A stretch of DNA of 64,000 bases from Spirochaetia bacterium (GCA_963662265.2 CAXXHA010000032.1:64001-128000); one strand, 5' to 3'; counted from the stretch's first letter, positions 1 to 64,000 are shown. Notes: generated by a model from the letters alone, not told the origin. Numbers and translations: made by a program.

Positions 1-971
1 CATTTTCAGGAACTGCTGAAGCAGGATCATCAGTGACTATATATGAAAATTCAACAGCAAGAGGAACTTTTACAGCCTCTGGCGGCACATATTCTGGAGA
101 TATAAGTCTTTCTGCAGGGAGCAATAGAAATATAAGTGCCAGAGCAACTGATATTGCAGGAAACATATCCAGCAGCTCCACTGGATTATCTGTAACAATT
201 GATACGACAGCACCTCCTATCCCTTCAGTAAGTGTTGATCCATATAATGCAGGTTCTGCAACATGGTCATGGTCAGCATCAGGAGCTACAAGATACAGAT
301 ATAAACTAAACAACACAAATCTTACTACAGGCGCAACAATTACTACTTCTGGAAGTACAACAATTTCATCAGGATTAACTGCAGGTCAGACGCATTATGT
401 ATATGTTCAGTCTGGAGACACTGCCGGTAACTGGTCCGGAACCGCTTCTGCATCGACTATCAGTTATTCATGGTCTAATACATATACTAATGGGCTTGTG
501 CTTGGTTCTCAATTACTTGGTGGTAGAACAACTGACACAATAGGTGCTGGACAGGGTGGTATTACACTAACAGCAGGATCAACTATTAAAACATTCGGGT
601 TCTACTTAACAAGTGGTTTCGGAGGAAATGCTGTAAGTCTCAGGTTAGATCTAAGAAATAGTTCTGGGACTATTATGCAGACACGAACTTTAAATCTCCC
701 AAGTTCATTCAGCGGTGGGTGGATTTACTGGACTGGTTTTAACTATTCTCCAGCAACAACTGCATCATATATATTTACAACCTTTGTCTATGGATCTTCA
801 GGCGATCCAAGTAAATATTCATCAATAAGAGCGGAAGTCAGTAGTGGCAGTAATCCTGCTGGTTTTGCTTATGATTGTACCGGAACTTCCGATACAGAAA
901 TGGGAACATGGTCTAATTGGAGCTCTAAATCAATTGATTGGGATTTCTGGTATAGAGCATATGGAGATTAA
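1..971 (+). CDS. 3' part of a large Ser/Thr/Gly-rich surface or secreted protein with bacterial Ig-like and FN3-like domains (5'-truncated by the window)
   Basis: Frame is open from base 3 (FSGTAEAGSSVTIYE). SARATDIAGN and VTIDTTAP are typical bacterial Ig-like motifs; YRYKL...HYVYVQSGDTAGNWS is a second beta-sandwich. Stop at 969-971. Confidence 0.75.
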   Translation, partial: FSGTAEAGSSVTIYENSTARGTFTASGGTYSGDISLSAGSNRNISARATDIAGNISSSSTGLSVTIDTTAPPIPSVSVDPYNAGSATWSWSASGATRYRYKLNNTNLTTGATITTSGSTTISSGLTAGQTHYVYVQSGDTAGNWSGTASASTISYSWSNTYTNGLVLGSQLLGGRTTDTIGAGQGGITLTAGSTIKTFGFYLTSGFGGNAVSLRLDLRNSSGTIMQTRTLNLPSSFSGGWIYWTGFNYSPATTASYIFTTFVYGSSGDPSKYSSIRAEVSSGSNPAGFAYDCTGTSDTEMGTWSNWSSKSIDWDFWYRAYGD

Positions 972-1066
972 TAAATTTAATTTCTATTATAAAACGCAGT
1001 TAACAATATTTATTGTATGTTTTTTTCTTTACATCAAAATTATACTATTATGATATTATTTTACTA

Positions 1067-1107
1067 ATAAAAGTCCTGATGCGTGTTTCACGCATCAGGA
1101 CTTTTAT
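1067..1107. terminator. Perfect 19-bp inverted repeat, probable bidirectional intrinsic terminator between the Ig-like gene and the convergent rrn operon
   Basis: ATAAAAGTCCTGATGCGTG-TTT-CACGCATCAGGACTTTTAT. Confidence 0.75.
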
Positions 1108-1337
1108 CTTTAGTGTCAACACCGTTCTAAAATTGCAGTTTAACAGCGGTGATGACATTTTCTTCTTATATAATATATTTTCTTAGAAATAATACACCAT
1201 TTATCAATACCTATTTTATTGCATGCTAACTCCTTGTCATAAAGAGTTCCCCTCTGTAAGTTAATGTATTACATGAAAATATTTTATAGAAATGTATTTC
1301 AGTTATATTTTTTTCAGATGTGTATTAATAAAAAAAA

Positions 1338-1447
<110 letters not shown>

Positions 1448-1711
1448 TAATTTTTTTCACTCAGGTTTTTAACATTTATCAGGATTGTTTGCAAGTAACT
1501 TTATCAAATTACCCTGAAAACTCCTTTTTCAGTTAAAAACTAAAGCAAAAAGCTTTTTATGTTTTTATCTCTGCAAGTATTAAAAGCACCACACTTACAG
1601 AAAATTGAGAATAGGTCGCTGCCTATCGGCAGTACCCTTCCTCGCTTCGGCAATGTATGTACAAGCACATCCATTGCTTATCAAGATTCGAGAATGAGTT
1701 AAATAATAATA

Positions 1712-4700
<2,989 letters not shown>

Positions 4701-4923
4701 TATTATTTTTTAACCCTTCTCTTATCAAAAACACCAGATTTATTTCTAAATCCTTATATGTGTTAATGTTTATCTATTAAAGAACATTGCTGTTTTCACA
4801 GCTATAAACATGAATCTAAAGAAAATCTTTCAGATTCATATAAAAGTAAAAACTAAAAATATCAAATATCTCCATTCTCTACTTTAAAAAAAAGCAGTTA
4901 ACTTTCGTTTTCCACTATTTTCT

Positions 4924-4997
4924 TGGAGGCACGGGGACTCGAACCCCGGACCCCCGGCTTGCAAAGCCGGTGCTCTAGCCAACTGAGCTATGCCCCC
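4924..4997 (-). tRNA. tRNA-Ala(TGC) in the 16S-23S spacer of operon 1; CCA not encoded
   Basis: GGGGGCATAGCTCAGTTGGCTAGAGCACCGGCT-TGC-AAGCCGG...GTTCGAGTCCCCGTGCCTCCA cloverleaf. Confidence 0.95.
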
Positions 4998-5188
4998 ATG
5001 ATTGCATGAACAAGCAGTAACTAAAGGTTACAACCAGCCCATACCCGGGTATTAACCCGTACCGAGGATTTCTCCTCATTATATATAAAAAAGTTTCCTG
5101 AAGCGGATCCGGATCTAATTAAAGACCCAATTTTGTAATTCAAATAAATGAACTACTGTATCCAGTACATTTGGATAATTACCTTTCT

Positions 5189-6736
<1,548 letters not shown>

Positions 6737-7014
6737 ATATTCCAACGTTCCGAAGAACGTTAGTTACAATTTTGGTCTTTTCCCAGCTTTACTCTTATCA
6801 AAAGATTAAAACTGTCAAAAATTAACTTTTTGACCCGCTTCAGGTCCCTTCTCTATTCATTATTTAAAAAGAACTACTCAGGCACCAGGCCCGAAAATCC
6901 GATCAGCCATGAATGACGTTAAGATCGGCATTCGCTTCCGCTTTAAGTTCTCACTTCAAGCTTCTGCTTTTTATTTTTTAAGCATCAAGCAACTTCCGTG
7001 CCAAATGCTCTAAT

Positions 7015-7043
7015 GTTTTATCATTTACTCTTTTCTCTGTCAA
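7015..7043 (-). promoter_or_regulatory. Candidate sigma70 promoter (proximal) of rrn operon 1
   Basis: TTGACA-17 nt-TAAAAC with TG just upstream of the -10 and an A/T-tract upstream. Confidence 0.5.
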
Positions 7044-7346
7044 CCGGTTTTGTTAAAAAGTTTTAAAACTTTTTAACCGGTATACCAGTTAAAACAAGCT
7101 TAATCACTACAATTACCAAATATTATAAGCCTCAGCAAACTTTTACCCGATACTGATAGCAATTCAGCAACAGACAAAAATAAACTGAACATAATTATTC
7201 AGCAATAAAAAAGAGTATCTATACCTATAATACAGAAACAGTTTTTTCAGTAATGATAATTTTTGGAATTAAAAGCAGCAGGCATCTGCCTGTTTCTCGA
7301 AAGGCTTTCCAATTCCCATCCCATACAACTTAACGTTGCGATTTGA

Positions 7347-7375
7347 AAAATACACTTTTATCATATTTATGTCAA
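7347..7375 (-). promoter_or_regulatory. Candidate sigma70 promoter (distal) of rrn operon 1
   Basis: TTGACA-17 nt-TATTTT with an AT-rich upstream region. Confidence 0.45.
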
Positions 7376-7447
7376 TATTTCAGATAAAAAAAACAAAAAA
7401 TAATATGCATCAGGAAAATGAAAATATTTTGTAGTTGTACGAAACAA

Positions 7448-7470
7448 TGTCCCTCCTTAAAGGAGGGACA
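7448..7470 (-). terminator. Hairpin immediately after the dctM stop, probable terminator
   Basis: TGTCCCTCC-TTAAA-GGAGGGACA. Confidence 0.6.
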
Positions 7471-7478
7471 GGAAGGAA

Positions 7479-8801
7479 TTATGAGGCATAATATAAATTA
7501 GGAAGCCAGACAGCTATATTCGGAAAGATCATAATAATTACAAGAGCAAGAAGCATAACAGCAACAAAAGGGACAACTGAACGATAGATATCACCAAGTG
7601 TTATTTCCTTTGGAGCCATAGCTTTCATCAGAAAAAGGTTATATCCGAAAGGAGGTGTTAAATACGCTATCTGACATGTTATTGTATAAAGAACACCATA
7701 CCAGATTGGATCAAATCCAAGCTTGATTACAAGAGGAACATAAAGAGGTGCAACTATAATAAGCATGGCAGTATCATCAAGAAACATACCCATTATAACA
7801 AATGACAGCTGCATCATTATAATAATTCCCCATGGGCCGAAACCATAAGAGAGGAATAATTCCTGGATAGCATGTACCGCACCAAGACCGTCAAAAATTG
7901 CACCGAAAGCAAGGGCTGAAAGAATAACCCACATGAACATACAGCTTACACTCAAAGTTTCTCTCAACACTTCCACCATTACATCCCAGCTAAGCCTCTT
8001 TTTGATAAGCGCAGCTATTGTTGTTGCTGTTGCACCTACAGCAGAACTTTCAACAAGGCTTGTAACACCCATAAAAAACAGACCAGACATAGAGAAAATT
8101 ATCAAAAGAGGCATAATAGCAGCCCTCAAAAGCAGCAGCTTTTCTTTCCATGGAACATGTCTTTCCTCAAGAGGAAGAACAGGCCCCAGCTCAGGCTGAA
8201 AAAAACATCTGATAAGAATATATAATATAAAAAGTACTGTAAGAAGAAGTCCAGGGAATACACCTGCAAGCCAGAGTCTTCCTACCGGCTGACGCGCTAT
8301 CATTCCATACAATACAAGAACTACACTTGGAGGAATAAGAATACCAAGAGAACTCCCTGCCTGAATAACTCCTGTAAGCATTTTTTTGTCATACTTTCTT
8401 TTAAGCATCTCAGGCAGAGCTATTGTACTACCGACAGCCATACCCGCAACACTGAGTCCGTTGATTGCAGAGATTATAGACATAAGCCCGATAGTTCCGA
8501 TTGCAAGTCCGCCTCTTATAGGGCCCATCCAGACATGTATCATTGCATATAAGTCATCTGCAATACCGGACTTGGCAAACATATATCCCATATATATGAA
8601 TATAGGCAGGGTGAGAAGAGGATACCAGACAAGAAGTGAAAAACTTGCCTGAAAAGCCATACCGACTCCACCTTTCCCCCATAACAAAAGAGCAAAAATA
8701 GAAGCAACCCCTCCAATAACAGCGTAAATATGTCTTCCTGTAAGAAGCATAACTATCATTGAAGAGAACATTAAAATCGCCATTAAACCATATGCACTCA
8801 T
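7479..8801 (-). CDS. dctM: TRAP transporter large permease (DctM)
   Basis: 440 aa, highly hydrophobic; GSSLGILIPPS and YLTPPFGYNLF DctM motifs. Confidence 0.92.
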   Translation of the reverse strand: MSAYGLMAILMFSSMIVMLLTGRHIYAVIGGVASIFALLLWGKGGVGMAFQASFSLLVWYPLLTLPIFIYMGYMFAKSGIADDLYAMIHVWMGPIRGGLAIGTIGLMSIISAINGLSVAGMAVGSTIALPEMLKRKYDKKMLTGVIQAGSSLGILIPPSVVLVLYGMIARQPVGRLWLAGVFPGLLLTVLFILYILIRCFFQPELGPVLPLEERHVPWKEKLLLLRAAIMPLLIIFSMSGLFFMGVTSLVESSAVGATATTIAALIKKRLSWDVMVEVLRETLSVSCMFMWVILSALAFGAIFDGLGAVHAIQELFLSYGFGPWGIIIMMQLSFVIMGMFLDDTAMLIIVAPLYVPLVIKLGFDPIWYGVLYTITCQIAYLTPPFGYNLFLMKAMAPKEITLGDIYRSVVPFVAVMLLALVIIMIFPNIAVWLPNLYYAS

Positions 8802-9334
8802 TTTCTATCCTCCGCTCTTACTACAGTAATATCTTCACCGCGGGCAACTGCAAAATCTTTGATAAGTTCTGAAATTGTCTGAAGAAACATGACAAAAATA
8901 CCAAAATTCATAATAATCTTTATTGGTATTACAGTCGGAGCCCATGCAGAATAGGACACCTGATTATATTTAACAGCATAAATAAGCCCTTTTACACCTC
9001 CGATTATAAGTACTACCATATAAATCAGAACAATAAAAAAGGTTATTACATCTGCAACAGCTTTCTTTTTAGTACTCCACCTGTGATAAAGCAAATCCAT
9101 CCTGACATGCCCGTCTAAAAGGAGTGTATAGGCACCTCCAAGCAAATAGTATGCCGCCATTACAAACTGTGCCATTTCAACAGGCCATATATGCGGTTTA
9201 TTAAAAATAGTTCTTGATAAAGCTTCATAAAGAAGAATAGCTATCATACCAAGGACCAACAACATAGCAAACTTACCAATTGCCCGGCTCATTTTATCAA
9301 TGGTTCGCACATAGGCTTTTGCAGCTTTATTCAT
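8798..9334 (-). CDS. dctQ: TRAP transporter small permease (DctQ)
   Basis: Four TM segments and GHVRMDLLY motif. Start moved to MNKAAK at 9334, which has an AGGAGGA SD. ATGA overlap with dctM. Confidence 0.9.
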   Translation of the reverse strand: MNKAAKAYVRTIDKMSRAIGKFAMLLVLGMIAILLYEALSRTIFNKPHIWPVEMAQFVMAAYYLLGGAYTLLLDGHVRMDLLYHRWSTKKKAVADVITFFIVLIYMVVLIIGGVKGLIYAVKYNQVSYSAWAPTVIPIKIIMNFGIFVMFLQTISELIKDFAVARGEDITVVRAEDRK

Positions 9335-9437
9335 TAATAATCCTCCTCTTAAACTAAACTGGGCGCATAAAGACTCCCCTTCCAAACCTGAACATCAGGC
9401 AGGAAAGGGATTATTTTTTTAAATATTTTTACAGTAA

Positions 9438-10523
9438 TTAATATCGATAAGGTGCACCTGCTTTTTTCATTGTATCTACATATTTCTTAAGTATATTTAC
9501 AACACGTGCATTTCTTTCACTCTTTGCTGCAATTTCATCCCAGTACTTATAAGCCGCTTCTTCAACAACTTTCCATTCTGAATCAGGAATAGTTGTCAGC
9601 TCAAGCTTACCACCGTTAACTCGGTATTCAGCTTCACCCCACCAGTACCAGTGAAGTCTGTAATAATGAGATTTATCAATTGCCAGTTTATAAAGCTGCT
9701 GAAGATGAGCCGGTACTTTTTCCCATGCTTCTGTATTAACAAACCATCCGCCTGACCATGCACCTGAAATAGGGTTGGTAAGGTAATATTTTGTTACATC
9801 TGCCCAACCGACTGTGTAGTCTTCAGTAATTCCTGACCATGCAACACCATCAAGCATACCTGTCTGAATTGCCATTTCAACATCTTCATAAGGCATAACT
9901 GTAGGGATTACTCCGAACTGTTCCATGAATTTTCCCCCGGTAGGGAACATATACATTCTTAAACCTTTCAGATCATTAATTGATTTGATTGGTTTAGTTG
10001 TAGCAAAGTTACATGGGTCCCAGGATCCCTGGCTAAGCCATGTCACATTGTCAATTTCCGCATATGCTTCTTCCCAGATTTCATTAAGTCCATACCAGTT
10101 CCAGAGAACATTGACATCGAGTCCGTATCTTGCTGCAAGTGGAAAATATGCACCAAAAACAGAAACATCAACAGGTGAAGCCATTGAGTCATCATCACTG
10201 ACTACCGCATCTACAGTTCCTTCCTGGAGTGCTCTGAAAAGTTCTCCATGAGGAACAAGCTGGTCAGCTGTATAAACTTCAATAACCATTTCACCGTTAG
10301 CAGCAATATTGAACTCATCAATTGCATTTTTAACAACATGCTCGTTTAACGCCGGGCCTGCATATGACTGAAGTCTCCATTTGATTGTTTCTTTTGGTTG
10401 TGCTGCTTCACTAGCTGCTGTTTCTGCTTTTTCAGCACAACTGCTCATAACAAACAGAACTGTTGTCAAAACTGCAATTAAACTTAAGGTGAATAACAAT
10501 TTTTTCAATCCCATTTTTTTCAC
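9438..10523 (-). CDS. dctP: TRAP transporter substrate-binding lipoprotein (DctP)
   Basis: Lipoprotein signal (VMSS-C); WRLQSY, DLKGLRM and AIQTGMLDG DctP-type motifs; first gene of a P-Q-M operon. Confidence 0.9.
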   Translation of the reverse strand: MKKMGLKKLLFTLSLIAVLTTVLFVMSSCAEKAETAASEAAQPKETIKWRLQSYAGPALNEHVVKNAIDEFNIAANGEMVIEVYTADQLVPHGELFRALQEGTVDAVVSDDDSMASPVDVSVFGAYFPLAARYGLDVNVLWNWYGLNEIWEEAYAEIDNVTWLSQGSWDPCNFATTKPIKSINDLKGLRMYMFPTGGKFMEQFGVIPTVMPYEDVEMAIQTGMLDGVAWSGITEDYTVGWADVTKYYLTNPISGAWSGGWFVNTEAWEKVPAHLQQLYKLAIDKSHYYRLHWYWWGEAEYRVNGGKLELTTIPDSEWKVVEEAAYKYWDEIAAKSERNARVVNILKKYVDTMKKAGAPYRY

Positions 10524-11327
10524 TGTAAAACCCCCTTTACAAGTTTCAGCAAAATTTCAGTTTTTCTAAAAAAACTGTCGTTAAATTTCTTTAACTACGG
10601 TTTAATTTATGCAGCCGTCTGCATATCCAAAATATTCAGAAGCATTTAAAAATGCGTTCTTCAATACTTTAAATATTTATGCCTGACACTGCTGTTTTTT
10701 ACTGTTGTAAAGCATACGGGAATAACTTTGGAAGCTCAAATTAGGATGTATTTTAGAAACAAGGTGTATTTTTAAGGGAAAAGCAATGATGATTCATTCA
10801 CGTTATTGAAGTTACAGTTATTTAACTTCATTCCTCAAGGTGTAAAACTTTAAGTTTCAACTGTGTAATGATATATCCAGTTTAAAATAATATTTTCATA
10901 AGTCAAGAAAAATATGTTGTTTTTCTGAACAAAATATACATAAATCATTATATCATGTTTTTTAACTACTTTTTGTTTCTACTTTTAGAAACATCAATAA
11001 CCAATAAATTACATCATTAATATTTTATCAGCATACCTTGAAAAACACAAATTCATTTTTTCCATAATACCTTCAAAGTATAATCTGCTAATATTTCAAC
11101 AAACACATGCTTACAAATCTTATTTCTATGGAATAAAACAGGTTTTTTATATTTTATCAGAAATATTGCCTCACTGGCACTTTTACACAAACTTCATTAA
11201 AAACCAGGTCCTTCTCCTGCTTAAACACTGTTTCACAGCCTGGCATAAACAACAGCAGAGATATCTATTCGTTATGCCACAATTATTTTAAGATTTATTG
11301 ATAAAATGAGATCTTCATAATCGATGT

Positions 11328-11509
11328 GGAATGACTAATTGGAATGACTAATTGGAATGACTAATTGGAATGACTAATTGGAATGACTAATTGGAATGAC
11401 TAATTGGAATGACTAATTGGAATGACTAATTGGAATGACTAATTGGAATGACTAATTGGAATGACTAATTGGAATGACTAATTGGAATGACTAATTGGAA
11501 TGACTAATT
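11328..11509. repeat. Perfect tandem array, 14 x GGAATGACTAATT (13 bp)
   Basis: Counted directly: units start at 11328 and every 13 bp up to 11497, with no spacers. Confidence 0.97.
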
Positions 11510-11530
11510 GATGTGTATTAATAAAAAAAA

Positions 11531-11640
<110 letters not shown>

Positions 11641-11904
11641 TAATTTTTTTCACTCAGGTTTTTAACATTTATCAGGATTGTTTGCAAGTAACTTTATCAA
11701 ATTACCCTGAAAACTCCTTTTTCAGTTAAAAACTAAAGCAAAAAGCTTTTTATGTTTTTATCTCTGCAAGTATTAAAAGCACCACACTTACAGAAAATTG
11801 AGAATAGGTCGCTGCCTATCGGCAGTACCCTTCCTCGCTTCGGCAATGTATGTACAAGCACATCCATTGCTTATCAAGATTCGAGAATGAGTTAAATAAT
11901 AATA

Positions 11905-14893
<2,989 letters not shown>

Positions 14894-15031
14894 TATTATT
14901 TTTTAACCCTTCTCTTATCAAAAACACCAGATTTATTTCTAAATCCTTATATGTGTTAATGTTTATCTATTAAAGAACATTGCTGTTTTCACAGCTGTAA
15001 GCCTGAACTATCATTTTCAGATAATTCATTT

Positions 15032-15105
<74 letters not shown>

Positions 15106-15346
15106 ATTTGCATCCGAGATCGTTCCCCGATGCGCAGCACCTGCGGTACGACTCGTTGGCGGGCAGCAAATCAAAGATTTGTGACCAGCCCATAAATGGA
15201 GATCAACTGTACAAACTATTGCTCAACAATCTCCCATTATATATAAAAAAGTTTCCTGAAGCGGATCCGGATCTAATTAAAGACCCAATTTTGTAATTCA
15301 AATAAATGAACTACTGTATCCAGTACATTTGGATAATTACCTTTCT

Positions 15347-16894
<1,548 letters not shown>

Positions 16895-17099
16895 ATATTC
16901 CAACGTTCCGAAGAACGTTAGTTACAATTTTGGTTTTTTCCCAGCTTTACTCTTATCAAAAGATTAAAACTGTCAAAAATTAACTTTTTGACCCGCTTCA
17001 GGTCCCTTCTCTATTCATTATTTAAAAAGATCTTATTACCGATATTTTCCGGCAATACTGAAGTGAATCAGCTCTCGCTAACCCCTTCAGGCGAGTGTT

Positions 17100-17128
17100 A
17101 ATATAGTTTTTATCCTTTATTTTGTCAA
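17100..17128 (-). promoter_or_regulatory. sigma70 promoter of rrn operon 2
   Basis: TTGACA-17 nt-TATATT with A-tract UP-like sequence upstream and a GC-rich segment downstream. Confidence 0.65.
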
Positions 17129-17223
17129 CAAGGTTTTTAACTTTTTTTTAATATAATCAGACCTTTTTTTAATATATGGAATCCACTTGAAAACAGACTC
17201 CCGCCTGCATAAAATTTTCAAAA

Positions 17224-17272
17224 AAAGAGGGTGTATATTCAGTTTAAAAAAACCGGATATACACCCTCTTTA
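17224..17272 (-). terminator. Intrinsic terminator after pgsA
   Basis: AAAGAGGGTGTATAT...ATATACACCCTCTTT inverted repeat with a T-run on the minus strand. Confidence 0.7.
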
Positions 17273-17311
17273 TGTTTAACAGATATATAACTGCTCATTT
17301 CCTTTATACAC

Positions 17312-17902
17312 TTACTGATCTGCGACCTTGAACTTATTATAGAGCATGATAAGATAATCTGTGAGAGAAATAAGCGCAGCACCTGCAGAAAGATAAAAAC
17401 ATATTTCAGCGGCTGTTCTCAATTGCGGAAGAATTCCTGCAAAGAGACCTGTTCTTTCAAATGAAACATAAAGCAATCCGGAAATTCCTCCGAATGCATA
17501 TGTCCAGGCCTTAAGCTTGCCTCCCATTCTAGCACCCATTACAAATCCCCGGCGAACAGCAAGAAGACGTATAAATATTATTCCAAGCTCTCTGTACATA
17601 ATAATCGCAAATACCCATACCGGCATCAGATCAATACCGACAAGACACAGAAAATAGGTCATACGGCTGACTACATCAGCAAAAGGATCAAAGACCTTTC
17701 CAAGGTCAGACACAGTCCCTGCTGCTCTGGCAGCCATACCATCAAAAAGATCTGACAACTCCATTACTATGAAAAGTATCCAGAATATAATAACAGATAA
17801 GACTTTAAAACTGCCGTCAGTCCAGACAGGTAGAAAAAAAACTGCAAGGAAAAACGGAGAAAGAAAAATTCTCAGTGAAGTTAAAAAATTAGCTAAATTC
17901 AT
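17312..17902 (-). CDS. pgsA: CDP-diacylglycerol--glycerol-3-phosphate 3-phosphatidyltransferase
   Basis: NLANFLTSLR start; DLFDGMAAR...GKVFDPFAD CDP-alcohol phosphatidyltransferase motif; GGKLKA. Confidence 0.9.
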   Translation of the reverse strand: MNLANFLTSLRIFLSPFFLAVFFLPVWTDGSFKVLSVIIFWILFIVMELSDLFDGMAARAAGTVSDLGKVFDPFADVVSRMTYFLCLVGIDLMPVWVFAIIMYRELGIIFIRLLAVRRGFVMGARMGGKLKAWTYAFGGISGLLYVSFERTGLFAGILPQLRTAAEICFYLSAGAALISLTDYLIMLYNKFKVADQ

Positions 17903-18406
17903 AATATAAAAATGTAAAATGTTATAACGGTTATGTCAATCATCATAAGACAATTGTAAGTCAACAATGATTTTTTATATCAAATCTACAATTAATAACT
18001 CATTACAGAAGCAGAAAAACATAAATATAAAAACCCGAACAGTAAAAGAGGACAAAACACATGATCATGTACTGCCGGGAGAATCTGTTTCAAAAACAAT
18101 AACAGCAGAGCCTTTTCATACCGGCAGAGAAAATCTTAAATATAAAGAACATTTACAAGCTTAAAAAAACTGCCTTTAATCCCATCAGAAAAAAAGGCAG
18201 CTGATCTACACCCCCTCCCAAAACTGTTCCGATGAGTAAAGTTCCATATAAGCAACGGGGTTGCAGATCTGTAAGGAATGGATTGTATGCCGGATCTAAA
18301 ATTTTAGAAATATATACAATCCAGTACCTCCCTGATATTCTAAAATTACACCGCAAGAAGCGTAGTATAAAACCCGGCCTGAGAATAAAAGAACGGTTAA
18401 AACGTA

Positions 18407-19918
18407 TCAGAAATCATAGACCTGCTGATACTTGCTGTTAAGATATCGTATAAAATATTCTGAATCAAGAGGTTTTCCAGTTACCTTATTCACAAGTTCT
18501 CCGGGTGTATAAAGGCTTCCATGCTGATGAATATTTTCCCTGAGCCAGTTCAGAATCAAAGAAAGCTCCCCTTTTTCCACAAAGGGATCTGTACAGCCCT
18601 TATCCTGTTCCAGCTTGTCAAAAAACTGGGCGCAGTAAAGATTGCCGAGAAGATATGTCGGAAAATAACCTATAGCCCCCATTGACCAGTGAACATCCTG
18701 AAGCACGCCATTTCTATTTGAATCGGGAATTATTCCAAGAAGATCAGAACTCAGACTGTTCCAGACATCAGGAAGATCTTCAACCTTTATATTTCCTTCT
18801 ACAAGTTCTTTTTCAATCCTGAACCGGAGAATTACATGCAGGTTGTAGGTCACTTCATCCGCCTCAACCCGGATAAAAGATGGCTCCACCCGGTTTACCG
18901 CCTTAAATAGCATCATATAATCAACATCACCAAGATTATCTGAAAAAATATTCTTAAGCTGAGGTGTAAAATATTTCCAGAAAGCCAGACTTCTCCCAAT
19001 GAAATTTTCCCACATACGTGACTGTGATTCATGAATCCCAAGAGATGTTCCTTCACCCAGGCATGTGTCTTTAAGCTTCCCAGAAATACCCTGCTCATAA
19101 AGCGCATGCCCTGCTTCGTGAATAATACTGTAAAGACCGGAAGGATAATAATTCTCATCATACCTTGTTGTTATCCTTACATCATCAAAACCCAGCTTGG
19201 TTGTAAAAGGATGGGCAGATATATCAAGCCTTCCCCGGGACATGTCATATCCCATCGGAGGAAGAAGAAGCTTCCCGGCCTTTTCCTGAAGATGTGATGG
19301 ATAATGCTTTCTGAGGAAACTGTCATCTATCTGGGAGGATGATTTTATTTTTTCAAGAAGCTTTCTGACCTCAGTCTCAAGAGGTGTGAAAACCGAATCA
19401 ACTTCAGAGGCAGTCATCCCTTTTTCATATTCATCAAGAAGTGCATCATAAGGGCTCTTTTCATATCCGAAGCGTTTTGCTTTTTCAAGAACAAGAGAGA
19501 GAAGTTTTTCAAACTGCTGAGAAAAGAGTTTGAAATCATCTTTTTTTCTGGCTTCAACCCAGACAGACTGTGTAATACTGGCCTGTCGTGAAAGCTCCAT
19601 GACAAGATCGGCAGAAAGAGCTGTCTGTTTTCTGTAATTATCAAAAAATTTCCTGACATAACCTCTGCCAGTTTCATCAAGAGCGGAAAGATCAAGATCT
19701 TCGAAGCTCTCTGCTCCGGCAAATACAGATTTCACAACATCTGAAGTCAGTCTTTCATGAATCAGACCGCTTAAAAGAGAAAGCTGCCTGCTTCTTTCTT
19801 CTATTGAACCGGACGGGATATATGTTTCCTGATCCCAGCTCAAAAGCGAGGATGTATGTGCAAGCAGATTGATCTCAGAGTCAATTTTTTTGAGTTTTTT
19901 AATATCTTTTTCTGTCAT
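18407..19918 (-). CDS. Carboxypeptidase, M32 (Taq) family
   Basis: 503 aa; HPF, DVRITTRY, HEAGH (HEXXH), HESQSR, IRVEADE and GYFPTYLLG M32 motifs. Confidence 0.93.
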   Translation of the reverse strand: MTEKDIKKLKKIDSEINLLAHTSSLLSWDQETYIPSGSIEERSRQLSLLSGLIHERLTSDVVKSVFAGAESFEDLDLSALDETGRGYVRKFFDNYRKQTALSADLVMELSRQASITQSVWVEARKKDDFKLFSQQFEKLLSLVLEKAKRFGYEKSPYDALLDEYEKGMTASEVDSVFTPLETEVRKLLEKIKSSSQIDDSFLRKHYPSHLQEKAGKLLLPPMGYDMSRGRLDISAHPFTTKLGFDDVRITTRYDENYYPSGLYSIIHEAGHALYEQGISGKLKDTCLGEGTSLGIHESQSRMWENFIGRSLAFWKYFTPQLKNIFSDNLGDVDYMMLFKAVNRVEPSFIRVEADEVTYNLHVILRFRIEKELVEGNIKVEDLPDVWNSLSSDLLGIIPDSNRNGVLQDVHWSMGAIGYFPTYLLGNLYCAQFFDKLEQDKGCTDPFVEKGELSLILNWLRENIHQHGSLYTPGELVNKVTGKPLDSEYFIRYLNSKYQQVYDF

Positions 19919-20089
19919 AGGTTTTATTATAACCTGAATAATCCGGAATTCATATTCTGATTTACAGGTTTTATTTCAGCGCCGCATGTACCAGAAAACA
20001 AAAACAGGCTGTAGCATCCCTCTTTTTCAGAATACTGCAGCCTTGAATATAATTAAATAAATTCTTTTATTGAAATATTTTCAGGTTTA

Positions 20090-21826
20090 TCAGATAAGCT
20101 CTTTTAAGCTGATTTTATCTAGAACAAACTTCACAGCTTCATCAGTTGTCAGACCGTTCATTTGCTTGCCTGTCCTGAGACGGATTGAAGCTCCCCCCTC
20201 TTCAGCTTCTTTTTCACCTATGATAAACATATATGGTATCTTTTCATTCTGGGCATTTCTGATTTTGGCATTCATTCTCTGATCACTGAGATCAACCTGG
20301 CTTCGAATCATGTTTTGTCTTAAAATCTTGTTGATTTTTTCAGCATATTCATTAAAAGCAGGAGCAACAGGAATAACTGATACCTGATAAGGTGAAAGCC
20401 ATACAGGGAAAGCGCCTGCAAAGTTTTCAACAAGTACTCCGAAAAACCTTTCAAGAGAACCGAGCAGCGCCCTGTGAACCATGTAAGGTCTTTTTTCCTT
20501 CCCGTCATGATCTACAAAAGTCATATCAAACCTTTCAGGCTCATTAAAATCAAACTGTATTGTAGAAAGCTGCCATGAACGTCCCAGAGCATCTTTTACC
20601 TTGAGATCAATTTTAGGACCGTAAAACGCGCCGCCCCCTTCATCAACATCATATTCAATTCCTTCAGCATTCAGAGAATTCTTAAGTGATTCCTCTGCAA
20701 CTTTCCACTGCTCAGGATCTCCTACAGATTTTTCAGGCCTTGTAGAGATATAAGCCTGGATATCTTCAAATCCGAATGATCTGAGCATAAAAAGACTGAA
20801 CCTTAAGACTTCAGAAATTTCATCTTCAATCTGGTCCGGTGTACAGAATATATGAGCATCATCCTGGGTAAATCCCCTTACTCTCAACAGGCCGTGAAGC
20901 GTACCTGATTTCTCATATCTGTATACAGTTCCAAGTTCCGCCCATCTGAAAGGAAGATCCCTGTAAGATCTCATTCCAGTTTTGTAAATCATAATATGGA
21001 ACGGGCAGTTCATGGGCTTGGCATAATAATTTGCCTTATCCATAACCATTTCCGGATACATCCCTTCTGCATAAAAATCAAGGTGGCCTGAAGTTTCCCA
21101 CAGCCATGATTTACCTACATGAGGTGTATACAAGAGTTCATACCCGTTTTTATAATGCTCATCTTTCCAGAATTTTTCTATTTCATGCCTGATTCTTGCA
21201 CCTTTCGGATGCCAGTAGACAAGGCCGGGACCAGCCTCTTCATGGAGTGAAAAGAGATCAAGCTCCCTGCCAAGTTTCCTGTGATCCCTCTTTTCCATTT
21301 CTTCGAGGTGCTTGAGATGGGCCCTGAGATCTTTCGGATTTGCCCAGGCTGTTCCGTAGATTCTCTGAAGCATAGGTCTCTTCTCGTCCCCTCTCCAGTA
21401 AGCTCCTGCAATAGAAAGAAGCTTGAATGCCTGGGGATTAAGCTTGCCGGTATCATCTACATGAGGTCCCCGGCAGAGATCTGTAAAATCGCCCTGATTA
21501 TAGACAGAAATCTCTTCATCTGCAGGAAGGTCATTTATAAGTTCAATCTTATATTCCTGATCCCTGAACATTGAAAGAGCTTCTTCTTTTGAAATAACAG
21601 ATTTCCTGAATTCTTTCTTTGATTTAAGGATATCTTTCATCCTGTTTTCAATTTCTTCGAGATCCTCCGGTTTCAAAGCTCTTGGAAGATCAAAATCATA
21701 GTAAAAACCATTTTCAATAGAAGGTCCGATTGCCACTTTTGCGCCCGGGAACATCTGAATTACAGCTTCCGCCATAACATGAGCCATTGAATGCCGGATT
21801 TTATCCAGTTTTTCATTTGCAGCCAT
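20090..21826 (-). CDS. thrS: Threonine--tRNA ligase (short form without the N-terminal TGS domain)
   Basis: RHSMAHVMA and DLCRGPH editing motifs; KPMNCP, RYEKSG, AFYGPKID, HRALLGSLERF. Confidence 0.97.
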   Translation of the reverse strand: MAANEKLDKIRHSMAHVMAEAVIQMFPGAKVAIGPSIENGFYYDFDLPRALKPEDLEEIENRMKDILKSKKEFRKSVISKEEALSMFRDQEYKIELINDLPADEEISVYNQGDFTDLCRGPHVDDTGKLNPQAFKLLSIAGAYWRGDEKRPMLQRIYGTAWANPKDLRAHLKHLEEMEKRDHRKLGRELDLFSLHEEAGPGLVYWHPKGARIRHEIEKFWKDEHYKNGYELLYTPHVGKSWLWETSGHLDFYAEGMYPEMVMDKANYYAKPMNCPFHIMIYKTGMRSYRDLPFRWAELGTVYRYEKSGTLHGLLRVRGFTQDDAHIFCTPDQIEDEISEVLRFSLFMLRSFGFEDIQAYISTRPEKSVGDPEQWKVAEESLKNSLNAEGIEYDVDEGGGAFYGPKIDLKVKDALGRSWQLSTIQFDFNEPERFDMTFVDHDGKEKRPYMVHRALLGSLERFFGVLVENFAGAFPVWLSPYQVSVIPVAPAFNEYAEKINKILRQNMIRSQVDLSDQRMNAKIRNAQNEKIPYMFIIGEKEAEEGGASIRLRTGKQMNGLTTDEAVKFVLDKISLKELI

Positions 21827-22244
21827 AACATTTATCTCCTTGTTAAAAACTATTCAGTTTATTATTTATAAGAGCTGATTGCTCTGAAACATATTCAATC
21901 AAAACCTGATTCACCCGGTTTTTTCCGGACAGGACCTCACATTCTGCCTGCCATGCACTGAAATGCTACAAACCCAGGCATTGTATGGCACTGTGAATGC
22001 CATCAGGATTTTTGCCGGACCTTCCCACATCCATACAGGTTAGGGATTATTCAATCCTTTAAACTGGAAGCAACACAGCTTACACCTTGCGGTCGTCCAT
22101 CCTCCCTCGTACCTCGGGATAATAAATGGACGCCCAGGATTGCTACATCCTGTATTACCCAATGCTTGTCGTTCATCCACCCCCTGAAGGGGACCTTGTG
22201 CACACACAGGGGCACCCGTACCGCATAGGGACAGGTTCATCCAT

Positions 22245-22640
22245 AAAATAAAAAAGCCTTTATACCTCTCGCCCTGATATTCCCCATATAATAAGGAAAT
22301 AATAAGGACGAAAAGCATAAAGGCTATGTACTTTCCGCGGTTCCACCTATTTTCGGTTCCAGACCTTTAAAGCGGTCCGGCTGCCGCACTTGTTTACCCC
22401 TGTAACAGCGGGGAATCTGTCCATATCTACTCAGCACAGCTTTGAACATGAATATTTCTCTATAAATTCGTCCGGAACCAGTTCCGGCACAGTTCAAATA
22501 TCTGCTGCTTTTCGGATGGAAGCTCGGGAGTGGTTTTCGAATACCCTTATGCCGGAAATATCTCAGCCTGCTTCCCTTCTTGGAAGACAGTATTTCCTCT
22601 CTCTGGACACAGAATGTACCTACTCGTCTCCGTCATTGCT
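22245..22640 (-). ncRNA. T-box riboswitch with Thr (ACC) specifier, transcription-attenuation type, upstream of thrS
   Basis: Minus strand. Stem I: GCAATGA...AGTAG...AGAGA...GGCTGAG...GAAA-ACC-A (ACC at 22532-22534). T-box AATAGGTGGAACCGCG at 22336-22351. Antiterminator 3' arm TTTTCGTCC. Terminator AGCCTTAT...ATAAAGGCT followed by a T-tract. Confidence 0.9.
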
Positions 22641-22649
22641 GTTAAAATA

Positions 22650-22678
22650 AAAATAGTATCAGATAATATAATTGTCAA
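22650..22678 (-). promoter_or_regulatory. Promoter for the T-box/thrS transcript
   Basis: TTGACA at 22673-22678, followed by TGATACTAT/TATTTT -10 candidates just upstream of Stem I. Confidence 0.6.
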
Positions 22679-22821
22679 GTCCTGAAACCCTGGGGATAAA
22701 AAATACAATTACTCAATAGCTATCCCTGAATAAACATGCAGGCATCAGATTTTTCCATGAAAAAACCGAAATTGCTGTATAGTTTTACAGTAAACATCTA
22801 AACACTGTATTTTTTTCAAAA

Positions 22822-22836
22822 TGGAAACGTTTGCTA
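22822..22836. promoter_or_regulatory. Candidate LacI-family operator upstream of gap
   Basis: TGGAAACGTTTGCTA with an AAACGTTT palindromic core; shares AGCAAACGTTT with the iolC promoter site. Confidence 0.45.
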
Positions 22837-22917
22837 TTAAAATAACTCTTAGTTATCGATTGACTTGCTTTAAATAGGTATAGTAATCTTCTTTAATTTA
22901 TTAATTTGAGGGTTATT

Positions 22918-24393
22918 ATGGACACAGGTATATCGCTGGAGAAACTGGATAACTATAATCAGAGGCTGAATAAATGGGTTTCTGATGAAAAAGCAGCAAC
23001 AGAACTGCTGAATGTATCGGGGATTTTAAGATTTGATAAGACAATAGAGCTTATAATCCTGGGAAGACCGCTTAATGACAAAGGGGCAGGAAGTATACTG
23101 AACACACATCTTTTTGCTGAAAAAACACTGTCACATCCGGTCAGGGTGGAGAATTCCCTGAAATTTGCGAAAGCTATCCTGGCTTCAAATGTTGCACCTG
23201 CAAGAATAGACCTTGCAAGGCTTAACAGGGAATGGGATGAAGAAGCAGATTCATTTGGAAATGATCCAAATCTGTTTATTGAATCAAAACTTTCTTCAAT
23301 TATAAATGTTAATCCGCGAAATCTGGAAGACAAGGATGTTGTTATTTACGGTTTCGGAAGGATAGGCCGAATGGCGGCCAGAGAACTGATAACACAGTCA
23401 GGTAATGGTAACCAGCTCAGGCTGAGAGCAATTGTCACCAGAAAGTGCAGCAAAGAGGATCTTAAAAAAAGGGCTGATCTTTTCCAGAGAGATTCAGTTC
23501 ACGGAAGTTTTACAGGTGTTGTGGATATTGATTATGACAACATGTGCCTGAATATAAATGGACACCGGGTAAAGATGATTACTTCAGATTCACCTGAATC
23601 TGTTGATTATACCAGTGAAGATATTCATAATGCTCTTCTTATAGACAGTACAGGTGTCTGGAGAGACAGAGAGGGGCTTTCAAAACATCTTGAATCCAGA
23701 GGGATATCAAAAGTACTTCTTACAGCACCGGGAAAAGGGGATCTTCCAAACGTTGTATACGGAGTAAACCAGAATCAGGATGGAATCCAGGAGGAATCAA
23801 TTGTATCTGCTGCCTCATGCACCACAAATGCAATAGTCCCGGCACTTTCTGTGATTGAGAATAATTTAGGTATTGTAAAGGGACACCTTGAAACAATCCA
23901 TTCATATACAAATGACCAGAACCTTCTCGATAATTTTCACAGTAAAAAAAGACGGGGAAGAAGTGCACCTCTTAACATGGTAATAACTGATACAGGTGCT
24001 GCCAAAGCAGCAGCAAAGGCAATTCCCACTCTTCAGGGCAAGCTAACAGCAAGTGCCATAAGAGTACCCACACCAAATATGTCTCTCGCGATTTTAAGTC
24101 TTACTGTAGAAAAAGAGACTACAAAAGAAGAAATCGACAGGATGTTCTATGATGTTTCAATGAAAGGTGAGCTTATTGAGCAGATTCTATACAGCAATTC
24201 AACAGAATTTGTCTCTTCTGACGGGATAGGAGAAAACTGCACCTCAATATTTGACAGCCCTGCGACTCAGGTTTCAAGCGATGGAAAATCAATTGTAATC
24301 TATCTGTGGTATGATAATGAATACGGGTATACAAAGCAGGTTATAAGGCTTGGAAAACATATAACCGGAGTTAAAAGATACAGGTATTATTAA
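22918..24393 (+). CDS. gap: Glyceraldehyde-3-phosphate dehydrogenase, long (~490 aa) N-terminally extended type
   Basis: GFGRIGR, ASCTTN catalytic Cys, RVPTPN, WYDNEYGY; ~135-aa N-terminal extension; ATG 22918 after a GAGGG SD. Confidence 0.9.
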   Translation: MDTGISLEKLDNYNQRLNKWVSDEKAATELLNVSGILRFDKTIELIILGRPLNDKGAGSILNTHLFAEKTLSHPVRVENSLKFAKAILASNVAPARIDLARLNREWDEEADSFGNDPNLFIESKLSSIINVNPRNLEDKDVVIYGFGRIGRMAARELITQSGNGNQLRLRAIVTRKCSKEDLKKRADLFQRDSVHGSFTGVVDIDYDNMCLNINGHRVKMITSDSPESVDYTSEDIHNALLIDSTGVWRDREGLSKHLESRGISKVLLTAPGKGDLPNVVYGVNQNQDGIQEESIVSAASCTTNAIVPALSVIENNLGIVKGHLETIHSYTNDQNLLDNFHSKKRRGRSAPLNMVITDTGAAKAAAKAIPTLQGKLTASAIRVPTPNMSLAILSLTVEKETTKEEIDRMFYDVSMKGELIEQILYSNSTEFVSSDGIGENCTSIFDSPATQVSSDGKSIVIYLWYDNEYGYTKQVIRLGKHITGVKRYRYY

Positions 24394-24687
24394 TATAAAG
24401 TTCCCCCCCAGATTTTAAAAGTACATAAAATAAGAAAAGAGGGAGAAGTTCCATGCTGTCAAGCAGGGGCTTCTTCCTTTTTTAAATTACCCTGTGTTTT
24501 ATCAGGAAGACTAAAAAATAATTCATATTTATAAAATGCTGTATTATAAAAATACAGAAATAATGATTAATCGGCTGTATATACAAGTTTTAATTTGATA
24601 CCGGGGGTAAAGCCCGGCTCTTCCCTTCCACTTTTAGGTAAAATATGTTAAAAAAAAATAAATATCAGACAAACAGGAAAAAAAACA

Positions 24688-25407
24688 GTGATAGAAAAAA
24701 TTAAAAAGCAGACAGTAGTAGAAACAGTCATGGACAAAATCAGAGATCTGATTTCATCAGGTGAATACAAGGTAAATGACAGACTTCCGACAGAAAACGA
24801 ACTTGCAGAAATGTTCGGTCTGGGCAGATCATCTATCAGGGAAGCTATCAAAGTATTCAACTACCTGGGCGTCCTGGAATCCCGAACTGCAAAGGGAACA
24901 TATGTCTGCGAACGGAACAACATTACAACAGAATTGATGAAATGGGCTGTACTGCTCGGAAATGACGATCTTTTTGAAATGGTTGAGATAAGAGGTTCAA
25001 TAGAACTCTATGCCATACTGAACCTGACTGAGAAATATAAAAACGGCGATGAAAAAGCAAAATCCTTTGTAAAACAGCTGGAAGAGGTTATTGTTGATTT
25101 CGACAAAGCAATAAATGAACTTTCCATCAGGGATATTATCAACTGTGATTACAGGTTTCATAATATAATTATTTCCAGTAATGAAAACAGCACTTTTTCT
25201 TCTATTTTTTCAGTCCTTGAAAATTTTCTGTGGGAAGAAATAAAACAGACATACAAGGCTTACAATGACTACAAGAAGATTTCCATTGAACACAGCGACC
25301 TTCTTGACAGCATTAAAACAGGTGATCCTGCAAAAGCCAGGGATGGACTTCTTGAACATATTGAAAATATCAAGGATAAGCTTAAAGAAGCTATGAGTAA
25401 AGAATAA
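24688..25407 (+). CDS. GntR/FadR-family transcriptional regulator
   Basis: LPTENELAEMFGLGRSSIREA wHTH; C-terminal FCD-like domain (DYRFH, EH, H). Confidence 0.9.
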   Translation: MIEKIKKQTVVETVMDKIRDLISSGEYKVNDRLPTENELAEMFGLGRSSIREAIKVFNYLGVLESRTAKGTYVCERNNITTELMKWAVLLGNDDLFEMVEIRGSIELYAILNLTEKYKNGDEKAKSFVKQLEEVIVDFDKAINELSIRDIINCDYRFHNIIISSNENSTFSSIFSVLENFLWEEIKQTYKAYNDYKKISIEHSDLLDSIKTGDPAKARDGLLEHIENIKDKLKEAMSKE

Positions 25408-25426
25408 AAAATCATGATCTGTTGAT

Positions 25427-26194
25427 ATGGAAATTACTTTATATCAATTATTATTCCTGGCGCTTTATGCTTTTCTTGCAGGATGGGAAAGAGCCGGATT
25501 AAGAGCATCGCTAATGCCTGCTGTTCCGCTGCTTGTGGGAAGCATGGGTGCTGTCAATGCTCTCGGTTATATGATTCCGATTCTGATTGCAGGAGATCTG
25601 TTTTCTGTCACTTATTATAAAAAACATGCAGATAAAGAAAGTTTAAAACAGCTTGTTCCGTTTGCTGCTGCAGGAATTATTATAGGAATGGTTACTGGAA
25701 AGTTTATTTCCGGTGAAACATTTAAAAAAATCATTTCAGGCTTAATTATAATCAGTCTTACAATAAACCTTTTAAATCAAAAACTCCAGAAAAAGAAAGA
25801 AAATATTACTCCGGACTCCGAGGAAAACAGCAAATCAGTTTTATCAAAATCCGGACCTGTATTCAGTACTGCAACAGGATTTGTTTCAATGCTTGGCGGT
25901 TCAGGCGGACCTGTAATTTCAACATACTACCTGATGCTTGGAGTAAGTAAAAACTCGTTTATCGGGACAACTGCATGGTTTTTCTTCATAGTAAACCTGA
26001 TCAAAGCGCCTTTATACTTTTTTATATGGAAGAATATAAGCAAACAATCCCTGATGACAGATTTATTTATGCTGCCCTTGCTGGCGGCAGGAATATTTAC
26101 AGGTATTTTCATTGTAAAAAAAATAAATGAAAAGCTTTTCAGGATTGTTATTTATGCAGCTACCCTGCTGTCTGCAGTAAAACTCCTCTTTTAA
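25427..26194 (+). CDS. TauE/SafE (TSUP) family membrane exporter
   Basis: About 8 TM segments in two repeats; GGPVISTYYL...FIGTTAWFFFIVNLIK pattern. Confidence 0.8.
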   Translation: MEITLYQLLFLALYAFLAGWERAGLRASLMPAVPLLVGSMGAVNALGYMIPILIAGDLFSVTYYKKHADKESLKQLVPFAAAGIIIGMVTGKFISGETFKKIISGLIIISLTINLLNQKLQKKKENITPDSEENSKSVLSKSGPVFSTATGFVSMLGGSGGPVISTYYLMLGVSKNSFIGTTAWFFFIVNLIKAPLYFFIWKNISKQSLMTDLFMLPLLAAGIFTGIFIVKKINEKLFRIVIYAATLLSAVKLLF

Positions 26195-26374
26195 AAACTA
26201 TCACGGCAGCTGAAGAAAAGGTCAATACTCAAACACTTCTTACTATACCCCCCCCATTTTCATTTTTTATGAATCAGCAAAACTGACAATAAAACAAACT
26301 TTTTCTGGCTTTTTTAAATAAGGTAATGTAAATTAAGATTGACTGCTTACAGATATAATTCAGGAGTATATAAA

Positions 26375-28222
26375 ATGGCAAAAGATAAAAAGCCTCTTGG
26401 AATGCTTGAAGTTTTCTGCATAGCATCAGGAGCAATGATAAGTTCAGGACTTTTTGTCCTGCCGGCGGTTGTATACGGCATTGCAGGCCCCGGAATTGTT
26501 GTTTCATACATAATCGCGGGAATACTGGTAATACCTGCAATGTTTTCAAAGGCAGAGCTTGGAACAGCAATGCCGAAGGCAGGCGGCACATACTTTTTTG
26601 TCGGAAGAAGCCTTGGCCCTCTCATGGGGAGCTTTGCAGGACTTGCAAACTGGTTTTCAATAAGTCTGAAAGGTGCATTTGCGCTTATAGGAATGGGAGC
26701 ATTTCTGAAGCTGATTGTACCTGATGTGACTATAATACATATAAAACTTGCAGCAGTCGCTTTTGTTGTATTGTTTACCCTCATCAATATAATCAGTACC
26801 AAACACTCGGGACATGCCCAGGATTTCATGGTTTTCGCGCTCATAGCTATTCTGATATTTTATATTGCATACGGGTCTGTCAGAGTTGACTACACCAACT
26901 TTGTACCTTTTATTCCTAACGGCAAACTCAGCATCCTGGCAACTGCCGGAATGGTATTTATTTCGTACGGCGGTTTGACAAAGGTGGCATCCCTGGCAGC
27001 GGAAATAAATAATCCCGGGAAAACACTGCCTGCAGGAATGTTTCTGAGTTTTGTTGTGGTTAATATACTTTATATACTGTCTATCATTGTGACTGTGGGA
27101 ATCTTAACCAGCAGCACTCTTTCAGGGACCTATACACCCCTCTCAACAGCAGCTGAGACATTTTCCGGAAAAACAGGCCTGATACTGCTTTCAATAGGGG
27201 CGATTTTTTCGTTTGCGACAACAGCCAATGCTTCAATTTTATCAGCATCCAGAATCCCGCTGGCCATGGCAGAAGACAAACTCCTGCCCGAAGGAATTGC
27301 AGTAAAAACAAAAAAACATAAAATACCATGGCTTTCAATATTACTGACAAGTATCTTCATGATAATTGTTATTACTGCTCTTGATTTGAAATCACTTGTA
27401 AAAACCGCATCAACAATGATGCTTATACTTTTCACTCTTGTAAATTTTTCAGTTATCCTGATGAGGGAAAGCAAGATAGTATCCTACAGGCCTAAATATA
27501 AATCACCTTTTTATCCCTATTTACAGATAGCCGGAATCATCGCCTACCTGGTGCTTATTGCCGGAATGGGTGAAATGCCCCTTCTTATTACAGGCGTTTT
27601 TTTCCTGCTTACATCTCTATGGTTTGCTTTCTTTACAAGAGATACAGGACTCAGGGATTCAGCACTTATACGTATTGTCGAAAGGGTAATTTCAAAAGAT
27701 TTCACAGGCCCCAGACTTCACGAGGAACTGACAGAGATCCTGTTTGACAGGGATGATATACATGAAGACAGGTTTGACAAGCTGATAAGAGAAGCTGTCG
27801 TAATAGATATTAAAGAGGAAATTACAGTTGAGGAACTTTTCAAGAAAATAGCAGCTGCTTTTGCAATCAAAGTAAAAACACCGTATGATGTGCTTCTTCA
27901 GAAGCTTTGGAAAAGAGAAGAATCATCAACTACAGCACTGGATCCGAGACTTGCCATTCCACATATAGTACTTGAAGAGGATGACAACTTTTATATTGTA
28001 GTCGCAAGAATTCATAAGGGAGTCTGGTTTTCTGATGAAACACCTTCCATAAAAACAGTGTTTTCACTGGCAGGGGGAAAGAATGAAAGAAATTTCCACC
28101 TGAAAGCCCTGATGGCTATTGCCCAGATAGTACAGAGTGAAAATTTTGAAAAGAGATGGCAGGCCGCCCTAAACGAAGAGGAACTCAGGCATATAATTCT
28201 CTTAAGCGAAAGAAAACGTTAA
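26375..28222 (+). CDS. APC-superfamily amino acid permease fused to a C-terminal PTS EIIA(Fru/Ntr)-type domain
   Basis: GAMISSGLF, AELGTAMPKAGG and AEINNPGK APC motifs; C-terminal KREESSTT...LAIPH EIIA motif. Start at ATG 26375 after CAGGAG. Confidence 0.85.
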   Translation: MAKDKKPLGMLEVFCIASGAMISSGLFVLPAVVYGIAGPGIVVSYIIAGILVIPAMFSKAELGTAMPKAGGTYFFVGRSLGPLMGSFAGLANWFSISLKGAFALIGMGAFLKLIVPDVTIIHIKLAAVAFVVLFTLINIISTKHSGHAQDFMVFALIAILIFYIAYGSVRVDYTNFVPFIPNGKLSILATAGMVFISYGGLTKVASLAAEINNPGKTLPAGMFLSFVVVNILYILSIIVTVGILTSSTLSGTYTPLSTAAETFSGKTGLILLSIGAIFSFATTANASILSASRIPLAMAEDKLLPEGIAVKTKKHKIPWLSILLTSIFMIIVITALDLKSLVKTASTMMLILFTLVNFSVILMRESKIVSYRPKYKSPFYPYLQIAGIIAYLVLIAGMGEMPLLITGVFFLLTSLWFAFFTRDTGLRDSALIRIVERVISKDFTGPRLHEELTEILFDRDDIHEDRFDKLIREAVVIDIKEEITVEELFKKIAAAFAIKVKTPYDVLLQKLWKREESSTTALDPRLAIPHIVLEEDDNFYIVVARIHKGVWFSDETPSIKTVFSLAGGKNERNFHLKALMAIAQIVQSENFEKRWQAALNEEELRHIILLSERKR

Positions 28223-28233
28223 AATCTGTATTC

Positions 28234-28260
28234 AGGGGATTGAGTAGTCAATCCCCTTTT
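28234..28260 (+). terminator. Intrinsic terminator
   Basis: AGGGGATTGA-GTAG-TCAATCCCCT-TTT. Confidence 0.75.
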
Positions 28261-28582
28261 GCGGCAGCAAGCAGTCTGGCACTGTCACAACGAAGAGCAT
28301 TTTCATACTGCAAAGAAACTCATTACCAGGCAATTCCCTGCAGAACAGGATTACAAGACATCTTCAAGGATCTTCCCCTGGAAAATTATGAAATATAACA
28401 AGTCTTTCAAATAAAAAAAGAGGATATTTCGTTTTTTATGTATAAAGTATCACTTAAGGGACTTAATTTATATTTAACTCTGCTGTATAATATAACTGAT
28501 CATAACCTGCTGAAAATGGTTAAATATATACTAATCAGTATAGTTCAACATTAAAATACTAACGGAAAGGAGAAACAAAGCT

Positions 28583-29674
28583 GTGAAAAAAATAATTGCA
28601 GTACTTGAAGGAGACGGAATAGGACCGGAAATTATGGCAGAAGGGATAAAAGTTCTCAAAGCTGTTGAAAAAAAATTCGGACATGAGTTTGAACTGATTT
28701 ATACACCTTTCGGTGCATCAGCCTATTTTACAGATGGATCACCATTCCCTGACAGCACAAAAAAAGTCTGCGATGAGGCAGATGCTATTATCAAGGGACC
28801 AGTAGGTCTTTCCGTTGAGAAAATGAATACCATACCTCAGAAAATGAGACCCGAGGCAGGGGCAATTCTGCCTTTAAGAAAAAGATATGATACATTTGCA
28901 AACTACAGACCTGTAAGACTTCCAGAAGCTCTAGCAGACTTTTCACCCCTGAAAAAAGAAATAATTGCAGGCGGTGTTGACATACTGATGATAAGGGAGC
29001 TTGTAGGAGGAATCTATTTCGGAGCTAAGTCTGAGGGTGAAGAAAACAACATGGAATTTTCCAGCGATGACTGCAGATATTCACGGGACCAGATTGAAAG
29101 AATTGCACGGGTTGCCTTTGAAGAAGCCAGAAAAAGAAAAGCAGTAATGACAAATATCCACAAATCAAATGTTCTTGCAACATCCCGTTTCTGGAATGCA
29201 GTTGTGGAAGAGGTACGAAAGGATTACCAGGATATTGAATACAAGTCAGTTCTTGTTGACAATGCCGCATACCAGCTGATGATAAATCCCTGCCAGTTCA
29301 ACGGTGTAATGCTTCTTGAAAACATGATGGGCGACATACTCACAGACCAGGCAGGAGGTGTACTCGGCTCAATGGGACTCATGCCTTCTGCATGTATCGG
29401 GGATGAAAAAGGATATGTCGAGGCTGCTCACGGATCAGCACCTGATATTGCAGGTAAAAACATAGCAAACCCGTACTCAATGATTGGAAGTGTTGCATTC
29501 ATGTTTGACATGATTTTCGACCTGCAGGAGGAGGCAGCCCTTATATGGAATGCACTCTTTAAAATCTTTGATGACGGTTTTACAACATATGAACTTGCAA
29601 AAGGCAAAACAGGACCGGATGTACTATCAACAACAGAGTTCGGCGACAAGGTTGTAGAATATATCAACAGCTGA
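28583..29674 (+). CDS. leuB: 3-isopropylmalate dehydrogenase (beta-decarboxylating dehydrogenase family)
   Basis: GDGIGPE, ANYRP, RELVGGIYFG, KSNVL, NMMGDILTD, HGSAPDIAGKNIANP; strong AAGGAG SD. Confidence 0.88.
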   Translation: MKKIIAVLEGDGIGPEIMAEGIKVLKAVEKKFGHEFELIYTPFGASAYFTDGSPFPDSTKKVCDEADAIIKGPVGLSVEKMNTIPQKMRPEAGAILPLRKRYDTFANYRPVRLPEALADFSPLKKEIIAGGVDILMIRELVGGIYFGAKSEGEENNMEFSSDDCRYSRDQIERIARVAFEEARKRKAVMTNIHKSNVLATSRFWNAVVEEVRKDYQDIEYKSVLVDNAAYQLMINPCQFNGVMLLENMMGDILTDQAGGVLGSMGLMPSACIGDEKGYVEAAHGSAPDIAGKNIANPYSMIGSVAFMFDMIFDLQEEAALIWNALFKIFDDGFTTYELAKGKTGPDVLSTTEFGDKVVEYINS

Positions 29675-29731
29675 TTATTTCCACCAGTAAATAAAACAGT
29701 AGTTGTTCCTGTAATAACTATAAGCCATATT

Positions 29732-29764
29732 AAAGCAGCTCAAAGGTTTGAGCTGCTTTCTTTT
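29732..29764. terminator. Intrinsic terminator between convergent leuB and ABC genes
   Basis: AAAGCAGCTCAAA-GG-TTTGAGCTGCTTT followed by a T-run. Confidence 0.75.
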
Positions 29765-29973
29765 ATTAGGGTCATCTAAACCTGACCTTTACAGCAGAGA
29801 CAGATAAATAAGCATATATCACTCTTAAAATTACATCTCAATCTTATTCATGAGGTTAATTGAAATCAGATTCACCTTTTATCCATAAAACGGAATGGAG
29901 AATAAAATTAATTACTGTATTTAAATAATAAACAAGGTATATATAATTTTTTTACCGCCTGCCTAAAACAGCA

Positions 29974-31773
29974 TCACCCGAATACATGCAAATCCCTTTC
30001 CCTGTCTTTTCTGAACTGTCTTGTATATAAATTATAATAATGACCTTTCAGATCAAGCAGTTCACTGTGACTGCCTGATTCAATTATTTCCCCGTTATCA
30101 ATATACAGAATCCTGTCAGCATCCCTGATAGTTGAAAGCCTGTGAGCAATAATAAATGCAGTTGCATTTTCAAGAAGATTCTCCATCCCCTTGTGTATAA
30201 GCTCTTCCGAAAGAGTATCTATCGAACTTGTAGCCTCGTCCATGATAATCAGTTCCGGTTCTGCAAGTATTGCCCTTGCAAGGGAAATAAGCTGTTTCTG
30301 CCCGGTAGAAAGAAGAGTCCCCTCTTCACCCACATCTTCTGAATACCCTTTTTCAAGCTTCACGATAAAATCATGTGCATGTGCTTTTTTTGAAGCTTCA
30401 ACAACTTCACTGTCTTCAGCATCAAGCCTGCCGTAACGGATATTATCCATTATTGAACCGGAGAAAAGATGAGGAGTCTGAAGAACAACCCCAAGCTTCG
30501 ACTGGAGCGACTGCTGTGTATATTCCCTATAATCATGTTTCCCTATTTTTATTGCCCCCTTGACAGGTTCATAAAAACGGCAGAGCAGATTCACAATTGT
30601 TGACTTCCCCCCTCCTGTTGGACCTACAAGGGCGATTTTCTCCCCCTGCCTTACATGAAGAGACAGGTTATCAATTACTGTCTTGTCACTCTCGTACTGA
30701 AAATATACATTCTCAAAATCAATGTCTTTTTTTACTGAGTCTGCTGATAAAGCATCTTCTGAATCTTTTATATCAGGCTCCCTGTCAAGAAGGGAAAACA
30801 CCCTCTCAGCGCTTGCAACCGACTTCTGCATCTCGGCATAGACCCTTGCAATATCCTGCACAGGCCAGAGCATGAAAGTTATATAGCTTATAAATGCCTG
30901 TATTCCCCCTACAGTTATGAGTCCGGTTTTAAACTGGAAACCGCCGAACCAGAGAACAGCACCTACTGCAGCTGATGAAATAAGCTGGACAACAGGGAGA
31001 AATACAGAGGAGAGAATGACAGCCCTGTATGATGCCGAGTACATGTCATCTGTGAGTCCGCTGAAGGACTCAAGGTTTTTCTCCTCCCTCACAAGAGCTT
31101 TTATGACTTTCACACCGGTAATGTTTTCATTATACGCGCCTGTGATCTTTGAATTGATCGATCTCACCTTCCTGAATTCCGCAATAATCAGTTTCTGAAA
31201 TTTCAGGGCAGATGTGATAATAAGAGGAATAAATACAAGTACTGTTAGGGCCAGTTTCCAGTTAATTGCCAGCATGAAGATAAGTGCTGATGTTATATTG
31301 GTAACTGCCCACACAACATCAAGAAGGTTCCATGTTACAAGGTCTGAAATCCTCCCGATATCGGAAGTCATTCTCGATATTATCCATCCGACAGGGGTCC
31401 TGTCAAAAAAAGAGAAAGAAAGCTCCTGTATATGTGAAAACAGTTTTTTCCTTAGATCATACTGAATAATCTCACCAAGCCTTCCAGCCCCGTATATGAA
31501 ACCGAAGACAGACAGGGCAAGAACAATGTGAAGAACACCGTAGAAAAAAAGATACCTGAAAAGAAGCACCCTGTCGCCGGGGATAACTGCGTTATCAAGC
31601 GCCTGCTTTACAATATATGTATTCAGTGCTTCAAGAAACGCTGTTGCCATTATACAGATGACAAATCCGATAAGAAGAAAAATATGAGGCTTTGCCAGTG
31701 AAAGTATTCTCAGCGCAGTCTTTCCTGTGAGTTTATCTGAAAAATCCTCTTCATGAAAATGTTTCTCAGCCAT
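29974..31773 (-). CDS. ABC exporter ATP-binding/permease subunit (heterodimer partner with a degenerate signature)
   Basis: TMD plus NBD; GPTGGGKST, LSTGQKQ, MDEATS. Start MAEKH at 31773 overlaps the upstream gene's stop. Confidence 0.9.
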   Translation of the reverse strand: MAEKHFHEEDFSDKLTGKTALRILSLAKPHIFLLIGFVICIMATAFLEALNTYIVKQALDNAVIPGDRVLLFRYLFFYGVLHIVLALSVFGFIYGAGRLGEIIQYDLRKKLFSHIQELSFSFFDRTPVGWIISRMTSDIGRISDLVTWNLLDVVWAVTNITSALIFMLAINWKLALTVLVFIPLIITSALKFQKLIIAEFRKVRSINSKITGAYNENITGVKVIKALVREEKNLESFSGLTDDMYSASYRAVILSSVFLPVVQLISSAAVGAVLWFGGFQFKTGLITVGGIQAFISYITFMLWPVQDIARVYAEMQKSVASAERVFSLLDREPDIKDSEDALSADSVKKDIDFENVYFQYESDKTVIDNLSLHVRQGEKIALVGPTGGGKSTIVNLLCRFYEPVKGAIKIGKHDYREYTQQSLQSKLGVVLQTPHLFSGSIMDNIRYGRLDAEDSEVVEASKKAHAHDFIVKLEKGYSEDVGEEGTLLSTGQKQLISLARAILAEPELIIMDEATSSIDTLSEELIHKGMENLLENATAFIIAHRLSTIRDADRILYIDNGEIIESGSHSELLDLKGHYYNLYTRQFRKDRERDLHVFG

Positions 31774-33544
31774 GAGTAAGTTCCTCTTCAAGTTCCTTTT
31801 CTATCCTGCTCTGCAGTTCAAAGACTTTTTTATAAAATCCCTCTTCACCTATCAGCTTCCGGTGGTTTCCTTCCTGTATAATTTCCCCCTCTCTGAATAC
31901 AATAATCCTGTCGGCATTTACCAGGCTCTGGAGGCGGTGGGCGATAATAAAAGTTGTCCTCCCCTTCATCAGTTCAGAAAGGGCCTCTCTTATTTCATCT
32001 TCAGTTTCCGCATCAACAGCGGAAGTCGAGTCATCGAGAATCAGGATCTTAGGGTTTTTGAGTATTGTTCTTGCTATGGCAATTCTCTGCTTCTGCCCAC
32101 CCGAAAGAGTCACCCCTTTCTCCCCGACAACAGTTTCATACTTATCCGGAAACCCCATAATACTCTCGTGAACAGAAGCAGCTTTTGCAGCCTTTATTAT
32201 CTCATCTTCGCAGACATCCCGCTTTACACCATAGAGAATGTTTTCCCTTACTGTTGTTGAAAAAAGGAAAGGCTCCTGCTCAACAATACCTATATTTTCT
32301 CTCAGGAAACGCCTGGAATAATTTTCAACAGATATATCATCTATAAGAAGTGATCCGCTGTCTGCATGGTAGAAGCGGGGAAGAAGATTGACAAGGGTTG
32401 TTTTCCCGGAACCTGTTTCCCCAAGCAGGGCAACAGATTCTCCCGGCATGCATCTGAAATTTATATTCTTTAGAACAGGGACTGAACTGTCATAGCTGAA
32501 TGAGACATTATCAAATTCTATTTTCCCCTCTACGGTCCTCATGCTGTCACCCTTTTCAAGGTCCTCCTGTTTATTAACAAGAACAGAGGAAACACGGCTG
32601 TAAGAAACCCAGGCAGTTGAAAGCTGTGCAATAATACGTCCCATCTGCTGAACAGGCCAGATAATTGTGTTGAGAAATCCGATATATGCAACCATATCGC
32701 CGATATCAAGCTTACCGTCCATTACCATGAGTGCTGCAAATGCAATTCCTCCGATCTGCTGTACAGCACAGACAGTATGGGAAACAGGCCAGTAGAGAGC
32801 ATGGTTCATTAAAAATATCCGCCCCCTTTTGTATTTTTCCCTGTTAACCCCGTCAAATTTCTCTTTTTCAAATTCCTGCCTGGCAAAAGCCCTTACAATC
32901 CTCACACCTGTCAGGTTTTCCTGAATTGCGGATGAAAGCCTGCCGTCCTGTTCCTGATACTGCTCATACGCATCATGAATCTTTCTGAAAAAGACTACAG
33001 ACATGAAAATTATAATCGGGATTGCATGGACAGAAACAAGCGCCAGTTTGATGTCAAGATAAACAATTGAAGAAAAATTGATCAGAAACATGAATACAAT
33101 ACGGTTCAGGCCCGGAATCATATCGCTGAAAAAACGTCTGACAGTATCAACATCTGAAGTTGACCTCTGAATAAGTTCCCCTGTACTTGTTTTATCATGA
33201 TAGGCAAAGGATAGTTTCTGAGTATGGTCGAAAAGAGTATTTCGAAGGTCCCGGGCAATACCTTCTGCTGTTGAACCTGTCAGTCTTGCATTCATAAAGG
33301 AAAATCCCCCCCTTACAAGCGCAAGCAGGATATAAAAAAGAGAAAAGTAAATCAGGGGGAAACGCCAGTCTCCTGATGATGCTATATCATTTATATAAAA
33401 ACGCAGCACGAAATAACCGGCTGTACCTGCCGCAACAGATCCTGCCTGGAAAACCAGAGCTGTAAAATATCTCTTTCTGTATCTGTCAAGAAGAAACCAG
33501 AGACCGGCTAGAGGTTTTGCCGGAAGATAATCATGTAGATGCAT
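31766..33544 (-). CDS. ABC exporter ATP-binding/permease subunit
   Basis: TMD plus NBD; GETGSGKTT, LSGGQKQR, Walker B ILDDST (D in place of the catalytic E, typical of heterodimeric exporters). Confidence 0.9.
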   Translation of the reverse strand: MHLHDYLPAKPLAGLWFLLDRYRKRYFTALVFQAGSVAAGTAGYFVLRFYINDIASSGDWRFPLIYFSLFYILLALVRGGFSFMNARLTGSTAEGIARDLRNTLFDHTQKLSFAYHDKTSTGELIQRSTSDVDTVRRFFSDMIPGLNRIVFMFLINFSSIVYLDIKLALVSVHAIPIIIFMSVVFFRKIHDAYEQYQEQDGRLSSAIQENLTGVRIVRAFARQEFEKEKFDGVNREKYKRGRIFLMNHALYWPVSHTVCAVQQIGGIAFAALMVMDGKLDIGDMVAYIGFLNTIIWPVQQMGRIIAQLSTAWVSYSRVSSVLVNKQEDLEKGDSMRTVEGKIEFDNVSFSYDSSVPVLKNINFRCMPGESVALLGETGSGKTTLVNLLPRFYHADSGSLLIDDISVENYSRRFLRENIGIVEQEPFLFSTTVRENILYGVKRDVCEDEIIKAAKAASVHESIMGFPDKYETVVGEKGVTLSGGQKQRIAIARTILKNPKILILDDSTSAVDAETEDEIREALSELMKGRTTFIIAHRLQSLVNADRIIVFREGEIIQEGNHRKLIGEEGFYKKVFELQSRIEKELEEELTHG

Positions 33545-33689
33545 TTATGTCCCCATTTTTAATTCAAAAAAATTTTAAAACACAGGCGGTTGTGTCATGG
33601 AAATTTCAATCAAACATCAGCCGGATATTCTAAAACCGTTACTTAAATAAATATATAAAAAAAAAGTCTGATCAGGAATAAAAAAATTA

Positions 33690-34721
33690 TCAGGTCTCAA
33701 CAAGTTTCCTGTAATCATTTACAAAACATTTGACAATTTCCTCTTCTGTCGCCCATGAAGTTATAAGTCTTATTGCAGATTTGTTTTCATCAATGCTTTT
33801 CCATATATAGAAACCATATATCTCACTCAGCTTATCTATTACGCTGTTTTCCATTACAGGAAATATCTGATTGGTGGGGGAATCAATTAAAAAACTGCAG
33901 CCGCACTTCTTAAGCTCACTTACCAGATACTGGGCCATTTTATTTGCATGCAGAGCCAGATTAAAGTAAAGATTGTTTTGAAAAAGCGCATTGAACTGTA
34001 CTCCAAGAACTCTTCCCTTTGAAAGGAGAGCCCCCTTCTGCTTTATCAGATAACGTGTATCCTCTTTCATGCTTTCATTACAGATTATCAGCGCTTCACC
34101 CAGTAAAGTCCCGTTTTTCGTCCCCCCGATAAAAAAGGCATCACAGTTGTCATGAATCACCCTAAGAGATAATCCGGCTTCTTCAACCGCAACAGCAGAA
34201 CCCAGCCTTGCTCCGTCAATATAAAGCAGAAGTTCCTTTTCCCTGCAGAAAGCATAGAGTGCTTCAAGTTCCTTTCTGCTGTAAACTGTGCCCAATTCTG
34301 TTGGATTGGAAATATACACAAGCCGGGGTTTTACCATGTGTTCGAAATGATGTTCCTGCAGCACAGGTGTTATCATATCAGGATTCAGTTTTCCATCTTC
34401 TGCTTCAACTGTTACAACCTTATGCCCGGTCGCTTCAATCGCGCCGGCTTCATGTACTGCAACATGTCCTGTACATGGGGAAATGACAGCTTCATGAGGC
34501 CTCAAAAAAGCGCTGACTGCAAGAAGATTGGTTTGAGTGCCTCCTGACAGAAAATGAACTGAACAATCAGGACTGCATGCAAGTTTTTTAATTTTTTCAG
34601 CTGCTGCTGCTGAGAAACTGTCCAGCCCGTATCCTTCCTCCTGGCGGCTGTTATTATCTATAAGCGCTTTAAGGACTTCAGGATGAGCTCCTTCGCTGTA
34701 ATCATTTTTAAAACTGTACAT
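33690..34721 (-). CDS. ltaE: Low-specificity L-threonine aldolase (PLP-dependent)
   Basis: SFKNDY, GGTQTN, HEAGA, DGARL, GGTKNG (PLP Lys). Confidence 0.88.
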   Translation of the reverse strand: MYSFKNDYSEGAHPEVLKALIDNNSRQEEGYGLDSFSAAAAEKIKKLACSPDCSVHFLSGGTQTNLLAVSAFLRPHEAVISPCTGHVAVHEAGAIEATGHKVVTVEAEDGKLNPDMITPVLQEHHFEHMVKPRLVYISNPTELGTVYSRKELEALYAFCREKELLLYIDGARLGSAVAVEEAGLSLRVIHDNCDAFFIGGTKNGTLLGEALIICNESMKEDTRYLIKQKGALLSKGRVLGVQFNALFQNNLYFNLALHANKMAQYLVSELKKCGCSFLIDSPTNQIFPVMENSVIDKLSEIYGFYIWKSIDENKSAIRLITSWATEEEIVKCFVNDYRKLVET

Positions 34722-34979
34722 ATAAACCTCCCGATAACCTGACTACATCATTGTAACCTGTTAAATCACAATACAGCAATATGATATATATAACCAAAAG
34801 AGAGTTTAAAAGCACGTCTGCCCTTTACAGCTCAGACGTTTGCCTTGCAATAAACCTGGTTTTTGAGGTTTTAAACAGATATATCAGCATTTTAACCAAT
34901 GCTTCATATTTCCACCCGATATTCAGCTTTATACTGTATATATTCTTGAGGCCGATCCATACTTGATGCAAATCAGGCC

Positions 34980-35009
34980 TTGACAATTAAGCAAACGTTT
35001 GAGTAGAAT
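34980..35009 (+). promoter_or_regulatory. sigma70 promoter of iolCBJ with a LacI-type operator between -35 and -10
   Basis: TTGACA-18 nt (containing AGCAAACGTTTGA)-TAGAAT. Confidence 0.65.
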
Positions 35010-35297
35010 ATTTTCAGGTAATTAAAAAATAAGAATGTAAACAGGTTATACCAGCTGTTTATGATATTTAATTAAAAGCTGATTACTTCAACCTGTTCAG
35101 GGAAATCAGCAAAAGCTCTCAACCGGATAAACACAGGCGATGAATATTAAAAAAAGTCTGTACAGACAAATGCGAAACACCCTCCCGGGGTAAAGAGTTT
35201 TTCTGCAATGTTCATAACACTTGTGTGAACACAATGGAAGCTCCTGAATGAATTTTTAAAAAAATAAAAACTGGTTTTCCATGAGACAGGAGGAAAC

Positions 35298-36284
35298 ATG
35301 ACATTATTTCCTGAAAACAGAAAATTTGATTTTCTCGCTCAGGGCCGGGCAGGCCTTGATCTCTATGCAGATGAGGAAAACACAGACTTCAATAATGTTC
35401 TCTCATTCAGAAAATTTGTCGGAGGATCACCGGGAAATATAACAGCAATGCTTGCAACTCTGGGGCGGAAAACCGGTCTTATAACAAAAGTTTCTGACGA
35501 TCTTATCGGGAAATATGTTATCTCATATTTTGATTCCATAAACTCGGATACATCACAGGTAATCAGGGATTCAAGCGGTTCAAGAACAAGTCTTGCAATA
35601 ACAGAGATGAAACCGGAGAACTGCGGTGTAATAATCTACAGGAACAATGCATCTGACCAGCAGCTCTGCCCTGAGGAAATCAGCGAAGATTACATAGGAC
35701 AGGCAGCAGGTATTGTTATTTCAGGCTTTGCTCTCTCAGAAGCTCCTGGAAGGGATGCTGCAATTATTGCTATTGAATATGCGAAAAGGCAGGGAACAAC
35801 AGTAATTCTAGATCTTGACTACAGGCCCTATTCATGGAGATCAGACTATGAAGCATCCATTTATATGGGAATTGCAGCTGAAAAAGCAGATATCCTTATA
35901 GGAAATGATGAGGAATTTTCAGTACTCAACAAGATAATGTATCCGGAAACTGTAAATGACGGTAAGGCAGCAGTAAAACCATGGATTGAAAGAGGCTGTT
36001 CTCTTGCTATCTATAAACAGGGAGGAGGAAAAGGAGCTCTTGCAATAGAGAAAGACGGAACAGAGCATGAAGGAAGACTCTATAAAACAGCTCTTAAAAA
36101 ACCTTTCGGAGCAGGAGATGCATTCCTTGGTACAACACTCCACTACCTGATGAAAGATGGTGATGTTGCAAATGCAATAGATAAAGGTGCGGCAGCAGCA
36201 AGTATAGTAATTTCAAGAAAAAGCTGCTCGGCAGCCTCCCCTACTGAAAAGGAAATAAACGATTTTATTAATTCATATAAGTAA
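35298..36284 (+). CDS. iolC: 5-dehydro-2-deoxygluconokinase (PfkB family)
   Basis: GRAGLDLY, GGSPGN, YRNNASD, LDLDYRPYSW, KPFGAGDAF; adjacent to iolB. Confidence 0.85.
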   Translation: MTLFPENRKFDFLAQGRAGLDLYADEENTDFNNVLSFRKFVGGSPGNITAMLATLGRKTGLITKVSDDLIGKYVISYFDSINSDTSQVIRDSSGSRTSLAITEMKPENCGVIIYRNNASDQQLCPEEISEDYIGQAAGIVISGFALSEAPGRDAAIIAIEYAKRQGTTVILDLDYRPYSWRSDYEASIYMGIAAEKADILIGNDEEFSVLNKIMYPETVNDGKAAVKPWIERGCSLAIYKQGGGKGALAIEKDGTEHEGRLYKTALKKPFGAGDAFLGTTLHYLMKDGDVANAIDKGAAAASIVISRKSCSAASPTEKEINDFINSYK

Positions 36285-36307
36285 CTGCAATATAAAGGAG
36301 AATAACA

Positions 36308-37153
36308 ATGCCGGCACATATAAAACCATATGACAATTTCAACAGACCCATAGTTGATACAGGTGATAAGCTTGTACCAAGAACATACCTGAACCATGTA
36401 AAACTGAAAAAAGGGGAAAAACACAGCTACAGGCTTGCAGAGTATGAATCTGTTTGTGTCGGATATTCGGGAACTTTTAATATAACTGTAGACGGGGAAG
36501 AGTTTAAGAATATAGGTGTAAGGAAAAAACTCTTCGAAGGCAAACCTGATTCGGTATATGTGCCTCTCGACTCGGAAGCTGTTCTCACTGCTGTAAGCGA
36601 AGAAGCTGTTATTCTTATCGCGGGGGGAAGATATGAGGAAAAGCTGAAACCTTTCAGAGTTACTCAGGACGATGTCGATACAGTTCAGTACGGTTCAGAT
36701 GAAACCAAGACTCACAGGAAAATCTACCATGTACTGGGTCAGAAAAACAGGGAAAAGGTTGGAAGACTCCTTGTAAGTGAACTATTCACAGTAGGCGCCG
36801 GCGGTTGGTCAGGTTTTCCCCCTCACAAACATGATGAGGATATTGAAGGAAAGGAAACTGCTTTCGAAGAAGTCTACTACTTTGCCTTCAACCCGGAACA
36901 CGGCTTCGGAGCACAGTTTGCATATACTCATGAAAATGACCTGGGGCCTGTTTACCATATAAAGACAGGAAGCACTATTCTTCTTGAAAGAGGTTTTCAC
37001 CCTGTATGTGCTGCTCCCGGATATGAAATGTATTACTTCACAATACTTGTGGGAAAGACAAAGAAATACCTTCAGCAGAATTTTGAAAAAGCCCATGAAT
37101 ACCAGGTGCATACAATCCCGGGTATCAAGGATATGGTTTCTAAATTCAAGTAA
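36308..37153 (+). CDS. iolB: 5-deoxy-glucuronate isomerase (IolB/KduI family)
   Basis: GGWSGFPPHKHD, FEEVYYF, GFHP...APGYEMYY. Confidence 0.9.
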   Translation: MPAHIKPYDNFNRPIVDTGDKLVPRTYLNHVKLKKGEKHSYRLAEYESVCVGYSGTFNITVDGEEFKNIGVRKKLFEGKPDSVYVPLDSEAVLTAVSEEAVILIAGGRYEEKLKPFRVTQDDVDTVQYGSDETKTHRKIYHVLGQKNREKVGRLLVSELFTVGAGGWSGFPPHKHDEDIEGKETAFEEVYYFAFNPEHGFGAQFAYTHENDLGPVYHIKTGSTILLERGFHPVCAAPGYEMYYFTILVGKTKKYLQQNFEKAHEYQVHTIPGIKDMVSKFK

Positions 37154-37165
37154 ACGGACAGTAAA

Positions 37166-38008
37166 ATGATTGTAAATCTTAAAGAGCTTCTTCCGGAAGC
37201 TGCAGGTTCAAATTACATAGTGCCGGGATTTAATATCTTCGGAATGGATGAGGCCTGTCAGGTAATGAAGGCAGCTGAGGCAGAAAAAAGCCCTGTAATC
37301 CTCATGGTAAACAAGGATATGGTAAAGAAATATCCTGTAGAAATACTGGGAAGAATGATGGAAGCTGTTGCTGTTCAGTCATCATACCCTGTATGTGTTC
37401 ACCTCGATCATACATATCAAGAGGATATTATATTCAGGGCAATGGAATCAGGCTTTTCATCTGTAATGTTTGACGGGTCCCAGCTTCCGCTTGATGAGAA
37501 TATCAGGAGGACCAGAGCTGTTGCTGACAGGGCTCACAGGATGGGGATTTCTGTAGAAGGGGAAATAGGTTCTGTTCCTTACACTGATGAAAGGAGCCCT
37601 ATTAAGGATGAAAAAACAGATCCTTCAGAAGCAGCGGAATATGCGGAAAAATCAGGAGCTGATGCTGTTGCTGTTGCAGTAGGAAATATACATAAGCTTA
37701 AAAAAGCGGAAGCTGTAATTGATACAGTCCTGCTTGAGAAAATAGGGAGCAGGGTTGATACGCCCCTGGTGCTGCACGGAACATCAGGAATCCCGTCCTG
37801 TGATCTTAAAAAGCTCCTTTCAAGCAGAGTATCAAAATGCAATATAGGTACTGTTTTACGGCAGGCATGGGGATATACTATGAGAAGTGATTTTGAATCC
37901 TCTCCCGGGGCTTTCGACAGATTAACACTCACAGAAAAAGCGCTTTCTGCTGTTTATGAAAAAGCAGCTGAAAAAATCAGAGAACTTGGCGCTTCCGGCA
38001 GGGGTTGA
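37166..38008 (+). CDS. iolJ: Class II aldolase, probable 6-phospho-5-dehydro-2-deoxy-D-gluconate aldolase
   Basis: VHLDH, SVMFDGS, VEGEIG, GNIH, LVLHGTSG class II aldolase motifs; context iolC-iolB. Confidence 0.75.
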   Translation: MIVNLKELLPEAAGSNYIVPGFNIFGMDEACQVMKAAEAEKSPVILMVNKDMVKKYPVEILGRMMEAVAVQSSYPVCVHLDHTYQEDIIFRAMESGFSSVMFDGSQLPLDENIRRTRAVADRAHRMGISVEGEIGSVPYTDERSPIKDEKTDPSEAAEYAEKSGADAVAVAVGNIHKLKKAEAVIDTVLLEKIGSRVDTPLVLHGTSGIPSCDLKKLLSSRVSKCNIGTVLRQAWGYTMRSDFESSPGAFDRLTLTEKALSAVYEKAAEKIRELGASGRG

Positions 38009-38045
38009 AAAAATAACAGATCTGCAATTGCAAAACCTGAAGTAT

Positions 38046-39917
38046 CTAAAGTTCCCCTTTCCTGACCCTTTCTGCGAGAAGAATAAGGTTCCTGAGAGAA
38101 TTTTTATCGCCAGTCTTGAGCCATTTGCCTGTAAAATCCGGATTCTGCACTATCTGGGCTATCGCCATTAGTGCCTGCAGATGGAAATTTCTTTCATCCT
38201 TTGAGCCGGCAAGGGCAAATACCATGTGAACAGGAGGAGTATCACTTCCAAATGAAATCCCCTTCACAGACCTTGTAACTATAATATCAAAAAGAGATTT
38301 CCCCTCAATCACAATATGTGGAATTGCAAGCCCCTCATGAATAACGGTTGTGGAATCCTTCTCCCTCTCCTTCAGCAGTTCATACACCTGACTGCTCTCA
38401 ATATTCAACCGTCTTGAAAAATGATCTGAGAGAATTCTGAACAGCCCATACATATCTGCTTCTTCATCTATATCAATAATTTCCGCCTCCCTGATTATCC
38501 TGTCGAAACGGTCTTCAATAATTTCATCCCTCCTGATAAGAATATCCCGGAGCTCATCGGGAAGTGTTTTTGTCTTTAATTCGCGGGAAGTAACCCTTTC
38601 AACTATGTGAACAATTGCTGACTGCTTTTCATTACGGGATTTTGAATAGAGAAAATACCAGAGCAGAGACATGATGAAGAAACCAGCTGTTATCAGAAGA
38701 GGTATTTTCCCCATTCCGATTATAAGAATAATATAAACCACAATACCTGCAATCTGGGGAAAAGGATAAAGGGGTGTTCTGAAAGCAGGTTTATACGAAA
38801 CAATCTTACTCTCCCTCATGATAATAACAGACATATTTACAGACATGAAAAGGAGAAGTTTCATTGTTGATGCAACCTTTACAAGGTTTTCAAGATCAAG
38901 AACTGTTATGCAGACAATCATGAAGAGTGAAGTCAGGATTATTGAAACTACAGGTGTCCTGAATCTCATACTGACATTGGCAAAAAACTGGGGAAGCAAA
39001 TGATCTTTCGCCATTGCAAGGGGTGAACGGGCAGCTGCCATTATACCTGCATTTGCGGTAGTAATAAAAGCAAGAAGAGCTGCAACTGCAAGTACAATAA
39101 ATCCGCTGTTTCCTGAATATTTTGAAGCAGCAAGCGATATAGGGGTAAGTGTCTGCCTGAATTCAGAGCTGTCTAAAAGACCGACAGTGACAAAGATAAC
39201 TAAAACATAAAGTATTGAAACAAAAACATATGCTGCAATCATTCCGGCAGGCAGGGTCTTCTTGGGATTCCTGACCTCCTCCGCAACCGATGCAACCTTG
39301 GTGAGACCACCGTAGGAAATAAAGATAAGACCTGTGACTGTAAAAACCTTTCTCCATCCTGACGGGGCAAAGGGGACATAGCGGTGAATATTAATATGAG
39401 GCATGCCGGAAAATATGTAATATATCAGGAGAATGATAAGTCCGAATACGAGAAAAACCTGGAGCCTTCCGCTCTCACCGACACTTAGAATATTCAGTAA
39501 AGTAAAAAACACAGTAAATGTTACTGCAATTATCTTCACAGTTTCTGCAGAATAATGGGGAAAAAGAGGTTCAAGAAATATACCGATTCCGACAAGCGCA
39601 AAAGCGCTCTTAAGCGACAGGGCAAACCAGGAGGAAAACCCGGCAAAAGTTCCGAAAAGAGCCCCGAAACTCCTGTTAATAAAGAAATAAACACCCCCCG
39701 CCTTGGGCATTGCTGTTGCAAGCTCAGCCTTGGAAAAAAGGGCAGGTATTACAAAAACAGCTGAAAGAAAATATGCAAAAATAATAGAAGGCCCTGCCTT
39801 GAGATATGTTACAGCAGGAAGTACAAAAAGCCCGGAACTGATCATGGCCCCTGCAGATATGGAAAAAACCTCAAGAACTCCGAGAGCTTTTTTCAGTTCG
39901 TTACTGTCCTCTTTCAT
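38046..39917 (-). CDS. Second APC permease-PTS EIIA fusion (paralog of 26375-28222)
   Basis: Shares GAMISSGLFVLPA, SYGGLTKVAS, MRESKIVSY, EDRFD and ERNFHL with the paralog; EREKDSTT...GLAIPH. Confidence 0.85.
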   Translation of the reverse strand: MKEDSNELKKALGVLEVFSISAGAMISSGLFVLPAVTYLKAGPSIIFAYFLSAVFVIPALFSKAELATAMPKAGGVYFFINRSFGALFGTFAGFSSWFALSLKSAFALVGIGIFLEPLFPHYSAETVKIIAVTFTVFFTLLNILSVGESGRLQVFLVFGLIILLIYYIFSGMPHINIHRYVPFAPSGWRKVFTVTGLIFISYGGLTKVASVAEEVRNPKKTLPAGMIAAYVFVSILYVLVIFVTVGLLDSSEFRQTLTPISLAASKYSGNSGFIVLAVAALLAFITTANAGIMAAARSPLAMAKDHLLPQFFANVSMRFRTPVVSIILTSLFMIVCITVLDLENLVKVASTMKLLLFMSVNMSVIIMRESKIVSYKPAFRTPLYPFPQIAGIVVYIILIIGMGKIPLLITAGFFIMSLLWYFLYSKSRNEKQSAIVHIVERVTSRELKTKTLPDELRDILIRRDEIIEDRFDRIIREAEIIDIDEEADMYGLFRILSDHFSRRLNIESSQVYELLKEREKDSTTVIHEGLAIPHIVIEGKSLFDIIVTRSVKGISFGSDTPPVHMVFALAGSKDERNFHLQALMAIAQIVQNPDFTGKWLKTGDKNSLRNLILLAERVRKGEL

Positions 39918-40257
39918 ATGCCAACTTCCATTATCCAGTTTAACTTATAAAAGATACATGAGCAAATTTTATATTGTTTTTATAAATTTTAAAAAGAAAA
40001 GAAATATTATCCTGTTTTTAACATCAATAATAATATAAGGAAATCACTAAATATTTGTTTTTATTCTAATTCAGAACAGAAATTCCTGTGTGATAATAAT
40101 TTGTTATATACTAAAAAACATAGTTTTTTTCTTACAATTCCCCCATTCGGGGATAAATGCCATATAAAAATATAAAATTAAAAAGTCCCCAGAATAACAA
40201 GGAAAATAAAAAAAGCTACAGCGCCAATAACCGATAATCCTAAGTATAATCTATACA

Positions 40258-40309
40258 TAATAAAACTCCTGTAATATCATCTGAGTTAAAATATACAGGA
40301 GTTTTATTA
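40258..40309 (-). terminator. Long hairpin downstream of the ABC substrate-binding gene
   Basis: TAATAAAACTCCTGTA...TACAGGAGTTTTATTA. Confidence 0.6.
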
Positions 40310-40373
40310 AGATAATGTTCCGATAACGTTAAAATATTATTAATAACATATACATCGGCACAAATTTTATTCT

Positions 40374-41330
40374 TTATTCAGTTTCAATAAAACCTTCAGG
40401 GTCAAGTTCCACTGACTGCTCAAGCATTCCGGAGTCTTTCAGGAACTGAATATCCTTTTTCATGAAATCAATATCATTTTCAGAGATTGAGAAGTCAAAT
40501 TCTGTCCAGTTGTAAAGCTTTTCAGCATCTTCAAAACTGATTCCCTGCTCATCAGCACCCATCTGCACTGCTTCTTTGTAGTTTTCCCTTATCCAGCTGT
40601 ATGCTTCCTTATGGACATCAACATAAAGCTTTACAGCAGCTGGATAGTCCTTTTTAAAATCATCTCTTGCAGCAATCACAAGTATGGGTTTCACATAACC
40701 GTCAGCTGTGAAAAGGACATGTCCTCCGGCTTTTACAGAGTTTATAAGAAGTCCTGCCGCGAGAAGCGCACCGTCAATTGATCCAGCCTGAAGAGCTGCA
40801 GCGCCTTTTGGAAGTCCCATCTGTATCAGCTCAACATCATCCATATCCATCCCTTCAGATTCAAGCGCTGATGCAAGCATCTGATGGAGAACGGTGCCTT
40901 TGGGACCTGCAATTTTCTTACCCTTAAGGTCTCTGATTGTCCTGATATCTGAGTTTACAACAAGTGCAAACACTTCAACCGGTCTGCTGTACCCTGATAC
41001 AATCTCAACATTGTTGCCGTTGGCATTTGCCAGAATTACAGATGTAGTATTCACTACTCCACCTATATCAAGAGATCCTGCAGCCATAGCCTCTGACTGT
41101 TTTGCTCCGGAATTAATTTCATAGAAATTAACTTTGACCCCTTTTTCAGCGAAAGCTTTTTCCAGCATGCCTCGTTTTTTAGCCACGATTGAGGGAAGAT
41201 TAAAAGGAGATTTCACATAGGAAACATTTATTTCCTTCAGGTTTTCAAGCCCCTTAGCCTCTTTTTTGCCTCCCGCAGCTGCTGTAAAAACCACAGTTGT
41301 CACAAGCAGAAAAACAACAATTTTTTTCAT
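40374..41330 (-). CDS. ABC transporter substrate-binding protein, SsuA/NitT/TauT family
   Basis: Signal peptide with spirochaete-like AGGKKE; AMAAGSLD, DLKGKKIAGPKGT, LQAGSIDG. Confidence 0.85.
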   Translation of the reverse strand: MKKIVVFLLVTTVVFTAAAGGKKEAKGLENLKEINVSYVKSPFNLPSIVAKKRGMLEKAFAEKGVKVNFYEINSGAKQSEAMAAGSLDIGGVVNTTSVILANANGNNVEIVSGYSRPVEVFALVVNSDIRTIRDLKGKKIAGPKGTVLHQMLASALESEGMDMDDVELIQMGLPKGAAALQAGSIDGALLAAGLLINSVKAGGHVLFTADGYVKPILVIAARDDFKKDYPAAVKLYVDVHKEAYSWIRENYKEAVQMGADEQGISFEDAEKLYNWTEFDFSISENDIDFMKKDIQFLKDSGMLEQSVELDPEGFIETE

Positions 41331-41558
41331 CCATATTCTCCTTTTTTTATGTCAGACATGATTACAGATTAGAAAAAGCAGTAACCAAACCTCCTGCACA
41401 AAATAATAATGTTTTTATATACCTGATTATTTCCCAAACCTTCATGTTCAGAAAAACAGGATCAGAAGCTCACAACAAAGCTATCACATACTTTTCATAT
41501 AGATTAAGTCTGATTTGCGTTGTCCGGCAATAGTTTTAACTAGGGTTCCCCCCTTTTA

Positions 41559-42314
41559 TCAGGCAAAATCCCTGTTTTTTTCAGTTCCTGCCGGAATTCT
41601 TATAGAATTATACAGATCTTTTTTAAGTTCTATGAAATCAGATGCTTCAATATCGCCTGATTCATTTTTTATATCTTCAACAGAAATATCATCTGTTATT
41701 TTTCCGTCACCAATTACAATGATTCTGCTGCTGAGGTATATTGCTTCATTCACATCGTGGGTAATAAAAATAATTGTAATCCCGTTTTTTCTGTAGATAT
41801 CAAGAAGCTCGTTCTGAAGAGTCTCCCGGGTAATAGCATCAAGTGCACCGAAGGGTTCATCCATAAGCAGAAGCTCTGGCTCCCGGCAGAGAGCCCTGCC
41901 AAGCGAAACTCTCTGAGCCATTCCTCCTGAAAGCTGAAAAGGATAAGCATGACGGAACTGATACAGGTCAAGCATCTTAAGAACATCATCAACCCTCTTC
42001 TGCCTGACCTCTTCATCCTTTTCATGCTTAAGCGCAAGCATTATATTTTTTTCCACAGTTTTTGTTCTTATGAGACGCGGTTCCTGGAAAACAGTTCCGG
42101 TTCTCTCTGTTTTTTCAAATGTTATTATGCCGCTGTCAGCCTGTTCAAGTGAGTTGATTACTCTCAGCAGGGTTGTTTTCCCGGCCCCGCTCCGGCCGAC
42201 CACAGAGACAAAGGATCCTTTTTCGATTTTAAATGATATATTGTCGAGTGCCCGAATCTCCCTGCCCTCTATGTTGTATATTTTGGATACATTCTCAAGT
42301 TCTACAAGTGCCAT
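41559..42314 (-). CDS. ABC transporter ATP-binding protein, SsuB/TauB family
   Basis: GRSGAGKTT, VFQEPRL, LSGGMAQR, MDEPFGALD. Confidence 0.9.
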   Translation of the reverse strand: MALVELENVSKIYNIEGREIRALDNISFKIEKGSFVSVVGRSGAGKTTLLRVINSLEQADSGIITFEKTERTGTVFQEPRLIRTKTVEKNIMLALKHEKDEEVRQKRVDDVLKMLDLYQFRHAYPFQLSGGMAQRVSLGRALCREPELLLMDEPFGALDAITRETLQNELLDIYRKNGITIIFITHDVNEAIYLSSRIIVIGDGKITDDISVEDIKNESGDIEASDFIELKKDLYNSIRIPAGTEKNRDFA

Positions 42315-43076
42315 CTACCTGACTCCCCTCACACCCTTCATCCATGGAAAAAGTGTTTCAACTGTTTTCAGGGCAGTAAATTCAATTAAAAGCCCCAGCA
42401 CACCGATCATAATTATCCCGAGGTACACAATATCTGTCCTCGCCATCTCTTCGGCATCCAGAATCATGTAACCAAGTCCTGATGATGCTGCAATCATTTC
42501 AGCGCCAATCAGGGCCCTCCAGCAGTATGCGAATCCCAGGCGAAGCCCTGTTATTATTGAAGGAAGCGCTTCAGGGATCAGTATATGAAATATTTTTTCC
42601 CGGTAAGAGAGTTCAAGAGTATCTCCCATTTCAAGTATTCTCCTGTCAACCTGTGAAAGGCCTGAAAAAGTATCAAGAAAAATAGGGAAAAAGCTTGCAA
42701 GGAATATTATAGCCAGTTTTGACCCTTCTCCGATCCCGAACCACAGAATAAGAAGCGGAACAGTTGCAAGAGGCGGAATACTTTTCAAAAGTGAAAAAAA
42801 ACCTTTGAAAAAAGTGTATAAACCGGGTATAAAGTAAAAAGAGAAAGAGAGAGGGACTGCAATCATTACAGTCAGCGAAAAACCGTAAATCACCCGTAAA
42901 AAGGAAATACCTATATGGGTAAAAAGTTTTCCGTTTTCCAGAAGGACAATTCCGCTCCTGAACACTTTAAACGGAGAAGGCACGAGAAAAGAATTGGCTG
43001 TTCCGGTTTCAGAGATTACAAGCCAGAATATGAATAATATGATGATCAGCAGTGTCTGATTCAGTATTTTTTTCAT
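42315..43076 (-). CDS. ABC transporter permease, SsuC/TauC family
   Basis: IPPLA.VPLLILWFGIGE, LIGAEMIAASSGLGY. Confidence 0.9.
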   Translation of the reverse strand: MKKILNQTLLIIILFIFWLVISETGTANSFLVPSPFKVFRSGIVLLENGKLFTHIGISFLRVIYGFSLTVMIAVPLSFSFYFIPGLYTFFKGFFSLLKSIPPLATVPLLILWFGIGEGSKLAIIFLASFFPIFLDTFSGLSQVDRRILEMGDTLELSYREKIFHILIPEALPSIITGLRLGFAYCWRALIGAEMIAASSGLGYMILDAEEMARTDIVYLGIIMIGVLGLLIEFTALKTVETLFPWMKGVRGVR

Positions 43077-43168
43077 TGCAGTTAATATTATCTAATTAAC
43101 TTACATATATCAACTCTCATCACGCAGAAATCAATAAAACATTTTTAAAATTACTTATAAAAAAAGGC

Positions 43169-43231
43169 TTGTCACCCGATATATAGTGTGATAATATCTT
43201 TTTATCAGAAAACAACACCCACATATAGCGG
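43169..43231 (+). promoter_or_regulatory. nrdR-nrdD promoter with two NrdR boxes
   Basis: TTGTCA-17-TAATAT (43169-43197). NrdR boxes ACCCGATATATAGTGT (43174-43189) and CACCCACATATAGCGG (43216-43231) match acaCwAtATaTwGtgt and are 42 bp apart. Confidence 0.8.
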
Positions 43232-43256
43232 GTAATTTATTAAGGGTAATTAAAAA

Positions 43257-43715
43257 ATGAAATGCCCTCATTGCGGCAATCCTGAAGACAGGGTTATAGA
43301 ATCACGACAGAATGCCAGCGCAACAGTAATACGAAGAAGGCGGGAATGTCTGGAATGCAGATACCGCTTCACATCCTATGAGCATATTGAAGAAAAGCAG
43401 CTCATGGTAATAAAGAGGGATGGAAGCAGAGAGAATTTCGACACCCAGAAGATTTTCAGAGGTCTTTCAAAATCGCTTGAAAAAAGACCTGTTACAGGAG
43501 ATCAGATTGAAGCGCTTCTTCACGCAATTGAAGATGAAGCATACAGCGTTGGAAAAAAAGGACACGAAATATCAACTGAAGATTTGGGCGAAATTGTGCT
43601 CAGACAGCTCTTCAAACTGGATAAGGTAGCATATGTCCGCTTTGCATCAGTCTACAAGATGTTCAGCAATGTAAATGAATTTATTAAGGAAATTGAAAAA
43701 ATACCTGAAGAATGA
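43257..43715 (+). CDS. nrdR: Transcriptional repressor NrdR
   Basis: MKCPHC...RRRREC..C..RFTSYE zinc ribbon plus ATP cone; VAYVRFASVY. Confidence 0.97.
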   Translation: MKCPHCGNPEDRVIESRQNASATVIRRRRECLECRYRFTSYEHIEEKQLMVIKRDGSRENFDTQKIFRGLSKSLEKRPVTGDQIEALLHAIEDEAYSVGKKGHEISTEDLGEIVLRQLFKLDKVAYVRFASVYKMFSNVNEFIKEIEKIPEE

Positions 43716-43826
43716 AAAGGCAGGCAGCACTTTCATCTCAGAGTACGGCAGGAAACGAATCTTAACACAGCTTCGTTTATTTTGCATGATCTGAGAAAAA
43801 TTTCAGGGACAATCAGAGGGGGGATT

Positions 43827-45932
43827 GTGACGGTGAATACCAGCAACGACTGGAAAGCCTTTCTGGATCTTGATGAACAGGGAAGCAGCAGAGTTATTCA
43901 GCAGATTGTAAAAAGAGACGGAAAAATTGAGCAGTATGACAGGTGGAAAATTGCCAGTGCAATAAGCAGGGCAATAATTGCAGTAAGAGAGAAAGAAGAC
44001 AAGGAACTTACAGAAAAACTTACTGCTAGAACAGAAGATAAAATCAGGGAATTCAAACTGACAAGGCATCCCAATTCAATACCTGCTATTGAGGAAATTC
44101 AGGATATTGTTGAAACTGTTCTCATAGAAGAAAACATGCCGTCAATTGCAAAAGCTTATATAATTTACAGGGTCAAGCATGAGGCACTCAGAGATGCCAG
44201 GAAACTGATGCTTGATATCAACTCTACAATGGACGGCTATCTTTCGCAGTCAGACTGGAGAGTCAACGAGAATGCAAATGTAAATTTCTCGCTGGGAGGG
44301 CTGATTCTCCATAATTCAGGAACAATAACTGCAAACTACTGGCTTAAAAATATCTATTCAGAAGATATTGCAGATGCTCACAAGAATGCCGACTTTCATA
44401 TTCATGACCTTTCAATGTTTTCAGGATACTGTGCAGGATGGTCACTGAGGCAGCTGATTCAGGAAGGACTCGGAGGTGTGCCGGATAAAATTACATCAAA
44501 GCCGGCAAAACACCTTTCAACCCTTGTTCAGCAGATTGTCAACTTCCTGGGAATAATGCAGAACGAATGGGCGGGTGCTCAGGCACTTTCAAGTTTTGAC
44601 ACATACCTTGCCCCGTTTGTAAAGGCTGACAAGCTTACACACAAGAATACAAAACAGTATCTGCAGAGCTTTGTTTTCGGAGTCAACACACCATCCAGGT
44701 GGGGAAGCCAGGCTCCGTTTACAAACATAACTCTCGACTGGACAGTACCGGAGGATCTTAAGGATAAACCGGCTATTGTAGGCGGTGTTGAAATGGATTT
44801 CACATACGGCGACTGCCAGAGGGAAATGGATATTATCAACAGGGCTTTTATAGAGCTAATGCTTGACGGAGATGCAAACGGACGGGGATTCCAGTACCCT
44901 ATTCCGACTTACAACATAACAAGAAATTTCGACTGGGACAGCGACAATGCAAAACTGCTTTTTGAAATGACTGCAAAATATGGAACACCTAATTTTCAGA
45001 ATTTCATTAACAGCGATCTCAACCCTGAGGATGTGAGGTCTATGTGCTGCCGTCTCCAGCTGGACAAAAGGGAACTCAGAAAACGGGGAGGGGGACTATT
45101 CGGTTCTGATGAATTTACAGGATCAATCGGCGTTGTAACTATCAACCTGCCCCGAATCGGCTATCTGGCCGGTTCAAAGGTTGATTTTTACAACCGTCTC
45201 TCAAACCTCATGGATATAGCATCAAAATCACTTTCAATCAAACGGAAAGTGATAAACAGGCTGATGAATGCGGGTCTTTTTCCATATACAAGGCGATATC
45301 TCAAGCACCTGAACAACCATTTTTCAACAATCGGTATTTCAGGAATGAACGAGTGCCTTTTAAACTTTCTGGGAAAAGATATAACTGAAGAAGAGGGAAA
45401 GGCATTTGCTGAAGAAATCCTTGATTTCATGAGAGAAAGGCTTTCTGAATATCAGGAAAAAACAGGTGATCTCTTCAACCTCGAAGCAACTCCTGCCGAG
45501 AGTACAAGCTATCGCCTTGCAAAGCATGACAGGGAACATTATCCCGATATTATTACATCAGGGGAAAAAGACCCTTATTACACAAACTCTTCCCAGCTGC
45601 CTGTTAACTTCACAACAGATATTTTCGAAGCGCTGGATCACCAGGAATCGCTTCAGACAAAATATACCGGCGGAACAATGTTTCACGGCTTTATCGGGGA
45701 AGCGCTTGATGACTGGGAATCATGCAGCAAACTTGTCAAAGCCATGGCAAACAACTATAAAATTCCGTTTTTTACTATTTCGCCGACCTTTTCCGTATGT
45801 CCGATCCACGGATACCTTTCAGGGGAGCACTTTTACTGCCCCAAATGCAAAGAGGAAGAGGAAAACGAAATAAAAAAACAGATTGCTGAATTAAAAAAAG
45901 AAAAAGAAAAATTAATCGGGGGGGAAAAATGA
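43827..45932 (+). CDS. nrdD: Anaerobic (class III) ribonucleoside-triphosphate reductase, catalytic barrel; lacks the C-terminal glycyl-radical motif
   Basis: ATP cone (IVKRDG...EEIQD), HIHDL, GYCAGW, RSMCCRL, EATPAES, CPIH...CPKC. No RxxGY before the stop. Probable GTG start at 43827 after a G-rich SD. Confidence 0.92.
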   Translation: MTVNTSNDWKAFLDLDEQGSSRVIQQIVKRDGKIEQYDRWKIASAISRAIIAVREKEDKELTEKLTARTEDKIREFKLTRHPNSIPAIEEIQDIVETVLIEENMPSIAKAYIIYRVKHEALRDARKLMLDINSTMDGYLSQSDWRVNENANVNFSLGGLILHNSGTITANYWLKNIYSEDIADAHKNADFHIHDLSMFSGYCAGWSLRQLIQEGLGGVPDKITSKPAKHLSTLVQQIVNFLGIMQNEWAGAQALSSFDTYLAPFVKADKLTHKNTKQYLQSFVFGVNTPSRWGSQAPFTNITLDWTVPEDLKDKPAIVGGVEMDFTYGDCQREMDIINRAFIELMLDGDANGRGFQYPIPTYNITRNFDWDSDNAKLLFEMTAKYGTPNFQNFINSDLNPEDVRSMCCRLQLDKRELRKRGGGLFGSDEFTGSIGVVTINLPRIGYLAGSKVDFYNRLSNLMDIASKSLSIKRKVINRLMNAGLFPYTRRYLKHLNNHFSTIGISGMNECLLNFLGKDITEEEGKAFAEEILDFMRERLSEYQEKTGDLFNLEATPAESTSYRLAKHDREHYPDIITSGEKDPYYTNSSQLPVNFTTDIFEALDHQESLQTKYTGGTMFHGFIGEALDDWESCSKLVKAMANNYKIPFFTISPTFSVCPIHGYLSGEHFYCPKCKEEEENEIKKQIAELKKEKEKLIGGEK

Positions 45933-46438
45933 CATCAGTAGAAAAAATTGATTCACAGATCATTGAACTGGAAAGGCAGCTTAACGAAGTGAAAGGAACA
46001 GAAGCTGAAGTATATACAAGAATTGTAGGCTACTACAGGGCTGTTAAAAACTGGAACAAGGGAAAAAGAGAGGAATACAACCACAGGATCTGCTTTTCAG
46101 AATACAGCAGCACTGAAAAAAAAACAGAAAATGCTGCACCATGTGAAGAAAAAACAGACAGCCAGATAAGTTTTTCAGATGCGGTGAAATACAAATACTT
46201 TTTCAGAAAAACCTGCCCGAACTGCCCTTCTGTAAAGGGATATGTTGAAAACCTTGAGCTGGACAGCGAGCACATAGATGTGGATACAGAAAACGGGCTT
46301 GAATCAGCATCAGATTCACAGGTTTTCGGTGTGCCTACAGTAGTATTCTACGACAACAGCGACAATGAGATATTCAGGGCCCACAACCTGAAAGATCTTA
46401 AAGAAAATATTGATTCAGAAATAGCAGCAGCTGTTTAA
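45929..46438 (+). CDS. NrdD glycyl-radical (C-terminal) module fused to a thioredoxin/glutaredoxin-like domain
   Basis: EVYTRIVGYYRAVKNWNKGKREEY glycyl-radical signature, then KTCPNCP and VFGVPTVVF (CxxC plus cis-Pro loop); ATGA overlap with nrdD. Confidence 0.85.
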   Translation: MTSVEKIDSQIIELERQLNEVKGTEAEVYTRIVGYYRAVKNWNKGKREEYNHRICFSEYSSTEKKTENAAPCEEKTDSQISFSDAVKYKYFFRKTCPNCPSVKGYVENLELDSEHIDVDTENGLESASDSQVFGVPTVVFYDNSDNEIFRAHNLKDLKENIDSEIAAAV

Positions 46439-46442
46439 TCAT

Positions 46443-47138
46443 ATGTCTGTAACAAAAGCAGGACTTCTGAAAACAACCCTGCTTGATTATCCCGGAAAGG
46501 TTGCATCAACTGTATTCCTTCCGGGATGTAATTTCAGATGTCCTTACTGCCACAACAGAGACCTTGTTCTGAATAATGATTATTCGCTGATTCCATCTGA
46601 AGATATTATTGAATATATCAATTCAAAAAAGAACATACTTGAAGGAATATGCATAACAGGCGGCGAGCCGCTCATACACAAAGATCTCAACATGCTTATC
46701 TCAAGAATAAAAGATATGGGGCTTTCCGTAAAACTGGATACAAACGGTTCATTTCCGGAAAAGCTCCCTGATATTAATGTTGATTATATTGCTATGGATA
46801 TAAAAACTGTTCCTGAAAAATACAGCCTTGTTGCAGGAAACATTATAGACAGGAATCTCAGTTCAAAAATAACAGAGTCGATAGACTGGATAAAGAATTC
46901 CGGTATTGATCATGAATTCAGGACAACTCTTGTACCCGGAATAGTTGATTACAGTGATATGGAAAAAATTGCGGAACTTGCAGAAGGATGCATGAGGTAC
47001 ACACTCAACAGGTTTCAGGCTGTCAACACACTTGACAGCGAATGGGAAAAACATATCACATATTCTGACGAAGAATACAAAGAGTTTGTCAGAATACTGG
47101 AAAAAAGAAATATACCTGCTGTATTGAGAGGTGCATAA
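46443..47138 (+). CDS. nrdG: Anaerobic RNR activating protein (radical SAM)
   Basis: LLDYPG, GCNFRCPYCHN, ITGGEP, KLDTNG, EFRTT. Confidence 0.93.
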   Translation: MSVTKAGLLKTTLLDYPGKVASTVFLPGCNFRCPYCHNRDLVLNNDYSLIPSEDIIEYINSKKNILEGICITGGEPLIHKDLNMLISRIKDMGLSVKLDTNGSFPEKLPDINVDYIAMDIKTVPEKYSLVAGNIIDRNLSSKITESIDWIKNSGIDHEFRTTLVPGIVDYSDMEKIAELAEGCMRYTLNRFQAVNTLDSEWEKHITYSDEEYKEFVRILEKRNIPAVLRGA

Positions 47139-47326
47139 AACTGTCTTGCCGGCATTCAGTTGCGTTGCTGTTCTTGCCAGCAATGAAACAAGAACATCGT
47201 TCAAGTAAGTCATTACATGTTCGGGAAGACAGCAGCAGGTTTATATCTGTAAAGATACATAACTTTTCAGCTCACATCATAATTCACAGCACAAAAAACC
47301 CGGTACGCGGAATCAGGAGGAAATAA

Positions 47327-49295
47327 TTATCTTTTGATATTTTCAAGAAGCTTTATTATGTAAAGCTCGACATATCTTTTATAGGGTTCCTGTTTCTTTA
47401 TCCCGACATTTGATGTTTTATTCACAAGGTCTTCGGCAAGTGCTGATATCCTCTTTGCATCAGGAGGATATTTCATGAAAAGCTTCTTTTTTGTCCTGAT
47501 AAAATCCCTTATGAGAGAATTGACATCTTCAACAAGATTTGCCCTTGCCTGTTCATCATAAAGAGGATTCCATTTCTCGGAAAGCCTCATCCAGACCCTC
47601 GTTTATATTGCTTTTATCTGAACCGAGAAAACTGTTTCTTCAGGGTTCTTACTGCTGCAGCATAATTTGCGCTGTCTTTTGCCTTATCGACTGAAGAAGG
47701 CTTGTACATTGCAGGGCTGATTCATAGCTTCCGGCGGCCTGAGTTCCTGGTAAGCAGACCCGTTTCCAGCTTCCTGCATATCTGCAGAAGTATCTTTACT
47801 TCTTTTTCTTTCCGGTGAACATCCTGCCCAGCATTACAATCATCTTTCCAAATACAGGAAGGCTGTATACAATAGGAAGGTTAACCCTGGCCTCTTTTAA
47901 AAGGTCTACCCTGTCAACACCAAGAAGGTTGTCGAGTGTCTTGAATTTCCCATTTGAGGCAAAACAGCCTGACACGGAATTTTTAATATTTTCATGCAGG
48001 GAATTTGACTGGTTGGAAAGATATATAAGCCCGGGATTAAGAAGGGCGTTGAGAAGTTTATGATCATTTTTAACACAATCTTCAATTGCTGCTATAAAAA
48101 CATCATCACGCTGCATATCTTTTGTCTTGTTGAAATTTTTCATGTTTTCGGTCCATTTCACCAGGAACTGATCATGAACCTCTTTACCTGAATCTATGAG
48201 TTTTTTAAGAAAAACCTGGGGAACCATATCCCCTCTGGATATAGTATTCCTTTCGCCGCTCAGGAACCACTCTTACAAGATAGGGAAGATCCTCCCCTTC
48301 TTTTACAGCTGTCTCTCTTTTTATAAAATTGTTGACAAAATCCCTGCTATACTTGGAACTGTATGCTTTTCCGCTTTTATCTTTCAGATCATACATTTCA
48401 GTAATTGAAAATATATGTGGCGGTTTTTTTACAGAGTCTGAAAGCTCCTTATAATCTGTTTTCTTCTGGTTTTCCTTCTGCATCAGCCCCCTGAAATAAG
48501 TGATAAAGGGCTCTGAGCATATAAAGGGACTGGCATGTGTATATATCTGATGCTGTTTTAATCATTCTTGTCCAGAACATCTTTTATGACTTTATTACAG
48601 AAAAATGAGAAAAATTTGAATGAAAAATCATTAGGCTTAAGCACCTGGTTCTTGAAATTACCGGGACCTGCAAGTATGGATTCCATAAGCTTTTTAACTG
48701 CAAGGTCCTTTCCGGGAATTGCCTTACGGAGATATCTTCCTATATATGCATAGTTATTCTGATTCCTCACATAAAGATGGAGTTTTTTCAAAACAACATC
48801 AAACAGTATATTTTTAAGAATTTCCGGAGGAAGTACAATATCTCCTATTCCCTCGGGAAACTGGATAAGAACAACCTTTCCCTTCTCATCATCAGACAGT
48901 TTCATCGTATTAAGAAAATCTGTCTTAATATCAAAAACAATTATCCAGCTGTTATCAATCATAAAACTGAATGATTTCAGGTCAGGATAGGGCAATTCAG
49001 GCCTGTCTTCAAGTTCCTTGTATTTAGGCAGAATAAGCTGTCTGTAATATTTATGAACCTGAAATGAGGAAATACGGGAAGCATCATAATTGATTGTACA
49101 GCTCCCGTCATGCTCCATTTTTTTCAGCATCGGTATTGCAGCCAGTTTAAAATCCTCAAGATTCCTTGCTTCAATACTTCCCTTATTGGATTCATAATAG
49201 GAAGTCAGCTGATCCATAAAAAACGTGTAGTTTATTGAGGGATTACGCCTCTTGATAATAAGTGCTTTAATAATCTTTTCAATTACTTCATTCAT
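47327..49295 (-). pseudogene. One ~653-aa hypothetical protein gene broken by about seven apparent +1 insertions (pseudogene or sequencing error)
   Basis: Four collinear ORF pieces plus protein-like linkers rejoin when single bases are removed near 48560, 48509, 48231, 47799, 47716, 47629 and 47585. 1969-7=1962 nt=654 codons. Confidence 0.75.
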
Positions 49296-49310
49296 AATAT
49301 TTACTATATT

Positions 49311-50138
49311 TTAATATGATTTAAGTTTATCTTCCACTTCTTTTATTATCCAGTCAGGTGTAGATGCACCTGCTGTTATCCCAACTATGCTGAAATCCCC
49401 TATTTCCGGAGGAATTTCATCTGCTTTTTCAATATGCCATGAATTTCGGTTTGCTTTCAGGGCTGTATTGTAAAGACGCCTTGTATTGGCACTGTTTTTA
49501 CCCCCAATAACAATTACAGCTTCAACCTGCTCAAGAAGACTGGAAAGAGCCTTCTGCCTCTTCGCCGTGGCAGGACATATTGACTTGCTTATCTGAATAT
49601 TGCAGACCTTTGATGAAAGTATACGGCAAATTTCATCATATTCCCTTTCACTGAAAGTTGTCTGGCTTATTACCAGTGTGTTTTCCGGTATGGAAAGTTT
49701 TTCCGCATCCGCAGCACTCTGAACAATATCAACTGACGAGGCATACCCGGCAATCCCGATAACCTCCCCATGGTCCCTGTCACCAGCAATTACAACATGA
49801 CATCCTTTTTCCGATGCTTCAAGAACCTTTTTCTGAGAATGAAGAACCCTCGGACATGTTGCATCCACAAGTTTTTCACATTTCTCTTCAAGCATCACTT
49901 TGATTTCAGGCTGTATACCATGCGCCCGTATAACTACTACCCCTTCCGCATCTTCTGGATTCTCAAGCACTCTTACCCCGTTCTTCTCAAGATCCTCAAG
50001 CACAAGCCGGTTGTGAATCAACGGACCGAAAGTATATACAGGGCAGGAAGGGGATGAATCTATAATATCCTGAACTATCTGCATAGCACGTCTTACCCCC
50101 ATACAGAAGCCCATGTTTTCAGCTTTAACAATATGCAT
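49311..50138 (-). CDS. ispH: 4-hydroxy-3-methylbut-2-enyl diphosphate reductase
   Basis: GFCMGV, IHN, RAHG, DATCP, ICPAT..RQ, NSANT, TAGASTP. Start likely MHIVK at 50138 (ORF open to 50177). Confidence 0.93.
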   Translation of the reverse strand: MHIVKAENMGFCMGVRRAMQIVQDIIDSSPSCPVYTFGPLIHNRLVLEDLEKNGVRVLENPEDAEGVVVIRAHGIQPEIKVMLEEKCEKLVDATCPRVLHSQKKVLEASEKGCHVVIAGDRDHGEVIGIAGYASSVDIVQSAADAEKLSIPENTLVISQTTFSEREYDEICRILSSKVCNIQISKSICPATAKRQKALSSLLEQVEAVIVIGGKNSANTRRLYNTALKANRNSWHIEKADEIPPEIGDFSIVGITAGASTPDWIIKEVEDKLKSY

Positions 50139-50181
50139 AACAGTTATTGTACAGACATTTAAATCTTTCGTAAACAATGTT

Positions 50182-50820
50182 TTAGCATAGTTTATTTTTC
50201 TTTATGCTCATGGTAAGACCATGCCCGACAGGGAGCATTGATGAGTAAAGGTCGTCCCTGCTGTATATCATACGGTTGTATTCATCAGTATAACGGCCAA
50301 GATTTTTCCTCACATCGGGATTTGCCCTGAACAGTGTATCATCCGCAACTATCAATCCTCCGTCCCTGGTAAGATCATATATACGGTCAATCATAAGAGG
50401 GTAAAGATATTTTCCGCAATCCTGAAATACAATATCAAATTTCCCTCTGTATACGGAGAGCAGTTTTTCAGCCTCTTTCTCGGCATCTGCAAACCTCATC
50501 TCCACAATATCATCAAGTCCTGCTTTTTTTATATTTGCCTCAGCCTCTGTCCTGGTCCTGGGGTGGTTATCTACAGTGATAAGACGCCCTCCCCTCTCTT
50601 TAAGCGCTTCACCAATCCATATTGAGGAATTCCCGATCCCGGTACCGAATTCAAGAACCAGCTCTGCCCCGGTCAGCTTAACAAGGAAAGAAAGAAACCT
50701 CCCTGTTTCAGGTTCAACAAAAGGCTGTATATCATCCCGCCCTTCACTTTCTTTCTCAATATCAGATACAGTTTTATTATCGTAATGCACAAAACTCCGA
50801 AGATATTCAAGTTCATTCAT
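50182..50820 (-). CDS. SAM-dependent O-methyltransferase (YrrM/TrmR-, CCoAOMT-like family)
   Basis: VLEFGTGIGNS motif I, FDIVFQDCGK, GGLIVADD. Confidence 0.85.
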   Translation of the reverse strand: MNELEYLRSFVHYDNKTVSDIEKESEGRDDIQPFVEPETGRFLSFLVKLTGAELVLEFGTGIGNSSIWIGEALKERGGRLITVDNHPRTRTEAEANIKKAGLDDIVEMRFADAEKEAEKLLSVYRGKFDIVFQDCGKYLYPLMIDRIYDLTRDGGLIVADDTLFRANPDVRKNLGRYTDEYNRMIYSRDDLYSSMLPVGHGLTMSIKKNKLC

Positions 50821-50972
50821 AAAACCATACTATCATTTAATATACAGAGTGATAATTTATAAAATCATATTATTAATAATATTTGCAATTTTTTTCACAA
50901 TCAATGTTTAAAATAGATAAAATTATTGATCCCATAATTGACTAACAAATAATTTTAAGGGAAATTATTACT

Positions 50973-51698
50973 ATGAGATCAGTACCAGAAAAACTAAAAG
51001 AACGTTATACGTGGTTCAAGAAGCATTCAGCCCTTGAAAAAACACCGGGATTCGCGCTTGAGATTATTTCAGATGACAAGCCGGGGCTGATATCAGACAT
51101 GTCGGCAGTAATTTATGAAAACGGCGGCAACCTGGCATTTTTCCAGTCATGGAATGAATATGACGGAAAACCGCATACACTGCTGCAGATCGACAATGAC
51201 TGCTGTGAAAAGACAATAATCGAAAAACTTTCAAAAATCAGAGAGATAAATTCAATAAAACATATCCCTACAAATATTAACACCTGGGGAAAAAGAATAA
51301 TCATAATCGGCGGAGGTGCACAGGTTGCAAGTGTTGCCTCTGGTGCTATAGCAGAAGCTGACAGGCACAATATACGGGGAGAAACCATATCTGTTGATAC
51401 AACAGCGATTGTCGGTGAAAAAGAGATTGCAAACACAATTCTTGCAGTTGGGAAACTTCACCGTGCGGGAATGCTTGTTCTCGCAGGGGCCCTGATGGGC
51501 GGCAAAATCACCGAAGCTGTAAAAACACTGAGGGAAGAATACGGTATTCCGGTTCTTGCGCTGAGCATGGCAGGCTCTGTTACAGAAGAGGCCGACCTTG
51601 TAGTTACAGACCCTATTGAAGCAGGTGTAATGTCAGTAATGCTGATAAGCAATGTCGGGAAATTCAACCTTCTTAAAGTCGAGGGTAACCGGTATTAG
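50973..51698 (+). CDS. ACT-domain plus DUF5612-like protein (family typical of euryarchaeal methanogens)
   Basis: N-terminal ACT (DDKPGLISDMS...GGNL); KRIIIIGGGAQV, EADRHNIRGETISVDT, LVLAGALMGG, DLVVTDP. Confidence 0.75.
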   Translation: MRSVPEKLKERYTWFKKHSALEKTPGFALEIISDDKPGLISDMSAVIYENGGNLAFFQSWNEYDGKPHTLLQIDNDCCEKTIIEKLSKIREINSIKHIPTNINTWGKRIIIIGGGAQVASVASGAIAEADRHNIRGETISVDTTAIVGEKEIANTILAVGKLHRAGMLVLAGALMGGKITEAVKTLREEYGIPVLALSMAGSVTEEADLVVTDPIEAGVMSVMLISNVGKFNLLKVEGNRY

Positions 51699-51707
51699 AA
51701 AGCGGGA

Positions 51708-52008
51708 GCCTTGAAAACCTTCTCAGGTTTTCTCCTTCCGGCATCTGCATTCGGAAATTGCTCTTTGGGAATTTCCTAACAGATGCCTTGAAAACCTTCT
51801 CAGGTTTTCTCCTTCCGGCATCTGCATTCGGAAATTGCTCTTTGGGAATTTCCTAACAGATGCCTTGAAAACCTTCTCAGGTTTTCTCCTTCCGGCATCT
51901 GCATTCGGAAATTGCTCTTTGGGAATTTCCTAACAGATACCTTGAAAACCTTCTCAGGTTTTCTCCTTCCGGCATCTGCATTCGGAAATTGCTCTTTGGG
52001 AATTTCCT
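51708..52008. repeat. Tandem array of 3.9 x 77-bp internally palindromic units
   Basis: Units start at 51708, 51785, 51862 and 51939 (one G>A difference); the last unit is truncated at 52008. Confidence 0.95.
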
Positions 52009-52262
52009 CGTTATTTATTGAAATTTTAGTTAGATGCTCTATACTTATATATATGACATATTGTTATTTAAAAAATACAAAAAGCTTCATGTCATCAATC
52101 AGCAAAATTTTACACATCTTGAGTCTCTGCTGGATACATCTGCAAAAAAAATCTGGAAAACATCACAATTTTCTCAGTTTTACCGGATGTATGAATTTCA
52201 AGAGGAATTTTCCAATCTTTATTCCGGAGATTGAAAGATACCATGTTGAAAAGGAGCTGTAA

Positions 52263-52643
52263 ATGAATATTGATTTTATTTCAATCGGGACAATTTCCAT
52301 GGAAAAATCAATCAAATTTTATCAGGATGTCCTTGGTTTCACACTTTATGATAAATATTCTCCTGCACAGGATGTCGAAATAGCATTTCTGTCTGATAAC
52401 CATGGAACCAAAATTGAACTTATCAGCAAAGTGGAACTGGAAGAAAGTATACACAGCAACATCTCCATTGGATTTGAAGTGGATGACATAAACTCAACAA
52501 AGGAACACCTTGAACACAATGGTGTAAAAATAATTTCAGGCCCTGTAAAACTTCCGCATAATGTGTTTCTGCTACATGCCGAAGATCCAAACGGAATAAA
52601 ACTGGGATTTGTTCAGCATATCAAGGTAAAGGAAACAAGCTGA
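52263..52643 (+). CDS. VOC/glyoxalase family protein
   Basis: MEKSIKFYQDVLGF, IELI, IGFEVDDI, EDPNGIKL; AAGGAG SD. Confidence 0.88.
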   Translation: MNIDFISIGTISMEKSIKFYQDVLGFTLYDKYSPAQDVEIAFLSDNHGTKIELISKVELEESIHSNISIGFEVDDINSTKEHLEHNGVKIISGPVKLPHNVFLLHAEDPNGIKLGFVQHIKVKETS

Positions 52644-52759
52644 ATATTCTGATGCAGGTTGTTATACTGCTGCAAAATAACGGTTTTACCCGGGATATCA
52701 GCTGTATTTTTGATACAGAGAACAATGTTTAAATAATACATCTAAAGAGGTGAATAATA

Positions 52760-53107
52760 ATGCAGTATATTGAGACTTTCAAGGTAAAATCATGCAGCAG
52801 AATAACAATCAACTATTATAAAAATAATACTGATGCAAGAAAAGGGAAAAAGCCGAAAAGCTGTGAAACATATGATAAAGATGTAATTACAGAAATCCTG
52901 TCTTTACTGAATACAATGCCTGACAAGGGGGATATAATGGTCAGCTGGGGAAAAGTCCCTGTGCTGGAAGTCTTATTACATGATAAAAATGCATATTTCA
53001 GCTACTATAACAGAAAAATAAAAACCCCTTCTACATCTTTTTATTCTAATGATCCGGCAGAAGAAAAAAAACTTTATTCCTTATTAATGAACCAGCTTGG
53101 GAAATAA
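52760..53107 (+). CDS. Hypothetical protein
   Basis: 115-aa ORF with GAGGTG SD; no recognised motif. Confidence 0.6.
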   Translation: MQYIETFKVKSCSRITINYYKNNTDARKGKKPKSCETYDKDVITEILSLLNTMPDKGDIMVSWGKVPVLEVLLHDKNAYFSYYNRKIKTPSTSFYSNDPAEEKKLYSLLMNQLGK

Positions 53108-53297
53108 TTATTCATAAGTGGATAAAATAATATTGCTGAAGTCCTTTTCCTTCAAAACAGACATATGACTTTTTTATATCAATAAGGCTGCAAAGGCAGT
53201 CTGTGATTTCCTGCACACAGCAGTCTTTTTCCGCTGAAAATTCACTTACCTTTACGGATGTTGTAACAACTTTATCAATAATGTATTATTACATACC

Positions 53298-54122
53298 ATG
53301 AACAGCAAAGATAAACAGATAAAATGTAACTATCACACACATACTTACAGATGCAAGCATGCATCAGGAACTGCAGCAGATTATGCTGACAGCGCAGCTG
53401 AAAAAGGGTTGGATGTACTGGGATTTTCAGACCACAACCCTTTTCCCGATGACAGGTGGAATGATGTCAGGATGGATTTCTGTGAACTGGATGATTACGG
53501 AAAGGAAATTGATTCGCTCAAAAAGCGTAAAGATATTATCATCCTGAAAGGGATGGAATGCGACTGGGTAAGTGAATATAAAAACTACTTTAAAGATGAT
53601 CTTCTTGGAAAGAGAAACTATGATTATCTGGTAGGCGGCATGCACTGGTTCCGGGTTAAGGGAGAATGGGTATTCTGCTATAATGAGAATGCGAAAGGCA
53701 ATCTTAAATATTATGCAGAGCATATGATAGAAATGATGGAATCCGGCATATTTGAATTCATTGCGCACCCGGATCTTTTTTCACGATTTACAGATAAATG
53801 GAGTGATGAAACAGATTTCTATTCACGGGAAATCTGCGCAGCAGCAGAAAGCTGCAATATACCTCTGGAAATAAACGGTTACGGATTCAGAAAACCTAAA
53901 ATGGATTTTGAAGACGGAAGGCGTTTTGCATATCCGCACCCCAGGTTCTGGGAAATTGCATCAGATTATAAAATAAAAGTTCTCTGTAATTCCGATGCTC
54001 ACAGACCGGAAGATGCAGATGCATCCATAGATCTGTGCTGTGAAATTGCGGAAAGGAACTCGCTTGAATATGCAGACCTTTCATACCTGAACAGAGGGAG
54101 AAAAAGAAAAAAATATGCTTGA
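53298..54122 (+). CDS. PHP-family phosphoesterase (histidinol-phosphatase HisK/HisJ-like)
   Basis: NYHTHT..C.HA, GFSDH, GMECD, AHPD, LEIN, NSDAH. Confidence 0.85.
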   Translation: MNSKDKQIKCNYHTHTYRCKHASGTAADYADSAAEKGLDVLGFSDHNPFPDDRWNDVRMDFCELDDYGKEIDSLKKRKDIIILKGMECDWVSEYKNYFKDDLLGKRNYDYLVGGMHWFRVKGEWVFCYNENAKGNLKYYAEHMIEMMESGIFEFIAHPDLFSRFTDKWSDETDFYSREICAAAESCNIPLEINGYGFRKPKMDFEDGRRFAYPHPRFWEIASDYKIKVLCNSDAHRPEDADASIDLCCEIAERNSLEYADLSYLNRGRKRKKYA

Positions 54123-54630
54123 TATTCTAAGAAAAAGAAAATCTGTCAGAATTTTCGACGGCAGGGCTGTAGAAAACAGTAAAATTGAAAAGCTTTTGGA
54201 AGCTGCCCTGCTCTCCCCTTCATCAAGAAATCATGATCCCTGGGAATTCATTGCTATAACTGACTCCGGCAGGATAAAAAGCCTTTCAGAGTCAAAAAAA
54301 TCAGGATCATCTTTTCTCAAACAAGCGCCGCTTGTTATTGCTGTAATAGCAGATAAAAACAAAAGCGATGTCTGGGTAGAAGACTGTTCCATTGCATCGA
54401 TTATTATCCAGCTTGAAGCGGAAACCCTTGACCTGGGGTCTTGCTGGGTCCAGATAAGAAAAAGGGAAACAGAAGAAGGAGTTCTTTCAGAAGATTTTGT
54501 CAGAAATGTTCTTGCAATTCCGGAAAACTATGCAGTACTTTCTCTCATAGGCCTGGGGTACCCGGAAAAAAGGGAAGAGAGAATACCAAAGTCAACAGAA
54601 GCTGATAAACTGCATTTCAACTCTTTTTAA
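54115..54630 (+). CDS. Nitroreductase family protein
   Basis: KRKSVRIF, SPSSRNHDPWEF, LGSCWV, IGLGYP. Confidence 0.9.
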   Translation: MLDILRKRKSVRIFDGRAVENSKIEKLLEAALLSPSSRNHDPWEFIAITDSGRIKSLSESKKSGSSFLKQAPLVIAVIADKNKSDVWVEDCSIASIIIQLEAETLDLGSCWVQIRKRETEEGVLSEDFVRNVLAIPENYAVLSLIGLGYPEKREERIPKSTEADKLHFNSF

Positions 54631-54681
54631 TAAACCTTTTTATTTCTGAAGTTTTGGAAAACCAGGGAAAGACTGGAAGAG

Positions 54682-55320
54682 TTATTCAGAGCGGTGCTTC
54701 AGCATTACTGACATTATCGCGTACCCTTCAGAAAGATCTTCTTCAGTAACAATAATATCATCCGGCAGCTGCAGTTTTGCAGGGGAAAAATTCCATATAG
54801 CTTTTATTCCCGAATCAACCATTTTTATCGCGGCTGCCTGTGCATTTGCAGAGGGTACAGATAATATCCCGAGTTCTATATTGTTTTCCCTGATATAGTC
54901 ATAAAGTTCATTCATGTTATGTATTCTTACAGATCGAACTGTTTTCCCGGTTTTTTCGGGATTATTGTCGAATGCCGCAATTATCCTCAGTCCATGCCGT
55001 TTAAATTCATGATATCCAAGCAGCGCCTCTCCAAGGGAACCTGCCCCGACCAGTACAGCCCTGGTATCCCTGTCCCACCCGAGGAATTCTTCGATTGAAG
55101 CGATCAGATCCTTGACCAGGTATCCTCTCTTGGGCCGTCCTACAATATTGGTAAATGTAAGATCTTTTCTTACCTGTATTGAATTTAAATTAAGCCTGAA
55201 ACCTATATCTGTTGCAGATATCCATTCAAAATCCATCTGGTCATACTCATAGAGAAGCCTCAGGTAATATGGGATTCTCCTGATTGTAGGGACCGGGATA
55301 TCAACATTTTTATTAATCAT
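54682..55320 (-). CDS. rex: Redox-sensing transcriptional repressor Rex
   Basis: PTIRRIPYYLR, QVRKDL, G...RGY, VGAGSLG, IWNFSP. Confidence 0.93.
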   Translation of the reverse strand: MINKNVDIPVPTIRRIPYYLRLLYEYDQMDFEWISATDIGFRLNLNSIQVRKDLTFTNIVGRPKRGYLVKDLIASIEEFLGWDRDTRAVLVGAGSLGEALLGYHEFKRHGLRIIAAFDNNPEKTGKTVRSVRIHNMNELYDYIRENNIELGILSVPSANAQAAAIKMVDSGIKAIWNFSPAKLQLPDDIIVTEEDLSEGYAIMSVMLKHRSE

Positions 55321-55349
55321 AATCCACCATTATTTGAAATAGTAATATA

Positions 55350-55382
55350 AAACAGCACTTCCGTGACAGGAAATGCTGTTTA
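55350..55382 (-). terminator. Hairpin between the OCD-like gene and rex, likely end of the hydroxyproline operon
   Basis: AAACAGCACTTCC-GTGACA-GGAAATGCTGTTT. Confidence 0.65.
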
Positions 55383-55412
55383 TCACGATAAATCAACCAT
55401 ATTTACCGCTGA

Positions 55413-56384
55413 CTAGAAATCAATTTCAAATCCTATCTTTTTTTCCCTGCATTTTTCATAAACAGCTTTTGCAGCGTAGAGGTCAAACAATGCCATACCC
55501 ACTGTCTTGAAAAATGTTGTACCGTATTCGCCTCTTTCAGGTTCTCTTCCTGAATTTATGAAATTTCCAAGAGTTTCAATCTGATCCTCTTTTATTGTTC
55601 CCTCTTCAAGGGGAATGAGAATTTCACCTGATTCCTCTTTTGCAAAATCAATATCCACCCAGACCTTATCTGTCAGGCTGAATATTGCATCGGTGAATTC
55701 CCTTACTTCAGGCTGAAAAGATCCCACAGCAACGAAATGCTTATTCTTCAAAAGTTCAGGATCATCAGGAATTACAGGATCCTTTGCAGTTGTTGTAGTA
55801 ATAACTATATCAGATTTTTCAATCAGTTCATTTACTGTTTCTGAATGAAAGACATTAAGCTCGGGAAGAGCCTCTTTGAGCCTGTCTGTAAAAGCCGGGA
55901 GACCTTCAGGAAACATATCATACAAGTACACATTTTTAATATTTCTTGCACTGCATGCAGCAATAACCTGATAAAACCCCTGTACACCACAGCCGATTAT
56001 ACCGAGTGATTCAGAATCCTTTCTTGAATGATGTCTTACACTCACACCCCCGCAGGCACCTGTTCGAAGTGCAGTAATAATTTTCCCATCCATTATTGCG
56101 AGGATTTCTCCCGTATCCGGATCATTAAGCATTATTCCGCCGTTGATTGTAGGCTTGCTGTATTTTTTATTCCCCGGAAACAGGGTAAGTATTTTTGTAG
56201 CTATATCGCCCTTTGCCACACATGGCATCAGTAGCAGTGAATTGCTATCCTTGCAGTCAATTGTGACACGTTCAGGCATTATATAATCTTTTGATTCATA
56301 TATTCTGAGAGCCTCTTCCACACTGTCCATGATTTCATTCATTGTTACAGCTTCCAAAATATTTTTCTGGTTCAGTATTATCAT
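55413..56384 (-). CDS. Ornithine cyclodeaminase/mu-crystallin family protein (imine reductase or cyclodeaminase)
   Basis: LLMP, TKILTLFPGN, ITALRTGA, IIGCGVQG, VGSF, FKTVGMALFD. Confidence 0.88.
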   Translation of the reverse strand: MIILNQKNILEAVTMNEIMDSVEEALRIYESKDYIMPERVTIDCKDSNSLLLMPCVAKGDIATKILTLFPGNKKYSKPTINGGIMLNDPDTGEILAIMDGKIITALRTGACGGVSVRHHSRKDSESLGIIGCGVQGFYQVIAACSARNIKNVYLYDMFPEGLPAFTDRLKEALPELNVFHSETVNELIEKSDIVITTTTAKDPVIPDDPELLKNKHFVAVGSFQPEVREFTDAIFSLTDKVWVDIDFAKEESGEILIPLEEGTIKEDQIETLGNFINSGREPERGEYGTTFFKTVGMALFDLYAAKAVYEKCREKKIGFEIDF

Positions 56385-56404
56385 TATCCTTTCCTTAATT
56401 ATCC

Positions 56405-57967
56405 TTATTTATCCTTTAATTCCGCCTCTATTTTTTTCGAGGTCTTTGTAATTGACAATCCGCCTAGTGCTGTGCAGCGCAGTTCGCATGGAATACTCTT
56501 TCCCACTTTATCCATGGTATCAATCACCTCATCAACACTGACTACATGATCAAATCCTGCAATTGCCATATTTACAGAAGATAAAGCATTTGAAGCAGCC
56601 ATTACATTCTTACCCAGGCATGGAACTTCAACCCTGTTGGCAACAGGATCACAGATCATTCCGAGAATATTCTGAAGCGCCATTGAAACAGCTGCCAATG
56701 ACTCATTCAGTGGCAGATCGGCAATTGCAGAAAGAGCAGCAGCAGCCATCCCGGATCCTGCTCCGCATTCAGCCTGGCACCCCCCCACTTCTGCTGAAAA
56801 AGTTGCATGCTGTGCTATGAAAACGCCTATCATTCCGGCAGCAAGCAGGGCTTTAGCCATTACATCTTCCGAAAGGTTCATTTCATCAGCCGCACCTATT
56901 ACAGCTCCGGGGAGGCCTCCGCAGGATCCGGCTGTGGGAGCAGCCACAATTACACCCATGGAACTTTTAATCTCCATCAGTGCTGTTGTATAAAGTATTA
57001 TCCTGTTTAAAAGCCCGCAGTTAAGAAGTTCATCACTGTCCATTTTCGCCTTGAAACTGCCTGACTGATAACCGAGTATTCTGTCGCGGTATTCTGTTCC
57101 GGCAATCCCCGCTCTAATGGATTTCCTTAAAACAGCAACAATATCTTTCATCTTCACGAATACTTCATCTTTTGAAATATTTCCCCTTGCAGATTCATAT
57201 TCGAGTGCAAGTTCCCAGAGTTTAATATTTCTGCTGCTGTTGTATTTCTTCATTTCATCAGCAGTAATAAACGGAACAGATATATTTTTTCTTGAAAGAA
57301 CAGGCAGGACAGGTTTCAGCTCCCGGATTTGTCTGATTTCATATTTTTCAGCAATTTCCTGTTTTATACTGTCCGGCAGAAAAGATGATGATTTAATTTC
57401 AAAAAGACAGCCATTCCTGCTTTCAGTCTTAACAATAAATTCATGATCTGTTTGTCTTTCAAGATAATCATCTATTTCACTGTCATATTTATCTGTAAAA
57501 ACAAGTGTCTCAAAATAGTCTCCGCAGACAGATATTTCAAAACCGTCTATATCAACTATCTCAATCATACCGCCGCCTGTTGAGACAGCAGTTATTCTAT
57601 GTGATTCAGTCTTGTTGCTGAGTATTATCAGGTATGTATTCGGATGATCATAATTGAGTTTTTCAATTTGGATATCAATATCAAGCCCGGCTTCTTCAGC
57701 TCCCTTTAAATAGTCTACAAGTCTTTCATCAGAAGGCTCCCATCCCAGGAACCCTCCGAAAAGCCCCATATCAGAGCCCTGTGTATCATGAGTTGTGGCA
57801 AGAGAACCATCAGGATCGAATTTTATAGTTATATCTGATATTTCACCACCCATAAGGTCTCTTGCCAGAAGGCCGATTCTTACAGAAGCGGCACAGTGGG
57901 AACTCGAAGGCCCCCTCATAACAGGTCCGATCACATCGTTGAATATACTTGGATACATTTTTACCAC
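56405..57967 (-). CDS. [4Fe-4S] L-serine dehydratase-family enzyme, fused beta+alpha chains
   Basis: GPVMRGPSSSHC (beta); STGGGMI; IVAAPTAGSCG, GGCQAECG, LGMICDPVANRVEVPC, RCTALGGL (alpha, cluster Cys present). Confidence 0.85.
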   Translation of the reverse strand: MVKMYPSIFNDVIGPVMRGPSSSHCAASVRIGLLARDLMGGEISDITIKFDPDGSLATTHDTQGSDMGLFGGFLGWEPSDERLVDYLKGAEEAGLDIDIQIEKLNYDHPNTYLIILSNKTESHRITAVSTGGGMIEIVDIDGFEISVCGDYFETLVFTDKYDSEIDDYLERQTDHEFIVKTESRNGCLFEIKSSSFLPDSIKQEIAEKYEIRQIRELKPVLPVLSRKNISVPFITADEMKKYNSSRNIKLWELALEYESARGNISKDEVFVKMKDIVAVLRKSIRAGIAGTEYRDRILGYQSGSFKAKMDSDELLNCGLLNRIILYTTALMEIKSSMGVIVAAPTAGSCGGLPGAVIGAADEMNLSEDVMAKALLAAGMIGVFIAQHATFSAEVGGCQAECGAGSGMAAAALSAIADLPLNESLAAVSMALQNILGMICDPVANRVEVPCLGKNVMAASNALSSVNMAIAGFDHVVSVDEVIDTMDKVGKSIPCELRCTALGGLSITKTSKKIEAELKDK

Positions 57968-57973
57968 CTGTTA

Positions 57974-58780
57974 TCAGCCGAGTTTTGAGGCTTTTTCTCT
58001 GCAGGCCCTTACAGCATCTATGACAGAATATCTGAAACTGTTTTTTTCAAGAACCTGAACTGCCTCTATAGTTGTACCGCCCGGTGAACAGACCATGTCT
58101 TTAAGTTCGCCCGGATGCTTTCCTGTTTCCCTTACAACTCTGGCTGAACCGAGTACAGCCTGAGATGCAAGCTTATATGCAGTTGCCCTTGGAAGTCCCT
58201 CAAGGACTGCCCCGTCTGCGAGAGCTTCTATAAACATATAGACATATGCCGGAGATGAGCCTGAAACAGCAGTACAGACATCAATATACTTCTCATCAAT
58301 TACTTCTGTTAAACCGAAGCTCTGGAATATTTTTTCGACATATCCCAGTTCTTCATCTGTTACATTCCTGCCCCTGCAGAGAACGCTCATCCCTTCTCCG
58401 ACAAGAGCGGGAGTGTTAGGCATTGTCCTGATGACTTTAACAGGGAATGAGAAGTATTTCTCAACCGATTCAACAGTTATACCTGCTGCAATTGTAACAA
58501 TGACTGTTTTCTCAGACACCTTTTTATTGATTTCATCAAGAACATACTTGTATATATCCGGCTTTACAGCAAGAATTATTATTTCTGAATTCTCAGAAAG
58601 CCTGCAGTTATCAGCAGTCACATCAATTCCCGGAAAATCCTTTTCCATTAAAGAAAGAGATTCCGGGTTTTTATCAGAAACAATTATTTCGCCGGCACAG
58701 GCAAAACCGGAGGATATAATTCCCCCGATAATTGCCCGGCCCATGTTTCCGGTACCAATTATTCCTATTTTATATTTCAT
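57974..58780 (-). CDS. proC: Pyrroline-5-carboxylate reductase
   Basis: IGTGNMG, LAVKP, RTMPNTP, SGSSPAY, VCSPGGTT. Confidence 0.96.
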   Translation of the reverse strand: MKYKIGIIGTGNMGRAIIGGIISSGFACAGEIIVSDKNPESLSLMEKDFPGIDVTADNCRLSENSEIIILAVKPDIYKYVLDEINKKVSEKTVIVTIAAGITVESVEKYFSFPVKVIRTMPNTPALVGEGMSVLCRGRNVTDEELGYVEKIFQSFGLTEVIDEKYIDVCTAVSGSSPAYVYMFIEALADGAVLEGLPRATAYKLASQAVLGSARVVRETGKHPGELKDMVCSPGGTTIEAVQVLEKNSFRYSVIDAVRACREKASKLG

Positions 58781-58802
58781 TTAAACACCTTTATCTTAAG
58801 TT

Positions 58803-61166
58803 TCAGCAGCCGAAATTCTGTTCAGTACGGTTGATAATCTCATCCTGAAGAGGTTTTTCAAGATTATTGAAATAATCGCTGTATCCTGCAACTCGGACAA
58901 TAAGATCTGAATACTGTTCAGGATTCTCCTGTGCCTTGAGCAGAATTTTCTTGTCAACAACATTGAACTGAATATGATGACCATCAAGTTTGAAATAAGA
59001 TCTTATCAGGGCAACTAGTTTGTCAATATTACTGTCCCCCTCAAGAACAGACGGAGAGAATTTCTGGTTGAGCAGGGTTCCTCCTGTTCTCAAATGGTCC
59101 ATTTTGGCAGCAGATTTCACTACAGCTGTAGGCCCGTTTCTGTCAGCATCTGTAGCAGGAGAAATACCTTCAGAAAGAGGCATACCGCTCTTCCTTCCGT
59201 CAGGTGTTGCACCGATTACTGAACCGAAATAAACATGGCATGTTGTAGGAAGCATGTTGATTCTGTACTGTCCACCATTCATTGTAGGTCTTCCGTCAAC
59301 AGAATCAAAATATGAATCAAAAATCATCTTCATCAGGTCATCAGCATAATCATCATCATTTCCATATTTGGGAGTCTTGTTCTTGAAGAGATTATGGATG
59401 GAAGGATCCTGAAAATCGTTATCAAGCGCTTCAAGAAGCTCTTTCATGGAAAGATTTTTTTCATCAAAGACATGTTTTTTTATGGAAGAAAAACTGTCAG
59501 TAATAGATCCTATACCTACTCCCTGAATATATCTCGTGTTATACCTGGCCCCGCCTGAATTATAATCTTTTCCCTCTTTAATACAGTCATCTATAATTAC
59601 AGAGAGAAAAGGTACCGGCATATAGTTGGAATAGATTTTCTCAATTGTATTATTGCCGTGAATCTTGATATTTATGAAATAATCCAGCTGCTTCTTGAAA
59701 GCATTGAAGAAATCATCAAATGACTGAAAATCTTCTGCTTTTCCTGTTTCAAGACCGAGTTTTTTACCAGTCATTTTATCAAGACCGTTGTAAAGAGTAA
59801 TTTCCATTATCTTGGTCAGGTTCATGTAGCCTGTAAGGATATATGATTCTTTACCGAATGCGCCTGTTTCAACACATCCGCTTGTTCCGCCGTCACGGGC
59901 ATCTTCAATTTTCTTTCCGGCTCTAACCATTTCAGAGACAACAGCATCAGCATTAAAAACTGAAGGCTGACCCCATCCCTCACGGATAACTTCGCATGCC
60001 CTTTTTACAAACTTGTTTGGATTCTTCTTGCTTACCTGTACATTTGAACTGGGCTGAAGAAGATGCATATCGCTTATAACATCAAGAACAAGGTAGGTAA
60101 CATCATTTACACCATCTTCCCCTTCTGCAGTAAGCCCGCCTGAATTGATATTGGCAAAATCTGTATATGTACCACTTTCCTTCAGAGTCACACCTACTTT
60201 TGGAGGTGCAGGCTGATTATTGAACTTGACCCAGAGGCATTCAAGGATTTCCCTTGCCTGATCCCTGTCGAGAGTTCCCTCTTCTGTTTCCTTTCTGTAA
60301 AAAGGATAGAGGTGCTGATCAAGCCTTCCGGGATTAAAGGAGTCCCAGTTATTCATTTCAGAAACAACAGCTATATGAACAAACCAGTACATCTGGACAG
60401 CCTGCTCAAATGTTTCAGGCGGATAAGCTGGTACTCTTCGGCAGTTGAGAGCTATTTTTTCAAGCTCACTCTTTCTGACCGGATCTTTTTCAGAAGCTGC
60501 CTTTTCCGCAGCATAATCAGCATAACGCCCGGCATACTTCATGATTGCATCACAGGTAACAGCCATTGCATCAAGCTGTTCCTTTTTTTCAAATGCTTTG
60601 GGATCATTCAGAAAATCAAGTTCTCCCGCAGCTTTTTCTATATCTTTTTTGAAATCAAGAAAACCTCTTTTATATATCTTACCATCAGCAACAGTATGGC
60701 CGGGGCCCCTCTGCTCCATGAATTCTGTGAAAATTCCTGCTGAATAACATTCTTTCCATTCATCAGTCATGGAAGAGAGTATTTTACCTCTCAAAGCCCT
60801 GTTTTCCCAGAAAGGAATTATTTCATTTTTCTGATACTCAAAAATTTCATCAGATACTTTATAGGAAATTTTCTTCCTTTTATTCATTATCTCGAAATCA
60901 TCCAGAGTATGACAGCATAATTCAGGATATGTGGAAGTGGCAGCAGGCCTCTCACCTCTTTCGCCGACTATAATTTCTCCATCATTAATACAGAGCTCCT
61001 TGTTTTCCATAATATTTTTAAAAACAAGAGCCCGCAGCATTGGGATTGATACTGTTCCTTCATATTTTTTATAAACTTCAGTAACAAGTTTAGCTCTCTC
61101 TATAGAAATACTCGGGACAGCGTTTAGACTCTGTTCTCTGAGCTTTATTACCCTTTCATTCATCAT
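58803..61166 (-). CDS. hypD: Glycyl radical enzyme trans-4-hydroxy-L-proline dehydratase
   Basis: 787 aa; EQRGPGH, WDSF, ESGTYTDF, SGCVE, LTGY, LPTTCH and RVAGY match HypD active-site motifs; adjacent proC. Confidence 0.88.
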   Translation of the reverse strand: MMNERVIKLREQSLNAVPSISIERAKLVTEVYKKYEGTVSIPMLRALVFKNIMENKELCINDGEIIVGERGERPAATSTYPELCCHTLDDFEIMNKRKKISYKVSDEIFEYQKNEIIPFWENRALRGKILSSMTDEWKECYSAGIFTEFMEQRGPGHTVADGKIYKRGFLDFKKDIEKAAGELDFLNDPKAFEKKEQLDAMAVTCDAIMKYAGRYADYAAEKAASEKDPVRKSELEKIALNCRRVPAYPPETFEQAVQMYWFVHIAVVSEMNNWDSFNPGRLDQHLYPFYRKETEEGTLDRDQAREILECLWVKFNNQPAPPKVGVTLKESGTYTDFANINSGGLTAEGEDGVNDVTYLVLDVISDMHLLQPSSNVQVSKKNPNKFVKRACEVIREGWGQPSVFNADAVVSEMVRAGKKIEDARDGGTSGCVETGAFGKESYILTGYMNLTKIMEITLYNGLDKMTGKKLGLETGKAEDFQSFDDFFNAFKKQLDYFINIKIHGNNTIEKIYSNYMPVPFLSVIIDDCIKEGKDYNSGGARYNTRYIQGVGIGSITDSFSSIKKHVFDEKNLSMKELLEALDNDFQDPSIHNLFKNKTPKYGNDDDYADDLMKMIFDSYFDSVDGRPTMNGGQYRINMLPTTCHVYFGSVIGATPDGRKSGMPLSEGISPATDADRNGPTAVVKSAAKMDHLRTGGTLLNQKFSPSVLEGDSNIDKLVALIRSYFKLDGHHIQFNVVDKKILLKAQENPEQYSDLIVRVAGYSDYFNNLEKPLQDEIINRTEQNFGC

Positions 61167-62068
61167 CAGCCTCCAATTTCAGCTTTTATACCTGCAGTAT
61201 CAAAAATATTTTTTATACGTTCCATACGTTTATCTGATGGCACGGTATTTTCAGACATCTGATACTTTTTTTCAATTCGGTTGTATTTTGACTCGGCAAA
61301 ATTATTATAAGGCAGCAGACTCACTTTAATGACTTTTACAGTTTTCAGGATTTCCACTGTTCTGTTCCAGTTTTCATCATATTCATTGAAACCGGGAATA
61401 ACAGGTATTCTTATAAAAATATCCTTCCCCATTTCGGAAAGCATTTTAAGATTCCTTATTATTACTTCATTTGAAACACCTGTAAAATCTCTGTGTATTT
61501 CATTATCAACTGCTTTAAGATCATATAAAAACAGATCAATATATTCTGCCAGATCTTTTATTATATTTTCAGAAACATAACCTGAAGTATCAACAGCTGT
61601 ATGTATTCCCTTTTCCCTGCATTTCACAAGTAATTCTTTTAGAAAATCATGCTGCATAAAGCATTCCCCGCCGGAAAAGGTTACCCCGCCGTTTGATTCT
61701 TCATAGAAAATACTGTCCTTGAGAATCTCTTTCATGACATCAGTCACAGACATTTCTTCCCCGCAGATTTCTCTGGCGCCATGAGGACAGAATAAAGCAC
61801 ATTTTCCGCATTTCAGACACTTGTTTCTGTCTGTTACAGGATATCCGTTTTCTATTGTGATTGCATTATTTACGCATTTTGACATGCAGACTCCGCATCC
61901 TGTACATCTGTTTTTCAGAAAAATCAAATCAGGCATAAGACTCTGGCTTTCTGGATTATGGCACCATAGACAGGACAAAGGACAGCCGTTAAAAAAAACT
62001 GTTGTTCTTATGCCAGGTCCATCATGAACTGAATATTTCTGAATATTCATAACAATACCTTTCTGCAT
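61166..62068 (-). CDS. Glycyl-radical activating enzyme for HypD (radical SAM with a 2x[4Fe-4S] ferredoxin insert)
   Basis: HDGPGIRT, GCPLSCLWCHNPES, CTGCGVC...C and CLKCGKC...C, GGVTFSGGE. Confidence 0.93.
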   Translation of the reverse strand: MQKGIVMNIQKYSVHDGPGIRTTVFFNGCPLSCLWCHNPESQSLMPDLIFLKNRCTGCGVCMSKCVNNAITIENGYPVTDRNKCLKCGKCALFCPHGAREICGEEMSVTDVMKEILKDSIFYEESNGGVTFSGGECFMQHDFLKELLVKCREKGIHTAVDTSGYVSENIIKDLAEYIDLFLYDLKAVDNEIHRDFTGVSNEVIIRNLKMLSEMGKDIFIRIPVIPGFNEYDENWNRTVEILKTVKVIKVSLLPYNNFAESKYNRIEKKYQMSENTVPSDKRMERIKNIFDTAGIKAEIGG

Positions 62069-62101
62069 AATCTCAACTCCTTCAGTTATTATAAACTATA
62101 T

Positions 62102-62126
62102 ATTACTGCTGCACAGCAGCAGTAAT
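62102..62126. other. Perfect 11-bp intergenic hairpin between the transporter and activase genes (mRNA stability or partial terminator)
   Basis: ATTACTGCTGC-ACA-GCAGCAGTAAT. Confidence 0.6.
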
Positions 62127-62136
62127 TTGATTTTAT

Positions 62137-63327
62137 CTAGAATATCATCATGAGAATATTTGCAATAATACCGGCAGTTACACCTGCAAGCAGCTGGATG
62201 TTTATTGCAAGACCGACAAATTTTTCACTTTTGAAGCTTTCCATCATTGCAACATGTGTGCAGAGGAATCCTGCAAAAGTAATACCAATCGCTGTGTATA
62301 CTGCAACATCTCTTGAAACAATAATTCCACTCTTTATAAACTCGGGGATAAGACCGAGAGAAGCACCTACACTTCCGAGAGCTGTTACAGGAAAAGCAAT
62401 AGCTTCAGGATTTGAAAAACCGAAAAGCGGTTTTAAAACAGGAGCTGCAAGCTTGCCGAGCCATGGAATAAGACCGATTCCCTCGTAGGGAAGACCCTGA
62501 TATCCAAGTGAAGGATCTGCAACACCTTTAGTGAGAAGCATTATGAATGTACAGATTACAAGAACAGCAGCAATCAGTGATATACCGAGTTCAACACCAT
62601 ACTGTCCACCTTTAACCCCTGCATCAAGAAATCTCATTGCAAAACTCTTTTTCTGCTCATTGGCAGCCTGATTTTCCTCAGCTTTTTTTTCATTTTCAAT
62701 ATCAGCTTCATCCATGAAATCTTCAGGATTTACAAAATCAGTTCCAAGAGCCTTCTTTGTTTTAATCATCATTACACGGATACCTACAGCGCATCCAAGG
62801 AATGCAGCAATATTACCTACAACAGCCTCTTTAACAAATCCCTGGCCGATAACAAATGTTGTAACAATAAGTCCCATACCAGCGGTTGTTCCGAGAATTG
62901 TAAGACACGGTACCTGATGTTTTCTGAAATAAGATGAGAATTTTCTGTCTTTCATAAGAGGACAGATAGCAGGATTATCAGAAATATAGCTTACAGTAGC
63001 ACCGAGAAAAGACGCCCCGGGTAAACCGTAAAGCGGTTTCATCATGGGTGAAAAAATCTTATCAAGTATTTTAAGAAATTCGAACTCACTGGCAACTCTT
63101 CCCATAGCCCCTGCAATTACAGCAACAGCAAGAATATAAAAAGATGTGCTCATAAGAAGATCATATGCTGTTTTCATCATGGTTGAAAACAAGTTTGCCA
63201 CACCCATTTTTGTTACAAGAGCAGCAAAAAAAGCAGCAACAATGACTGTAAAAATCACAAGACTTTTCATGTCATTAATTTTATTCCGGGAATCATTTTT
63301 AATCCCTGCAACATTTCCAGTTGTCAT
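62137..63327 (-). CDS. Multi-pass membrane protein resembling the clostridial CD0519/CD1768-type family; probable (hydroxy)proline transporter
   Basis: TMMKTAYDLL, PLYGLPGA, SDNPA, YEGIGLIPW, AIAFPVTALGSVGA, THVAMM. Start at ATG 63327 after GAAGGAG. Confidence 0.7.
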   Translation of the reverse strand: MTTGNVAGIKNDSRNKINDMKSLVIFTVIVAAFFAALVTKMGVANLFSTMMKTAYDLLMSTSFYILAVAVIAGAMGRVASEFEFLKILDKIFSPMMKPLYGLPGASFLGATVSYISDNPAICPLMKDRKFSSYFRKHQVPCLTILGTTAGMGLIVTTFVIGQGFVKEAVVGNIAAFLGCAVGIRVMMIKTKKALGTDFVNPEDFMDEADIENEKKAEENQAANEQKKSFAMRFLDAGVKGGQYGVELGISLIAAVLVICTFIMLLTKGVADPSLGYQGLPYEGIGLIPWLGKLAAPVLKPLFGFSNPEAIAFPVTALGSVGASLGLIPEFIKSGIIVSRDVAVYTAIGITFAGFLCTHVAMMESFKSEKFVGLAINIQLLAGVTAGIIANILMMIF

Positions 63328-63394
63328 AAAAAACTCCTTCAATTTAGATCCAGGTATACCTTTAGATATTTTTTTATTTATTTAAAGCACTTTT

Positions 63395-63450
63395 TTTATA
63401 TATTTAGATCAATTTTTTGTCAATATATTTAAATCAAAATTTTGTTCTAT
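63395..63450 (-). promoter_or_regulatory. Promoter of the hydroxyproline operon with overlapping repeated operator-like sites
   Basis: TTGACA(63418-63423)-17-TATAAA; 23-bp repeats at 63398-63420 and 63423-63445 (20/23 identical). Confidence 0.55.
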
Positions 63451-63472
63451 TTCGTTATTTTTTTACGCAAAA

Positions 63473-63502
63473 AAAAGGAAAGCCTGATAATGCTTTCCTT
63501 TT
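63473..63502 (-). terminator. Intrinsic terminator after the regulator gene
   Basis: AAAAGGAAAGC-CTGATAAT-GCTTTCCTTTT. Confidence 0.7.
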
Positions 63503-63533
63503 CATTTTCACGATTCAATGACTGAATAAGGTA

Positions 63534-64000
63534 TTATTCTTTTGTATATCTTGATTTAACTTCACGAAGATAGGAATATATTGTGTATTTGGTATTTCCC
63601 AGGATATCTGCAAGATATTCTACAGATCCCTTGAGCTGGAAATAACCTTTTTTATCAAGACTGCTGATTATATACATTTTTTCATTTTTCTTTGTTTTAT
63701 CCAGAGGCTTACCGATTTTCTTCTTTACCTCTTCCAGATATTTATTGATCAGATCATCTGCAAAACCTTCGGTTTCTGTAGCAGAGGCATTGTTTTTTGA
63801 ATAAAAATCATATGAACGGGTCTGAATCATGTCTTTAATAAAGCTTTCTGCAATTTCAGCTCGTGTCATATCATAGTTAATACATAAAAAACCTACAATT
63901 TTTCCTTTATCATCTTTTATACATACAGCACTTGCATTGAGTCTTTTACCGTTTTTAGCAATTTCAAAATAATTCGGAACATAGTCAGCATCCTGCAGCG
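63534..64000 (-). CDS. YheO/DauR-like PAS+HTH transcriptional regulator (5'-truncated by the window)
   Basis: Frame open to the window edge: NYFEIAKNGKRLNASAVYIKDDKGKIVGFLCINYD (YheO PAS) and LDKKGYFQLKGSVEYLADILGNTKYTIYSYL (HTH). Confidence 0.85.
   Translation of the reverse strand, partial: LQDADYVPNYFEIAKNGKRLNASAVCIKDDKGKIVGFLCINYDMTRAEIAESFIKDMIQTRSYDFYSKNNASATETEGFADDLINKYLEEVKKKIGKPLDKTKKNEKMYIISSLDKKGYFQLKGSVEYLADILGNTKYTIYSYLREVKSRYTKE

Follow-up and report, generated by a model that had tools for sequence, protein, structure and literature searches.

A putative two-chain class III ribonucleotide reductase of Spirochaetota: a separate small protein bears the radical glycine and a thioredoxin-like domain

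Introduction

In one-chain NrdD, the catalytic subunit of class III (anaerobic) ribonucleotide reductase (RNR), the glycyl-radical loop lies in the same chain, 11 residues after the last zinc cysteine. The window analysed here, a 64,000-nt stretch of DNA from a Spirochaetia bacterium (GCA_963662265.2, CAXXHA010000032.1:64001-128000), holds an nrdD gene that stops before this loop and a small overlapping open reading frame (ORF) that carries it together with a thioredoxin (Trx)-like domain. We asked whether this split is real, how two such chains could be held together, and what the Trx-like domain and the split itself might do for the enzyme.

Results

Organization of the locus and the large chain

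The locus is laid out as follows:

43257..43715, + strand: nrdR, RNR-gene transcriptional repressor, immediately 5' of nrdD (Pfam Zn_ribbon_NrdR E 7.2e-18, ATP-cone E 7.2e-23)
43827..45932, + strand: nrdD large chain, with ATP-cone, catalytic barrel, zinc ribbon and C-terminal heptad helix, without a glycyl-radical loop
45918..45932, + strand: junction G7A5TGA, with G7 at 45918-45924, A5 at 45925-45929 and then TGA; the small-ORF ATG is at 45929-45931 (ATGA overlap)
45929..46438, + strand: small chain of 169 aa, with docking helix, glycyl-radical loop, linker and Trx-like domain; overlaps nrdD
46443..47138, + strand: nrdG, radical-SAM activase, 4 nt 3' of the small ORF (TIGR02495 NrdG2, 180.4 bits, cut-off 131.15)

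The nrdD frame is open from TTG 43782, from which large-chain residue numbers are counted, to 45932; GTG 43827, which stands behind a G-run Shine-Dalgarno sequence, is the likelier start. Across loci, nrdG lies 3' of the small ORF in 20/21, and the remaining locus ends at a contig edge. A profile search of this genome gave two PF13597 matches, the large and the small ORF, and no second full-length NrdD. In the sole RNA run that we found, 0.07 of the sampled words were present.

The large chain matched NF006126 with 1092.3 bits (cut-off 548; profile positions 2-663 of 684) and PF13597 with 593.6 bits (cut-off 26.2; positions 1-532 of 562), and its mean column identity over 21 orthologues was 81%. 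It contains the following elements:

43902..44183, + strand: ATP-cone, residues 41-134 (PF03477, E 1.5e-18)
44430..44432, + strand: Cys217, conserved bottom-face cysteine, invariant (21/21) and aligned to T. maritima Cys125 in the YC motif (4COI)
45042..45053, + strand: finger loop M421-C422-C423-R424, of the double-Cys type with Met, invariant (21/21) and aligning with CCR of T. maritima NrdD
45477..45485, + strand: N566-L567-E568, including the active-site Glu diagnostic of the NrdD2 subtype, invariant (21/21) and aligning with FNIE of 4COI
45798..45848, + strand: complete zinc site C673-x2-H676 ... C686-x2-C689, its four ligands all invariant (21/21) and aligning to 4COI
45849..45917, + strand: C-terminal amphipathic heptad helix, residues 690-712, by conserved heptad positions and model contacts

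The bottom-face role assigned to Cys217 is taken from the part of PMC4493059 that treats this residue. The same source describes the NrdD2 subtype, as defined by Wei et al., by a third finger-loop Cys and an active-site Glu, and both are found here, MCCR and NLE being invariant and aligned to T. maritima NrdD. The ORF ends in ...CPIHGYLSGEHFYCPKC followed by KEEEENEIKKQIAELKKEKEKLIGGEK and a stop 27 residues beyond the zinc site, and no RxxGY occurs in it; the part of the profile that covers the loop (positions 532-561) falls on the next ORF. The radical loop would then be supplied to NrdD in trans.

The small chain

The small chain is divided as follows:

45932..45988, + strand: N-terminal heptad helix, residues 2-20 (model helix, pLDDT 85-91)
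45995..46096, + strand: glycyl-radical loop region, residues 23-56 (PF13597 positions 532-561 of 562), with radical glycine G34 at 46028-46030
46097..46183, + strand: variable disordered linker (pLDDT <50 for residues 59-78), differing in length and sequence in alignment A1, with an A9 run at 46116-46124
46184..46426, + strand: minimal thioredoxin fold, beta-alpha-beta-alpha-beta-beta-alpha (predicted structure, pLDDT about 90)

The loop matched NrdD profiles only, reaching 30.4 bits (E 2.2e-7) against the Pfam NRDD cut-off of 26.2. In alignment A1 (50 sequences) its residues G23, E27, Y29, R31-R37, N41-N43, G45, K46, E49 and R53 are invariant, as are C96, P97, C99, P136 and T137 of the Trx-like domain. 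CPNC lies at 46214-46225 and VPT at 46331-46339 (cis-Pro P136-T137, 46334-46339). In the model, C96-P-N-C99 precedes helix 99-107 and P136-T137 precede strand 137-141, which is the layout of the thioredoxin fold. Foldseek with the predicted domain returned thioredoxins as best matches with probability 1.00 (top match 6mos, E 6.9e-5, TM-target 0.66), and we take the small chain to contain a predicted Trx fold. The domain stayed below every curated cut-off, including PF00085 (18.7 vs 22.9 bits), PF00462 (17.8 vs 23.5), TIGR00411 (20.6 vs 92.75) and TIGR02196 (20.3 vs 88.55); it appears to be a divergent, unnamed branch of the fold.

A first-pass annotation of this DNA had described an NrdD end lacking RxxGY, an overlapping ORF, the motif YTRIVGYY and a CPNC/VPT pair, and on recheck all of these statements hold. 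Its claim of a separate small ORF in which the radical motif is fused to a Trx-like domain is borne out by the division of the profile between two ORFs, the conservation in A1, the fold prediction and the Foldseek matches.

Conservation of the split

The annotation had also proposed searching Spirochaetota nrdD loci for a conserved split. The same two-ORF layout was present in 30/40 relatives, with open frames of 162-199 aa in full-length matches; 27/30 genomes had one match to the small ORF, and the extras were a weak match, a second contig and a match in two pieces. Upstream DNA was present for 18/20 loci, and in all 18 NrdD stops after the helix; the junction is an ATGA overlap in four of them, a TAATG overlap in three, a +1 gap in one and a spacer of 12-22 nt in the other ten. 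Among named Spirochaetota loci, 79/80 are split, and the large chain is without the loop in all 79. The small chain recurs in 1899 clusters (92-296 aa, at E<=1e-3).

The arrangement varies. In genus g26 the small chain and nrdG are separated from the large chain, by 600 kb in G055 and by 95 kb in G104; both chains retain their helices, and the small chains have no Trx-like domain. The unlinked nrdD of this genus is likewise preceded by an nrdR ORF. Other Spirochaetota have mini-subunits of 52-65 aa that carry the Gly loop, also without the Trx-like domain, and this mini-type split does without a coiled coil, so two chains can also be held together by other means than these helices. Several such mini-ORFs can accompany one nrdD (four in G241, three each in G182 and G198). 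Some are unlinked, for example beside what we read as a TonB-receptor-like gene, a leuS-like gene or phage-like genes.

A match to PF02867 (class I/II RNR) was found in 0/9 g3 and 0/5 g4 genomes, and 12 of these 14 are >=90% complete; the split NrdD is present in 9/9 and 4/5 of them, respectively. The split enzyme must therefore work, and it is indispensable in genomes where no other RNR was found. Judged from the alignments, both chains are under strong purifying selection. A decaying pseudogene, whose split marks a loss of function, has nothing for it beyond the truncation itself and is refuted by the identity of the large chain, its wholly invariant catalytic residues, the RNR search and the spread of the small chain. 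The split is almost certainly real and functional.

The junction

A single extra G or A at G7A5 would join the two frames, and the first-pass annotation had cautioned that a homopolymer error or slippage might explain the split. The database protein of a close relative, P0134 (85% identical over the shared part), does read through, as ...SGGGKM.... However, contigs that span the junction had 0 gaps in X1 and X2 (study P1), X5 record 12 (study P2) and X8 record 14 (study P3), the last with 57 substitutions and yet no gap, and positions 45918-45932 showed no indel row in contigs from the three studies. The check used assembled contigs rather than raw reads; P1 is possibly the source study, while P2 and P3 are other studies. 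The 79 split loci have unrelated junction sequences, with gaps from -4 to +348 nt, frame relations of 29/25/25 and all three stop codons (TAA 60, TGA 16, TAG 3), and together with the contigs this range excludes sequencing error and programmed frameshifting. P0134 itself has out-of-frame junk at both ends, its C-terminal break lying near the position of the A9 run, and P0128 has junk at its junction, so both come from error-prone assemblies. An assembly artefact, in which a homopolymer error breaks one real ORF, is refuted for practical purposes by the contigs and the split loci, and the earlier caution falls with it.

Could -1 ribosomal frameshifting or transcriptional slippage on GGGGGGGAAAAATGA nonetheless let this genus make a full-length fusion protein as well? 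In all three of its genomes 5-7 A stand immediately before TGA, the small ORF is in the -1 frame, and a slip of the P-site Lys-tRNA at A-AAA-TGA is conceivable. The G-rich element, however, is accounted for as a Shine-Dalgarno sequence: the same kind of G-run precedes nrdD's own start, and relatives have GGAGG-like sequences at the equivalent place, 5-9 nt 5' of the small-ORF start, with spacers and in other frames. Nor is a fused form needed, because relatives work with unlinked genes. We consider such a product very improbable. The G-run would serve as the ribosome-binding site of the small ORF, and the ATGA overlap would give translational coupling.

Docking of the two chains

Both terminal helices show heptads at 92-100% occupancy in 90 distinct pairs. 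In the large chain, positions +8, +12 and +15 after CxxC are I/L/V in 100% and +22 in 92%, and +19 is K/R in 99%; in the small chain, hydrophobic residues recur at a/d spacing with 93-100% occupancy. These helices have no counterpart in one-chain relatives with the 11-residue spacing.

A model of the two-chain complex paired the terminal helices and scored 0.82, against 0.00 for the best control. The mark used as benchmark was attained by 116/157 solved complexes and 2/215 mismatched pairs; the model was built on our own alignments, and the controls are presumed, not proven, to be non-binding. Runs shared >=72% of contacts, with partner pLDDT >=71. Large-chain residues 689-690, 693-694, 697-698, 700-701, 704-705, 707-708 and 711-712 contact small-chain residues 3-4, 7-8, 10-11, 14-15 and 17-18 with i/i+3/4 spacing between the helices. 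Zinc-ribbon residues 667-687 pair with small-chain residues 25-30, and the modelled glycyl-radical loop inserts into the barrel and the zinc ribbon. The score for the loop part may reflect likeness to solved one-chain NrdD. The Trx-like domain is outside the confident interface.

Taken with the heptads, the model makes it very probable that the two chains dock through a coiled coil of their terminal helices. The heterodimeric coiled coil proposed earlier thus stands with a qualification: the helices must pair antiparallel, as the two arms of a hairpin opened at its turn would; in the single-chain P0121 a short loop joins both helices.

The reductant

On balance, we think that the Trx-like domain is the dedicated reductant of the active site. 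CPxC and the cis-Pro, the redox-catalytic features of the fold, are invariant in A1; one-chain NrdDs from several lineages carry this domain as a fusion; and the Cys/Cys/Glu set found in the large chain is the one by which the thioredoxin-using NrdD2 type is defined. The genome also encodes a thioredoxin reductase, TrxB (TIGR01292, 381 bits vs cut-off 343). As evidence for the redoxin route, the Trx fusion is circumstantial and falls short of proof.

The opposing reading gives the domain another task, such as sensing redox state, shielding the radical site or acting like a chaperone, and leaves formate or free thioredoxin as the true reductant. Neither the g26 nor the mini-type small chains have the domain, which a split enzyme can therefore do without, and it is likewise absent from canonical relatives nested in the same clade; its docking in the complex model is not confident. 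Moreover, the finger loop keeps its Met, a residue associated with formate use in the part of PMC9669993 that treats finger loops, and formate may therefore still be the reductant. According to the same source, double-Cys loops containing Met could use either formate or a redoxin, so that the annotation's statement that SMCCRL types use a redoxin rather than formate was too strong. Set against the invariant catalytic features and the recurrent fusion, another task is nevertheless unlikely.

Discussion

Altogether, we favour a functional two-chain class III RNR whose small chain, docked by a coiled coil, bears both the radical and a tethered Trx-fold domain, and we give this reading a probability of roughly 0.75. 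The large chain would contribute the ATP-cone, the barrel with the thiyl-radical finger loop (MCCR), the complete zinc ribbon and the terminal helix. Its antiparallel coiled coil with the small-chain helix, equivalent to a helical hairpin cut in its loop, would hold the small chain with its G34 loop paired to the zinc ribbon and reaching into the barrel, just as the loop does in one-chain NrdD. The product of the neighbouring gene, NrdG, would install the radical, presumably on the small chain. The CPNC domain, on a flexible linker of 30-60 residues, may then re-reduce the active-site disulfide after each turnover and be recharged by thioredoxin reductase. Shine-Dalgarno and coupling at the G-run/ATGA junction would favour 1:1 synthesis.

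Single-chain relatives suggest how this arrangement arose. NrdD-Trx fusions without an insert (e.g. P0124, P0155) account for 35 rows of the tree, with source names that include Spirochaetota, Margulisbacteria and archaea, and canonical relatives without the Trx domain are nested in the same clade. Other single-chain fusions carry a 37-residue insert (P0148, P0162). The likely order of events is Trx fusion, then insertion of a helical hairpin, then fission.

Several known systems resemble this one in part. One-chain NrdD/NrdG systems (T. maritima 4COI/4U3E, phage T4 1H78, 8P23) share the family, ATP-cone, barrel, finger-loop Cys, Zn ribbon, RxxGY radical loop and radical-SAM activase; here, by contrast, a stop, two docking helices and a new start intervene before the loop, and a Trx-fold domain follows it. 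The single-chain fusions P0124, P0155, P0143 and P0161, and P0121 with its helical hairpin, belong to the same NrdD subfamily and have the C-terminal CPNC Trx-like domain, but are unsplit. In the literature searched we found no published description of such fusions or of a split class III design. Methanosarcina barkeri NrdD3, also of class III, has a dedicated redoxin, as the present enzyme may: its operon encodes an NrdH-like redoxin and a ferredoxin:disulfide reductase. There, however, the redoxin is a separate protein and the radical loop is in the catalytic chain. NrdD3 is without the active-site Glu in the account given in PMC4493059. NrdD2 enzymes (e.g. Neisseria bacilliformis), as far as PMC4493059 and PMC9669993 describe them, share the third finger-loop Cys, the active-site Glu and the bottom Cys; their reductant is free thioredoxin, whereas here the Trx-like domain is covalently tethered to the radical chain and the Met before CC is kept. 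In the class II RNR NrdJa/NrdJb of Pseudomonas aeruginosa, the catalytic chain is likewise divided close to its C-terminus, and additional elements are believed to keep the parts joined, but that enzyme uses adenosylcobalamin and no glycyl radical, and its split-off part comprises IscU-like and Zn-finger domains, not the radical site (in the section of PMC9669993 on this enzyme).

A further parallel is GrcA/YfiD, a small free-standing protein whose glycyl-radical loop serves a large barrel enzyme, as that of the 169-aa ORF would. GrcA is homologous to the C-terminus of PFL and takes the place of a loop normally present in the PFL chain itself. The small chain described here is autonomous and has the loop, but it is of NrdD type, without homology to the PFL C-terminus, it adds a docking helix and a redoxin domain, it is co-translated, and its partner never has a radical domain of its own. 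The part of a 2026 review dealing with spare-part proteins names formate lyases as the only glycyl-radical enzyme class that has them (PMC13450708).

Was the split then selected because NrdG can load the small chain off the enzyme, to be swapped after O2 cleavage in the manner of GrcA? The idea is compatible with the two-chain reading, to which it adds a purpose. O2 cuts glycyl-radical enzymes at their radical glycine, and a part for repair is known in GrcA (same review, in its treatment of oxygen damage). The g26 small chain has kept its coupling to nrdG, while nrdD lies far away, and other Spirochaetota have one nrdD and three or four Gly-loop mini-ORFs, some of them unlinked. At the present locus, however, the gene is typically single-copy and translationally coupled to nrdD, and the large chain contains no radical loop that a spare could replace; the small chain is therefore an obligate subunit first, not a spare. 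The coiled coil and beta-pairing suggest tight rather than exchangeable binding, and after cleavage at G34 the helix fragment would be expected to stay bound. We regard selection for such exchange as doubtful. A GrcA-like spare part is not supported for this single-copy, coupled gene and gains plausibility from the other Spirochaetota. A tentative proposal, possible without being probable, goes further: the small chain would be a diffusible cartridge for radical and reductant, which NrdG charges away from the enzyme, which plugs in through the coiled coil, and which is discarded and replaced once oxygen has cleaved it.

The two-chain reading itself would make an oxygen-sensitive enzyme of DNA-precursor synthesis a conserved two-piece class III RNR, with its radical glycine and a Trx-like domain on a separate 169-residue chain. 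If the small chain did prove to be such a cartridge, the GrcA principle would have been invented a second time, independently, and a class III RNR would be organised like class I, with a catalytic chain and a separate radical chain. Spirochaetota would then hold a graded series, from tethered through coupled (this locus) and unlinked (g26) to multi-copy mini-subunits.

The nrdD locus and its overlapping small reading frame

Re-reading of the open reading frames, profile matches and junction bore out what the first-pass annotation had described: an nrdD gene that stops short of its glycyl-radical loop, and a small overlapping frame that carries it. The features concerned are as follows.

43257–43715, + strand: nrdR, same-strand neighbour of nrdD
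43827–45932, + strand: nrdD, the large chain; the open frame extends back to a TTG at 43782, from which residues are numbered, with the GTG at 43827 the likelier start
45929–46438, + strand: small ORF of 169 codons overlapping nrdD, as read from the window
46116–46124, + strand: A9 homopolymer in the linker of the small ORF, near which the database protein P0134 leaves frame
46427–46435, + strand: C-terminus of the small chain, x-A-V or similar in most of 50 aligned small chains
46443–47138, + strand: nrdG, by profile match

The large chain ends 27 residues past its last zinc cysteine, in a charged amphipathic stretch, and lacks an RxxGY motif. The Pfam NRDD profile is shared out between the two frames, with positions 1–532 of 562 falling on the large ORF and 532–561 on residues 25–55 of the small one. 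Further along the small ORF, weak, sub-threshold glutaredoxin and thioredoxin matches surround a CPNC motif. The junction reads G7A5TGA and the two ORFs share its ATGA. The GTG start of nrdD is likewise preceded by a G-run Shine-Dalgarno sequence, GAGGGGGGG, with a 3-nt gap (43812–43829), and this likeness supports reading the junction G-run as the ribosome-binding site of the small ORF. Between 43000 and 47400, promoter-like sites numbered 9 against 10.3 expected and terminator-like sites 1 against 3.2; in the RNA run X10, a fraction of 0.07 of the sampled words was present.

The split is conserved across Spirochaetota

The first-pass annotation had cautioned that a homopolymer error or –1 slippage was possible at the junction. 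We compared contigs assembled from four public runs (assemblies, not raw reads) over 45500–46600. Those from X1 and X2, which belong to one study and possibly to the source of the window, matched exactly; a second study supplied one with a single substitution (X5, record 12) and a third study one with 57 (X8, record 14), and both crossed the junction without gaps. No indels were found in these contigs at 45918–45932, nor at the A9 run.

The small protein was found in 30 of 40 related genomes, its full-length matches lying in open frames of only 162–199 codons. Twenty loci were examined, and in all 18 with upstream DNA NrdD ends after the helix. Their junctions comprise four ATGA overlaps, three TAATG overlaps, one 1-nt gap and ten spacers of 12–22 nt with AGGAG. 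A wider survey of Spirochaetota nrdD loci, which the annotation had proposed, gave the same picture: NrdD ends 21–34 residues past the CxxC in 79 of 80 named records, the remaining one being truncated where its contig stops. Among the records are Treponema pectinovorum ATCC 33768, T. porcinum ATCC BAA-908, Treponema sp. OMZ 840 and Candidatus Marispirochaeta associata. Over the 79 loci the gap between the two ORFs lies anywhere between –4 and +348 nt, all three possible frame relations occur (29, 25 and 25 times), and the large ORF stops at TAA in 60, TGA in 16 and TAG in 3. Neither a sequencing error nor a programmed frameshift can yield such a pattern: the gap-free contigs and the variety of junctions rule out the former, and variation in frame, spacing and stop codon rules out the latter as a general explanation. 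The caution about the homopolymer thus fell away.

Two database proteins, P0134 and P0128, do span the junction. Both carry out-of-frame junk, so we excluded them from the natural fusions; they come from error-prone assemblies, and the frame of P0134 breaks at about the position of the A9 run.

The two chains are predicted to dock through a pair of helices

Among 90 distinct pairs of chains, the tail of the large chain has I, L or V at positions +8, +12 and +15 after the CxxC in 100% and at +22 in 92%, with K or R at +19 in 99%. The N-terminus of the small chain has V, L or I in 93–100% at five a/d positions with 3-4-3-4 spacing. A model of the complex scored 0.82, against 0.00 for the best control; the mark used is attained by 116 of the 157 solved complexes, as well as by 2 of the 215 mismatched pairs, counts that hold only roughly here because our own alignments were used. 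The runs had at least 72% of contacts in common and a partner pLDDT of at least 71. Large-chain residues 689–712 pack, in i, i+3/4 steps, against small-chain residues 3–18, residues 25–30 lie on zinc-ribbon strands 669–673 and 681–686, and loop 21–37 enters the barrel. The docking through terminal helices that the annotation had put forward is thus upheld by conserved heptads and by the model. The placement of the loop in the barrel may score well through its likeness to solved one-chain NrdDs; the helix pair, by contrast, has no counterpart in the one-chain relatives, which have 11 residues between zinc site and loop. The geometry of the model implies an antiparallel pair, as does P0121, a longer match that holds both helices in a single chain with a short connecting loop.

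The small chain ends in a thioredoxin-like domain

Predicted alone, the small chain has a helix at residues 2–20, then the loop region, whose structure is loose, a linker at 59–78 that comes out disordered (pLDDT below 50) and, at 87–166, a beta-alpha-beta-alpha-beta-beta-alpha fold with pLDDT of about 90. Foldseek placed thioredoxins on top (6mos, E 6.9e-5, TM-target 0.66, probability 1.00). The large chain possesses the Cys/Cys/Glu set by which the thioredoxin-using NrdD2 type is defined (PMC4493059), and among the proteins of the genome is a thioredoxin reductase that passes the TIGR01292 cut-off. From the fold, this set and the reductase, we infer that the domain would act as a tethered reductant of the active-site disulfide. 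We hold back from a firmer statement because the finger-loop Met, tied to possible formate use in PMC9669993, is kept in this large chain, because the complex model has no confident contacts past small-chain residue 60 and so leaves the domain unplaced, and because some split relatives do without it and it scores under every curated family cut-off tested. The C-terminal x-A-V or similar (AAV, FAV, QAV, CAV), kept in most of 50 small chains, hints at a docking peptide for some partner. The reductant of Met-containing double-Cys class III enzymes is debated (PMC9669993); a covalently attached thioredoxin-like domain is a 'Rosetta-stone' clue that suggests redoxin use by them.

Conservation points to a functional enzyme

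The large chain averages 81% identity over 21 orthologues, every one of which keeps the bottom cysteine (C217), M421-C422-C423-R424 of the finger loop, N566/E568 and all four zinc ligands, C673/H676/C686/C689. In 50 sequences of the small chain the radical loop, CPxC and cis-Pro are likewise invariant. We also searched for PF02867, the class I/II catalytic domain. It matched 12 of 14 control genomes, but none of nine genomes of genus g3 or five of genus g4, 12 of these 14 being at least 90% complete. Split NrdD is present in 9/9 and 4/5 of them, respectively, and is therefore apparently the one ribonucleotide reductase they have. PF02867 was likewise without a match in the window's own genome (90.6% complete), from which we draw no inference because both its congeners have one. 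Altogether, this is evidently a real, conserved and functional two-chain class III ribonucleotide reductase, whose radical-bearing small chain is docked by a predicted coiled coil and bears a tethered domain of predicted thioredoxin-like fold.

Single-chain relatives suggest how the split arose

Among the longer matches, canonical NrdDs such as P0175 and P0181 have 11 residues between zinc site and loop, and their tail is about 27 residues long. Thirty-five rows of our tree are NrdDs that combine this spacing with a C-terminal CPNC domain; the names of their sources include Spirochaetota, Margulisbacteria and archaea. Further thioredoxin fusions have inserts of 16–37 residues between zinc site and loop, and the insert of P0121 is a helix-loop-helix of 53. 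The FastTree phylogeny of 87 NrdD cores, 21 of them split, leaves 23 of 84 inner branches open and its backbone poorly supported; 23 of 89 longer matches were left out (below 640 aa, above 1000 aa, or with no CxxC before the loop). On this weak backbone the split forms nest among thioredoxin-fused NrdDs, other fused groups branching outside. Together with the graded series, this nesting fits an order of thioredoxin fusion, hairpin insertion and then fission in the hairpin loop. A single origin of the split would be compatible with the poorly resolved tree, short of being demonstrated by it. The single-chain intermediates offer a clear example of an inserted helical hairpin permitting gene fission.

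Five NrdDs in the databases (P0159, P0166, P0168, P0187, P0191; 950–1960 aa) contain intein/LAGLIDADG domains (PF14890, PF14528); they are archaeal where the source is named, and some have a thioredoxin-like tail. P0125 (320 aa, on a 2-kb contig) runs from radical loop through thioredoxin-like domain to NrdG in one frame, and represents a fusion of small chain and activase or else an artefact. The small chain P0138 (317 aa) has a long acidic linker with two extra CxxC pairs. P0003 (171 aa) shares 76% identity with the small chain and is deposited under an Anaeramoeba ignava transcriptome. Its source is probably a spirochaete associated with, or ingested by, this anaerobic protist; the entry hints weakly at transcription of the gene in a relative.

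Other split forms, and whether the small chain is replaceable

Small-chain matches occur in 143 of 300 sampled Spirochaetota genomes, plus the window's own. Among the matches listed (25 further match rows lie outside them, and 14 loci were inspected), thioredoxin-bearing small chains account for 39 genomes, unsplit frames of more than 700 codons for 13, and loop-only matches in open frames of 53–112 codons for roughly 80; in genus g26, all nine genomes have a small chain of about 95–106 residues with helix and loop and no thioredoxin domain.

L131, 3565–3852; L132; L137, 513–2639: loci of genus g26 (genomes G055 and G104)
L123–L130, L135 and L136: mini-type loci of other Spirochaetota classes

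In g26 the heptad tail of the large chain is retained, and nrdR-nrdD lies apart from the small gene, which is coupled to nrdG, at distances of 600 kb (G055) and 95 kb (G104). Other classes show a second kind of split, in which the NrdD, of a different lineage, stops after the zinc-site region and has no coiled coil; the order at seven loci is nrdD, a loop-only ORF of 52–65 residues, nrdG. A single nrdD can be accompanied by four such mini-ORFs (G241) or three (G182, G198), some unlinked and, by reading of ORFs, next to TonB-receptor-like, leuS-like or phage-like genes. This mini family comprises 435 database clusters, and an NCBIfam profile search gave it no model of its own. At L136 (1456–3527) the mini-type large nrdD occupies two overlapping frames of 264 and 426 aa, through a frameshift, through an error of assembly or because it is split once more.

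Relatives with unlinked and multi-copy radical subunits, and the persistent coupling of the small gene to nrdG, lend some weight to the idea that the small chain is, like a spare part, a radical cartridge that can be loaded and replaced. We consider this rather unlikely for the window: 27 of 30 relatives have a single small-chain match (the additional matches elsewhere being one weak hit, one on a second contig and one in two pieces), translation of the small ORF is coupled to that of nrdD through the ATGA overlap, and a profile search found no radical loop on the large chain. These gene-level observations instead point to an obligate, stoichiometric subunit.

Significance of a separate radical chain

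To our knowledge, every characterised glycyl-radical enzyme has its radical glycine in the catalytic polypeptide; here, by contrast, a whole bacterial lineage places it on a chain of its own, about 19 kDa in size, and in some genera this enzyme is apparently the sole ribonucleotide reductase. Neither a split class III enzyme nor an NrdD–thioredoxin fusion was described in the full-text literature searched, which lies mostly outside subscription journals, or in the available portions of PMC13450708, PMC9669993, PMC4493059, PMC12288474, PMC4390871, PMC9531940 and PMC11194802. In those portions, a 2026 review names formate lyases as the only glycyl-radical class with spare-part proteins (PMC13450708), and a split class II enzyme, NrdJa/NrdJb, is known (PMC9669993).

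The split design matters for annotation, with the small ORFs inconsistently named ('anaerobic ribonucleoside-triphosphate reductase', 'thiol reductase thioredoxin', 'hypothetical') and covered by no model in an NCBIfam profile search. The lineage includes the cultured T. pectinovorum ATCC 33768 and T. porcinum ATCC BAA-908, and its separable parts make testable how the activase gains access to a buried glycine, whether the radical domain exits the barrel, and whether the radical subunit is exchanged after oxygen damage.

Follow-up and report, generated by a model that had tools for sequence, protein, structure and literature searches.

Genes and features of the cluster

We analysed a 64,000-nt stretch of Spirochaetia DNA, called the window here, whose last part carries a hydroxyproline gene cluster (Table 1). 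The first-pass annotation had described a tight minus-strand run with gaps of at most 22 nt from the activase to the OCD-like gene and a hairpin at its end, and ORF coordinates and folding agree with it. The genes for transporter, activase, HypD, ProC, serine-dehydratase-like (SDH-like) protein, and OCD-like protein were all confirmed as minus-strand ORFs, with 68 nt between transporter and activase, a 1-nt overlap of activase and HypD, and gaps of 22 nt (HypD–ProC), 6 nt (ProC–SDH-like), and 20 nt (SDH-like–OCD-like). The hairpin at the operon end continues from its 12-bp stem into UUUUAUAUU. Its folding energy is −21.7 kcal/mol (z = −4.97), a value that none of 200 shuffled sequences reached; the hairpin is absent from the list produced by the consensus terminator scan. 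The palindromic hairpin in the transporter/activase gap is possibly an attenuator. Position 63327, earlier taken as the end of the run, corresponds to a start within the transporter ORF, whose longest form begins at 63342. The cluster extends ∼375 nt beyond the window end to a proline-racemase-family gene, P0123, so that the gene order reads PutP / LhpH-type dehydratase – YheO regulator – transporter – activase – HypD – ProC – SDH-like – OCD-like / Rex.

Table 1. Features of the cluster and its borders (window positions unless a contig or locus is named).
Feature	Position	Strand	Basis or remark
Rex redox-sensing repressor, last island gene on this side	54682..55320	-	NF003994, 258.6 bits vs cut-off 130
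Terminator-like hairpin at operon end	55350..55382	-	12-bp stem + U-rich tail
OCD/mu-crystallin family protein P0002	55413..56384	-	PF02423, 191 bits
Fused beta-alpha [4Fe-4S] serine-dehydratase-like P0001, 520 aa, GPSSSHC clade, substrate putative	56405..57967	-	PF03313, 221 bits
ProC, pyrroline-5-carboxylate reductase	57974..58780	-	TIGR00112
HypD, glycyl-radical trans-4-hydroxy-L-proline dehydratase	58803..61166	-	NF043068; PF02901 + PF01228
HypD-activating radical SAM enzyme	61166..62068	-	NF043069, TIGR02494
Palindromic hairpin, 11-bp stem, transporter/activase gap	62102..62126	.	Terminator scan, both strands
CD0519/CD1768-family membrane protein, presumed hydroxyproline importer	62137..63342	-	NF049989, 441 bits vs cut-off 300
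YheO-like PAS/HTH regulator, interrupted by window end	63534..64000	-	PF08348 + PF13309; full ORF 244 aa, L113:135-869
LhpH-type T3LHyp dehydratase P0123 (predicted), outside window, upstream of YheO-like regulator	G000:C32:128374-129438	minus	Cys-Thr type
PutP symporter, outside window, upstream of YheO-like regulator		divergent	

The ∼12.9-kb segment from Rex to PutP is an accessory, acquired island. It is not at the corresponding site in either of two genomes of the same genus (G001 and G002), where the flanks lie 1016 bp and 977 bp apart versus ∼12.9 kb here. HypD scored above cut-off in 2 of 41 relatives and in 8 of the 401 genomes of the class, and one HypD locus (L105) also has a Cys-Thr LhpH-type gene that is 53% identical. 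At two loci with canonical HypD operons, L102 and L103, homologs of the transporter (42–43% identity) occupy the equivalent place before activase and HypD.

Two predicted routes from hydroxyproline to proline

Profile scores above the curated cut-offs supported the earlier assignment of HypD and ProC. HypD reached 1450.9 bits against its equivalog model (cut-off 1100), combines PFL-like and glycine-radical domains, and has its activase next to it; ProC reached 279.6 bits (cut-off 196.75). The activase itself fell just under the cut-off of NF043069 (423.2 versus 425) and passed that of TIGR02494 (366 versus 174). The first branch would thus run from trans-4-hydroxyproline (trans-4-Hyp) to pyrroline-5-carboxylate (P5C) through HypD and its activase, and from P5C to proline through ProC.

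For the second isomer, it had been assumed that no known 3-Hyp dehydratase was present, an assumption contradicted by P0123, which lies just past the window in the same strand run; the genome has no other PF05544 gene. P0123 has Cys109 in STMCGH and Thr274 in DRSSTGSG, and the Cys-Thr type of the proline racemase superfamily has been defined as trans-3-hydroxy-L-proline (T3LHyp) dehydratase (PMC4141209). The residue aligned with Thr274 is Thr in 6R76 and 7QPO but Cys in the racemase 7PB3 (DRSPCGTG). Among solved structures, P0123 scores highest against 6R76/6R77, identified in PMC9309405 as the Thermococcus litoralis T3LHyp dehydratase (451 bits), and against the human T3LHyp dehydratase 7QPO (292 bits). 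The top NCBIfam family is likewise T3LHyp dehydratase (NF045511), with scores below the equivalog cut-offs of both NF045511 (367.7 versus 540) and NF047722 (193.9 versus 550). We predict that P0123 is a T3LHyp dehydratase and infer its reaction to be trans-3-Hyp to Δ1-pyrroline-2-carboxylate (Pyr2C).

The OCD-like protein P0002 had been proposed to be an imine reductase of the Pyr2C type rather than a genuine cyclodeaminase, and both its closest structure and its residues support this. Among solved structures the best match was the T. litoralis Pyr2C reductase 6T3E (185 bits), followed by AfAlaDH (146) and the true OCD 1U7H (54.8). Using the residue roles described for the OCD/CRYM superfamily (PMC4141209), we found the R/K-K-R-D tetrad kept as R39-K64-R107-D301, and the hydrophobic residues L51/F223/V227 at the OCD/AlaDH-specific positions, versus L52/V224/A228 in TlLhpI. 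Equivalog cut-offs were missed for NF004793 (187.7 versus 322), NF005603 (156.4 versus 266), and NF006379 (244.8 versus 417). P0002 is predicted to be an NAD(P)H-dependent Pyr2C (imine) reductase of the TlLhpI type.

The second branch would then lead from trans-3-Hyp to Pyr2C through P0123 and on to proline through P0002. Both imine reductions would draw on NAD(P)H, in keeping with the presence of Rex in the island. Of the parallel 3-Hyp to Pyr2C to proline route in the first-pass annotation, the branch and its OCD-like reductase were supported and the SDH-like protein as its dehydratase was not, that step being already explained by P0123; the wider proposal of a single locus channelling both isomers of hydroxyproline into proline is supported by the sequence comparisons, with P0123 and P0002 forming the 3-Hyp branch. 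We conclude that the island probably turns both collagen hydroxyprolines into L-proline via already described enzyme families and that P0001, the SDH-like protein, is probably dispensable for both branches; with a 3-Hyp dehydratase of known type in the cluster, the SDH-like gene would fill no gap. A proline reductase could not be shown in the genome. The layout of the cluster speaks against this explanation in one respect, as P0123 and P0002 lie at its opposite ends and the SDH-like gene is just 20 nt from P0002. For anaerobes of gut and tissue, collagen hydroxyproline is a major source of proline, and our literature search found no description of an island that combines the glycyl-radical route for 4-Hyp with the LhpH/LhpI route for 3-Hyp.

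The serine-dehydratase-like protein and its clade

P0001 carries SDH_beta and SDH_alpha fused in a single protein. Its C397/C439/C450 align with the cluster cysteines C343/C385/C396 of LpLSD, the GPSSSH loop is present at residues 19–24, and Thr345 is kept as the equivalent of LpLSD Thr290. The catalytic base is not conserved: Gln63 aligns with LpLSD His61, whose H61A mutant is inactive (PMC12647591), with His60 three residues upstream (−3) and Cys25, at the LpLSD Thr20 position, nearby. Scores were below the equivalog cut-offs of TIGR00718 (211.9 versus 243.2), TIGR00719 (120.4 versus 161.2), and TIGR00720 (149.1 versus 345.1).

The motif GPSSSHC (residues 19–25), pointed out earlier as a departure from the usual GPSSSHT, is not special to this operon and is present in 106 of the 121 best homologs. 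It is clade-wide and covaries with replacement of the canonical catalytic His by Gln, Ser/His being retained in a minority: positions 20/61 are C/Q in 107 of 121 clade sequences, S/H in 11, F/Q in 2, and C/H in 1. The clade keeps the machinery for Fe-S α,β-elimination with the proposed catalytic base swapped (Cys25/Gln63 for Thr/His). The clade is very large and crosses phyla (at least 7999 matches at E ≤ 1e-30; 53–65% identity; best non-self match among the matches listed, 65%). The L-serine dehydratase types 3 and 4 of the Grant laboratory may include it. A clade of this size, with L-serine dehydratase as its annotation, is without the His reported essential in the only solved family member, and because this His is absent and two active-site positions covary, the clade offers a cheap, well-defined target for enzyme assays.

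With somewhat less than even confidence, we suggest that P0001 is an L-serine-type amino-acid dehydratase giving pyruvate as the oxidisable partner to the two imine reductions, which both consume NAD(P)H. That it is a second Pyr2C-forming (3-Hyp) dehydratase seems unlikely, and what these two roles leave falls to action on another β-substituted amino acid.

The alternative that survives best, doubtful as we find it, makes P0001 an Fe-S 3-hydroxyproline dehydratase, most plausibly for cis-3-hydroxy-L-proline, which LhpH-type enzymes do not take, with the Pyr2C reduced by the adjacent TlLhpI-like reductase. In that case the SDH-like and reductase genes would form a mobile dehydroxylation module of two genes, added to a HypD–ProC operon, the counterpart of aconitase X in aerobes. 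The 20-nt spacing of P0001 and P0002 agrees with such a module, and so does the status of the pair as an add-on, since the canonical operons at L102 and L103 stop after ProC and a symporter. The order of SDH-like gene and then TlLhpI-like reductase with hydrophobic triad (L/I, F/Y, V) recurs at L006, L016 (with 8 nt shared by the two ORFs), and L094, with no LhpH-type gene seen in the locus DNA examined at these three; at L088 a clade member directly follows HypD; and S9/DPP-IV, PepX, or aminopeptidase P genes flank clade members in Flavobacteriaceae-like, Calditrichia, and other loci. Such links to TlLhpI-like reductases, HypD, and proline-specific peptidases are hard to explain for a plain L-serine dehydratase. 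It also counts for this alternative that PFL-like and Ser/Thr dehydratase genes flank LhpI genes (PMC4141209), that P0001 differs from canonical LSD at the catalytic-base positions in a genome that retains a canonical split sdaAA/sdaAB pair, and that AcnX (PF04412) has no match anywhere in this genome (G000, 90.6% complete).

The known-type T3LHyp dehydratase already in the cluster argues against it, as do the wider neighbourhoods, which only partly bear out the expected linkage of the clade to Hyp/Pro genes: a minority of homologs have such neighbours, and most stand alone. Of 22 genome loci, just 2 have an OCD gene next to the clade member and none has HypD there; of 36 metagenome loci, 2 have an adjacent OCD gene and 1 has HypD. 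Many of the loci counted are incomplete. Among five genomes with a clade member, that member is the sole PF03313 gene in four, PF02423 is missing from one genome, and PF05544 is missing from two; in Polaribacter (G401), OCD-like and Pro_racemase-family genes adjoin each other ∼94 kb away from the SDH-like gene. Identity of 60–65% from Asgard archaea to Flavobacteria looks like a central, not a niche, function, and the S/H minority retains the canonical base. Similarly doubtful is the extension of this idea to the whole GPSSSHC clade, or at least to its members in operons with TlLhpI-like reductases, as an unrecognised Fe-S 3-hydroxyproline dehydratase (most plausibly cis) with Cys25 as base instead of His. 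If it were true, the present label of L-serine dehydratase would be wrong for thousands of genes, and in anaerobes a non-orthologous enzyme would take the place of aconitase X.

We regard as very improbable a serine-to-alanine redox sink formed by P0001 and P0002, in which L-serine would yield 2-aminoacrylate/iminopyruvate and the imine (or pyruvate plus NH4+) would be reduced to L-alanine, using NADH during growth on peptides. Its logic is that of BhcB/BhcD in the β-hydroxyaspartate cycle. The OCD family does include alanine dehydrogenases and the iminosuccinate reductase BhcD, both among the matched family names, and tight pairs of an SDH-like and an OCD-like gene occur in several lineages; however, P0002 has Leu51 and F223/V227 versus R52/D219/K223 in AfAlaDH, and placement within a hydroxyproline island is left unexplained. 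TlLhpI has measurable AlaDH activity, but with kcat/Km for alanine and pyruvate >1000-fold below AfAlaDH and a preference for Pyr2C (PMC4141209). Least credible of all is a genuine ornithine cyclodeaminase in P0002, with the operon pooling proline from hydroxyproline and ornithine beside an ordinary L-serine dehydratase, despite the Pfam family name and the clostridial OCD activity that PMC4141209 cites: the ornithine-cyclisation residues E56/D228/K232 (P. putida numbering) are L51/F223/V227 in P0002, 1U7H scores just ∼55 bits against 185 for the Pyr2C reductase, and a second OCD paralog, of D-D-K type, lies elsewhere in the genome.

Comparison with known systems

The preferred reading, two branches built from described enzyme families, joins parts of two known systems. 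With the HypD–ProC operon of Clostridioides difficile and other Clostridia (PMC6219649), the cluster shares the activase, HypD, and an adjacent ProC, and, as at L102 and L103, a CD0519/CD1768-type membrane protein upstream; it differs in the LhpH-type dehydratase and YheO regulator upstream and in the SDH-like, OCD-like, and Rex genes downstream. In PMC6219649 the terms "serine dehydratase", "cyclodeaminase", "racemase", and "epimerase" do not occur. [quoted passage not shown] The Cys-Thr pair is common to P0123 and LhpH; P0002 and LhpI have in common the R-K-R-D tetrad and the hydrophobic character of the OCD-specific positions. Here, in contrast, the host is an anaerobic bacterium, the HypD module stands between the two genes, both proteins score below NCBIfam equivalog cut-offs, and the cluster has no proline dehydrogenase genes.

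P0001 shares with the [4Fe-4S] L-serine dehydratases (type 2 LpLSD, PDB 4RQO; split type 1 SdaAA/SdaAB) the beta and alpha domains, the three cluster cysteines, the SSSH loop, and the Thr290 equivalent. Unlike LpLSD, it has Gln at His61, Cys at Thr20, a new His at −3, and no C-terminal Cys, and it differs from the family in being fused with the middle domain kept and in scoring under the equivalog cut-offs. The aconitase X cis-3-hydroxy-L-proline dehydratase (PMC5144071) belongs to the aconitase (Fe-S enzyme) superfamily and makes Pyr2C in hydroxyproline clusters. P0001 might work like it by functional analogy, its own fold and family being unrelated.

In BhcB/BhcD and EutB/EutC, a β-hydroxy amino acid is dehydrated to an imine that an OCD-family enzyme then reduces, and BhcD and EutC are among the family names matched here. 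Those dehydratases are PLP enzymes, whereas the dehydratase-like protein of this cluster belongs to the Fe-S SDH family.

Gene run and its partner beyond the window

The first-pass annotation had described a tight minus-strand run of transporter, activase, HypD, ProC, SDH-like and OCD-like genes, and its order and spacing were borne out: starting at the activase and ending at the OCD-like gene, neighbours overlap by 1 nt and are then spaced by 22, 6 and 20 nt, and the transporter lies upstream of the activase across a gap of 68 nt. Pfam and NCBIfam profiles identified the transporter as a CD0519/CD1768-family membrane protein, found a glycyl-radical activase beside HypD, and scored HypD at 1450.9 bits (cut-off 1100) and ProC at 279.6 (cut-off 196.75). 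The same profiles describe P0001, the SDH-like protein, as an SDH_beta + SDH_alpha fusion of 520 aa, with GPSSSHC at residues 19-25, and place P0002, the OCD-like protein, in the OCD/mu-crystallin family. None of 200 shuffles folded as well as the hairpin following P0002, after which the Rex gene comes next. A second hairpin, between transporter and activase, could uncouple expression of the transporter from that of the enzymes. Elsewhere in the window, two rRNA operons are spaced by ~10 kb, and a TRAP transporter sits between them.

Positions of features at the locus and at two loci compared with it (window, positions in the window; C32, contig positions)
Feature	Position	Strand	Remarks
rRNA operon, complete	window 1338-6736	minus	5S, 23S, tRNA, 16S
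rRNA operon, complete	window 11531-16894	minus	5S, 23S, tRNA, 16S
Hairpin between OCD-like gene and Rex	window 55350-55382		-21.7 kcal/mol, z = -4.97
P0002, OCD-like	window 55413-56384	minus	
P0001, fused SDH-like	window 56405-57967	minus	
Hairpin between transporter and activase	window 62102-62126		perfect 11-bp palindrome
End of window	C32:128000		within YheO-like regulator gene
P0123, LhpH-type dehydratase	C32:128374-129438	minus	
Proline-racemase family match	C32:128386-129360		
Dehydratase-like/OCD-like locus, contig C37	L111:271-3989		M24 peptidase, PLP (PALP) dehydratase-like, D-D-K OCD-like, M24/creatinase-like
860-aa ORF	L012:7716-10298		SDH-like + arginase-family domain

The best solved relative of P0002 is the Thermococcus litoralis Pyr2C reductase 6T3E (185 bits, versus 146 for the archaeal alanine dehydrogenase, AfAlaDH, and 55 for the true ornithine cyclodeaminase 1U7H). 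We read the alignment against residues named in PMC4141209, where three positions (E56/D228/K232) are tied to ornithine cyclisation; the equivalents are L51/F223/V227 in P0002, L52/V224/A228 in the T. litoralis reductase and R52/D219/K223 in AfAlaDH. The R-K-R-D tetrad is present (R39, K64, R107, D301). Given this closest relative, the tetrad and the hydrophobic residues, P0002 is best read as a predicted Pyr2C-type imine reductase, as had been proposed. A true ornithine cyclodeaminase or alanine dehydrogenase is ruled out by the residues at the positions specific to those enzymes. Among genome orthologs, the one nearest to P0002 (G465, 47% identity) is surrounded by housekeeping genes.

A family search of the whole source genome found exactly one proline-racemase-family gene, P0123, which lies directly upstream of the YheO-like regulator and on the same strand as the run. 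Its top NCBIfam family is trans-3-hydroxy-L-proline (T3LHyp) dehydratase NF045511 (367.7 bits, cut-off 540), ahead of proline racemase (340) and 4-Hyp epimerase (267). Among solved structures it is closest to 6R76/6R77 (451 bits, E = 3e-134), given in PMC9309405 as the T. litoralis T3LHyp dehydratase, followed by the human enzyme 7QPO (292 bits). The first catalytic Cys is present (STMCGH), and the second catalytic position is Thr (DRSSTGSG), matching both dehydratases, versus Cys in proline racemase 7PB3; in PMC4141209, Cys-Thr is the hallmark of T3LHyp dehydratases. A PutP Na+/proline symporter gene (625 bits, cut-off 515) is oriented divergently from P0123. Together, P0123 and P0002 would make up the known two-step T3LHyp pathway, so the undescribed SDH-family 3-Hyp branch of the first-pass annotation is not needed as an explanation. 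Judged from sequence, the locus is a predicted hydroxyproline-to-proline island with two branches from known enzyme families.

Island boundaries and other HypD loci

Flanking the island are a HisJ-like gene together with a 171-aa ORF at one end and an acetyltransferase at the opposite end. In DNA searches, these flanks were 1016 bp and 977 bp apart in the same-genus genomes G001 and G002 and ~12.9 kb apart in the source genome; the Rex and PutP homologs of G001 and G002 are located elsewhere (66-72% nucleotide identity). Of 41 relatives, 2 have a HypD scoring above the cut-off, and the same-genus genomes are not among them; in a sample of 401 genomes from the class, 8 do. Two of the other HypD loci (L102, L103) have the order regulator, CD0519-like transporter, activase, HypD, ProC and SNF symporter without the SDH-like + OCD-like pair, which marks the pair as an add-on. 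Neither an SDH-like nor an OCD-like gene was found in the sequence, very short in two cases, around any of the seven HypD loci other than the one in the source genome. At L105 (G340), HypD has beside it an LhpH-type gene of the Cys-Thr kind that shares 53% identity with P0123; with its AraC and GntR regulators, aldehyde dehydrogenase and Hdr-like Fe-S/flavin genes, this locus would give the pyrroline products a different fate downstream. Proline reductase profiles (PF09338, TIGR04483) had no matches in the source genome and five other HypD genomes, and likewise none in control genomes.

The fused SDH-like protein and its clade

Xu and Grant reportedly sorted L-serine dehydratases (LSD) into four types in 2013. 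The source genome also carries a canonical split sdaAA/sdaAB pair. No ortholog of P0001 was found among 40 relatives (best match, a fused form at 36% identity), and across 401 genomes of the class there was one other match at E <= 1e-90 (40% identity). A protein search that scored 8000 candidates returned at least 7999 matches at E <= 1e-30; among the matches listed, the best non-self match was 65% identical, and source names included Asgard archaea, Aminicenantes and Acidobacteriota. Scans gave clade loci on genome (22) and metagenome (36) contigs, with full-length matches mostly 52-65% identical, short C-terminal fragments up to 81% and three distant matches at 31-49%; hosts include Anaerolineae, Flavobacteriaceae, Gemmatimonadota, Victivallales and Calditrichia. 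The clade member is the sole PF03313 gene in four of the five genomes that have one.

Because GPSSSHC occurs clade-wide (106 of 121 sequences), it is ruled out as the mark of a Hyp-linked subclade. Compared with canonical enzymes, P0001 has Gln at the position of His61 of the type 2 enzyme LpLSD and a His three residues earlier; His61 has been proposed as the base, and PMC12647591 reports H61A to be inactive. In P0001 and the 120 homologs closest to it, the last position of the motif and the His61 position covary (C/Q 107, S/H 11, F/Q 2, C/H 1), and P0001 retains the three cluster cysteines and Thr345. We read this as one clade in which Fe-S elimination chemistry would be conserved and the base swapped.

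We scanned 85 of 137 neighbour ORFs at genome loci and 69 of 92 at metagenome loci, those dropped from the latter being mostly second-tier neighbours. Most of these neighbourhoods are unrelated. In L006, L016 and L094 the clade member is immediately followed by an OCD-like gene with the hydrophobic triad; in L068 an OCD-like gene of D/K type lies on the other strand. Only L088 has HypD immediately upstream; this metagenome contig encodes HypD (55% identity), the SDH-like protein (59%) and then a sulfite-oxidase-like molybdopterin oxidoreductase, with no ProC in between. Of the 22 genome loci, 7 have DPP-IV (PF00930) next to the clade gene, as do 8 of the 36 metagenome loci; the 7 comprise six from Flavobacteriaceae and one from Calditrichia, where the two genes share a strand and are 92 nt apart. 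An S9 peptidase lies 25 nt upstream in L090, and aminopeptidase P is nearby in L096 and L097. Flavobacteriaceae loci (L008-L011, L013, L014, L078-L082, L085-L087) share the synteny MFS, divergent DPP-IV, SDH-like and a convergent X-Pro dipeptidyl peptidase S15 or Asp/Asn beta-hydroxylase-family gene. The apparent 860-aa ORF of L012 may represent either a genuine fusion or an artefact of assembly or reading frame.

Our preferred reading, held weakly, is that P0001 may be a dehydratase of the L-serine type whose pyruvate would be oxidised, balancing the two reductions that consume NAD(P)H, with Rex as the regulator. It is unlikely to be an SDH-family 3-Hyp dehydratase, a role best recast as cis-3-Hyp (AcnX-like), given that a search of the source genome turned up no AcnX; the OCD-like, HypD and proline-related peptidase neighbours speak for such a role, but these links are a minority and partly due to shared ancestry, and of the five clade-bearing genomes one lacks an OCD-family gene and two lack a Pro_racemase-family gene. 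Our literature search found no paper linking HypD to 3-Hyp enzymes or SDH-family enzymes.

Comparison with known systems

As PMC4141209 (2014, predating HypD) pointed out, LhpI genes frequently have PFL-like and Ser/Thr dehydratase genes beside them. Contig C37 of the source genome carries another OCD paralog, with D-D-K residues, in a second pairing of dehydratase and OCD within this genome, and the locus resembles EutBCD. Same-family genomes share a recurrent cluster (L057 in G010, L058 in G013, L059 in G009, L060 in G008) ordered LysR, fused SDH-like, SbnB-like OCD-family, TAXI-TRAP binding protein, NF005679 'hypothetical' and fused TRAP permease, whose SDH-like protein is 33-36% identical to P0001 and carries GPSSSNT as well as a Lys where LpLSD has His61. 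This cluster looks like an uptake, dehydratase and reductase module for some hydroxylated amino acid, with a logic that we take to be like that of EutABC.
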